Positions 1 to 64,000 of a stretch of DNA of 64,000 bases are shown here, piece by piece (position 1 is the first letter of the stretch; the number at the start of each line of letters is the position of its first letter). The DNA is taken from the NCBI GenBank assembly GCA_000004695.1, contig CM000155.2, positions 1,408,001 to 1,472,000 on the forward strand, given 5' to 3'. The DNA comes from Dictyostelium discoideum. Taxonomy: Eukaryota. The notes beneath the pieces are model-generated. The model saw only the letters and a program-made list of their open reading frames with translations. It was not told the DNA's origin and did no database searches. A program made the translations under genes and the position numbers.

Positions 1-3000
1 TACGATAACAGTAATAATAAAAACAATAATAACAACTACAACAACAACAATAATATGTTAAAAAATTTAGATTTTAATAGTAACGATCACTCTAAATTGG
101 ATAATATTTTATTAAGCGAAAAATCAATCGAAAGACACAGAAATCCATTATCATCTTCTATTTCATCAGCACCAAAACCATTGGATTTTGATAGTGATGA
201 AGATATAACAGAAGAATATTATAAAAAAATGTTAGCTAATCATGCAAGATCAAAGAAATCTAAAAAAGAAACTGATGTAAGTTTTTTTATTTTTTATTTA
301 TTTTATAAAAAATAAATATTAATAGTTTTTTTTAATTCATTTTAGAAAATATTTAGAGAATTGGAACTATCTGATGATGATGTTTTTGATGAAAAGAATG
401 ATAGAAAACAATTAAAAATGATGAAAAGGTTAATGGATAGAGAGGATAATGATAGAAGAGTAAAAAAGAAAATGGTTGATCCAAAATATAATAGTAGTAG
501 TAGTAGATCAAAAGATAGATATGGAAGTAGTAGTAGTAGTAAATCATCAAAATATAATTCATCCTCATCATCATCATCTTCAAGATCAAAAGATAATAAG
601 TATATAAGACCATCAATTTTCTCAAGTGATGATGATTTTTCAAAGGATGAAGATGATGAAGAATTTGAAAGACTATGGAAAGATAGAAAGAAAAAGAAAT
701 CAAGTAATGGACCAAGTTTGTCAAATTCATATTCTGGTATTAAAACAGATCAATATAATCAACAACAACAATATAATCAACAACAACAACAATATCAATC
801 ACAAAATCAACAACAACACCAACAACAACAACAACAAATTATTACAAATCAATCAATTTTAGAAAAACTTGATTGGTATAAAGAAATTGATTCAAAATTT
901 TCATCAAATTGGATGAAAATTATAAAAAAAGATTTACCAAAAGCTTGTAAAAAGTATTCAGATATTCATATGAATGGTATTGCCAATTGTAAAAAAATAG
1001 CTCAAATGATGAAACGAGAATTAAAGATAAAGAACCAAAAGCCACCAAAAGCAACCAAAGATAATCAAATACGTGCAAAGAAATTGGTAAAGGAAATGGG
1101 TGCCTATTGGAGAAAGTTTGATAAAGATGAGAGAGAAGCTAAAAGAAGAGCAGAGAAAGAGGAAGCAAATCAAAGAAAACGTGAAGAAGAAGTACAAGAA
1201 GCAAAGAGACAACAAAGAAAACTTAATTTCCTTATCTCACAAACTGAACTCTATAGCCATTTCATGAGTAAAAAATTGGATGATCCATCAAGTGGCGATG
1301 CCACTCCCGCTACTATTGGTTCATTAATGAATGGATCACAAATGCCAACTGAACAGAATAAAAAAATCAAAGAAAAGAATGATCAAGACGACAATGAATC
1401 ATCATCTGAGGAAGAAGAGGAATCATCTGATGATGAGGGTAAAACTGAACAAGAAAAGAAAGAAGAAGAGGAATTAAAATCTGAAGCACTCAAAAAGACT
1501 CAAAAAGCAATTGAATTACAACTTTTAAAGACTAAAACCTTTGACAGAGATGTAAATAAAATTAAAAACTCTGCAACTGAAGGAGGCGGTGAAACTATAC
1601 CAGAATCATTGGCTGTAAGTGATAAAATGATGGTAGATGGTTTACCAATGATTGATATGAATTCAAGTATTCCACCTGGATTTAGTACAGCTGATACATT
1701 GAAACAACCAACCATTTTAAATGCAGATTTAAAACCATATCAATTAAAAGGTATGACATGGATCGTAAATCTTTATGATCAAGGTATCAATGGTATATTG
1801 GCAGATGAAATGGGTTTGGGTAAAACCATTCAATCGATTGCAGTCCTAGCTCATTTGGCAGAGGAAAAGAATATTTGGGGACCATTTTTAATTGTTACAC
1901 CAAAATCAACACTTCACAATTGGAAGAATGAATTTGCAAAGTTTGTACCAGCATTCAAGGTAATTCCTTATTGGGGTACACAACAACAACGTACTACCAT
2001 TAGAAAATATTGGAATCCAAAGAAATTGTATCATAGAAATTCACCATTCCACGTTTTAATCACATCGTACAATGTGATAGTACGTGATGAAAAGTATTTC
2101 CATAGATTACGTTGGCAATATATGGTATTGGATGAAGCTCATGCTATCAAGAGTTCAGCAAGTAATCGTTGGAAAACTCTAATGAGTTTTAATTGTAGAA
2201 ATAGACTCTTACTCACTGGTACACCCATTCAAAATAGTATGGCTGAACTTTGGGCTTTACTTCATTTCATTATGCCAACATTCTTTGATTCTCATGATGA
2301 ATTTGCAGAGTGGTTCTCAAAGGATATCGAAAATCATGCTATGTCACAAGGTGGTTTGAATGAACATCAACTCAATCGTCTTCATATGATTTTGAAACCA
2401 TTCATGTTGAGAAGAATTAAAAGAGATGTAGAGAATGAAATGCCATCAAAAACAGAGGTTGAAGTCTATTGTAACCTTACTCATCGTCAAAAGAAACTCT
2501 ATCAAAGTATTCGTTCAAATATTTCAATCACCGAGTTATTGGGTGGTGCTTCCTTTAGTGAACAAGGTTCAATGAAAGCATTGATGAATTTCGTTATGCA
2601 ATTTAGAAAGGTTTGTAATCATCCTGAAACCTTTAAAAGAAGTGAATGCGAATCACCTTTCCTCTTTCAAGTTCAAACTATGGAACCTCAAAATACTACT
2701 TCACCACAATGTCCAAATCATTTAAAAACTGTAAGATCAATTAATAATAATCCAATTCAAGTCGTAATTCCAAAGTTAATCTTTAGAGAAGCTTGGAATC
2801 CTTTAAATTCAACAGATTCTGATCAAATTAGAACTAGAACAATTGATCGTTTCAATATATTTAAAGCAAATAATATTTCAAATAATAGTAGTGGTAATGA
2901 TACTTTTTCATTTAGTAGATTCATAAATTTAGAACCAGGTGAATTAAATAAATTATCAAGTGAATTAAATTTATTAGATTTTTATCTATTGAATCAAGCA

Positions 3001-4714
3001 ACTGAAAATGAAGTTTATCCAGTTTTCAATCATTTATTGGATAGTGATTCATTTGATCAACCACTTTCAAATAATATGAAATCAATGTTATTGGAACCAA
3101 CTTTCTCAAATGTATTAAATGAAGATCGTTTAAATAATGGTTTATTTAATGTAAAGGATTTAGTTATTGGTGGAAATGAACGTTATCAAATTAATCAATC
3201 AGTCATTCAATATGTTTATACATTATATCCAAAAGTTACAGCTGCACCAATTGATGCTATGGTATCGGATAAATCTTTCTATATTGAAAAATCAACTCAA
3301 CAATTGAATTCTTCAATGGATTGTAAAGAGATTTCATTGGTTAAATTAACAATGAATGGTTTAATTACTAATGAAACTACCAAGGAATTAAGTGAATCAT
3401 TACCAACTGTTTTACCTCCTTCATCAAATCAAATCGTATTGGATAATCTAAAAGAGAATGGTGGTTTAATGGGTGGTTTAAATCGTTTATTCGGTTCAAC
3501 TTCAATTTGGATGCCTTCATTCTCAAAATCTTTGAATGATAGTGGTAAACTTCAAGTATTGGATAAGCTTTTAAAGGATTTGAAAGTTGGTGGTCATAGA
3601 GTACTTATCTATTCTCAATTCACAAAGATGATCAACATTTTAGAAGATTTCATGATCTTTAGAAAATATAAATACCTTCGTCTTGATGGTTCTTCAAAAT
3701 TGGATGATCGTAGAGATATGGTAGATGATTTCCAATCGGATCCTTCCATTTTCGCCTTCCTCCTATCAACTAGAGCTTGTGGTATCGGTATCAATTTAAC
3801 ATCTGCTGATACCGTTATCTTTTACGATAGTGATTGGAATCCAACTGTTGACGAACAAGCCCAAGATAGAGCTCATAGACTTGGTCAAACTAGACCTGTC
3901 ACTGTTTATAGATTAATTACAAAAAATACCATTGAAGAAAAGATTTTAAAACGTGCAAAACAAAAACATCAAATTCAAAGTATTGTTATTGCTGGTGGTA
4001 AATTTGAATCAAATCCTGAAGAATTAGATCAAGTTGGTGAAAATGAAGCAATTTCTTTCTTATTAGATGATGATGAATTAGAAGAAAGATGTAATTATTT
4101 TTAATATTTTTTTTTTTTTTTTTATCTTTATTCTAATAATAATTTTTTTTTTTTTTCACTTTTAATTAGTTAAAAATCAAATTGATCCAGCAACAGGTAA
4201 AAAAAGAAAACAACCAGAACCTGAAGTACCATCAATTGCTGATAAACCATTTTCACCAAATGATATCCCAACAACCAAACCAGTTAATAAAGGTAGACCA
4301 CCAAAAGAACAATCAAAAGAACCAAAAGTACCAAAGAAGAAAGGTCCAAAACCAGGTTATAAGAGAATAAAAACAGAAGCAGGTGGTGGTGGTGGTGGTG
4401 ATGGTGGTGGTGATACTTCAACTGCCTCAACTACAACAACTGCAACTACAACCTCTTCAACTACATCTTCAACTAATGATCCATCTTCAACTTCAACTTC
4501 ACCAACAACATCACCACCACCAACAGGTGTTAAACCAACAAAAGCAGCTAAAGTTCCTGGAAAACCTGGTAGACCATCAGGAAAACCAAAAGGTTATTAT
4601 AAAAAAGCTCCTGCAACTCCAACACCTTCAAATACAACTTTATCAACACCTTCCACCTCACCAACAATGGTAACAACTGCACCAATTGGTAGTGCAAATA
4701 CATCTCCAAAATAA
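1..4714 (+). CDS. ino80: INO80-type SNF2-family chromatin-remodelling ATPase; the 5' end lies upstream of the window. Proposed exons: 1..276, 346..4090 and 4170..4714 (stop TAA at 4712-4714).
   Basis: The open frame runs from nt 1 and exon 1 ends at GTAAGT (277). ORF 361..4104 encodes a DBINO-like motif (KKLVKEMGAYWRKFDKDEREAKRR...RKLNFLISQTELYSHFM), SNF2_N motifs (LKPYQLKGMTWIVNLYDQGINGILADEMGLGKTIQ, DEAH box MVLDEAHAIK), the long insertion between ATPase lobes typical of INO80, and Helicase_C (LLSTRACGIGINLTSADTVIFYDSDWNPTVDEQAQDRAHRLGQTRPVTVYRLI). A third exon follows intron 4091..4169 (GTAATT...TTAATTAG) in frame: it has no ATG, so the ORF track missed it. It encodes KNQIDPATGKKRKQPEPE...KGRPPKEQ...PGRPSGKPKG, which looks like AT-hook GRP motifs. 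Confidence 0.88.
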
Positions 4715-4889
4715 AAAGAAAAAAAAAAAACAAATAATAATAATTTTTACCAAAAAAAAAAAAGAATTAAAAAGAAAAAGATGATTTTATTATAATAAAT
4801 ATTTAATTATAAATTATTAATAATTTATATACTTTTTTTATATATTAAAAAAAAAAAAAAAAAAATAATATTATATATATTTATTTAAT

Positions 4890-5984
4890 TTATTTATTAA
4901 TCATTTGTTTTGATAATTCATGAACAGCTTTAACATAAGATTCTGGACCTTCAATTGGATGAGTTGGATGCATACCATGACCTAAATTTGCAATTAAACG
5001 TTTAGTAGTACCAAATGATTGTAACATTTTTTGAGTTTGATCTCTAATTACTTGATCACCACAATATAAAACACATGGATCTAAATTACCTTGAAGTGAA
5101 ACTCTATCAGCAACCATTTCTCTAGCAACAGATGGTTCAATTGTCCAATCGATACCTAAAACATCGTAAGCACCACTTTTTGAGAGATCTTCTAAAGCAA
5201 AGTTTGAACCTTTTGCAAAACAAATTAAAGGAATCTCTGGATGAACTGCTTTAACTTCTTTACCAATTTGAACTAAATAAGGTAAACAATACTCTTTAAA
5301 CATTGCTGGACTTAATTCATTTGACCATGAATCAAAGATTTGTAATGCTTGTGCACCAGCTTTAATTTGACCTAAAAGATAATCAATACAAACACGAGTT
5401 AACATTGATAAGAATTTATGTGACTCTGCTGGGTGTTTGTATAACCATGATTTTGAATTTGACATGGTTGTGCCACCGCTACCCTCAATGCAGTAGGTCA
5501 TCAATGTCCATGGTGCGCCTGTGAATCCAATCAATGGTACACGACCTTCTAAACGTTTACGAGTTAATGTTAATGCATCGAATACGTATCCCAACTCTTT
5601 ATTTACATCTACTGGGAATTGTACCCTTGATAGGTCTTCAATGGTTCTGATTGGGTTTGGAAAGAATGGTCCTTTGCCTGGAATCATTTGAACTTCAATT
5701 CCCATTGCTTGTGGTACCACTAAAATATCACTAAATATAATTGCTGCATCCAATGGAAATCTATCCAATGGTTGTAAGGTTACTTTACATGCTAATTCCG
5801 GTGTTCTGCATACTGAAAAGAAATCAACATCTGCTCTAACACTCTTAAACTCTGGTAAATATCTTCCTGCTTGTCTCATAATCCAAACTGGAACATAAGG
5901 TACTTCCTCACCTCTGCATGCTTTTAAAAATGTATCATTTTTTAATTCTGGAAATTCATTTTTATTTATATTTTCTTCTGACAT
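4890..5984 (-). CDS. hemE: uroporphyrinogen decarboxylase (haem biosynthesis), single exon, 364 aa
   Basis: A complete ORF carrying the URO-D signature VWIMRQAGRYLPEFKSV plus downstream family motifs (PLIGFTGAPWTLMTYCIEG, GHGMHPTHP). It is convergent with ino80, with about 175 bp between the two stop codons. Confidence 0.93.
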   Translation of the reverse strand: MSEENINKNEFPELKNDTFLKACRGEEVPYVPVWIMRQAGRYLPEFKSVRADVDFFSVCRTPELACKVTLQPLDRFPLDAAIIFSDILVVPQAMGIEVQMIPGKGPFFPNPIRTIEDLSRVQFPVDVNKELGYVFDALTLTRKRLEGRVPLIGFTGAPWTLMTYCIEGSGGTTMSNSKSWLYKHPAESHKFLSMLTRVCIDYLLGQIKAGAQALQIFDSWSNELSPAMFKEYCLPYLVQIGKEVKAVHPEIPLICFAKGSNFALEDLSKSGAYDVLGIDWTIEPSVAREMVADRVSLQGNLDPCVLYCGDQVIRDQTQKMLQSFGTTKRLIANLGHGMHPTHPIEGPESYVKAVHELSKQMINK

Positions 5985-6455
5985 TTTCTAATTTTCTAAT
6001 TTTCTAATTTTTTTTATTTTTTTTAAAATATGAAAAATTGTAAATAAAAAAAAAAAAAAAAATAAAAAAAAGATTAAGGTGGCAAGTATTTTTTTGATCA
6101 AAATTAATTTTTACAAAAAGATTTCATTAAAAAAAAAAAATAAAAAAATAAAAAAAAAAATATTTTATTTTTTTTTTCATTTTTTTATTTTTTTGTGTAT
6201 GGTTAAATTTTATTTATTTTTAATATGAATTTAGTATAAATAAATAGAGTACTCAAAAATACACAATATGATATAAAATATAAAAAAAATGAATGTAACC
6301 ATTCATTGTTTTTTTTTTTTTTTATTTAAAAAGTCAAATTAAAATGTTTTTATAAAATTTATAAAATAAAAAAAAAAAAAATAAAAATAAAAATAGAAAA
6401 TAAAACCGAGTTAAAAAATAAAGTAAAAAAAGTCAATCTAAATTACACCCTTATT

Positions 6456-6492
<37 letters not shown>

Positions 6493-6791
6493 ATTGAGTT
6501 ATTAATTTTATTAAATCCCAACACAAGAATATCATATTTTTTTTTTTTATAGTTTTTAATAACTTATTTAAATTGTACAAGGCATTGCTGTTTAAATTTT
6601 TTTATTTTTTTTATTTTTTTATTTCTTAATTTCTTGGAATTCCCAAAACAAATTTAAATTATTTTTTTTATTTTTTGTTTTTTATTTTTTATTTTTTATT
6701 TTTTTTTTTACTTTTTTTTTATTTTTTTTTTTTTTTTTTTATTTTTTACAACGAACTCTTTATACATAATTTATTAGTAATATTAAAAATA

Positions 6792-7860
6792 ATGGACTAT
6801 GACGATATTGAATGGGAAGAATCTAATAATGATAATTCTACCACAACAACTACAACAACAACCACCACAGCTTCGCCAAGATTCGATGAAAGTATAAATA
6901 ATGAATTTGACGATGAAGATAAAGAAGAAGAAGGAGATATAAATAATAGTTTAGACACTGACGAAGAAATTGGTGAAAATCAAGACGATGCTGGAGATGC
7001 TGAAGATGCAATGTAAGTATTATCTAATTTATTATATATATATTATGAAATAAATAATTGAATAAATAATAATATAAACTAACAATAAATAAATAAAAAT
7101 AGTGAATTTGAAATTGATACCAATGAATTCAAATCCAAAGAAAATGGTAAAAAAAAAAGAATTGTTAAAAAAGTAGACCTAAAAGAAAAACATAATTGTT
7201 TATACCTTCATAGAACTGTTTTAACTTGTTATTTGGCAAATTTTAAATATACTATAAATGTTTTATCAAATCAATATTTAATTTCAATTATTTCATCATT
7301 TATTCCAAAAGATTTAATTAATTTATATTCCAATAATTATAAAATCATATCTGAAATAAAACAAATTCCAACTGTTGATTCAACACCCCAAAAATCAAGA
7401 TCAAGATCAAAATCAAAACTTGATAATACTACCACTACCACTACTACTACCACCACAACCACTACTTCCAATACAACCAATAAAAAACCACCAATTCCAT
7501 TTATGACATGTATAGATGAAATTATTAAATGGTTCTTTTCTTATTTTAAAATTGATGAAATGGCTGATAATTTAAATTCAAATAATACAGATAAAAATAA
7601 TAAAAATAATACGAATAATAAGAATAAAAAACAAACTAGAGAAGTTATTAATTTGGATGATGATAATGAAAATACAGAAGAAAGAAAAAAGGAGAAAAAA
7701 TTTGAACCAATAAGAAATGTTTGTTTTATTTATTAATTTATATATTATTATAAATATTAATATTAATATTAATATTAATATTAATATTAAATAATAATAC
7801 TAAAACCTTTTTTTTTTTTCCAATTTTTTTTTTTTCCAATTTTTTTTTTTCCATTTTCTT

Positions 7861-7895
<35 letters not shown>

Positions 7896-9980
7896 TATTT
7901 AAAATAATTTTAGAGTTTATTATACTATCAATTAATTACACAAACTAAAGAAAGGAAAGTAACAAAAAAGATATTTGTTGAATTATTTTATATGGTTTGT
8001 TTAATTTTGGGTTACAAATGCCGTATAATTAGACCATTGTCAACACCACCACCAGTACCTGTAACACCAAGTAAATTGAAAAGAATTGCAAGTTCATCCT
8101 CACCACAAGCATTTTCAAGATCAAAAGCAAAATCATCACCTTCTGTTATAAGATTAAACTATAATATTGATGATGATAACGGTAATACTAATAATAATGA
8201 AACAAAAGTTAAGAAATCAAAATCACCATCAAAAACTAAAACTTCTGCAACATCATCAACTAAAAAGAAAATAGATGATGTGATTTCTTCAAAAGATAAA
8301 AAAAATAAAGAAAAAAAAGAAAAAGAAAAAGAGATAGAAAGGGAAAAAGAAAAAGAAAAAGACAAAAAGAAATCAAAAAAGAAATCACAATTTAGTTTTG
8401 ATAGTACTGACTCAGAGGATGAAGAGGAAGAGGAAGAAGAAGAAGAAGAAGAATTGATTATTAGTAAACCAATTACAAGTAGACAAAAATCAATTCAAGC
8501 TAATCAATTTAAAAATACAGTTTTAAATTCAAAGATTTCAAAGAAAACTGAAACTACAATGTCAAAAAAAAGAAAAACTAATTCTTCATTATCAAGTAAA
8601 AATAAAAAGAAAAATAATAGTGATAGTGAAAATGATACTGATAATGAAAGAGATAGTGGTAGTGATAATGATGATGCTGGTGATAAAAACAATAATAAAA
8701 GTGATCAAGAAAAAGATAATTCAAGTAGTGATTCAGATTATAAAGATAGTAAAAAGAAATTAAAAAGATCATCATCTGAACCAATTAAAAGATCAAGATT
8801 ATCAAATTTAGATGATAAAGAATCAAAAACAACTACAACAACAACAACAAATACATTATCAAATAATGAAAAAGTTGAAATTGAAAGTTGGATTGAGGTA
8901 TTTGATCATGAAAAAAAGAAATGGATTTCAATTGATTTAATTAATAAAGAAATTGATAAACCACTAAATTTTGAAAAGATATTAGATCCATTTTCATATG
9001 TTGTTGCCATTTCAAAGTATCAAATAAAGGATGTAACATCAAGATATACAAATAATTATATTGGATCATCATTAAAGAGATTACCAATTGCACAAATTAA
9101 ATGGTGGTTACAATTAGTTGGTGATGCTATTAATAATCCAACAGAGGTTGAAAATGATAATGAACCAGTATCGAAATTTATATTAGATTCAAAAAAGATC
9201 ATCTCTGTCAATATTGATCTATTAAATAATTTATCAATTGATGAGAGGAAATCAATTGAAGAGATTGATGTATATGAAAAACAAGAATTAATAATAAAAG
9301 AGAGTAAATTACCATTTCCAAGTAGTTTTGCACAATTTAAATCTCATCCAATTTTCGTATTGGAGAAAGATATCGCAAAATATTGTTCACCTGATCCTTC
9401 ATCGAAACCATTGGGTTTATTTAATGAAACTCATAAAATTTATCATAAAGACCAAATCAAGGTTTTACATACGTCAGATAAATGGGTCCAAAATGGTAGA
9501 ATGGTAATTGAGGGTCAACAACCATTGAAAATCGTTAAAGGTAGATCAAAATCAAATCCAACCTCAATGTTATTTGGTGAATGGCAAACTAAACTCTTTG
9601 AACCTGCTGTCATTGGTAAGGATGGTATTGTTCCAACCAATTCATTTGGTAATGTTTATTTATTCAATTCTTCAATGTGTCCAATTAATGGCGTTCATCT
9701 AAGAGGTAAAGGTTTAATTAGGGTTGCAAAGAAATTAGGTATCAATTTTGCACCCGCACTAACTGGTTGGGAAAATGGTCCAAAATCCTCTTATCCAATC
9801 ATTGATGGTGTAGTTGTTGCAAAGAAATTCTCAAAGAAACTTTTGGATACTTGGTTATCGGAATCAAGTAGTAGAGCTGAAGCTGAATTACAAAAGAAAA
9901 ATGATGAAATTAAAGCTCGTTGGAAACGTTTCATGAAAAAATTATTAATTAAAAATTATATTGAAAAAACTTATAAATAA
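6792..9980 (+). CDS. xpc: XPC/Rad4 nucleotide-excision-repair protein homologue. Proposed exons: 6792..7012, 7103..7718 and 7914..9980.
   Basis: Exon 1 (MDYDDIEWEE..., acidic/Thr-rich) ends at GTAAGT (7013). Exon 2 holds the Rad4 transglutaminase-like core (HNCLYLHRTVLTCYLANFKYTINVLSNQYLISIISSFIPKDL; compare human XPC RVAFHRLHLLCLLAHGF..). Exon 3 reads ELFYMVCLILGYKCRIIRPL (human [21 protein letters not shown]), followed by a lysine/acidic linker. The C-terminal beta-hairpin domains BHD1-3 (HPIFVLEKDIAKY..., LHTSDKWVQNGRMV..KIVKG, EWQTKLFEPAVIGKDGIVPTNSFGNVYLFNSSMCPINGVHL, NFAPALTGWENG..PIIDGVVVAKKF) align closely with human XPC. The exon 2/3 junction is the least certain: I chose donor GTTTGT at 7719 and acceptor TTTTAG at 7913; an alternative is donor 7723 with acceptor 7959. 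Confidence 0.82.
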
Positions 9981-9986
9981 AATTAA

Positions 9987-10018
<32 letters not shown>

Positions 10019-10123
10019 TAAAAAATGAAATAAATAAAAAATATACAAATTAATTTCTGATTCCAAATTTAAAAATCTCATACCTTGAATAAAATTAAAA
10101 TAAAAATGAAAATCTTTTTTTAG

Positions 10124-10162
<39 letters not shown>

Positions 10163-10862
10163 AACAAGAAATAAAATATTTTATATTATTTTATTTTATT
10201 TTGTTTTATTTTATTTTATTTTTTATTTTTATTTTTGATAAGTTTTGATTCATTTTGGGTTTGTTTGAAAAAAAAAAAATCAGAAATTGATTTTTTTTTT
10301 TTTTAAAAATTTTTTGATTTTTTTTTTTTAAAAAATTTTATTTTTATTTTTATTTATTTTTTTTTTTTTTTTTTTTTTTTTTGATTTTTTCTTTTTTTTT
10401 TTTTTTTTTTTTTGTTATTATTAGAATTGTTGTATTTTTATAGAATTAAAAAAAAAAGGTAGGTTTCAGCGGATACTTTAAGAAAACAACTTTGTATTAT
10501 TTTTTTAAATTTTTTTTTTTTTTTTTTTTTAATAATAAAAAACAAATAAAATAAAAAATAAAAAAATAGTGATGTATCAAAAAACACACTTTATTTATAA
10601 TTTTTTTTTTTTTTTTTTATAAAAAAAATAATTTTGTTTTAATTTTTTTTTTTTTTTTTTTTTTTTTATATTATTTTTTGTTTTTTGTTTTATACCACCC
10701 CAAATAAAATTGTATTAAATATCAAATAAAACTTTTACAAATATTGAAAATATAGGAATATCAATTTTTTTTTTTTTAAGATTCTATTTATTTAATTTTT
10801 TTTCATTTCAATAATAGTAAGTAAATGTGCGGAACACAATCAGATTTATAAATATCATGGAA

Positions 10863-10893
<31 letters not shown>

Positions 10894-11156
10894 TTTATTA
10901 AAAACAATTATTTTATTTTATTTTTTTGTTTTGTTTTACTTTTTTTTTTTTTTTTTTTTTATTATGGACCACACAACCACTCTTTTCATTAAAAAAATAA
11001 TAATATTACTCTTATCACTCATCATCAAAAAGTAAATAATTATTTATATTAAAAAATAAATCAATTTATAAATAACCTTATAACAATAAATCAATATTTC
11101 ATTTCGATTATAATAAATCACCTCTTTTAGAACAACGTCAGTAACAAAAAAAAAAA

Positions 11157-11192
<36 letters not shown>

Positions 11193-11289
11193 ATTTTTTC
11201 ACAAAAATTTATAAAAAGAGCGTTTTGATAAAACATAAAATATCATATCATATCTTTTAGGAGTTACCCTATAAATTTATAAATTACAT

Positions 11290-11343
<54 letters not shown>

Positions 11344-11709
11344 AATAGTAATAATAATACAACTAATAATATAAATAATTAGTATTTAATAATATTATAA
11401 AGCAAAATAATTTGTTATTGTAGTAGTAAAGGTAACAATAGTTTTATGTCAATTTTATTTTCTTTTATTTATTTTTTTTTTTTTCTTTTTGATTACACCT
11501 CCATATTTATACATACAGATTAATATGTCAACCTCACAAATTAATTGGTATTTTTTTTTTTTTTTTTTTTTATGTATTTTTCTTTTTCTTTTTTTTTTTT
11601 CTCTCTCTTTTTTAACTGCGTACATAAATTTGTTTGTGTGGTGTGTTTAAAAAAAAAAAAGAGGAGAAAAAAATCATGTGCTTTTTAATGTGTGTGTGTT
11701 AGTGTGTTG

Positions 11710-11759
<50 letters not shown>

Positions 11760-12213
11760 GTTGTTTATTGGAGGAGGTAAAAATGAAAAATAACTTTTAC
11801 ATTTTGGGAAATAAATTAAAAATTTAATTTTTTAAAAAAAAAAAAAAAAAAAAACCCATTTTTTTGGCCATATTTATATTATTATATTATATTTATTAAT
11901 TTTATTTTTTTACTAAATATTTTTTTTTTAATTTTTTTTTTTTTATTTATTGAAAAAAAAAGATTAGAAAAAAAAAAAAAACAGTAAGAGGAAATTTTTT
12001 TTTTTAAAAAAAAAAAAAGTAGCACACAATAGACAATCAATACAAAAACAATTATTAGAAGTAGGAAATAATTTAACTATCAATATACTTTATAGTATAT
12101 TTATATATTTTATAACTACAGGAATCCAATTTTTTTTTTTTTTTTATTAAAATCCCAAGTATTCCTTTTCAAAAAATAGGAAGAAAGTTTTTTTATTTAC
12201 CTACAACTAAAAA

Positions 12214-13897
12214 ATGGTAATTATTCATTTTTGTTTTTATTATTTTTTTTTTTTTAGTATTAAAAAAAAAATAATAATAACAATTTTTATTTATTTTTAT
12301 TTTTTTTTTTTTTATATTTATAACTAAAAAGCAAAATATTGGATTTGCAGCAGGAAGTCTAATTAAAGGAAGATGGACTGTAGTAAAAAAGATTGGACAA
12401 GGAGCATTTGGTGAGATTTTTTCGGGTAAGAATATTATAAATAATGAGCAAATTGCTATTAAAGTAGAAAAAGTCGACACAAAAAAGCAGGTATTAAGAT
12501 TGGAAGTTGCAGTTTTAAAGAAATTACAATTGTGTCCATATGTATGTAGATTCATAACATGTGGTAGACACAACGATTATAATTATATGGTTATGGAATT
12601 ATTGGGTGAAAATCTTTCAGAACTTAGACGTAAACAATTGGATGGTAAATTTTCATTAGGTTCAACACTTAAATTGGGTGTACAAATGATTCAATCATTA
12701 CAAGCTGTTCATGATCTTGGTTATTTACATAGAGATGTTAAACCAGTAAGTTTTTTTTTAAAAAAAAAAAAAAAAAAATATTATTAAATTATTAATGATT
12801 AATTTAATTTTTTTTAATTTTTTTAGTCAAATTTTGCAATTGGATTAAATCCATCAAAAAGAAATATAACATATTTAATTGATTTTGGTTTAGCAAGAAG
12901 ATTTGTATTAGCATCAGGAGAAGTTAGACCTGCAAGAGAATCAACAGGTTTTAGAGGTACTGCTCGTTATGCATCAATCAATTCACATTTATCAAAGGAT
13001 TTAGGTAGACGTGATGATTTATGGTCAATTTTTTATGTATTAATTGAATTTGCAGAGGGTCAACTTCCATGGAGAAAATTGAAGGATAAGGATCAAATTG
13101 GTGAAATGAAACAAAAATACAATACACCTGATTTGGTCAAAGATTTACCACCACAATTCTCACAATTTATGAAACATTTGAAATCATTAAACTATGAAGA
13201 TAGACCAAATTATGTATTTTTACAAACACTTTTAAATGACTGTTACACTTCTTTGGGTTTAAGTGAATCCACTCCATTCGATTGGGAGGTTCAAACAAAT
13301 AGTGGTGCTTCTTCTTCCTCTTCAAATACTACTCAACAACAGCAACAACAACAGCAACAACAACAACAACGTAATTTAAATCAATCTGGTTTAAATAACA
13401 GTAGTGCTAGATTAATGGCATCACCTTCCACTATCGATGTTGAAGCAAGTGGTAAATCAACTCAATTAAATAATAGCAATAATAATAATAATAATAATAA
13501 CAAGGGATTGGGTGCTGAAAATGATTCATCACCACAACCTCAAATAATACGTAGAAATTCAGAAAGTAATTCACAAATTGCAAATTCTTCTGAAAGTGAT
13601 AATAAAGGTAGTGGTGGTGGTTCTTGGAATCAAAAGAGTTCATCACCACGTCATAAAGATAAAAATTTACAAGATGATGGAGGTGAAGGTAGTCAAAAAC
13701 ATTTGAAAGCTAGTAACAATAATAATATTAATAATAATAATAATAATTATAACAACAACAATAATAATAATAATAATAGTCATATGAATGGCAATGGTAG
13801 TAATAGTCAACCAATTGATAAAATAGAATTATCACACCAACAACAGAAATCTTCAACAACCAAGTGCTGTTCGACTTCAAAATGCAGTGTGATGTAG
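12214..13897 (+). CDS. tau-tubulin-kinase (TTBK)-like casein-kinase-1-family Ser/Thr kinase. Proposed exons: 12214..12216 (ATG only), 12332..12745 and 12827..13897.
   Basis: The ATG is immediately followed by GTAATT, the classic Dictyostelium exon consisting of the start codon alone, with acceptor AAAAAG (12331). Exon 2 encodes QNIGFAAGSLIKGRWTVVKKIGQGAFGEIF...IAIKVEKVDTKKQVLRLEVAVLKKLQ...HRDVKP and ends at GTAAGT (12746). Exon 3 encodes SNFAIGL...IDFGLARRF...GFRGTARYASINSHLSKDLGRRDDLWSIFYVLIEFAEGQLPWRKLKDKDQIGEMKQKY, which aligns almost residue for residue with the human TTBK1/2 kinase domain. The C-terminus is Asn/Gln-rich. Confidence 0.85.
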
Positions 13898-14448
13898 ATA
13901 TTTTTTTTTTATTTTAAAAATTCGCTTCTTTATTTGAAATAAATTAAAAAAATAAAAAAAAAAACAATAATAATAATAAGAAAAAAAAAAACCAACTGGT
14001 GTTCAGCCATTATAACAAAATAAATATATTATATCTTTAATAAAACCAGAAAAAAAAAATAAAAAAAAAAAAAAAGGTAAAAAGAAAAAAAAAAAAAATC
14101 AATAAGAAATGTAAGAATATCAAGATATCTAGACACAAATATCTTTCTATTTTTTATTTTTATTTTTTTGATCAAAAGATTAAAAGTGATTGAGAAATAA
14201 ATAAAAATAAAAATAAAAATAAAAAGATAAAATTTAGCTATTTTTGTTTTTTGTTTTTTGTTTAATTTTATTTTTTCTGGAAAAAAATAAATAAATAAAT
14301 AAAAATAAAAAATAAATAATAAATATTTGATATTTCTTAAATCAAATTTTTATCTTTTTTTTTTTTATTTTTTTTTAATCTTATTTTTTCTGGAATAAAA
14401 TTCTTAAAAATAATCAGAATTTTGATTATTATTTGTCTCATTTTTTTA

Positions 14449-14479
<31 letters not shown>

Positions 14480-14488
14480 AATTTTTTT

Positions 14489-14521
<33 letters not shown>

Positions 14522-14660
14522 CTTTTTTTTTTTATTTTATTTTTTTTTTATTTTTTATTTTTTTTTTTTTAATTTTTTCTAAATTTTTTTTTTTTTTTTT
14601 TTTAACAAATTTATATTACACACTATAAAAATACATATATACATATTTATACACTTTAGG

Positions 14661-15817
<1,157 letters not shown>

Positions 15818-15952
15818 ATTATTTATCAATATTTCCTCTATTTAAAAGAAAAAATAAAAAAACATAATAAAAAATAAAAAATAAAAACTTTACAAAAAAA
15901 TAATAAAGGTTTTACTTCACTAATTATCCATCCATCCACCCACCCACCACCA

Positions 15953-15954
15953 TC

Positions 15955-16049
<95 letters not shown>

Positions 16050-16058
16050 ACAACAACA
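15953..16058. repeat. (CAA)n microsatellite of roughly 35 units in the rab2/HINT3 intergenic 3' region, preceded by CCATCCATCCACCCACCCACC
   Basis: A pure CAA trinucleotide run. It produces the spurious poly-Val minus-strand ORF 15838..16125. Confidence 0.9.
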
Positions 16059-16472
16059 ATAGCATTAGCCAACAAACAAACAATATAAAGTACAACTGCC
16101 TCATTATTAAAAAATATATCATCAATTATTAATAGATTTCATATGTATTTAAGAATAAAATAAAAAATAAAACTAATAATCCACCATCAATTATAGTCGA
16201 ACCAATTGTAATAGTAATAGAAATAAATTATGAAAAAAAAAAAAAAAAATAAAAAATAAAAAATAATAAAAACAATAATAATAATAATTATAATACATTA
16301 ATAATAAACTATGTAGTTCTTTTTTTTTTTTTTTTTTAATATATTCAAATAAAGGATTTTTATTTTTATTTTTTTTTTTAATGTGATATCTCCAAAAATA
16401 AAAATTGATTACTTAAATCACAAGTGATGATTTTCCATAAGATACAAGATTTTTTTATTATTATTATTATTA

Positions 16473-17495
16473 TTAAGCAACAGAATTATATAATTCATTT
16501 ATAACAGTGTTTACATCTTTAAACCACAATCCACCAAAATGAGGAGCGTATGAATGTTTTTTAAATTTTGGTGTAAATGGTGGGACTAAAAGATGAAGAT
16601 GTAAATGTTTTACACTGTAAAATGGAGGTGAATGGAACCCTAATACAATCCCACTCTGCCCTGGGAACTTCTCTGCAATTAATTGATCAGCCACTTGTTT
16701 CATCTCGACCACTAAATATTTTAAAAGAAAAAAAAAATAATAAAATAAATAAAATAAAATAAAATTATTATTATTATAAGAAACTGGCAGATGATCGGTA
16801 AATTCTGGGAATGTGTTGCCACACAATTTCATAAAAATTGCGCGATCAAAAAAAAAAAAAAAAAAAAAAAAGATCTGGGAAAAAAAAAAAAAAAATCAAT
16901 TGGTGTTTTGTGTGATGGGAAAGTGAACCTACAAACAGGAATATCTTTTTGAGTTAAAGTTTTAATTGAAACAATATGTTCTCTTGGGCAAATCTATAAT
17001 TATTGATAATTTTTTTGTTTTTTTAAATTTTTTTTTTTTTTTTTTTTATTAGTTTGTTTTTTTTAATTTTTTTTTTTTTTATACATTTTTATTTTTTAAA
17101 TATTTTTTATTATTACTTTTATTTTAAAAATTTATTTACTTACCAAATAATGAACAGTTGCTTTTGGAGTTCTATCATTAAAAACGATAACATTCTCAGT
17201 CTTCAAAGAAAATTATTTTTTAAAAAAAAAAAAAAAAATAGATATTTTTTTAAAAAAAAAAAAAAAAAAAAAATATAAAAATAGCTATTAATAATGGAAG
17301 TTAAAAATATCTTTTCTTTTTTTTTAAAAAATATGGAAATATTACTTGAAAAATAATTTTATCATTTGGGTAATCACAAAAAGGGCATCCTTGTGTTGTT
17401 GGCTTTTTTTTCATTGTATTGCTGCCAACAATTAATAATAAATTTAAAATTAAAGATGAATATACTGCCGCTGATCTTATTGAAATACTGTTCAT
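16473..17495 (-). CDS. HINT3-like histidine-triad (HIT) nucleotide hydrolase. Proposed 4 exons: 17346..17414 (or from the upstream ATG at 17495), 17144..17200, 16933..16993 and 16473..16711.
   Basis: The spliced product is (MNSISIRSAAVYSSLILNLLLIVGSNT)MKKKPTTQGCPFCDYPNDKIIFQ/TENVIVFNDRTPKATVHYL/ICPREHIVSIKTLTQKDIPVL/VEMKQVADQLIAEKFPGQSGIVLGFHSPPFYSVKHLHLHLLVPPF...GGLWFKDVNTVINELYNSVA. It shows the HIT motif HLHLHLL, the N-terminal CxFC, and a C-terminal tail resembling human HINT3 (SYWFITADHLIEKL). Donors are GTAATA, GTAAGT and GTAGGT; the last acceptor is TATTTAG. Which ATG is used is ambiguous: 17495 would add a hydrophobic presequence, 17414 would not. Confidence 0.68.
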
Positions 17496-18020
17496 ATTTT
17501 TTTTTTTTTTTTTTTTTTTTTTGTTGGTACAAATCCAATCAAGATTGTTTTTTTTTTTTTTGTGGGTCGACTATAAAAAATAATAAAAATAATAATAAAA
17601 ACGTTTGAAAAAAAAGTATTACTCCTTATTATTTTATTTATTTAATTATTTAATTATTTATTTTTGGAAAATTTTAAAAGGGGTTATAATTTATAATCCG
17701 AAAAACAATGGATTATTGCTATTTTTTATTTGATTTTTTTACACTATCTTATTTTTTATGTTTTTTTTTATTATTATTATTTTTTATTTTTAAATTAACG
17801 GATAATTAAACAATTAATTTATTTTATTATTAGCTTTTTTAAAGGAATTTTTTTTTTTTTTTTTTTTTTTCTAATAATCCATCAATCTAAAAGTCACACA
17901 AATACCTTTAACAACCAACAAACAACACTATTTAAATATCAACAAAATTTTGAATTTTTTTGAATTTTTTTTTTTTTTTTATTTTTTTATTTTTTTTTTT
18001 TTATTTTTTTATTTTTTTTG

Positions 18021-18051
<31 letters not shown>

Positions 18052-18071
18052 TTTTGAATATTTTAATAATA

Positions 18072-18113
<42 letters not shown>

Positions 18114-18159
18114 ATAGTTTGTAAAGGCACTAATCTGAAGAAAACATATTGATATCATC

Positions 18160-19213
18160 ATGGCTACTTCAATTTCATCATGGTAAGAATTATTAATAAT
18201 AATTTTAAAACGAAAATAATTCCGTCTATTTTAGAAATAAAGATAAAAATATCACATATTTTTATTTTTAATTTTTTATTTTTTTTATTTTTTTTAATTT
18301 TTTTTATTTTTATTTTAATTATTTTAATTATTTTTTTTCTACTTTGCATTAATAATCATAAACACCGTCATTAAATCAACCAAAGCAATAATAATAATAA
18401 AAACAAAAAAAATAAAAAAATAAAAAAACAAATAATATTTTTTTTATTTTTTTATTTTAAAAAAAAAATTGCGCCACACACTAATTTTTTCATTTAAAAT
18501 TTTTAAATTTCCAAATTTGTCCTTAGCGATATAACATTAAAAATACTATTTGTAGGTGATCCATCAGTAGGTAAATCGTCATTAATATGGAGAATGAGTG
18601 TAAGTATATTTTACAGATTTTTTTTATTTTATTTGATTACTTAAAAAATATTAATATTTGTTTTCGTTTTTTTTTTTCCTTTCCTTTCCTTTTTTTTTTT
18701 TATTTTTTTTTTAGGAAAATATATTTCCAACAGTTGAACAAGCGAATTTAACTTTGGCAAACTCGGTGGTAATTATAATTTATTATTATTTAAAATTTAT
18801 TTTATTATAATTTAATACTCACTCAATGCATTAATTTTCATGTGAATATCAAATGATAATTACTTCTCCTTCTTTATCCTTCATAAATCAATTAATTAAT
18901 TAATCAATTAATCAATTTCAATCCACCAACCAACCAACTATATATCAATTAATCTGTATCAAATAATAATTAACTCTCCTTTTTTACATTCCAAACCAAA
19001 AATTAATCAATCAATCAATACCTCATCATTTTTTAATTTTCTACTTTTGCCATTTTTTTTTTATAATCCAATAATTATAGAAATCAAGAGCAATTCAATT
19101 TGGGAAAAAGCAGATATTAGTAAAATTTGTAAGATTTCAATTGATTTAGTTTATTATTTATTTACTTTTTTTATAACAGAAATTTAACCAATAATCTCTT
19201 ATCAAACAACAAC

Positions 19214-19309
<96 letters not shown>

Positions 19310-19565
19310 TATATAGTTTGACACAGCAGGCCAAGAAAGATTTAGAACCATTTCAAAATCATTTTATTCAAACACAGATATAATTATTCTTACATATGAC
19401 CAAAACAATCAATCAACATTTGATCATCTTGTTCAATGGCACACCGAAATTCAAAGATATTGTTCTAAAAATACTTTTATAGCATTAGCAAGTACAAAGA
19501 GGGATTTACCTCCTGTAGTTGACCCATCATTAGCTCAAGTAAGAAAAACAGTTTTATTTTATATA

Positions 19566-19638
<73 letters not shown>

Positions 19639-19984
19639 TTTAATGATTACTAATATTGATTTCTATTTTTAGAATTTTGCAAATGAAAAGGGAATTTTAT
19701 TTATGGAAACAAGTTCTTCAACAAATGAAGGTATTGAAGATTTATTACAAACTGTTATAAAGAGTGCTGGTGAAAAGTAAGTTTTAATTATTTTGTCATT
19801 TTCATTTTTTTTTTTTTCTTAACTTTAGGACTAATTAACTTTTTTTTTTTTTTTATTTTTTAGATTATATACAGAGGAAAATTGGATTAGATTTAAGTTA
19901 AGAGGTGAACAAAATACACGTCAAACAAGGGGAAGCTCACAAGGAACAGAACCAAGAAAAACTGGTTTCTGTCAAATTCTATAA
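18160..19984 (+). CDS. divergent Rab/Ras-superfamily small GTPase. Proposed 7 exons: 18160..18182, 18527..18599, 18715..18768, 19081..19119, 19317..19538, 19673..19776 and 19864..19984.
   Basis: The spliced 211-aa product is MATSISS/CDITLKILFVGDPSVGKSSLIWRMS/ENIFPTVEQANLTLANSV/KSRAIQFGKKQIL/FDTAGQERFRTISKSFYSNTDIIILTYDQNNQSTFDHLVQWHTEIQRYCSKNTFIALASTKRDLPPVVDPSLAQ/NFANEKGILFMETSSSTNEGIEDLLQTVIKSAGEK/LYTEENWIRFKLRGEQNTRQTRGSSQGTEPRKTGFCQIL. It has a P-loop GDPSVGKS and switch II DTAGQERF. G4 is the variant TKRD and the C-terminus is the CaaX box CQIL. All donors are GTAAGT-like (GTAAGA, GTAAGT, GTAATT, GTAAAA). The ORF track lists none of these exons because each is shorter than 60 aa. Confidence 0.68.
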
Positions 19985-20527
19985 TGTATTTTCTAGCGAG
20001 ATTATTTAAATTTTAAAAAGAAGAAAAAGAACCAAAAAAAAAAAAAAAAAAAAAAAAAAAACAAGAAAATAGAAAAAAAAAAAACAAGAAAATTTAAAAA
20101 TCAAGATAATAATAATAATAATAACCTATCAAACCAAAAAACCAATTATCAAGGCTACATATCACAACAAATAGTACTGTATAAATTGTTCTTTAATTAC
20201 AAAACAACCAAGTTTTCAAAAAAAAAAAAAGAAAAAAAAACCAAGAAAAAAAAAATTTCAAGAAAAAAAAAAACCAAAAAAAAAAAAAAAACTTTATTAC
20301 CTCATATATTATCTTTTTTAAATAAAAAAATGTAAGATTAGAAAAAAAAAAAAAAAACATAGTTATGAATTAAAATGATCCTTTTTTTTTTTTAAATTTT
20401 TAAACAATATTGGTCAACAACGTAAATTTTTTTAATAATAAATCTTATATTTTTTTTTTTTTTTTTTTTTTGGTTTAAATTTTTTAAAATCTTTTTTTAA
20501 TTTTTTATTAATCAATAAATTATCTTC

Positions 20528-23262
<2,735 letters not shown>

Positions 23263-23979
23263 GATCAAATTTAATTTTTTTACTTATTTTTTTTTATATA
23301 TATTATTTGTATAAACATACAAAATTGAAAGTAATAAATGTTTTTTTTTTTTTTTTTGTAAAAAGGAAAATTAAAAAAAAAAAAGAAATCAATTCTTTTT
23401 TTTATAAAAATATTGTTTTTTTTTTTTTTTTTTTGGAAAAAAAAAGTTTATTAATATTATATAATTATATTTTTTTTTTATTTATATTAAATTGAATATT
23501 AATTTAAATTATTATTTTTTATTTTTTTTTTTGGTTATAAAAAAAAAAATAATAAAATATAAAAAGGTAAAATAATACCAATAATAATCCAAATAGGGAT
23601 ATAATATACTTGTAGCGTTTAATAAGAGAGAAAAAATAAATAAATAAATAAATAAATAAATAAAAAAAAAAGAGGCAATCACCACCCTCTTTTTTTTTTT
23701 AATTTACTGGGTTTGAGAACTATTTTTATTATTAATTTGGGCCATTAAAAAATTGAACACAAAAAAAAAAAAAAAAAAAAAATTATTATTATTATTATTT
23801 TATTTATTTTTTACTTTTAGATAAACCAATCTAACAACAAAAAAAAAAATAAAAATAAAAATAAAAAAAAAATTCCCAAAAAAAAAATTAAAAAATAAAA
23901 AAAAAAAAAATAGATATTAAATTAAAACGATTGCAAGAAATAATTAAAAAATAATTTTTTTTAAAAAAAAAATGATAAC

Positions 23980-24011
<32 letters not shown>

Positions 24012-24234
24012 GTGTTATTAAGCTTATAATGATAACATAATTTATAAAAATATCTTAGTGGTTGATATTAAATTGGCGTTATGTATGTGAGTAAAAAGTG
24101 TTTGGTTTTTTTTTTTTTTTTTTTTTTTTAATTAAAAAAAGGGTTATTGTTGGGAAAGGGGTTTGGGTTTAGCTAAATGATTTTTTAAAAATATCAAAAA
24201 CAAAAAAAAAAAAATTATAAAAAAAAAAAAAAAA

Positions 24235-24265
<31 letters not shown>

Positions 24266-25747
24266 CCCCCCCCATACATGGGATTGGGTAATTTAATTTA
24301 ATTTTTAAATTTTTATAAATAATTTAAGGGGAGCATATTATTAAAAAGGAATTTTCATTATTTATATAAACTACAATTTTTTAAAAAAATTAATTATTTT
24401 TTTTATTGTTTTAAAAGAAGTTGGAAAAAAAAAATTTCCTTTTTTTTTATAATAAAAAAAAAAAAAAAAGAAATTAACCCTGGGAGGGATAAATAATAAA
24501 TAAAAACTATGATGAGAAAAATATAAATGACATTTAAAAATTATATATAGTATTTTTTTTTTTTTTTTTAAAACTTACATTTAATAAAAAAAAAAGAAAG
24601 AATAATATTATTTAATTTATTGTTTGTTGTTATTATTATTTTTATTATTATTTATTTTATTTATTTATTTTATTTATTTATTTATTTTATTTTCTTTTCT
24701 TTTTTTTCCTTTTTTAATTATTTTTTTTTATTTTTTGGAAATAATTAATTTCTTTTTCCTATTCACTTTTTTTTAATTTATTTTATTTTTTGATATTTTA
24801 ATAAAAAAAAAAAAAAGTCAAAGTATTATTATTTGTCCAAATAAAAATGCAATAATATTAAATGTTATTTTTTTTTTTTGAAAAGATATAGATACTGGTA
24901 ATAAAAAAAAAAAAAATCAAAAAAAAAAAAAATTAAAAAAAAAAACGATTGTTTTTGTGTGGGTGGACTTTCAACGATTTTTTCAAAATACAGATCGGGT
25001 TGGTTATTTTAAAGCAGGTCACAAAGTATAATAACAATTTTAAAAGATCCACAATTGAAAAAAAAAATTATTTAACATTGGTCTCTTTCATAAAAGGGAA
25101 GTTTTTGTTTAGAAGTTGGGAATAAAAATTAAAAAAATTAAAAAAAAAAAAAAAAATTAAAAAAAATAAAAAAATAAAAAAAAAAAAATAAAAAAATAAA
25201 TGTTTTCAAACGAACTAAATAATTTTAAAATAATTTTAAAAATTAAATTTAGTAGATTTAAAAAAAAAAAAAAAAAAATAAAAAAAAAAAAAAAAAAAAT
25301 AATTATAATTAAAATTTAAGATGAAAAGGATTTCGCACATTCATTAAAAAAAAAAAAAAAAAAAAAATTAAAAACCAATAACGGTCAAAGGTAAATTCCG
25401 AAAAAATATTTTCAGTTGACATTATTTACAATTAATAAAACAAAAAAAAAAAAAAAGAAAAAACAATTGAAAACTATTAGAAATATCTTATTCCAAAAAA
25501 TAAAATAAAATAAAATAAAATAAAATAAAATAAAATAATTGCAATGCAAATGCCCAAAAAAAAAAAAAAAAATAAAAAATAAAAATAATTCCAAAATCCT
25601 GGAATAAATAAAAGAGTTGAGTTTTTTTTTTCTTTTATTAAAACTTAAAAAAAATTAAAAATAATTATGAAATAGTTTTTTGTTTTGTTTTTTTTTTTTT
25701 TTTTTTTTATTTTATAAAATATGTAATCTGTTTTATTTTTTATTTTT

Positions 25748-29035
<3,288 letters not shown>

Positions 29036-29417
29036 TTTTTTTTTTTTTTGTTTTTTTTTTTTATTTTATATATATTATTATTATTGCTGTTTAAATTTTA
29101 ATAAAAAATAATAATAATTATATTTATAATATACAATACAAAACATAGGTGTGTGTGTGTTTCCTGTGTATAAACTTTTTTTTATTTTTATTTTTTTTTT
29201 TAATTTTAATTTTTTAAAAAAAAAAAAATTTTTTGTTTTTATTTAAAAAGCCCAAAACGAAAAAAAAAAAAAAAGGGAAATTTGAGTAAAAAAAAAAATA
29301 AAAAATTTTTTTTTAACTTAAGTAACTAACTGAGTAATTAAGTAACTTTTTTGGAAAAAAAAAAAAAAAAGGAAAAAAAAAATTTTAATTTAAAAAAACC
29401 AAAAAAAAAAAATAAAA

Positions 29418-29455
<38 letters not shown>

Positions 29456-30507
29456 TTTTATTTTTATTTTTAATTTTTGTTATTATTATTATTTTTATTT
29501 TTTTTATTTATATTTATTTTTCTTTTTTTAGTCTTTTCCTATTATTATTTTTTCATTTTACTATTTTTTTGGGGGTGCCAACAATAATTATTACCCTGTT
29601 CTTTTATTATTAATTTAAAAAATATATGCATTCCATAAATTCAAGCGAAATATAACCCAAACTTGTAAGATATTTTTTTTTTATTTATTTTATTTTTTTT
29701 ATTTTTTTTTTTTTTTTTTATTTATTTATTTTTTTTATTTATTTATTTTTTTTTTTAATTATTAAAATAAAATATTTAGAATATCTAATTCTCAAAATCA
29801 TTCAACTCGGTTAAAGATATTCCAAATGGTCTTATTTTTGATATGACTAATAATATGTTAAAACCAAAAAAAAAAAAAAAAAAAAAAAAAACTAACATTT
29901 ATTTTTATACCAAATAATTTCAATTATTATTGATAGGTATAAAACAGATATTTATAAATAGAAGATCCAACCCAACAAAAATATTTCTACAAAATAAAAA
30001 AAAAAAAAATAAATAAAGAATAAAAAAATACAAATTGCTTTAAAGTTTATTATTGCTTTTATATTATTTTTTTTAATTTCTTATTTTTTTTTTGATTTTT
30101 TTTTTTCCACTAAATTAATTCCAAAAACCACTGACAAACTGGGTGTTTGAATGTAAGTTTTGAATAATTTATATGTCTTGTGTTTAAGCAATTTTGAATA
30201 TTTTTGATGGTTTTTGTGAAAATAAATTAATAGAAAAAATAAAAAAAATAAAAAAAAATAAAATTGAAATTAAAAATTACCAAATTAAGTGTTATTTTCT
30301 TTATTTGATTAAAAGTGTGGCAGTGAAAAAAAAAAAAATTTTGAATTTCGGAAAAAAAAAAAAAATTCCAAAGCAAAAAAAAATTTTATTTTTTTTAAAT
30401 TTTTTTTTTTTTTAATTTTTTTTTTTTTTTTCAAAATTTTTTATTTTTTTTTTTCAATTTTTTATTATTATTATTTTCTGTACAACAACTCTATTCGTTT
30501 ATATAAA

Positions 30508-32245
30508 ATGAACTCAGCATCAAAGTTATTTGTTGTTTTGGCTTCACCAGCCAACCAACGTAATATGGCCACCTTAAAGGATCGTATGTAAACATATATA
30601 AAAAAAAAAATAATAATAATAATAATAAATAAAATAATAAAAAAAAATAAAAAATAAAATAAAATAAAAGAATCTTTTGATCACTTTTTTTTTTTTTTTT
30701 TTATTATTTTGTTTTATTTTATTTTTTTTCATTTTATTTTTATTTACAAAAATAAAAAAAAAATGAAAAAAATAAAACTTAATCATTCATAGTGTAATCA
30801 AACAAATTGTCACAACTACCATTGCCACATTAAAAAAAAAAAAAAAAAAAAAAACAACCCCAGTGTGAACAAACATCAAAAAAAAAAAAAAAAAAAAAAA
30901 TCAAGATAAAAAAAAAAAAAGAAAAGCAATAGTTATACAAGAATATAATTACATAATAACATATAGATCAATCACTAATTTTAGATACGAATAGTCAAAT
31001 TGTCAATATTGATAAAAAACAAAGAATTCCAAAAATTTCATCAAAATTTTTCAAATTTAAAAAAAATTTTTTTTAAAAAATAGCACTCAAATTAATGGAG
31101 AAATTATAGCTTTATACAATGATAATCAAGTATTTATATTTTATTGAAAAGTGGTAGTAATAATCATTATGGTGTGGTTGTGGTTGTGGTTGTGGTTGTG
31201 GTTGTGGTTGTGGTTGTGGTTGTGGTGTGGTAGTTGATGATGAAAATGACAACGATTATACACTATATTACAATAAAAATAATGATATCTTTTATAAAAA
31301 ATTGATATTAATACTTTTTATTTATTTAATTCATGATTCAAATTAATGAAAATATAAATCAATTAATAATAATAATTAAAAATAATTTAAAATAATATAG
31401 TTAAGATTCGTTTAGGTACTGTTAAAACCATTTCTAAACTTACCAAAACTTTACATATGGTAGCTTCATCAAAATTACGTAGTGCAGAAAAGAAAGCAGA
31501 AGAATCAGGTCCATACAGTGTTGGTCCACAAAAAGTTTTAGGTGTAGTAGAAACTGCTGATGCATTCAACACCGCCACTGAACCAATTGAAGATAGATCA
31601 AATAAACAACTTTTAATTGCCATCACCACCGATACTGGTATGTGTGGTCCAGTTAATCATCAAATCATCAAAACCATTAAAGCCCTCCTCAAAGATGATG
31701 CCAAACAAGAGATTTTAGTTTCAACCACTGGTTTGAAAGGTGTTGCACCAATCGTTGCCGATTTCCCAAATCAATTTTTGATAAATGGTCGTGATTTTGG
31801 TAAAGCAGATTACAGTTTCCCAGAAGTTTTACTTTTCTTAAATGAAATCATTAGCAAAGTACCAAATTATGACTCTGCTCTCGTCGTTTACAACAAATTC
31901 AAAAATGCCCTCTCATACAGTGTCGATCGTCAATTCATTCCAGGTTTCAATCTCCTCGAATTAAATCGTGATAAATTCTACGAATATACTACCTCTGAAG
32001 ATCGTGCTGCCACCATGAAAGATCTCTCTGAATTTTATTTAGCCTCATCCTTATGGACTGGTTTATATCAAAACAGAGCCTCTGAAATGGCTGCTCGTAT
32101 GGTTGCTATGGATAACGCTTCAAAGAATGGTGAATCTATTTCTCAAGCTCTCGGTCTCCAATATAACAGAGCTCGTCAAGCTATGATTACCTCTGAATTA
32201 ATTGAAATCGTTTCTGGTGCCAGTGCAATTGAATCAAGTGATTAA
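30508..32245 (+). CDS. atp5C1: mitochondrial ATP synthase F1 gamma subunit. Proposed exons: 30508..30583 and 31401..32245, separated by an unusually long 817-nt intron.
   Basis: Exon 1 is MNSASKLFVVLASPANQRNMATLKD (compare human ...QVRNMATLKDI) and ends at donor GTATGT 30584. Exon 2 follows acceptor AATATAG (31400) and reads LKIRLGTVKTISKLTKTLHMVASSKLRSAEKK...ITSELIEIVSGASAIESSD, the full-length gamma-subunit fold, matching ORF 31457..32245. Confidence 0.88.
31171..31232. repeat. (GGTTGT)n hexanucleotide repeat of about 10 units inside the atp5C1 intron
   Basis: GGTGTGGTTGTGGTTGTGGTTGTGG... is a G/T-rich island in an intron that is otherwise more than 85% A+T. Confidence 0.85.
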
Positions 32246-32873
32246 ACAAATTTTATTTAAATATAATTTTTTAAAAAAAAAAAAAAAAATAATAACTTTT
32301 AAAAAAAAAAAAAAAAAAAAAAACTTATCCCTATAAGGTACTTTTAATTTAAAAAAATACATAAAAAAAAATGATATATATAATAAATACAAAAATAATA
32401 ATAAAAAAAAAAAAAAAAAAAAAGTAATAATATTGTAAAATCTGTTTTATTTATTTATTAATTTATTTATATATTTATTTATTTATTTATTTATTAATTA
32501 ATTTATTTATTTATTTATTTATTTATTTGTTTATTTTTTTTGTTTTTTTATTTTTTTTATTTATTGGTTTATTTATTTTTTTATTTTTTTGTTTTTTTAT
32601 TTTTTTTATTTTTTTTTTTTTTTTGACATTTTATTTATTTCCTTATATAATATCAAGGGACATTATTTCATTTCGCGAGGATTCAGATGTTCATACCTAT
32701 CAAAACAGTGTTATTGAAATAAGGTTACGCTAAAATATATTTTTTTTTTAATTTTAAATTGTTATTTTTTTTTTTTTTAAAAGTTAGATTTTTTATTTGA
32801 AAAAAAAGTTAATGGCAACAAAACTCATCATTTTTTTTTTTTTTTCTTTTTTGATGTAAGGAAAAAAAAAAAG

Positions 32874-32905
<32 letters not shown>

Positions 32906-33125
32906 TAATAACAAAAAATAAAATAAAAATTAATTAAAAAATAAAAAAATAAAAATCAAATATATTTTTTTTTTACCTCATTAATAATTATTTGGGTAGT
33001 TTATTATTATCATTATTATTATTATAATTATTTTTTATTTTTCATTTATTTTTTATTTTATTTTTTTTATTATTTTAAACACACAATTTTTAAAAATTTT
33101 ATCCCTACCCAGATAAAAAAAAAAA

Positions 33126-33295
33126 ATGTACAATAATAATCAAAACCACCATAATAACGATAACAATATGAACAAAGATGAACCAACAACAATTTACCCA
33201 GAATTTATATCAATTTCAAATGAGATTAAAACTAATGGATCAACCAATTCTTATTTAAATAATATTAGAAGGGAAATGCTATCAATGGTTAATAG

Positions 33296-33376
<81 letters not shown>

Positions 33377-33986
33377 CAGTATAGTTATAAATATGGACAC
33401 AATTAATAATAATAATAATAGTAATAATATTGATATTAATAAAAGTGGATACAGCCAAATTAGTAATACAACATCAAATGATAATTTAAATAAAACTTTA
33501 CTTGGAAATAATGAAATTTCTCAAATTAATGATATAGATGATGATTCTTCACCAGAGTGCGTTTGTTAATTTAATTTATTTTTATTTTTTAATAAGAAAC
33601 AAAGAAATCGTTCATTTTATACTAACAATAATTATTTATTATTAAAAAAAAAAAAAAAAAAAAAAAATTATTAAATTATATGAATAGATTTATAAAATAT
33701 AAAAAATTTATAAGTTCACTTTCATATATAACATTTATTGGAGCGGCAATTGTTTTAATTAACCAAAAAAAAAGTGTATATATTCAATTTCATGCGTATC
33801 AATCATTTTATATTTCAATGGGTGTAATAGGATTTCAATTTTTATTAATATGGTCAGATATATTATCAATTATTTTATGGTCTTTATACCTATTATTTAC
33901 AATATTTATGTTTTTAAAAGTTTCATTTGGAGGTAGGTTATTTCTATTTTTTTTAATTTTTAATTATGATTATTAATTTTAAAACT

Positions 33987-34026
<40 letters not shown>

Positions 34027-34399
34027 ATTTATAATAATAATAATAAAAATAATAATAAATAGGCTATGGTAATTCAACAATATATAAATTACCAATTATA
34101 GGTAATCTATCAGAACAAAAGGCAAAATTAAGATCACAGGAATATTCAAGATATTTTAAATACCATGAAGATTTATTTATTAAAGAATTAAGAGAACATA
34201 AACAAGCATTAATTCATCAATCAAATTTAAATAGAAATAATAATAATAGTAATAATGTAAATAATAATGGCCATCAAAGAATTAATTCAAATTCAAGTAG
34301 TGTAGTGATGAGTGGTGATGTTGAATCAATGTTAAATAGCAGTGGAAGTAATAGTAGTATTTATTCTGATGTTCAAAATGATATTGGCACCAATGAGGA

Positions 34400-34403
<4 letters not shown>
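33126..34403 (+). CDS. poly-Asn protein with a C-terminal multi-pass membrane domain containing an FHAxQS motif. Tentative exons: 33126..33555, 33688..33932 and 34063..34403.
   Basis: ORF 33126..33569 (MYNNNQNHHNN...DIDDDSSP) can be joined through donor GTGCGT (33556), the branch-like TACTAAC and acceptor AATAG (33687) to the frame of ORF 33680..33976 (EFIKYKKFISSLSYITFIGAAIVLINQKKSVYIQFHAYQSFYISMGVIGFQFLLIWSDILSIILWSLYLLFTIFMFLKVSFG). Donor GTAGGT (33933) and acceptor AATAG (34062) then give a third exon, GYGNSTIYKLPIIGNLSEQKAKLRSQEYSRYFKYHEDLFIKELREH...GTNEE*. Junctions 2/3 are well supported. Junction 1/2 is tentative: ORF 33126 could be a separate gene. Confidence 0.5.
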
Positions 34404-34444
<41 letters not shown>

Positions 34445-34489
34445 AATTGTAAACATATATTAATATTACAAAAAAAAAAAAAATACCCA

Positions 34490-34536
<47 letters not shown>

Positions 34537-34667
34537 ATGTAAATAAATATTTGATTAATTAAAAAATGAATAAATTTTATTATAATTACAAATAAATAGT
34601 TTTTTTTTTTTTTTTTTTAAAAAATGAAGATATTATTATTATTACTGTTTTTTTTTTTTTTTTTTAT

Positions 34668-36348
<1,681 letters not shown>

Positions 36349-36397
36349 TTTTTTGGGAAGTAGCTTGCTTTTTTAAAAAAAAAACTTTAATGATACC

Positions 36398-36428
<31 letters not shown>

Positions 36429-36792
36429 AAAAAACAAAAGGAAAAAAAAAAAAAAAAAAAAAATCTTTTTTTTATTTTTTTTTTTTATTTTTATTTTAAT
36501 TTTTAAATATTTTTTTTTTTTTTTTAGTGGGTGCAAATATATGATAAACTAAGGTGTAATTAAAAAACAGAAATATTATTTATTTTAATTTTGGTGGTTC
36601 ACATTTTTTTTAAAATAAAAAAAAAAAAAAAAAAATTAATATTAATTTCATTGCAATTATTCAAAAATTCTTATCTTTTATCGAGTTCCTAAACTAAAGG
36701 AATTTATTATTTTTATTTATTATTATTTTTTTTATTATTAATTATTAATTATTTATTGCTATTTTTTTTATTTATCTTTCCATTCAAAATGT

Positions 36793-36837
<45 letters not shown>

Positions 36838-36956
36838 TAATTATAAAATAAATAAATTAATTAAACAATAACAATTATTAAAAAATTAAGATTTATATCT
36901 AGTAAATCTTTTTTTCTTTTTTTTTTTTAAAAAAAAAATATAATAATTTTAAAAAT

Positions 36957-37993
36957 TTATTTAAAATATAATTTATTATTTAATAAATTAAAAGGACAAC
37001 CTGAAATTGAGGTATTATTTGAACCTGATTTTCCATTTAAACCAACCAAATTACATTTTATATCGATTTCATTATTTGAAGTTGTAATTTTGAATGGAAT
37101 TGAAAAGGGTAACATATTGACCTCTAATAATTCAAGGTCATCACCACCTTGACCAACGGTGAAACTTTTAACATTTAATTGATTTACAATTTGAGTTGGT
37201 AAATTTTTATTTGTTGTTAATCTACATTTAATAACACCACTAATTTGATTTATACCAGTGATACTAGTATTATCTAAATATAAATCATCTAAATAAAATA
37301 GAGATGATAATAGTCTACTACACATCGAATTAAATAATTGATTATTTAATAAATATGATCTAACATCACTCTTTAATAATGATTTTAAATTTTCATCAAT
37401 AATTGAACTTGCTAATATTGTTTGTGGTTTCAATTCAACATTTAATCTATTAAATAATGTTGTTGATTTATTATTATTTTGATATGAATTTACCATTTCA
37501 TTAAATAAATCACCACAATTATCAAAATTATTATTATTATTATTATCAATAATATTATTATTACTGTTATTATTATTAATATTATTAATATTATTTAAAA
37601 GTGTATTATTACTACTACCAATTGATGAAAATAAATCAATATTATTATGTGGCCAAATTGTTTTAATCTCTTCTAATGCTAATTTACATGGATTATTTGT
37701 TAAATTACCACCATCTCTAAATTTCTCATTTCCAAATTTATATGATGGAAATAAAGTTGGTATTGCAGTAGTTGCAGCGGCAGCATCTGATATTGATGAA
37801 TTTTTAATTTCTTTTATTCCATCAACTGTTGGAATTTTATTATAATTTGAACCAATTGAAAATATACATGGTGTTAATTTAATTGATGATCGATTATTTG
37901 AATTGTTAACACCACCAACAACATTTGTAGTTTTAATTATATTTTCTTCTAAACATGATACCACTGCAACTTTAATATTTGAATTTATAAAAA

Positions 37994-38024
<31 letters not shown>

Positions 38025-38771
38025 GTTATGATTATTATTATGAAGAAAATTATGAACATGATGATAATGATTATTATTATTATGATTATTATTTTGATTA
38101 ATTTGATTATTTTGATTATTAATTTGATTATTATTTAATGAGTATCTATGAATATGAGAATTATTAAATTCATGTTGTAATACTTTTGTAAATTTATCAG
38201 ATTTATATTTATTCTTTTTTGAAAATAGATAATTATTAATTTTAATTGGACTATTTGATTTAAATACTTTTCTTGATAGTTTTTCAAATAGATCAATTGT
38301 TTGATTTGGTGTTTTATTAGCGGCCAATGCTAACAAAGTTATACCACCACTTGATGATCCAATAACATAATCAAATAATTCACTAATTGGTATCCCATAA
38401 AGTTGTTTTTCAATTTCGTCTAAAATACAACATTGAACTATACCACTTTTACTAAATCCAAAATTACTACTAATATTACAATTATTATTATTATTTAAAT
38501 TATTATTATTATTGTTATTTAAATTATTATTACTATTATTATTATTATTATTTAAATTATTATTATTATTATTATTAATATTATTATTATTATTATTAAT
38601 ATTATTATTATTATTAATGGTACAATTATTATTTATATTATTATTATTATTGATACTATTTAAAGTGTCAATATTATTGCATCCATCTAATGATAGTACT
38701 CTTATTCCCATAGATGGTTTTAAACTATTGTTATTGTTATTAATATTATTATTATTATTAATATTATTATA

Positions 38772-38803
<32 letters not shown>

Positions 38804-39531
38804 GATAATAATTTAAATTACTATTATTTTTTATAGCATTTACACCAGTTAAATCTTTTGGACAAATTGTACAATTACCATTTTGTTCAATTGAACAATA
38901 TGAACAAATTACATGACCACATGGTGAACATTCAATTGAAGGTACTGATAATAAACAACCAAAACAAACTTTAGTTGAATTAATTATATCAGTTTTCCCA
39001 TCACAATTATTTACTTGATCAAGATATTGGTTAATCATATTAAATGATAATTTATCTAATTCTGTATTTAAGAAACTTGATAAATCTGTAAATGTTATAA
39101 CTGATTGAAAATCACCACTCCAACTAACTGTAAATGGTACTTTAAATTTATTTTGTTGAATTTTATTTGTAGATGAACTTGTATTTGAAGTTGTAGTACT
39201 AGTATTACTATTTGAGTTGGACTGTTGTTGTTGTTGTTGTTGTTTTAATTTTTGTTGTTGTAATTGATTTTGTTGTCTTTTAAATCTCCAACATGATAAA
39301 AATGAAGTTGGTTTTTCAATTATCATTTGATTTCTTTTTGTATGATGAAATTCATGATTTGATTTTGGATTATCACAACTAACCATAATACCATTATTAA
39401 TTATTGTTGAATTACATGGAATAAAACCTTGAATATATTCTGAAACATTAATTAAAACATCATTAAATTGTTTTGAAATTTCTTTTTTATTACTTTCACT
39501 ACCATTACTATTATTTTTACTATTGTTGATT

Positions 39532-39590
<59 letters not shown>

Positions 39591-40355
39591 TGAGGAGTTT
39601 AAAGAATTTATTGAGATTAATTCTTCATATCTTCTATTAAATCTTAAGAAAACCTCAACTAATCTATTCATTACTTCACTAATTGATTTTTCATAAATTT
39701 CAACTTTAGTAATTGGGATTATTGGTTGAATATTTCTTGGTGTTGGTAATGGTGATGGTAAATAAAAACCATTATTACCATTATTAGCATTACCATTATT
39801 ATTTGTATTTGTTGAATCAATAGTTTGTAATTGTTGTTGATATTGTTTTTTATAAAGGTTATAATGTAAATCAAAATATGATTTTAAATATGATTCCAAT
39901 GAATTATATGCATTACTTAATAATTTACTATTATAATTTGATGCTGATGAAGATGAGGATGAACCAATATTATAATTATTTGAATTATTATTTGTAAAAT
40001 AACTACCACTTGTACTAAATGTTGAATATCTATAATTATTACCAATTGTTAAATAATCATAATCAAAATTCTTTAAATATTTAAATGAAGGATATGATGA
40101 ACTAATTGCATTATTTTGTGTTGGTGTATATGATGAAGTTGCTGATGTACTTTTTTGTAATTTTGGTGTTAAAGCATCATTATTAATTAAATTATCATTA
40201 TTATTATTATAATTATTATTATTATTAGAACAATTTGTTGTTGTGGTTGTTGTAGTAGTGGTAGGTTGTTGTGGTTGTTGTTGTTGTTTAACATTTGATA
40301 ATGATAGAGGTGGACAACTGGATATAATCTTGGTGATGGCAATGTTGGTGATGAG
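36957..40355 (-). CDS. patatin-like phospholipase domain protein: the C-terminal long ORF of a large Asn-rich protein. Its frame stays open upstream to about 40355 with no start codon.
   Basis: ORF 36957..39899 contains the patatin catalytic dyad motifs GSSSGG (GxSxG; DYVIGSSSGGITLLALAANKT) and DGG (NEKFRDGGNLTNNPCKLA). It also has a Cys-rich cluster (CFGCLLSVPSIECSPCGHVICSYCSIEQNGNCTICP) between poly-N tracts. Upstream the same frame reads ...KQQQQPQQPTTTTTTTTNCSNNNNNYNNNNDNLINNDALTPKLQKSTSATSSYTPTQNNAISSSYPSFKYLKNFDYDYL... with no ATG. Confidence 0.7.
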
Positions 40356-40515
40356 TAAGAGTATGATAATGAAGATGGGGTTAACATTCTTTCAATTTTT
40401 TTCATTTTTCCTAATTTATTTTCTTCTTTTTTACTACCACTATGATTATTATTACTATTATTACTATTAGTAGTAGTGGTAGTTGTAGGAGTAGAAGTAT
40501 TGTTATTATTGTTAA

Positions 40516-40579
<64 letters not shown>

Positions 40580-41426
40580 AGTACCGATATTAATAATTGG
40601 TTTAATAATTGTTTTATTTGATTTTAATTCATTGTCAATTGGTTTTTGTTGATTTATTAAACTTTCATTTATAATTGATTCGATTGATTTTAAATTGATA
40701 TTTGATACAATTGATGTTGATCTTGATGGAGGAGTTGGATGAGATGGTAATGGAGAACAAGGTTGTTGTGGTGATGAACATATATTAATTGAAATTGATC
40801 TATTTCTTGGAGGAGTTAATTGAATTGGAGTAATTTGTCTTTTTAATGAAGGTGATGGTATTGGATAAGGTTCTGAAATTGTTAAAATTTCATTTGGTTT
40901 TGATTGTTGAACAGCTTGTATTTGTTCTTGTTGTGGTTGTTGTTGTTGTTCTTGAATATCATTATTTGTTAGAACATTATTTAAAATAATTGGAGATGGA
41001 AGAGATATTGAAATCTCATCCATTGTTGATATTGGTGATGAAATTGATGTTGATAATGATTCATTAAGATCACTTGATGATAAATATGGTGATGGTATTG
41101 GTTCATCCATTAATTCTTTATTTTCATCAACATCAACAATAACATTTTCATTTACTTTTCTATTATTATTTATATTATCTTTTTCATCATCTTCATTTTT
41201 ATTATCATTGTCACTCACTAAACATATATCAATATTGTGATTATAATTTTTAATTAACCCGTTGTCGTTTTCATTTATAATTTGTAAATTAATATTATTA
41301 TTTTCAATATTTTCATTATTTTCATTATTTGTAAGGTTACTATTTTTTATATTATTATTATTATTATTAATATTATTATTATTAATATTATTAATATTAT
41401 TATTTAAATTATTACTATTTTTATTT

Positions 41427-41476
<50 letters not shown>

Positions 41477-41892
41477 TATAATATTAATATCATTATTATT
41501 ATTATTTATTGATAATAAATTTGGAGATTTTAGATTTTCAAATTCTTTTATAATATTTTTAACAGAGTTAGATGACAAGCTATGTCTATGACTTGGAAGG
41601 TGGACTTTGTTTATATTGTTTTTATTATTATTATTATTACTATCAATATTATTTTCATTATTTTCATTACTTGTAGGGTTAAATAAATTTGAATAATTTA
41701 ATAATTCATCAGATTTTTTAAAAAATAAATATAAGGTGGGGTCAGAATTTGTTGATATTGGGTCTTGGATTAATGGGAGTGAGTTTGATTTTTTATTTTT
41801 AGTAAAAAAATTTATATTATTAATGGTGTTAAAATTATTTTGAGTTATAATATTATTTTCAATTTCCTTTATTCGATTTTTTACACTATTAT

Positions 41893-41924
<32 letters not shown>

Positions 41925-42121
41925 TTATTAAAATTCGTTTTTGTAAATTCACTCCCATTACAATTACTTGAAGATATTTGATTTGGTTGGCGATTATTGA
42001 TTATATTTTTAAAATTATTATGGGATGTATATAAATAAAGTTGTGATGTATGATTTTGGGTTTGTGTGTGATTTTGTAGACTTTGAGATTTAATTTTATT
42101 TTTATTTTCATTTGATACCAT
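40187..42121 (-). CDS. Ser/Pro/Asn-rich ORF with a genuine ATG at 42121. It is probably the N-terminal part of the patatin-like gene, which it overlaps in a different reading frame.
   Basis: The 644-codon ORF looks coding (PIPSPSLKRQITPIQLTPPRNRSISINICSSPQQPCSPLPSHPTPPSRSTS...). It ends in an implausible poly-Ile tail from (ATA)n at 40187-40230, over a stretch where the +2 frame encodes natural poly-Asn. See the finding on the frame discontinuity. Confidence 0.5.
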
Positions 42122-44253
42122 TTTTTTATTTTTTTATTTTTTTATTTTTATTTATTTTTTTTATTTATTATATTATATTATATTATTTATTTATTTCAAA
42201 GTAAATTTATAATTTTTTTTTTTTACAACTATAATATTTATTTATTTATTTATTTTATTTTATTTATTTTATTAAAAATATGTATAGTTCAGAAAATAAA
42301 GAGTTGTTTTTTTTTTTTATTTTTTATATGTTTAGGTAGTTTTTTTTTTATTTTTTTTTTTTTTATTTTTTTATTTTTTTTAGGATATGGACTGTTATTA
42401 TAAATAAAAAAAATTTTTCTTATTTTTTTACAATGGAGGGGGTATTATTATTTATGGATAATTAAAATTTATTCTATTTACAAGTATATATAAAAAAAAA
42501 ATTATTAAAAAAAAAATTTATTTATTTTAAAAATAAATAGACATAAAAAAAAAAAAAAAATAATAATAAAAAAAAAAAGATAATAATAAAATTAAAAAAA
42601 AAAAAAAAAAAAGGATAAATTAAATTTGAAAAGATGTATTTATATGGTAGTATGATATAAATTAAGAAAAAAATTAAAAAATTGAGAAAAATGATGTATC
42701 ACCACACACACACACACACAAAAATACAGATATTGTTATTTTAACACGAAAATAAACACACCCACATTAAAACAAATATATTATTAACGTAACAACAAAA
42801 TAAAAATAACAACAAAATAAATTATTTTTTGATGAATGACAATAAAAAATTGTTTTTTTGGATTATTAAGAGAATCAAAAAAAAAAATTTTTTGAGAAAA
42901 AAAAAAAAAATTAAAAAATACAAAAAAATATGAAAATATTAAAGTTTTTTGAAATTTTGTTGATTGGTTGCAAAGAAGTTATTTTAAGTATCTTTGATGC
43001 AACTGAAAAAATAAAAATTCGAATTTTCTGAATTCTTTTTTTTGTATGGCATTAAATTTTTTTTTTTTTGAACATGAAATACTTTATATTTAATTAATTT
43101 TATGGAAATAGTAATATATTGTTAAAAATAATAGAAAAAAATAAACCTTTGGTAAAAAATTGTTTTTGTAAAAAATTATAAAATTATTAAATTAAAAAAA
43201 TGAATGAATTAAAATTTTTTATTAATTTTTATATTTTTAGAAAAAAAGATTTTATGAAAAATTAATTTTAAAATTAAAAAATATTATTAAAATTAGAAAA
43301 ATATTATTAAAATTATTATTATTATTATTATTATTATTATTTTTAAAAATGGAAATAAAAAAAAAATAAATAAAAAAAAAAAAAAAATAAAAACAAAAAA
43401 AAAAAAAAAAGAAAAAAATAATTTTTTATATATATATTAAAAAAAAAAAAAAAATAATAATAAAATAAAATAAACCACTGGTTTTAGTGGTTGTTTTATT
43501 AAAAATTCCAAATTTGAAAAAAAAAAATATAAATATATTTATAGCACTCTAAATACTGAATCACAGAATTAAAATATTTTTGGATAGGTGGGCAGGATAT
43601 AAATATTAATATATTAGGAAACTTTTATTTTTTCAAATTAAAAAAAAAAAAAAAAAAAGAAAAAAACAAAATGAATATATAAATAAATAAAAAAAACAAT
43701 AAAATTAAAATAATAATAAAAAAAAGAAAAGAAAATGATGATATTAACAATAACAAATTTTAAATATATGGTTGTTATATGCAAGAACGAGTTTGTTTTT
43801 TTAAATTTTTTTTCTTTTTTTTTTTTAGTTGCTATTCAATAGATATAATGAATAAAAACATTATAATTCTAATAATGATGATATTAATAATAAAAATTAT
43901 TATTATTATTTTATTTTATTTAATTTTTTATTTTTTCCTATTCATTTATTTATTTATATATTTATTTATTCAGAAAGTTATTGTTAATATTGCACCTACA
44001 AAATATTTGTATAAATATATTTTTTTTAAGTTTGATTGTTGTGTGACATTCATCTTTTTTTTTTTTTTTTTTTACATGATTTGTTTTGTTGGTGGTAATG
44101 ATGTTATTAATGATGGTGGTGGGATGGCGATTTGATACCGCTTGAAAAAAGTGGGTTATTTTATTACATAGGGTGTGTGCGATTGGGTGAATTTTGTGTG
44201 GAGTTAATTAATTGTATTCTTGAATTGTTTATTTTTATTAGCATTTGTACAAT

Positions 44254-44291
<38 letters not shown>

Positions 44292-45607
44292 ATGTTTTAA
44301 TGGTAATTTTTTAATTGTTTCTCATTCTTTGATTTTGGGTAAAATGTTTGGATTGCAATAAGTATACCACAAAATTTATGAAGAGAGAAAGAGAGAGAAA
44401 TGAGAGTGTGAGAGTGTGAGAGTGTGAGAGGTTTATTTTTACCACAACAGAAACCCCCAATTTTTTATTAATTTAATTTTTATTAATTTATTAAATATAA
44501 TTATATTAGTGGTTAATTTTATACAAATTGTATAAAAAATTAAAATTAATTAATTTTTTAATTAAATCCAATTGCTATAAAAAATTTTATGTTCCAACAC
44601 CAATCGGAAAAAAATAAATTAATTTGAGATTCTATCTGAAATATATAGTACTATATTACTTGTGCGAATAAGGAAGGATATTTTTTATTATTTTTTTTTT
44701 TTAAACTTTTTGACCAAACCCTTTTTTCTTTATCCTTTTTTTTGTTTCAAAAATATGATGAATTTCCATTTTTATTTAATAGATTTAAGGTGTTCATTTT
44801 ATTTGTGATACCATTTATAATAATATATGAAAAACTTTTTTAAACCAAAAAGATGGAAAAAATTAAAAAATTGATTTTTTTGAGTTTTTTTTGTGTGTTT
44901 GTCTATTCATTTATTAATAGTAATTTATCTATAATTAGATTTCAATTTTATTTTTTTTCTTAAATTTTTAAAAAAAAATAAAAAAACTTTAAATCACTTA
45001 AAAATTTATTTTCCGTAGTTTGGAGATTTTAAATTTAGAGTGAAAAGTATTTTTTAAAATATTAATAATTTGAGTGATCATGATCTAGATGATGGTGTTA
45101 ACAATAATAAAATTTACAATTAAATCCACAGTAATTTGATCTTAACAATTTTAATTTTTTTTTTTTTTTTATTTTTTTTTTTTTTAATATTTATTAATCA
45201 GAGTTTATCAATTAAAGGAAATAACAATAAATATTCGATTTATTTATGATTTTGATTTTATAATGCAATTTTTATTATTTTTAATTTAAATTATCTAATA
45301 AAATATAATACTGTTATTTTTTTTTTTTTTTTTTTTTTTTTTTACCAAATCTAGGTATTGGGCAAAAATAGAAGTTTATTTGGGGCTTTGTTTTATATAT
45401 TTTAAAAGATTTCTGTATTCCAACCTCATTCCTTATAAAATAGAGTAACTGTTAAGAAATTTATTTAAAATTCTAACACTTTTAAAATCATTTAATTTTA
45501 TTATTTAGTTTCTTGAATTCTAACACTTTTTAGTTTTTGATCAAAAATTATATATGTAAGAAAAAAATTATATATAAAATTTGCTGTTTAAAACAAAAAA
45601 TTTCATC

Positions 45608-45680
45608 GGTTTTATAGTGTAATTGGTTAGCACCCAGGACTTTGAATCCTGTAATCTGAGTTCGAGTCTCAGTAGAACCA
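45608..45680 (+). tRNA. tRNA-Gln (anticodon UUG)
   Basis: GGTTTTATAGTGTAATTGGTTAGCACCCAGGACTTTGAATCCTGTAATCTGAGTTCGAGTCTCAGTAGAACCA folds as a cloverleaf. The 7-bp acceptor stem is GGTTTTA/TAGAACC with one T-G pair. The D-arm is GTGT..GCAC. The anticodon stem is CAGGA/TCCTG with loop CTTTGAA, giving anticodon TTG. The T-arm is CTGAG-TTCGAGT-CTCAG and matches the B-box. The discriminator is A and there is no encoded CCA. Confidence 0.85.
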
Positions 45681-45689
45681 TTTTTTTTT
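45681..45689 (+). terminator. RNA polymerase III terminator (T9 run) directly after the tRNA-Gln
   Basis: TTTTTTTTT begins 1 nt after the discriminator base. Confidence 0.7.
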
Positions 45690-45712
45690 AAAGTTGGAGG
45701 AAATACGTCGAG

Positions 45713-45722
45713 GGTTCGAATC
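45713..45722 (+). promoter_or_regulatory. external B box (exB) downstream of the tRNA gene
   Basis: GGTTCGAATC, in the context GAGGGTTCGAATCT, is a second copy of the B-box consensus (GGTTCGANTCC) about 33 nt after the tRNA 3' end. Such external B boxes are characteristic of Dictyostelium tRNA genes. Confidence 0.55.
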
Positions 45723-45812
45723 TAAAATACCTCTTCAACAACTACAACAATTACAACAACTAAAATAAAAACTCGTATTAACACAGATGGACATATCAAT
45801 CTTGTTAATCCA

Positions 45813-45846
<34 letters not shown>

Positions 45847-46065
45847 TAAAATAACCACAAAACCAAAATAAAAACAAAATAAAACAAAACCAAAATAAAA
45901 CAAAAGCAAAAAGAAAAACATCAAAAAATAAATTAAAAAATACAAATCAATTAAGTTTTGATTATTTTTTAAAAAAAATATTAAACAATTTATTTAAAAA
46001 TTTTGACTAAATTTATTCTAAACTATTCGTTTATCAATTAATACATTTTTTTTTTTTTTTATTTT

Positions 46066-46102
<37 letters not shown>

Positions 46103-46103
46103 A

Positions 46104-47853
46104 TTAATCTAAATTAAAATTATATAATCTAACTAAATTATTGAAAACACCAATAATACGAGATCTATCATAATTTACTAAACTACAGCCAGGAGTTAAT
46201 GGAATTGGATCGGATGGATTAACGATATTTGAACCACCAAGTAATGAATATAAACGATTTCCAGATTGTTTATCCCATACTTTGATAGTATTATCTTTTG
46301 AACCTGTTAAAATCTTTTTATTATCAATTGTGATACTATTAATTTGATTTGTATGATTTGAGAGTACAAGAAGTGGATTTAAATTTGAATCTAAAAGATG
46401 GACATTAAAATCACCAATATTGTAAGCTACGTTATCGTTGGTGGCCGAGAATAATTGGTGGCCGCCAGCAATTGAGAAATGATTTGATAATGATTTTGAT
46501 CCCATTAACTTTCCATTTAAAATATTATATTTTAAAATACTACGATTATTTGAGAAAACGTAAACGAAATCTTTAGTTGGTTGATACCATTGTGGGCTTG
46601 GTAATCTGAGTATTGGTCTATCGAATCTTCTTAAATCCCATGAATCTAAATAATCACTAGTGTGGACGAATAGGTGACCGTTTGAGTGAAACTTTGAGGA
46701 AAACACCTCACCACTAATCCCAACCATACCATCACCACTTTGTTTATCCCTATGATCCCAAATTTGGATTGTGTCTTTATTAGTTGCAATTATTTGACCG
46801 TCACCCCCGATATTCACATTATAATCAATTGATAGAATTGGTGATTCAGTTTTCAAACAATTTGATTCCACACCTTTCTCAAAATCCCAAACTCTAACTG
46901 AACAATCATCACTACCTGATATAACTGAATATTGACGTTGTTTAATACATGTAACACTTCCACTATGTCCTGTAAATGTTTGAGTGTTTGTACCTTTTTT
47001 CGATGACAAATCCCATACCTTTACCGTTGAATCAACACTACCAGTACACATTACATTACCAATATGCTGAATGGATGTAATAGGTTGTGAATGTCCTCTA
47101 AATGGTACCATCTTAAATGTACCTGCTGCTCCTTTATTCTCATTCTTTTCATTTTGATAACAAATTTTAAAACATTTTTTATAATCATATTCATATTTTT
47201 CTGTATTAAAAAATTCAATACTATTAAAAATAAATAGAATAAAATAAATAAAATTTATTAATAAATTATTATTATTATTTTTAATTTTTTTTTTTTTTTT
47301 TTTACATACAATTGGAATAATTTAATCTTCCATAAGAATTTATGATTAATTGCTTTATTAAATTCTTTACAAACTAATGAGAATTTTAATATCTCTTTAA
47401 CTGGAAATTCTGAAAAAATTTGTGCATAAATTGTACTTGGTAAATTTAAAATCTGGAATTTTTTTTTTTTAGTATCATAATAATTAAAAATTATAATTAA
47501 TTTTATTTATTTTTACTTACACCATATGTAATTTTTTTAATTGGTTGAGATTCTTCCATAACTACATCTCTATTATTATTATTATTACTTGTGTTGTTGT
47601 TGTTGTTATTATTGTTATTTGTGTTATTATTATTTTCATCAACATCAAAACCTTTAAGTTTTAAAATTTTTTTATTCAATTCTTTATCAATTGGTGGTAG
47701 TGGCATTTGAATTTCTTTTCTGCAAAATGGACATAATTGTTCGATATGATATGATTTCTCTATACATTCTTTACAAAATGAATGTGAACAATATAATGTC
47801 ACTGGTTCAGTGAACAATTCAAAGCAAACCCAACAGTTATAGTCATATGACAT
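46104..47853 (-). CDS. RING-finger + F-box + WD40-repeat protein. Proposed exons: 47521..47853, 47310..47452 and 46104..47220.
   Basis: Exon 1 is a C3HC4 RING (CWVCFELFTEPVTLYCSHSFCKECIEKSYHIEQLCPFCRKEI) plus a poly-N linker, ending at GTAAGT. Exon 2 follows acceptor TTCCAG and is an F-box (ILNLPSTIYAQIFSEFPVKEILKFSLVCKEFNKAINHKFLWKIKLFQ), ending at donor GTATGT in phase 2. Exon 3 follows acceptor TTTTAATAG and reads F IEFFNTEKYEYDYKKCFKICYQNEKNENKGAAGTFK then ORF 46104..47111, which has about 7 WD40 blades (GHSQPITSIQHIGNVMCTGSVDSTVKVWD; GHSGSVTCIKQ..SGSDDCSVRVWD; TGSKDNTIKVWD...). Phases are consistent: 0, 2 and 1. Confidence 0.75.
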
Positions 47854-48942
47854 TTTATAATTCTTTATATTAACCTAAAAATAAAAAAAACATTAAAAAA
47901 AAAAAAAAAAAAAAAGTTTTATTGATTAAAAATTAAAAAAATATTTAAAAAAAAAAAAAAAAAAATCTTTGATCAAAAAAATTTTCAAAAAAAAAAAAAA
48001 ACACCAATTCTTTGAAAATTTTTAAAAAAAGATATTTTGAGAAAAAAAAAAAGTTGGTTGTTATGAAATTTTTGCAGTTATATGTTTTATACCTATTTAA
48101 TATTAACGAAGGTATTTTAGTGGGTAATTTTATATTTCTTTTTTTCTTTTCTTCATTTTTTTTTTTATTTTTTTTAATTTTATCAAAAATAGTCAGTTAC
48201 CAAAAATCGATATTATTTAAATAATTTTTCTGTTTTTTAAAACTTTCACTTTTTTTTTTTTTTATAAATATTTTGTGTCTTTTATTTTGTCTACTGAAAT
48301 TAGCGTTTGAAATTATCTGTATCGTTCATAAAAAAAAAAAAAAGAAAAAGTTCGAAGTCAACAATTAAATAAATAGATTTATAAATATTAAATAAACAAT
48401 ATAAAAAAACAAAAATTAAAAAATAACTTCAATGAATATAGATTATTTTGAAATAAAAAAACTGATTTTGATAACAAATAGTAAAAACCATAATAAAAAT
48501 AAAAACTTAAAGGTGAAAAAAAAAAAAAAGAAAAAAGAATTAAACCTGTGGGATATAAAAAAAAAAAGAAAAAAAAAGAAAAAGAAAAAGAGTAAATTAA
48601 TAATTCATAAATAAAAAAATAAATATCTTAGAATTTTATTTTTTTTTATTTTTTTTTTTTTTTAATTGTTGAAAATTTTTACTTTTTATATTTGAGATTT
48701 AAAATTATGTTTATGAGTTTTTCAATCGACATTAAAAACTCACCACGTGGCTTTTTCCCACCAAGGTGAGAAAAGTTTAATTATATAAACATAAATTATT
48801 TTAGTTTGTGAGCGAGATTGTATCTAATTTAATATCTTGATAAAACATAATTTTATTGTAACAATTTAATTATTACATAATTATATTACAACAGCAGGAG
48901 TGGGGAAATATTTTAATTTATCGCTATTTTTTTTTTTATTTA

Positions 48943-49100
48943 AAATTGATTGGTGCTACATTGACAGGATTTTACCCCCTTAGGGAAATTCAAAAAAAAA
49001 AATTTGTATGGGGAAACTACCCCTTCCCCCTTTTTTTTTTATACAAAATTGGTTGTGTTACATTCGCAGGTTTCAATATAAGACCCCCTTAGGAAATGCC
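48943..49100. repeat. two copies of a roughly 55-bp direct repeat ending in CCCCCTTAGG, plus a third partial copy at about 49300-49316
   Basis: Copy A is AAATTGATTGGTGCTACATTGACAGGATTTTACCCCCCTTAGGGAAATTC. Copy B is AAATTGGTTGTGTTACATTCGCAGGTTTCAATATAAGACCCCCTTAGGAAATGCC. The partial copy is CACCCCCTTAGGATTAAATC. The C-rich motif is conspicuous in an A/T-rich intergenic region. Confidence 0.7.
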
Positions 49101-49513
49101 TCCCTCCTGTTTTTAAAATTTTTTTGGTTGCGAAATTTTTTATTTTTTTTTTTTTATTTTTTTATTTTTTATTTTTTTTTTTTTTTTTTTTTCAAGACTA
49201 CCATTTGTGGTGTTTGGGTGTAAAAATTTCAGTATAAAAGTGTTAAAAAGAAATTTATGCGGCGCTGGCCAATCAGCCAAAAATTTTTTTTTTTTTTTAT
49301 TTTCCACCCCCTTAGGATTAAATCACCATTTTTGATTTTTTTTTTTTTATTTTTTTCCAATTTTTTTTACACAATTTTTTTTACAATTTTTTTTTTCCAG
49401 TTTATATTTTTTTCTATAAATTTTTTTTTTTTTCCCAATTTATTTTTTTTTCCATCAAATCAAACAAACCCTTTTGGATAATAATAAAAACATTATACCA
49501 AATTTTAAATAAT

Positions 49514-52233
<2,720 letters not shown>

Positions 52234-53421
52234 ATATTGCGTTCACAACAAGAGGCGATATTTATTTAACATCAATGGCAACTTATTCATCCATTGAAGT
52301 TGAACCACCAATTGAAACTCCAACTCTATCACCAACTAAAACTCCAACTGAAACTCCAACACAATCACCAACTGAATCACCAACTCTATCACCTACTGGA
52401 TCACCAACTGAATCACCAACACTATCACCAACTCTATCACCAACCGAAACACCAACTCAAACACCATCTGAAACACCAACTCAAACACCAACTCTATCAC
52501 CAATTTAAACACCAACTGAAACAGATTCAACTCCCATTTCTTTCCGAGAAATTAAAATAAAAAATAAATAAATAAAAAGAACCTTTTTATTCAATACAAG
52601 CATTAATCAATATAATTGTAATTTGAAATATTATTTTATATTAAATTAAATATGAATTTTAATTCAATTGGAGAATCTCTTGAATTAATTGATGTTATTT
52701 TAAAATTCTTTAAAGATTTACTTGTAACTAATTATTGAATTTATCATTTGATTTAATTCTGATTTGATGTTATCTGTATTACCAAAATCTGATTTAATAC
52801 ATTGGAAACTGAAAAATCCCATTCGATAAGTTTGATAATATTTGAAATGAATTAATTGGTATTGTAATTGAATGTAAATTTTCAAATTGATTAACTGTGA
52901 TTAAATGGAGTGGTTCAACGAAACCCTCATCTTCAAGTTCATTTTCTACTTTAATTGATTCAACTTGTTGACCTGAATTATCCGGATCGAATAATGTTGA
53001 ATAATTGAAATGTTTTGAAAATCACAAACAACATCAGACCCATCATAAATTATATTTTTAGTTTTGAATATCTTTAATGATTCTTTATCTTCATCAATAT
53101 GATCATCATCCTCCCCTTTTCTTAATTTTTTTTTTTTTTTATATAATTAAATTAAATATAAATAAATAAAAATTAATAAATAAAAAAAAAAATTATATAA
53201 CACCGCACAAAAAAAAATACATATTAATTTTAGAAAAAAAAAAAAAAAAAATAGGAAAGATTTTTTTCGAATTGTTGTGAATTGTAATGAATTGTAACGA
53301 ATTGAATTGAATTTTGGATGGTAAATCAATGTTGGGGGATATGTTGCGTATTTTTTTATTTTTTTATTTTTTTATTTTTTATATATAAAATTTATTTTGT
53401 GGTTTTCTACTATTTATTTTA

Positions 53422-53452
<31 letters not shown>

Positions 53453-53819
53453 GTCCATATTTCATCCAAAAAAAGAAAATAATAAAGAGGGCCACAGCCG
53501 ATTAAATTAATTATTTGAAAGTTGCCGTACCGTTATGATTTTTTTTTTTTTTTTTAAAATTTTATTTTTTTTTAAATTTTATTTTTTTTAAATTTAATTT
53601 TTTTTCCTTTTTTTTTTTTTCCTTTTTTTTTTAACTTCCGGAAAAAATTTGCCTTTGCCTTTCAACCCAAAAAAAAAAAAAAAAAAAAAAAAAAATTAAA
53701 GGGTTTTTTTTATAAAGTTATTATAAAATTAAAAATTTTATTTTTTAAAATTTTTTTTAAAAATTTTTATTTAAAAAATTAAAATACTTATTTTTAAACC
53801 AAAAAAAAAAAACTTTTGG

Positions 53820-53852
<33 letters not shown>

Positions 53853-55157
53853 AAACCAAAAAAAAAAAAAGCAAAAATTGGACACAATCAAAAACTCAAA
53901 AAAAAAAAAAAAGGATGATTAGAAATTGAAAAAACTATATGTCATTGAAAAGAGAAAATAGAATTATAATTAATAACAATAATAAATAATAAATAATAAT
54001 AATAGTAATAATAATAATAATAATAATAATAGCAATAATAAATAATAAATAATAATAAATAATAAGTATGTGATTAGAAAAAAAAAAAAGCCATTGGCCT
54101 TTTATCATTTTTTTTTTTGTATATTTATTTGTTTATTTATAATTTTTTTTTTTTTTTCATTCTTTGTTTTTGTTAAAAATCTCACCACATTGTTACAATA
54201 ATCAACAATTGGATTAATCAATTTTTGATGATAATGGAAAGAATTGGATTTTAATTTTAAATTTACTTTAAAATTATTGAAATATACTCGAAATAACTCA
54301 ATCACTTTACATGGGAAGGATTCTGTGTTGGTTAATTTTTAAAAAAAAGAAAAAAAAAGAAAAGAAAAAAAAAAAGAAAAAAAAAAAAAAAAAAACTGCT
54401 TTGTGGTGGTAGTGGTATCACAACAAAATGATGATCGATGTGTGGTCTTTCATTTGCATTTTTTTTTTTTTTATTCATTTTTTTTTTTTTTATGAAAATT
54501 TAAATGTGCTTCTATTTCAAAATACAAACCCTTTTTTTAGGGTTAGGTTATCATATTAATTTACAATAATAACTCATTTATGGTAAAGCTCATCATTAAT
54601 AAAAATAATAATGATAATAATAATTAATATTAATCGAAACATAGAACAAACCCACACAATTTCACAACACAACAACAAATTAAAAAATTATTAAAAGTAA
54701 ATTAAAATATAAATAAAAAAAATAAAACAAAATAAAAAAAAAATAAAAATAAAAAAACAAAAACAAAAATAATAACAACAACAACAATAACAACACAACA
54801 AACACAAAACTCTTTGATTGTATTTTTTTTTTTTTTTAAATTTTTATTTTTTTAATTTTATTATTTTCCACACCTCTCTTTATTTATACATTTTCAATTA
54901 ACTAAAAGATAAAATAAATTATAATAAAAAAAAGTGAATTTAATTTATTTTTAATTTATTTTTATTTTTTTATTTTTTATTTTTATATACAAAGAACCTT
55001 TAACTAAATAAAGGGTATATTTGCTGTTTTTTTATTTTTATTTTTATTTTTATTTTTATTTTTTTTTTTTTTTTAAACATTTTTTTTTTTTTTTAATTTA
55101 TTTATTGATAATCACTTACTTAAATCAACATAATATTATTTATTTATTTATTTATTT

Positions 55158-55197
<40 letters not shown>

Positions 55198-55416
55198 TAT
55201 CTATATCTAATTAATGCAATATAATTAATATATTTTTATTAATAATATTTTTTATATTTATTTTGTAAAACAGAACGATTTAATAAAAGATTTAAAAAAA
55301 AAGTAAAAAAACATAAATAACAACAAAATAAAATAAAAAGAAAGCAAAAAAAAAAAAAAAAAAAATTAGTAAAATCAAAAAAGAGATAACAAAAGAAATT
55401 ACAAAATATTAAGTAT

Positions 55417-55459
<43 letters not shown>

Positions 55460-55618
55460 CAATCTCGAGATCATTAAAATTAAAACAGTTGTGGTAGAAG
55501 TATTGATATTAATAATAATTTTAATTTTTTAAGTAGAGGTGTGTGTGCGTACTAAAATAGTACTAGTGGTGGTAGTAGTAGTAGTAGCAGCAGTAATAAA
55601 TAAATTAAAAATAGTAAA

Positions 55619-56097
55619 ATGAAACATTTAGAAGGAGATATAGTTTGGGTACCTCATACTGTAAACGGTTATTGTAGGGGTAAAATTATAGGGTATAATG
55701 AAAAGAATCAAGTTACTGTAAGATTATTAGAGTTAAATGAAGAAATTAAAATCAATGAACAATTAATACAGAATTATAATCAATCAGATGATAAAGATTT
55801 CAGTGATATGGTTGAGATTCAAGATTTATCTGAAGCTATCATTTTAAATAATTTAGGATTAAGATATAAATCTGACCAAATTTATGTATGTGTGTCTTAA
55901 ATCTTTCGACAACAACAATATAAATTATTTATGTTTTTATAAAATTTATTTTTTATTTTATTTTATTTTATATTTTTCAATTTTAAAATCATTATTATTT
56001 TTATTTTATAAAATCTTAATAATGTCAAAAAATAAAATAAAATAAAATAAATTTATATACATCATTAAAAATATTATCTCATGACCACTACCCCCCC

Positions 56098-56138
<41 letters not shown>

Positions 56139-59100
56139 TAGAATCCACACATACATACATACACACACACATAAGAAATCAAAAAATCAAACTAACTAAC
56201 CTACTTTTTTTTTTTTTATGATATAATATCTAACACACACCACACAAAAAAAAAAAAAAAAAAAACCCCAATACCAATTAATTTTATCATTATTAATCAT
56301 ATTTTATTTTACTAAAAAAAACAAAACAATTTTTTTTTTTTTTTTTTTTTAAAACATAATTTTAATAATATTATTTGTATTGTTATTTACCTTTTGTTTT
56401 GTTTTGTTGTTTTGTTTTGTTTGTTTTGTTTTGTTTTTTTTTTTTTTTTTTTAAAAAAAAAAACTTTTTATTTTTTATTTTTTATTTTTTTGTAATTACA
56501 TTATTATTTTAGACATATATTGGGAATGTTTTAATTTCAATTAATCCATATAAAGAGATTAAAGATATATATAGTTTAAATATATTGAATAAATATAAGG
56601 ATATAAATACAATTAAATCAAATCCGCCACACATATATGCAGTGGCACTAAGAGCTTATCAATCAATGGTATCAGAGAAAAAGAATCAATCAATTATAAT
56701 TAGTGGTGAATCTGGTTCAGGTAAAACTGAAGCTTCAAAAACAATTTTACAATATTTAATTAATACAAGTAATAGTAATAGTAATAATAATACAAATATA
56801 AATAATAATAATAATTCAATTGAAAAAGATATTTTAAATTCAAATCCAATTTTAGAAGCATTTGGTAATTCTAGGACAACAAAGAATCATAATTCAAGTA
56901 GATTTGGTAAATTTTTAAAGATTGAATTTAGATCAAGTGATATGAAAATTGATGGAGCCTCTATTGAAACCTATCTATTGGAGAAATCAAGAATATCACA
57001 TAGACCCGATGTAAATAATTTAAGTTATCATATATTCTATTATTTGGTAATGGGAGCAAGTAAAGAAGAGAGAGAAAGATTAGGACTTGATAATGATCCA
57101 TCGAAATATCGATATTTAGATGCATCCACTTCTGTAATTGAATCATTTAAAAAGCAATCCAATGGTGGTAGTGGTGGTGGCAGTGGCAATAATGATCTAT
57201 CAGAATCATTACAATTAGTTAAACAATCATTAGAATCAATGTCAATTGCAAAGGAACAATGTGATGATATCTTTTTAACATTGGCAGCAATTCTTCATTT
57301 AGGTAATATTGAATTTGAAGTCGATCAAACAGAGAACGAACAAACTAGTGGATTTTCAAAGATATCGGAACAGAAAGCATCCGTAAAGAAATCATTATCA
57401 ATGGTATCAAAGTTATTGGGTTATCCTGAACAAGTTTTTAAACAAACTCTATTGAATAGAAATCTGAAAGGTGGTGGTAGAGGATCAGTCTATTGTAGAC
57501 CGATGGAAGTTTATCAATCTGAACAAACTAGAGATGCTCTATCGAAAGCATTATACGTTAGATTATTCGCATCCATAGTTGAAAAGATTAATGTTAAATT
57601 CATACAAAATACAGGTTCAAAAGATTTACAAGGTGGTTACTCATCGAAAAGGAATAATCTATTCATTGGTGTATTGGATATCTTTGGTTTCGAGAATTTA
57701 TCAAGCAATTCATTGGATCAATTATTAATCAATTTCACCAATGAGAAATTACAACAACAATTCAATTTAAATGTTTTTGAGAATGAACAAAAAGATTACC
57801 TACAAGAGGGTATACCTTGGAGTACTTCAAATTTCATTGATAACAAAGAGTGCATTGAATTGTTCGAAAAGAAATCCTATGGTCTTCTATCATTATTGGA
57901 TGATGAATGTATGATGCCAAAAGGTTCAGAAGTAACTCTATTGGAGAAATATAATAAACAATATCACAATACCAATCAATACTATCAAAGAACCCTTGCA
58001 AAAGGTACACTTGGTATTAAACATTTCGCTGGTGATGTAACTTATCAAACTGATGGTTGGTTAGAAAAGAATAGAGATTCAATACCAACTGAAGTTGAAC
58101 AATTATTATCAGCTTCTTCAAATAATTTAATAAAATCTTTATTTAATTTAAAAGAATTAAATAAATCAAATGATAATAATTCAAATAATAATAATTCAAA
58201 TAATAATTCATCATCATCATCATCATCACAATCAACTGCATCGATAACAGCAAAAGCATCACCACCAAGAGAAAGATTTAATAGTGGTAGTGGTAGTGGT
58301 ACAACAAGCCCATTAAATTTAAGTGGTAGTAGTAGTCCATTAAGTGGTAGTGGTAGTTATTCAATAATAGGTGGTAATAGTAATAGTAATAGTAATAATA
58401 ATAATTCAAGTAATAATAAAAAATCTCAAAGTGTATCAGTAGCAGGTCAATTTATAGAACAATTAAATAAATTAATTTCAACAATAAATTCAACATCGGT
58501 TCATTATATAAGATGTATTAAACCAAATGTAACAATGGATTGTAATAATTTTAATAATTCTCATGTATTATCACAACTAAGAAATGTTGGTGTACTTAAT
58601 ACTGTTAAAGTTAGAAAAATGGGTTATTCTTATAGAAGAGATTTCATTCAATTTTATTCAAGATATAATTGTATTTTAAATTCATTAAATATTAAAATTA
58701 ATTTAACAAATATTAATCATTCAAATTTATGTAAAGAAATTTTAGAAAATGTAAATAGTCAATATAAAAATAATAATAATAATAAAAATAATAATAATCA
58801 AATTGTAAAAATAACAACAAATTCAAAACCAACATTTCAAATTGGTAAAACTAAAATATTTATATCTGATGAATTATATATTTATTTGGAGAAAAAAAGA
58901 TATGATAGTTTGGTTGATTCAGTTTTAAAGATTCAAGCATTCTTTAAAATGATTAAAATTAGAAATCAATATAAAAGAAATAAAGAATCTTCACTTTTCT
59001 TACAAACTCTAATAAGAGCTCAAAGAGCTAAAAAAGATTTTGAACAATTGGTAATACTTGAAAATAAAAGAAAAGAAGAAGAACGTAAAAAAGAATTGGA

Positions 59101-61554
59101 AAGACAAAGAAAGGAGGAAGAAGAACGTCAAAAGGAATTGGAAAGACAAAGAAGAGAAGAAGAGAAAGAATTGGAAAGAAAAAGAAAAGAGGAAGAAAGA
59201 GAATTAGAAAGACAAAGAAAAGAAGAAGAGAAAGAACAAGAAAGAAAAAGAAAAGAGGAAGAAAAAGAACAAGAAAGAAAGAAAAAAGAAGAAAAAGAAA
59301 TTGAAAAGAAAAGAAAAGAAGAAGAAAAAAAGAAAAAGAAAAACGAGCAAAATCTATCTCTTCCTTCACTCGATATAACAAATTCACCATCTTTAATAAA
59401 TACCACTACAACTACGACAACAACAACAACAACAACAACAAATACTTCATCACCTCCATTATCGCCACCAATTTCACCAAGACCATCAACACCATCATCA
59501 ACCTCATCATCATCATCAACAACATCATCACCATCAACTAAAAAACAACTTTTATTCAAATTTAATAGTATTTCAAATTTACTTTCAAAATCACTTCATG
59601 GTAGTAGTCATAGTGATAAAAATTCAAAAGAAGATAATAATAGTAATAATAATAATAATGGTGATTCAACAATAATTTTATCATCAGATTCAAGTTTTGG
59701 ACAACCAACACCAAAAGCAACTTCAACACCAACTCCACCACCTCCACCACCATTAAAAACTCAACCAGTACCAATTTCATCAGGTGTTGAAAATAATTCA
59801 TCACCAAATTTATGGAGTCATAGAAATTCACCAAATTTCAATGGATTGGTAAGAGAGAAATCAAGAGCTAGAATTGGCAGATTAACTATTAGATCCGCTT
59901 CACCATTGGATTTAACTTATTTACCTGATCCATCAAAAAATGAAGGTTCACCTCAATTCACATCACAATCATTGGATTTTACACCAAATATACCACCAAT
60001 TATTACAAATAGCATCGTTGAGCAACAATCATCACTTAGTGGAATAAATAAACCAATTCCACAAAGAACTATATCATCAAGTGAAAATTCACCATTATCA
60101 AGAGCCAATTCTTCAATATCATCCTCATTATTAATATTAACACCAACATTAACATCATTATCAACATCAACTACACCATCAACACCAACAACACCAAAAA
60201 CACCAACAACTCTATCATCATCATCAGTATCAACATCAACTTCATTATCATCAGTATCATCATCAGTATCATCATCATCATCATCATCAATTCCAACACC
60301 AATTATTGAAAGTACACCATCAAATTCTAATGAAGATTTAATTACAACATTATCATCACCAATATCAACTGGTCATACTGGAGAAAGTATTGAAGAAAAG
60401 AATAAAAGATTTAGAATTAAAATTATAAATGAATTAATTGAAACTGAGAGAGATTACGTTCGTGATTTAAATATTGTTGTTGAAGTTTTCCTTAACCCAA
60501 TTAGAGAGAAACAATTATTATCAGCTAAAGATATCAATTCATTATTTTCAAATATTGAAATTTTATTCTCAATCAATATGAATGTTTTGAAAGCATTGGA
60601 AAAGGATAAGGATCCATTATGTGAAAATATTAGTGTTGGTCAAACCTTTTTAGATATGTCACATTATTTGAAAATGTATACCACCTATTGTTCCAATCAA
60701 CAAAATGCTCTAAAGATCTTGGAAGAGGAGAAAATAAAGAATCAACCATTCAGAGAGTATTTGGAATTCTGTATGAATGATTCAGTTTGTAGAGGCTTAC
60801 CATTGAATAGTTTCATCATTAAACCAGTTCAAAGAATTTGTAAATATCCATTACTCATAAAGGAAACCATTAAATTCACACCAAATGATCATCCTGATAA
60901 ACCTGCCCTCGAAGAGGTTGATAAGAAAATCTCTGATATCGTTCAATCTATCAATGAGGCAAAAAGAACTTTGGAATTGTTTCAAAAGATTGTTGACCTT
61001 CAAAATTCAATCGATGGTCTTGAAGATACAAATCTCATGGAACAAGGTAGAACTTTATTGATGGAAGGTACTGTTTCAGCTGTTAAAGAATTAAATTCTG
61101 AAGATTCCCTATCTAGAACCTTATTTTTATTCAATAATTTAATTTTAATTTGTTCTTTTGGTACAAATGTTTTATCAACTGCAATTAATCAATTTAAAAC
61201 TAAAAAATTAAAATTAAAAGCTAAAATTCCAATTTCAGATTCAAGATTAATTTTCGTTTCTGATACTGATTGTAAGTTTTTATTTTTTTTAATTATTTTT
61301 TTTATTAAAAATAGAAAACATGGTTTTCAAAATATTAATTATTATTTTTTATTATTAATTTTATAGCTGTAAAATATGCATTAGAAATTGTAAATATTAA
61401 AGAAGATTCAAATTATATTTTATGTTTTAATAATGATCAAGATCGTAGTAAATGGTTTAAACAAATTAAAGCATTGATTCAAGAACAAAAATTGTCAAAT
61501 GCAAAGAAAGCTGCAACAATTGGTAATTCAAGATTGATTCAAACAACCTCATAA
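55619..61554 (+). CDS. myoM: unconventional myosin MyoM: a myosin motor with IQ/coiled-coil, Ser/Thr/Pro-rich linker and a RhoGEF DH-PH tail. Proposed exons: 55619..55885, 56513..61271 and 61367..61554.
   Basis: Exon 1 is the myosin N-terminal SH3-like domain (MKHLEGDIVWVPHTVNGYCRGKIIGYNEKNQVTVRLLELNEEIKINEQ...DMVEIQDLSEAIILNNLGLRYKSDQIY) and ends at GTATGT. A 627-nt intron follows. Exon 2 follows acceptor TTATTTTAG and reads TYIGNVLISINPYKEIKDIY...P-loop GESGSGKTEASK...switch LDIFGFE...converter/IQ. Then comes a charged coiled coil (ELERQRKEEE x n), a long S/T/P-rich region, and a DH domain (IINELIETERDYVRDLNIVVEVFLNPI...FIIKPVQRICKYPLLIKE) that begins a PH domain. Donor GTAAGT 61272 and acceptor TTTTATAG 61366 lead to exon 3, which completes the PH domain (SVKYALEIVNIKEDSNYILCFNNDQDRSKWFKQIKALIQEQK...). 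A myosin/RhoGEF fusion is the known signature of Dictyostelium MyoM. Confidence 0.9.
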
Positions 61555-62903
61555 TAAATATAAATAAAGTCTTTTGTATCCATTTATTTATTTATTAAAA
61601 ATAATTTTTTTTTTTTTTTTTATTGTGAAAATCATTCAAATAAAGTTTCAAACTTTTCAAAATTTGAAAATGGTTCATATAAAATATTTATAATCACAAA
61701 CTTGGGAAAATGATTCTTTTAATATTTTTTTTTTTTTTTTTTTTAATCTTCACTACTTTTAATTTTACACTCAAATATATCAATTATTTTTGAAGGATAG
61801 AATTCATTTTGTTTTAAAAAGAAGAAAAAAAATAATAATAATAAATTAATTGGTTTTTGAAAGGTTCATTAAATTTAGTTTGTGTTAGGTCAAAATAAAC
61901 TATAATAATTTATTTTTTAAAACACATAATAATTAAATTATAAATTTTTTTTTTTAAACACACAATAATTAAATATATTTTTTTAATTTTTTTTTTTTTA
62001 AAATTGACAGTTAACTTTTTTTTATTTATATAATCATTTTTTTGTGTATAATTATAGAGAGGTAAAAATATTATTTTAAAATTACATCATATAATTTGAT
62101 ATCCAATATCAATTATGATATTATAAATTTGATTTTAAAAATTAAATATTAATATTAATATTAATAAAATAATTTGTTATTTTTAAAATTATTTTTGAAA
62201 TTATTTGAATTAATTAATTGATTAAAATTGTTGTTTTTACACTTTTTTATTTAAATTTATATGTGAATTTCAAAATAAAAGATGATTTCCATCTGTTATT
62301 CTGGTATTTTTAAAAAGTAAAAATTAAAAAAATAAAAAAATTTAAAAAAAATAAAATAAAAAACAAAAAAAGATGATACAATAAATTTAAAAAACCTTTG
62401 ATTCCAAAGTGGATAATCAATAAAGATAATTTTCATTATAATCTTTAGCTAATTATGTTCATCGGTTATTAAATTTATTATTTTAAATTATATTGATATT
62501 TTTTTTAGATTTTTTTTTTTTCTTTTAATCAATCTTTAATAAAGAATAAAAAAATTAAAAAAAAAGAGAAAAATCATACAATTTTTGAAAATGATTTAAT
62601 TTTATATTATTGATATTTATTATTATTTTTTTTTATTTATTTTATTTAATATTTTTTTTTTTTGGGATTTAAGATTTCCTTGTTAATTAAATTTAAATAA
62701 ATGAATAGATAATTTCAATGTAGCACATTTCAAAGATTACAAATTATATGCTATTTTTAGTATTTGGTAAGAGTACTTACCTATTTCACCACAAATTACA
62801 TTACACCACTACTACCACCACCACCACCACCACCACAATTTTTGAGTTAATTAGTTATTAAATCATAATTTTATATTAAAAAAAAAAAAAACTTCAATTC
62901 ACA

Positions 62904-62942
<39 letters not shown>

Positions 62943-63613
62943 TCGAAGTGTGGTAGGGGTGTGGTTTGTGGAACTACTTCAGAAACTTGTTTTTTTAAAA
63001 ATGAACAGGTGGTGATAATAAATTTAATAACATATAATATTATATAAAATTGTTTAAAAGTGTGTGTGTGTGTGAGTGTGTTTATGTTTTTTAAAATTTT
63101 GTTGGGTTCAAAATAAATTATCATGTGACAGTTATGCGATACCCAGAGAAAAAAAAAAAAAACAAAAAGTAAAAATAGAAACTTCACCCACTTTTGTTAA
63201 TTTATTAAGTACATAAAATAAAAATAATAATAACTATAATAACAATAATTTTAAAAAAAAATAAAAAAATAAAAAAAACAATAAAAAAAAAAAAAAAAAA
63301 ACATACAACATTAAAAATAAAATTAATAAAATATTTGTTGGACAATACAAAACACAAAAAAATTCATTTGTATTTTTATTTAAATTATATTATTTTTTTC
63401 TCAAAAATTAAAAATAAAAATTAATAATTAAATACTCATAATACTTAAAATTATAAGTGAAAATAAATAAATATATTTATTTGTCTTTCATTGATTTTTT
63501 TTTTAGTTTTTTTTTTAAACCTTTTAAATTCTTTTTTATTTATATTTTAATTCTTTTTTTTTTTTTTTTTTTTTTTATATATAAAAATAAATTTTAAATA
63601 AAACCTAAAAATA

Positions 63614-63886
63614 ATGGGTAAAATTATAAATCTATGTGTTTTGGGAGCTTCTTATACAGGAAAAACATGTGTTATTAATGTATGTATTACAAATTACAAA
63701 AATAAAAATAAAAATAAAAATAAAAAAATCTAGATTTTTTAACAAAAGATTTACGAATATAGACATTTTTAAATTCATATTTTGATGAAGAATATTATCC
63801 AACTATCGAAAATAAATCAAGTAAAATATTTTTATATGATAAAATTTTATATAATTTAAATATATATGATACTGGTATGTAAAAAT

Positions 63887-63917
<31 letters not shown>

Positions 63918-64000
63918 AAATAAATTAGATATATTATATTAATATTTACTTTTTTTTTAATATTTATATTTTTTTTTATGTAAATTTTAAAATTTAAAAG
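63614..64000 (+). CDS. Rac/Rho-family small GTPase, 5' part only: the gene runs off the window. Proposed exons: 63614..63679, 63763..63874, and a third exon not reached.
   Basis: Exon 1 is MGKIINLCVLGASYTGKTCVIN with the P-loop GASYTGKT, ending at donor GTATGT 63680. Exon 2 follows acceptor ATATAG (63762) and reads TFLNSYFDEEYYPTIENKSSKIFLYDKILYNLNIYDT(G), i.e. the Rho-type effector loop (F..EYxPTI) up to the DTAG switch II start, ending at donor GTATGT 63875. Confidence 0.55.

Follow-up and report, generated by a model that had tools for sequence, protein, structure and literature searches.

The window analysed here is a 64,000-nt stretch of Dictyostelium discoideum DNA, to which all coordinates refer; the gene, the ORFs and the conserved blocks described below all lie on its minus strand. 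Three proteins encoded in the window, hemE (EAL61271), ATP synthase gamma (atp5C1, Q54DF1) and presenilin-B (psenB, Q54DE8), are exact matches to AX4, and we infer that the window derives from chromosome 6 of this strain. The gene under study is located between psenB and the RING/F-box/WD40 gene fbxwD (DDB_G0292312), its upstream neighbour, identified as such from PMC10539598. An unusually long (~4 kb), very AT-rich spacer separates the ATG of the gene at 42121 from fbxwD (ORF from 46104), and a tRNA-Gln(TTG) occurs within it at 45608-45680 (+). Elsewhere in the window, the coding segments of atp5C1 are ~817 nt apart (~30583-31400, +), which is long for a Dictyostelium intron; the intervening sequence opens with GTATGT, and within it are a (GTGGTT)n tandem repeat and long runs of A. 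The features of the gene are as follows.

36957..42121, minus strand: the whole gene, a single intronless coding region of 5,165 nt in the window and 5,166 nt with one A restored
40187..42121, minus strand: ORF A, with ATG at 42121 and TAA at 40189-40187, 644 codons
36957..40391, minus strand: the patatin reading frame, open from just past a TGA at 40394-40392 to the stop at 36957
40190..40391, minus strand: the overlap in which both frames are open, ~200 nt
40313..40314, minus strand: site of the missing base, GT followed directly by CC in the window and GT-A-CC in all other assemblies (codon GTA, Val, in ...LYPVVPPLS...)
41947..41949, minus strand: a second anomaly private to the window, which reads GTGAATTTAC where 5/5 others read GGAATTAC (preceded by T or A)
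40325..40390, minus strand: conserved block RMLTPSSLSYSYSSPTLPSPRL, in the frame of ORF A, matching RIHSPSSLAYSYSSPALPSPKL of D. purpureum
40068..40160, minus strand: conserved block LQKSTSATSSYTPTQNNAISSSYPSFKYLKN, in the patatin frame, matching LQKSTSSTSAYTSYQNSVISSSYPSFKNLRN of the same continuous D. purpureum ORF
38859..38966, minus strand: RING-like Cys/His motif CFGCLLSVPSIECSPCGHVICSYCS...CTICP (zf-C3HC4_3, E=2.6e-4, 21.2 bits, below the cut-off of 27)
37677..38702, minus strand: patatin-like phospholipase domain, RVLSLDG..., with GSSSG at 38346-38360 and RDGGN at 37704-37718

In the window sequence as it stands, the gene appears as two long, partly overlapping reading frames. A preliminary description of this DNA had recognized the first of them, a 644-codon minus-strand ORF at 40187..42121 with a real ATG, and both its limits and its start codon hold. 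The patatin frame lies at -1 relative to ORF A. Over the bases of the ORF A tail it reads ...TTTTTTTTTNCSNNNNNYNNNNDNLINNDALTPKLQK..., and over the shared bases it has the natural-looking ...PQQPTTTTTTTTTNCSNNNNNYNNNNDNLINNDALTPKLQK...; the disparity previously noted between a poly-Ile-like tail in ORF A and poly-Asn in the patatin frame is borne out by the translations. The last stop upstream in the patatin frame had been placed at about 40358, although it is in fact the TGA at 40394-40392. The same description had found no ATG, TTG or GTG in that frame upstream of 39899. This is correct as regards ATG, of which there is none from 40391 down to the first, at 39671, but the TTG 'start' at 39899 is an artefact of a bacterial start-codon table. 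At the base composition of the window, the probability that a codon is a stop by chance is p=0.094, which gives p ~2e-28 for an open run of 644 codons and ~7e-50 for one of 1,144 codons, so neither run can be attributed to chance.

Five other assemblies, three of D. discoideum and two of D. cf. discoideum, were used for comparison, their syntenic loci being retrieved by way of the psenB and ATP-synthase-gamma proteins. These assemblies most likely come from a published set in which AX2-214, CR116C, OT3A, M4B, S6B and other strains were sequenced with Nanopore plus Illumina (Holland et al., PMC12745789), and the closest locus to the window, which we will refer to as L001, is most likely that of AX2-214. 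The window and L001 are 99.44% identical over 21.7 kb, in agreement with the 99.5% identity reported between AX4 and AX2 at another locus (PMC12745789). Two further loci labelled D. discoideum, L003 and L004 (probably OT3A and CR116C), differ from the laboratory lineage by a dS of ~0.06-0.08 in this gene, which fits a published remark that OT3A/CR116C-type isolates are genetically diverged tropical isolates.

In each of these assemblies the gene upstream of psenB is one call in one open frame, and since its length is three times that of the product plus the stop, it contains no intron. Product lengths are 1,721 aa (L001/L002, GCA_054883475.1), 1,685 aa (L003), 1,708 aa (L004) and 1,800 aa (L006), together with one of 1,808 aa (L005) that runs off the fetched locus. 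All five end in NNKLYFK*, and the four complete calls start with MVSNENK. The 5,165 nt of the window differ from the 5,166 nt of L001 in three respects only: at 41949, at 41947, and in an extra A which L001 has between 40314 and 40313 (L001 position 6044). The 3,357 nt below 40313 are identical in the two.

This A is present in 5/5 of the other assemblies, all of which have CCAGTTGTACC; the window reads CCAGTTGT-CCACC at the site, as against CCAGTTGTACC[A/C]CC elsewhere. In L001 the codons are CCA GTT GTA CCA CCT CTA (P V V P P L), where the window has CCAGTTGT-CCACCT. Insertion of one A into the window yields 1,721 codons without a stop, reading ...SPRLYPVVPPLSLSNVKQQQQ... and, across the site itself, ...KIERMLTPSSLSYSYSSPTLPSPRLYPVVPPLSLSNVKQQQQPQQPTTTTTTTTTNCSNNNNN..., and the resulting 1,721-aa product is that of L001 except at residues 58-59. 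The segment KIERMLTPSSLSYSYSSPTLPSPRLYPVVPPLSLSNVKQQQQPQQPTTTTTTTTTNCSNNNNN is invariant in six sequences save for an M/L exchange at its fifth residue in L006, while the low-complexity tracts that flank it vary in length. Just downstream of the site, L005 and L006 carry substitutions (CCA>CCC, CCT>CCA, TTA>CTA), all of them synonymous in the repaired frame. Across the D. discoideum and D. cf. discoideum assemblies, dN/dS relative to L001 is 0.33-0.51 in the N-terminal half, upstream of the site, and 0.13-0.21 downstream; the two halves are subject to purifying selection as parts of one gene. A tryptic peptide of the repaired protein, LYPVVPPLSLSNVK, spans the site of the missing A.

The syntenic locus of D. 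purpureum (L007; GL871455.1, 4614-8486), which adjoins the same RING/WD40 neighbour, contains one continuous ORF of 1,290 codons that extends from MVSNKNNYHS... to the patatin C-terminus. Its annotation comprises two models, of 705 aa and 437 aa (DICPUDRAFT_93179). Because the DNA is one continuous ORF, this division looks like an annotation artefact. Since both conserved blocks listed above match this single ORF, one in the frame of ORF A and the other in the patatin frame, homology to one protein changes frame in the window between 40390-40325 and 40160-40068. This is the outcome of the comparison with a dictyostelid orthologue that the preliminary description had put forward as a check.

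The position of the change can also be obtained from the window alone. A codon-usage log-likelihood, trained on ten other long ORFs in the window, places the maximum-likelihood change-point at 40314-40316, with positions 40305-40331 lying within 6 bits of it. Coding potential remains continuously positive over the junction and does not sink where the ORF A frame gives way to the patatin frame. In ORF A, the first 603 codons are the genuine N-terminal part of the gene and the last 41 an out-of-frame tail; in the patatin frame, genuine coding sequence begins at 40313 and continues downward. The two ORFs belong to a single ordinary gene of ~1,721 codons without introns, which looks split owing to one missing A; the lesion lies between 40314 and 40313 and is private to this sequence. 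Much of what the preliminary description had proposed from the letters alone is in accord with this. It had anticipated a single protein of roughly 1,700 aa (1,721 aa after repair, and in the nearest other assembly), a change of frame inside 40187-40360, a coding rather than intronic character for that region, and, as one of its explanations, a 1-nt indel in the assembly or the strain. As to how the arrangement comes about, loss of the A shifts the frame by one in an otherwise intact gene; the 603 native codons run into a 41-codon nonsense tail, its poly-Ile being derived from an AAT/ATA repeat, and the other 1,117 codons show up in the next frame as an ORF without a start, with neither splicing nor recoding involved.

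By its sequence, the N-terminal half of the intact product is long, disordered and rich in Asn, Ser and Pro; after it come a RING-like zinc motif, a patatin-like phospholipase domain and, at the C-terminus, a conserved domain. The match to Pfam Patatin (PF01734) exceeds the cut-off (E=1.4e-18, 68.2 bits against 27.7), and the intact L001 protein scores 67.3 bits. Like other PNPLA/PF01734 proteins, which likewise exceed the cut-off of the patatin model, it has both the GxSxG nucleophile motif (GSSSG) and the DG[AG] motif of the catalytic Asp (RDGGN). Unlike those proteins, members of the D. discoideum group show no contiguous Gly-rich oxyanion loop (DGGGxRG): the loop is broken by an Asn-rich insertion of ~73 aa, so that it reads LSLDG-CNNIDTLNS...CNISSN-FGFSKSGIVQ, against LSLDGGGGIRSIVQ in D. 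purpureum. The insertion, at 38463-38681 (-), is polymorphic in length, and the GxSxG and DGG motifs are retained in its presence. Considered by eye as a possible in-frame intron, it seems an unlikely one: its boundaries, TGT (5') and TTT (3'), are not GT..AG, and the one GT..AG pair that was tried would change the frame.

Three dictyostelid paralogues (P0002, P0003 and P0005) share with this protein a RING-like motif (CxxC...CxH...C), the patatin domain and a C-terminal domain running from SLFYLD to ISGCPF. They differ in that a Cys/His-rich region and a Walker-A, NTPase-like domain occupy the place where the orthologue, that of D. purpureum included, has its disordered half. The Walker-A domain (GxxGxGKS) gives weak, sub-threshold matches to GTPase families (MMR_HSR1, E=0.004; septin-2, E ~0.3), and the architecture of the paralogues, Cys/His-rich, Walker-A, RING-like, patatin and C-terminal domain, appears to be undescribed. 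The 'patatin family protein' reported as an ErkB target, DDB_G0292746 (PMC6397043), was considered as a candidate for the present gene and set aside, for it has a PH domain and a C-terminus of ...DSSIPLTPR; the phosphopeptides TLPSPR, LTPPRNR and ALTPKLQ were looked for in the supplements of that paper and not found.

Searches of a protein collection contributed little. The whole patatin frame returned no hit, with 8,000 low-complexity candidates and with the intact 1,721-aa product itself absent from the collection, and exact look-ups of the ORF A product and of the product starting at ATG 39671 found neither on record. With the C-terminal 344 aa as query, the sole match was DICPUDRAFT_93179 of D. 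purpureum, the collection being without the D. discoideum products, so that the lack of an AX4 model there carries no weight. The intact product is called in GCA_054883475.1, yet the searched collection lacks it, and no Pfam hit has been precomputed for it. The collection appears to omit proteins with a very high content of low-complexity sequence, so that failure to find a homologue of a Dictyostelium protein of this kind is uninformative.

The lesion is either an ordinary sequence defect or, at most, a null allele private to one strain, and between these two we consider the former the probable one: that the A was lost through a mistake in base calling or assembly of a Sanger-era, reference-type sequence, and that the organism itself has no such defect. 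Only one assembly carries the lesion, the A is present in an independently made assembly of a near-identical strain, and a discrepancy of the miscall type occurs nearby. This second discrepancy, the pair at 41947 and 41949, 2 nt apart, amounts to the loss of a G and the gain of a T and converts GI to EF (NGSEFTK in the window, NG[S/N]GITK in the others); it reads as a compensated indel, typical of trace miscalls. The missing A itself is outside any homopolymer or repeat (GTACC > GTCC). Between the window and L001 there are 64 difference events over the 21.7 kb, nearly all of them in A/T homopolymer lengths or in AT-rich intergenic DNA, and repeat lengths within the gene are all equal. The only coding differences over that distance are the three in the patatin gene, with none in ~13 kb of neighbouring coding sequence. 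The later decay that would mark a strain-specific pseudogene was looked for below 40313, window against L001, and none was found. We favour a technical error because the A is outside a repeat, there is no decay downstream, a second miscall-like pair is present, and two independent real events within 5 kb are unlikely. The locus resembles known frameshift errors of reference assemblies in that one base is lost in a unique context in one assembly only, with a miscall-like pair close by, and in that elsewhere the gene is always intact and evolves under purifying selection.

The one serious competitor to an error, though the less likely by some way, is that the A is truly absent from the laboratory lineage behind the sequence (AX3/AX4), removed by a recent mutation private to that lineage. 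The allele would then be truncated and probably null, encoding 603 native and 41 junk residues with neither RING nor patatin domain, while AX2 and the wild strains would be intact. The lesion is unambiguous in the window sequence and absent from all other assemblies, laboratory strains do fix loss-of-function mutations, and two anomalies in one gene could also signify relaxed constraint in a real pseudogene. There is also precedent in tgr loci that are pseudogenes in AX4 and have uninterrupted frames in other strains (bioRxiv 10.1101/2025.10.22.684067). As in other pseudogenes or null alleles of laboratory strains, a disabling frameshift in one strain is accompanied by an open frame in the rest, but here the lesion is single, no further decay has followed, and the closest laboratory relative, presumably AX2, is intact. 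Against a real deletion, moreover, the site is not prone to slippage, and the changes at 41947-41949 would demand another independent event within 5 kb, where the ~13 kb of neighbouring coding sequence has none. Genuine point differences between AX2 and AX4 are also, as a rule, far less common than the errors left in an AT-rich assembly of the Sanger era, which likewise counts against it.

The remaining explanations dispense with a missing base altogether. It is highly improbable that ORF A and the patatin ORF are two genes, the second starting at an upstream exon or at the internal ATG 39671. That ATG does exist, and the D. purpureum orthologue has been annotated as separate 705-aa and 437-aa models, but D. 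purpureum has an unbroken ORF, each of the five assemblies has a single ORF with start and stop in common, and both protein conservation and codon usage continue over the junction.

An intron, either spliceosomal with weak sites or non-canonical, by which the two frames would be joined has still less in its favour, and the suggestion of a non-canonical intron in the preliminary description can be rejected. Enumeration of all phase-restoring GT..AG pairs with a donor anywhere in ORF A gives 93, among them the two already named in that description, both of which exist: 40292->40150 (143 nt; donor GTTAAA, 76.9% AT) and 40231->40071 (161 nt; GTTCTA...TTTAAAG, 80.1% AT). Both of these have weak donors and an AT content resembling that of coding DNA. 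None of the 93 (0/93) is above 83.8% AT, and the leading candidates are without a GTA(A/T)GT-like donor, having for instance GTATCA, GTTAAA or GTTCTA. By way of control, intron 1 of psenB has 73 nt, a GTATGT donor and 84.9% AT, and its removal rebuilds the first 300 aa of AX4 psenB exactly. Coding potential shows no dip across the region; excision of the 161-nt candidate would take with it a block that is conserved in D. purpureum; and the same splice would destroy the frame in L001 (probably AX2) and in the other assemblies, which read the same DNA, plus one more A, colinearly as one ORF. The hallmarks of Dictyostelium introns that were looked for, namely the donor, the AT content, the loss of coding potential and a need for the intron in relatives, are absent here, and the relatives have colinear intronless ORFs.

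Least probable of all is a passage from ORF A into the patatin frame by programmed -1 ribosomal frameshifting or by slippage during transcription: the -1 relation of two long overlapping frames, both open for ~200 nt, is indeed what programmed sites display, but a scan of 40391-40190 found no X XXY YYZ heptamer in phase, the sole homopolymer of four or more in that interval is CCCC at 40380 with no long A/T run, and the two-frame layout is not conserved, 6/6 related loci encoding the product in a single frame. Production of the full-length protein from the deleted allele by recoding is very improbable.

The locus should be modelled as one intronless gene of 1,721 codons, with an A restored after 40314 (-); models that make it a pseudogene, give it an odd intron or divide it into two genes should be avoided. 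Its D. purpureum orthologue should be merged into one model of 1,290 codons. No new mechanism of splicing or recoding is revealed here. If the deletion were real after all, the most widely used reference laboratory strain would be a natural knockout of a conserved RING/patatin gene that purifying selection maintains in wild strains and for which AX2 is wild type. There would then be a hidden loss-of-function difference between the two main laboratory lineages, one that could contribute to phenotypic differences between AX2 and AX4.

Follow-up and report, generated by a model that had tools for sequence, protein, structure and literature searches.

The gene at 46104..47853 on the minus strand of the window, a stretch of 64,000 nucleotides of Dictyostelium discoideum DNA analysed here, is the known gene fbxwD (fbxD, DDB_G0292312), which encodes a ubiquitin-ligase subunit, and its architecture is real but previously published. 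The product is one chain of 530 aa: an N-terminal C3HC4 RING, a linker that is Asn-rich and disordered, an F-box, then a second, helical linker that leads to an eight-bladed WD40 propeller. FbxwD is probably a substrate receptor of the SCF type in which a built-in, E2-competent RING works together with Rbx1, an 'E3-E3' arrangement in cis. A RING/F-box/WD40 gene of this description has been in the literature since 2015-2023, and the West laboratory papers cite earlier FbxwD work, that of Sheikh et al. in 2015. The FbxwD published by the West laboratory (PMC10539598, PMC9485057) is the same gene, with the same domain map and the same two-ligase hypothesis. New here are the pan-amoebozoan distribution, the conservation of introns, the count of eight blades and the region-by-region ranking of conservation; the added value of the present analysis is evolutionary.

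The coding region is composed of 3 exons and 2 introns, all on the minus strand, and amounts to 530 codons plus TAA. Its start codon is the ATG at 47853, the first ATG downstream of an in-frame TAG. Exon 1 (47853-47521, 333 nt, phase 0) and exon 2 (47452-47310, 143 nt, phase 2 at its end) are parted by intron 1 (47520-47453, 68 nt, GTAAGT...AG, 90% AT, phase 0), which separates the RING/linker exon from the F-box exon and which, if left unspliced, leads to a stop 5 codons later (ORF 47503-47853). Intron 2 (47309-47221, 89 nt, GTATGT...AG, 96% AT) splits a codon after 2 nt, and exon 3 (47220-46104) includes the TAA stop. The spliced CDS of 1593 nt is in frame and yields 530 aa, which match the annotated D. 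discoideum AX4 protein DDB_G0292312 with 100% identity over 100% of the length; PMC10539598 gives this protein the name FbxwD. An earlier note on this DNA had drawn the same three-exon model, which proved exact; its GTAAGT and GTATGT donors were right, but it spoke of three junctions, and there are two introns with two donors. The Pfam scan that it had proposed as a check placed RING, F-box and WD40 all above their gathering scores.

The same note read the locus as one gene running from RING through Asn-linker and F-box to WD40 and not as a merger of neighbours, and we come to the same view from the annotated identity, the conserved introns, the transcripts of orthologues and the size reported for the protein, which together rule out a merged gene. 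Intron 1 is shared, in position and in phase, by D. discoideum, D. purpureum and Tieghemostelium lacteum, and intron 2, the 143-nt exon 2 and its phase are kept in D. purpureum. RING, F-box and WD40 lie in one frame in intron-free transcriptome ORFs of at least four other amoebozoan genera. Endogenous FbxwD with a C-terminal tag runs at the size expected for the full-length protein (Mr 70,000 vs expected 68,430; PMC9485057), and published experiments have made use of full-length FbxwD with an N-terminal FLAG tag and of RING point mutants (PMC10539598). No mergeable neighbour gene was found near fbxwD, and about 2 kb upstream holds no other ORF; closest to it lie a tRNA-Gln (45608-45680, +) and an ORF that begins near 49814 (+), and a Pfam scan of the neighbouring long ORFs at 40187-42121 (-) and 50128-52233 (+) gave no matches. 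That the RING exon comes from another transcript, the fusion being merely conceptual, therefore has a probability close to nil against all of this.

The RING finger takes up residues 7-45 (CWVCFELFTEPVTLYCSHSFCKECIEKSYHIEQLCPFCR; 47719..47835, minus strand). Pfam zf-C3HC4_2 matches residues 7-44 with 32.9 bits (cut-off 27), and in all five Pfam models for RINGs pass their thresholds. The zinc ligands C7, C10, C22, H24, C27, C30, C41 and C44, spaced x2/x11/x1/x2/x2/x10/x2, fit the pattern of RING-type E3s, C-x2-C-x(9-39)-C-x(1-3)-H-x(2-3)-C-x2-C-x(4-48)-C-x2-C, and all eight are invariant in 18 of 18 family members. At the E2-contact and linchpin positions, the same 18 proteins show V/I9 without exception, P42 in 16 (Ala in the other two), F43 in 16 (Glu in one exception, Tyr in another) and R45 in 17, the remaining one having Lys. 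By the alignment in PMC10539598 and the numbering of c-Cbl, these residues correspond to I383, P417, F418 and R420 of c-Cbl. By sequence, the closest solved relatives are active E2-binding RINGs, namely those of TRIM21, RNF8 and RNF168, with TRIM5/25 also close. Since amoebozoan family members have kept the zinc ligands along with the linchpin Arg and the residues for E2 contact, we infer that the FbxwD RING can bind an E2; its invariant ligands, together with conservation above that of F-box and WD40, indicate that it is under selection.

Behind the RING lies a conserved motif with a helix, residues 46-66 (KEIQMPLPPIDKELNKKILKL; 47656..47718, minus strand), in which P51 and P53 are invariant and residues 57-66 are helical in the AF2 model. 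This conserved helix fits a reading in which RING and helix serve mainly for dimerisation, in the manner of TRIM proteins and RNF8, and replace the D domain of Fbw7, Cdc4 and beta-TrCP, which we hold to be very unlikely. The RINGs of TRIM21, RNF8 and TRIM5/25, those closest among solved sequences, dimerise through flanking helices, and the D domain of Fbw7, Cdc4 and beta-TrCP is a dimerisation domain just upstream of the F-box; the FbxwD RING is likewise N-terminal to the F-box, as the D domain is in Fbw7 and beta-TrCP. Beta-TrCP_D (PF12125) gave no Pfam match in FbxwD, the same model being present in the precomputed lists of beta-TrCP hits, in a search whose profiles included none dedicated to the D domains of Fbw7 and Cdc4. 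In the AF2 model the stretch upstream of the F-box consists of the disordered Asn linker, with a short helix, 106-113, alone. Against dimerisation as the main role, the TRIM-like N-terminal helix is missing, because dictyostelid family proteins have 6 residues only ahead of the first Cys, and dimerisation and E2 recruitment can coexist. V9A and PF->AA, two mutations aimed at the E2 interface, leave the protein without function (PMC10539598).

The end of exon 1 encodes the disordered Asn-rich linker, residues 67-111 (47521..47655, minus strand), with the Asn-rich stretch itself at about residues 74-94. Residues 75-111 have pLDDT below 50 in the AF2 model, and the linker is the least conserved region of the family (0.25) and far shorter in non-dictyostelid orthologues. 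Because it is disordered, the position of the RING relative to the rest of FbxwD is undefined in the model. The F-box follows at residues 112-153 (ILNLPSTIYAQIFSEFPVKEILKFSLVCKEFNKAINHKFLWK; 47327..47452, minus strand) and was matched by both F-box PF00646 (32.6 bits, cut-off 20.5) and F-box-like PF12937 (33.4 bits, cut-off 24.3). Within the family, its P116 is invariant, W152 nearly invariant and L/M115 conserved. From the F-box to the propeller runs a helical linker, residues 154-194 (47115..47326, minus strand, interrupted by intron 2), with AF2 helices at 149-159 and 172-188; in the full-length Foldseek matches it aligns with the F-box-to-WD40 linker of Fbw7, Cdc4 and beta-TrCP.

Residues 195-526 (46119..47114, minus strand) form the WD40 beta-propeller, for which Pfam WD40 scores 78.7 bits (cut-off 27) and which gives FbxwD an interaction domain C-terminal to its F-box, as is expected of an F-box protein. 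There are 32 beta-strands in this range of the AF2 model, whose mean pLDDT over the whole chain is 81.6, and the best Foldseek matches were Fbw7-Skp1 (7t1z_B, 2ovr_B), Cdc4 and the designed 8-blade protein Tako8. About seven blades had been counted in the earlier note; the 32 strands and the 8-bladed matches rule out a seven-blade propeller and point to eight. Over about 450 columns including the F-box, Foldseek aligned FbxwD with Fbw7 (7t1z_B, E=1.5e-25, target-normalised TM 0.74), Cdc4 (3mks_D) and beta-TrCP (6wnx), and target-normalised TM values of 0.71-0.74 for 7t1z_B, 2ovr_B and 3mks_D, with the 32 strands, show that the modelled protein has the fold of F-box, helical linker and eight blades. 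All three known receptors thus resemble FbxwD in passing from F-box through helical linker to WD40 propeller, and Fbw7 and Cdc4 also in having 8 blades. FbxwD differs from the three in its N-terminal RING in place of the D domain, in a sequence identity of about 19-25% only and in an extra loop between blades 7 and 8.

This family-signature loop, residues 481-503 (RLYSLLGGSNIVNPSDPIPLTPG; 46188..46256, minus strand), has the invariant residues Y483, L485, L486, G487, G488, S489 and G503. Its conservation of 0.74 is as high as that of the RING, and the AF2 model shows no secondary structure in it between strands 481-486 and 504-509.

The phosphate-binding arginine triad of human FBXW7, on the top face of the propeller, is R465/R479/R505. 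No triad of the Fbw7/Cdc4 type was found in the FbxwD family alignment, where the only invariant or nearly invariant Arg residues from the propeller start onward are R200 and R523. In an alignment with an Artemia 'FBXW7-like' reference, which is without one repeat and makes the alignment imperfect, family members have T, K, E, N or A at the position that corresponds to 'VRC'; the inter-repeat register is uncertain, but no register gives conserved arginines. We reject the view that FbxwD is an Fbw7/Cdc4 orthologue with a pocket for phosphodegrons, as the fold is shared but the low identity and the lack of a conserved triad speak against it.

An orthologue search in other Amoebozoa, which the earlier note had also proposed, recovered the same domain order. 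RING, F-box and WD40 follow one another in Acanthamoeba, Vermamoeba, Copromyxa, Phalansterium, Cavostelium and Planoprotostelium, with divergent homologues in Entamoeba; the evidence consists of intron-free transcript ORFs for Phalansterium, Vermamoeba, Copromyxa and Cavostelium and of annotated genome proteins for Acanthamoeba and Planoprotostelium. All 14 family N-termini (14/14) match RING models and both F-box models. Conservation within the family is highest in the RING (0.73) and the signature loop, well ahead of F-box (0.50) and WD40 (0.46), and between D. discoideum and distant amoebae the RING keeps 51-69% identity and the propeller 21-27%. The Entamoeba homologues have a strong RING, an F-box that scores 19.3 bits where Pfam requires 24.3 and a decayed WD40 signature, while the F-box is kept in all family members examined outside Entamoeba. 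The RING-to-F-box arrangement was also searched with a profile of the N-terminal half against 1.84 billion representatives. One stretch spanned both RING and F-box in 29 of the best 150 matches, the remainder of these being RING-only (often multi-RING) or F-box-only proteins; all of the 29 to which a name could be given are amoebozoan, and several metagenomic members have no taxon (e.g. the GC-rich P0160, P0170 and P0256). From this distribution, the RING/F-box/WD40 fusion seems to have arisen early in Amoebozoa.

Published experiments place FbxwD within an SCF complex. Endogenously tagged FbxwD co-immunoprecipitates Skp1, in an interaction described as direct (PMC10539598, PMC9485057) and made, according to the published work, through the F-box; Skp1, CulE (the Cul1 equivalent) and Rbx1 were all present in FbxwD immunoprecipitates (PMC10539598), and FbxD is also in the published CulE interactome. 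The recovery with CulE and Rbx1 identifies FbxwD as an SCF substrate receptor. It also associates, in published work, with the VIT/vWFA proteins Vwa1 and Vwa2, and the level of Vwa1 was unaffected by FbxwD overexpression or proteasome inhibition (PMC10539598). The overexpression phenotype is abolished both by the F-box mutant LP->AA and by the RING mutants V9A, PF->AA and CH->AA, the latter retaining Skp1 and Vwa1 binding (PMC10539598). The need for both domains is known from this overexpression phenotype, not from endogenous alleles; fbxwD itself is refractory to deletion. The authors concluded that RING and F-box act synergistically and proposed two ligase activities in one protein; recombinant FbxwD was insoluble (PMC10539598). 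A nanobody-fused FbxD(1-198), which includes RING and F-box, degrades tagged targets in vivo (PMC13020093).

In the cooperative mechanism that we consider probable, the RING would recruit a second ubiquitin-charged E2 beside the substrate or partner on the propeller. This E2 and the one that Rbx1 binds within the same SCF complex would then act together, perhaps with one priming and the other elongating the chain, and the flexibility of the linker would bring the substrate within reach of the RING. The outcome would be E3-E3 cooperation encoded in cis.

The RING might instead be a cullin-independent, stand-alone E3, with the propeller binding substrate in the style of COP1, TRAF7 and RFWD3 or with Skp1 merely a chaperone or adaptor in the style of FBXO45-MYCBP2, and a separate pool of FbxwD might be an ordinary SCF receptor. 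We think this unlikely, if worth keeping in mind. The RING is better conserved than the F-box, the Entamoeba homologues pair a strong RING with a sub-threshold F-box, and FbxwD appears in phyA- cells to be partly bound to proteins other than Skp1 (PMC9485057). Set against these points, either mutation kills the overexpression phenotype, which its authors read as synergy and not independence (PMC10539598), and the F-box persists in every examined member outside Entamoeba.

Somewhat more doubtful is a reading for the whole amoebozoan family in which the receptor's own RING would be the primary catalytic module and the F-box/Skp1 arm mainly a regulatory input, with the loop between blades 7 and 8 (LYSLLGGS...KPGCS) as docking site for a conserved partner of the Vwa1/VWA5A type. 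It is suggested by the top rank of RING and signature loop in conservation and by Entamoeba, which keeps the RING while the F-box and WD40 signatures decay. On this reading, the F-box/Skp1 arm in Dictyostelium would be tuned by O2-dependent hydroxylation and glycosylation of Skp1. If it were true, FbxwD would be an obligate cis-fused two-RING ligase, a design undescribed outside Amoebozoa.

Another proposal, to which we give only a small chance, makes the RING regulatory: it would ubiquitylate FbxwD itself or its partners (Vwa1, Skp1) for receptor turnover, or tune the rate at which the SCF builds chains, like the zinc-binding region of Emi1/FBXO5. An auto-ubiquitinating adaptor had already been suggested in the earlier note, the RING-like Zn-finger of Emi1 is cited in PMC10539598 as a precedent for control of the polyubiquitination rate via F-box context, and overexpressed RING mutant proteins reach levels equal to or above wild type (PMC10539598). 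However, reduced Skp1 binding causes no significant change in the FbxwD level (PMC9485057), and the conserved E2-contact and linchpin residues suit any catalytic role and do not single out autoubiquitylation.

Among known systems, COP1 resembles FbxwD in having RING and WD40 in one chain, and its RING and propeller were among the sequence and structure matches of FbxwD, although the similarity of the two RINGs is generic only (E=8e-5). The cullin of COP1 is CUL4 and not CUL1, reached through a coiled coil and DET1-DDB1, and its propeller has 7 blades. FbxwD differs in its F-box and Skp1 route to the cullin, and the two are not orthologous. Ligases of the COP1/TRAF7/RFWD3 type carry a coiled coil or zinc fingers and no F-box; in FbxwD a bona fide F-box stands between RING and WD40. 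In FBXO45-SKP1-MYCBP2 (PAM/RPM-1), the partner of Skp1 and the F-box protein is a RING-type E3 instead of, or besides, Cul1-Rbx1; that system differs from FbxwD in having the RING-type module on a separate giant protein and in a receptor domain that is SPRY, not WD40. The module of Emi1, ZBR/IBR-like and located at the C-terminus, is an inhibitor of APC/C, and Emi1 differs from FbxwD in lacking an N-terminal canonical C3HC4 RING with E2-contact residues as well as a WD40 propeller. What Emi1/FBXO5 shares with FbxwD is an F-box together with an additional RING-like zinc-binding region, the precedent named in PMC10539598. As described in PMC11864197, COP1 in CRL4(DET1-COP1) is a RING and WD40 E3 that is also the substrate-binding part of a cullin-RING ligase, and the assembly thus contains two RINGs that cooperate. 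In the SCF-ARIH1 super-assembly and in CRL7(FBXW8) coupled to CUL1-RBX1, two E3 modules jointly ubiquitylate substrates of F-box proteins (PMC7904520, PMC9507964). These are functionally the nearest precedent for the mechanism proposed for FbxwD; there the second E3, an RBR or another cullin-RING, comes in trans on a polypeptide of its own, whereas the RING of FbxwD is fused in cis.

The literature already treats FbxwD as a Skp1/CulE partner whose N-terminal RING is 'unusual', the very word that the earlier note applied to the architecture, and the fragment of RING and F-box is in use as a degron tool, dictyGrad. The RING is among the two most constrained parts of a fusion that is apparently early amoebozoan, which argues that it is central to the function of FbxwD and not a decorative relic. 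F-box proteins usually obtain their RING from Rbx1; FbxwD, with a conserved and apparently E2-competent RING of its own, is a case in which nature has fused two E3 modules in cis, and it could reveal how E3-E3 cooperation works, with its priming and elongation as in SCF-ARIH1 and CRL4-COP1, in a genetically tractable organism.

The fbxwD region was inspected on both strands of the window (21.9% G+C), and its ORFs were catalogued. Such a base composition, together with the poly-Asn tracts, indicates Dictyostelium. On the reverse strand, the gene (46104-47853) starts at the ATG at 47853, the first downstream of an in-frame TAG, and exon 1 (47853-47521) extends from this codon to a GTAAGT donor. 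Intron 1 (68 nt, 90% A+T) begins with that donor and has its AG end at 47453. Exon 2 (47452-47310, 143 nt), whose last codon is split after its second base, precedes a GTATGT donor and is followed by intron 2 (GTATGT...AG, 47309-47221, 89 nt, 96% A+T). Exon 3 begins at 47220 and closes with the TAA stop codon (46106-46104). The spliced coding sequence of 1593 nt is in frame and yields 530 residues. A search of a 5.8-billion-protein collection returned DDB_G0292312, a 'hypothetical protein' of D. discoideum AX4 with 530 aa, at 100% identity over 100% of the length; the conceptual gene is this annotated gene. The coordinates, junctions and phases that an earlier note had derived from the sequence proved exact against the ORF list and the spliced coding sequence, except that its 'three junctions' correspond to two introns. 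A gene-model artefact as the source of the RING/F-box/WD40 fusion was effectively excluded.

Intron 1, a phase 0 intron between the RING/linker exon and the F-box exon, occupies the corresponding site in D. purpureum and T. lacteum, and exon 2 of D. purpureum is also 143 nt with a phase-2 end. Retention of intron 1 (ORF 47503-47853, reverse strand) would lead to a stop after five intron codons (…ITYGVSKNK*), and the predicted product is a 116-aa RING and linker protein without F-box or WD40. The annotated D. purpureum orthologue (locus L001 on GL871455.1) carries a fourth 'intron' of 228 nt (1616-1843) with a non-consensus GTGGAA donor, which takes out a segment matching D. discoideum residues ~400-420 in blade 6; this intron may stem from the annotation and not reflect genuine splicing.

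Around the gene, the only tRNA found by ARAGORN in the 64-kb window was a tRNA-Gln (anticodon UUG, 45608-45680, forward strand), convergent on the opposite strand ~420 bp past the fbxwD stop codon; a 35-nt A run lies a few bases past that codon. No ORF was found in the ~2 kb upstream (47854-49800), which is rich in long A/T homopolymer runs. The neighbouring long ORFs are located at 40187-42121 (reverse), 50128-52233 (forward) and 52134-52508 (forward), and a Pfam scan of the first two gave no match. One neighbouring ORF encodes a 644-aa Asn/Gln-rich protein, and another a 701-aa Ser/Asn-rich protein, followed by an overlapping frame with (S/T)PT(E/L/Q) repeats.

A full-text literature search with DDB_G0292312 led to PMC10539598 (Front Cell Dev Biol 2023), where the product is FbxwD, earlier named FbxD, and where a RING in F-box proteins is described as unusual, yet with precedent. 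In that study, immunoprecipitates of endogenously tagged FbxwD held Skp1, CulE and, less consistently, Rbx1, and the VIT/vWFA proteins Vwa1 and Vwa2 associated specifically with it. The gene resisted disruption, its transcript was enriched ~16-fold in prestalk cells, and overexpression blocked terminal differentiation, a phenotype abolished by the F-box mutation LP->AA and by each of the RING mutations V9A, PF->AA and CH22/24AA; the RING mutants kept Skp1 and Vwa1 binding (PMC10539598). C-terminally tagged endogenous FbxwD migrated at Mr 70,000, compared with 68,430 expected (PMC9485057), and this band is the full-length product, RING exon included. O2-dependent hydroxylation and glycosylation of Skp1 strengthens FbxwD-Skp1 binding (PMC9485057), the CulE interactome of Sheikh et al. 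2015 contains FbxD, as summarised in PMC9108976, and a nanobody fused to FbxD(1-198), the RING and F-box part, gave targeted degradation in vivo (PMC13020093). Because of the contents of these four papers, both the single-gene observation and its reading as 'an E3 within an E3' are already in print, and fbxwD is no discovery: the gene is annotated, and work on its protein has included discussion and mutation of the odd RING.

In a Pfam scan with curated gathering scores as thresholds, all three domains proposed by the earlier note exceeded them: zf-C3HC4_2 (residues 7-44, 32.9 bits, cut-off 27), F-box (residues 112-153, 32.6 bits, cut-off 20.5; F-box-like, 33.4 bits, cut-off 24.3) and WD40 (78.7 bits, cut-off 27). 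With the exact splice model and the complete database identity, this confirms one gene for RING, F-box and WD40, and we have hardly any doubt about the identity and domain architecture. The RING ligands are canonical (C7-x2-C10-x11-C22-x-H24-x2-C27-x2-C30-x10-C41-x2-C44), and the nearest solved sequences are the E2-binding RINGs of TRIM21, RNF8, TRIM5/25 and RNF168. An AlphaFold2 model from the alignment of 18 family sequences (mean pLDDT 81.6, pTM 0.66) gave a folded RING with a helix (57-66) behind it, a disordered linker (75-111, pLDDT below 50), a helical stretch (106-188) comprising the F-box and a linker, and a propeller (195-526) of 32 beta-strands, that is, eight four-stranded blades rather than the roughly seven first estimated; in this model the strand that completes the last blade is most likely the first of the propeller (195-200). 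The top Foldseek matches in the PDB were Fbw7-Skp1 structures (7t1z_B, E=1.5e-25; 2ovr_B), with ~455 aligned columns and a target-normalised TM of 0.74, followed by the designed 8-blade Tako8, beta-TrCP/FBXW11 and yeast Cdc4. Thus, from the Pfam domains and these structural matches, FbxwD is an FBXW-type receptor with an extra N-terminal RING. Unlike Fbw7/Cdc4, however, its propeller lacks conserved arginines able to build a phosphodegron pocket, as only R200 and R523 are conserved from the propeller start onward in the family alignment; FbxwD shares the fold of Fbw7 but not its recognition chemistry.

The same domain order was sought in other Amoebozoa. In the protein collection, D. purpureum (60% identity), Tieghemostelium lacteum and Acytostelium subglobosum have full-length homologues of ~500-560 aa, up to 603 in T. 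lacteum, and cluster look-ups added six further named species, Acanthamoeba castellanii, Vermamoeba vermiformis, Copromyxa protea, Phalansterium solitarium, Cavostelium apophysatum and Planoprotostelium fungivorum. Several non-dictyostelid homologues are intron-free transcriptome ORFs, which is transcript-level evidence that the three domains share one reading frame. All 14 N-terminal halves tested matched both RING and F-box Pfam models (E<0.001). A profile of the RING-to-F-box half, run against 1.84 billion representative proteins, gave 27 matches at E<=1e-30; in 29 of its best 150 matches one continuous alignment covered RING and F-box, the others being RING-only or F-box-only. Within Amoebozoa, the fusion is ancient and widely distributed. 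All nameable members are amoebozoan, some metagenomic members having no taxon, and given GC-rich members of this kind the family may reach beyond named Amoebozoa. Three metagenomic homologues with high-GC codon usage (P0160, P0170, P0256) retain the RING and have a highly degenerate propeller middle, and the first two also retain the LLGGS...KPGCS loop. More distant homologues of ~485 aa occur in Entamoeba histolytica (EHI_004420), E. nuttalli, E. invadens and E. marina (entries P0180, P0203 and P0182, whose cluster includes P0284 and P0285 = EHI_004420). They keep a strong RING and a post-RING 'PFGRPF' motif; their F-box-like stretch, at 19.3 bits, falls below the Pfam threshold of 24.3, and no WD40 profile matched the C-terminal domain. 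Judging from these sequences, decay or remodelling may have affected the receptor half and spared the RING.

Conservation, measured as the mean fraction of sequences with the majority residue, was 0.73 for the RING, 0.74 for the blade 7-8 loop, 0.61 for the last blade, 0.50 for the F-box, 0.46 for the rest of the propeller and 0.25 for the linker. Between D. discoideum and distant amoebae, identity was 51-69% in the RING and 21-27% in the propeller. All eight Zn ligands are invariant, and V/I9, P42, F43 and R45 are kept in 16-18 of the 18 sequences; we take the first three to be counterparts of c-Cbl E2-contact residues and R45 to be the linchpin Arg. Such an alignment indicates strong constraint on the RING. 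Two family signatures were also recognized. One is an invariant Pro pair within the post-RING motif LPLPP(I/V)(N/D). The other is the 23-residue blade 7-8 loop (481-503; 46188-46256, reverse strand), (R/K)LYSLLGGS...NPxHPxKPGCS, with the family consensus LYSLLGGSLQxRANNPxHPxKPGCS and invariant Y483, L485, L486, G487, G488 and S489. Its conservation across Amoebozoa is about that of the RING, it survives partly ('LLGS') in Entamoeba, and AlphaFold2 models it without regular secondary structure. As a D-to-A loop it would be expected, by general WD40 topology, on the top face, where ligands bind, and a partner or substrate could dock there.

The literature shows association with Skp1, CulE and Rbx1 and a genetic need for both F-box and RING (PMC10539598), and we infer that the RING is able to bind an E2 and has a central function. 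The reading as 'an E3 within an E3' is supported. Its specific form, a cis-encoded E3-E3 with division of labour between the RING and CulE-Rbx1, is the model with the best support, and we give it slightly less than an even chance. The propeller, perhaps with Vwa1 as cofactor, would grip the substrate, the F-box would recruit CulE-Rbx1 with its E2, and the RING, tethered on a flexible linker, would recruit a second E2~Ub. Functional precedents exist, but in trans: SCF-ARIH1 (PMC7904520), CRL7-FBXW8 coupled to CUL1-RBX1 (PMC9507964) and COP1 in CRL4-DET1 (PMC11864197). Alternatively, a separate pool of FbxwD may act as a cullin-independent RING ligase, the RING may be self-regulatory, either autoubiquitylating or Emi1-like, or it may serve dimerisation in place of a D domain, and these three possibilities are compatible with one another.

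To what was known of fbxwD, the present analysis adds the amoebozoan spread, the intron conservation, the RING constraint, the two signatures and the lack of a conserved propeller Arg triad. The remaining interest lies in the biochemistry of the RING and in the substrates, and the evolutionary data make both worthier of pursuit.
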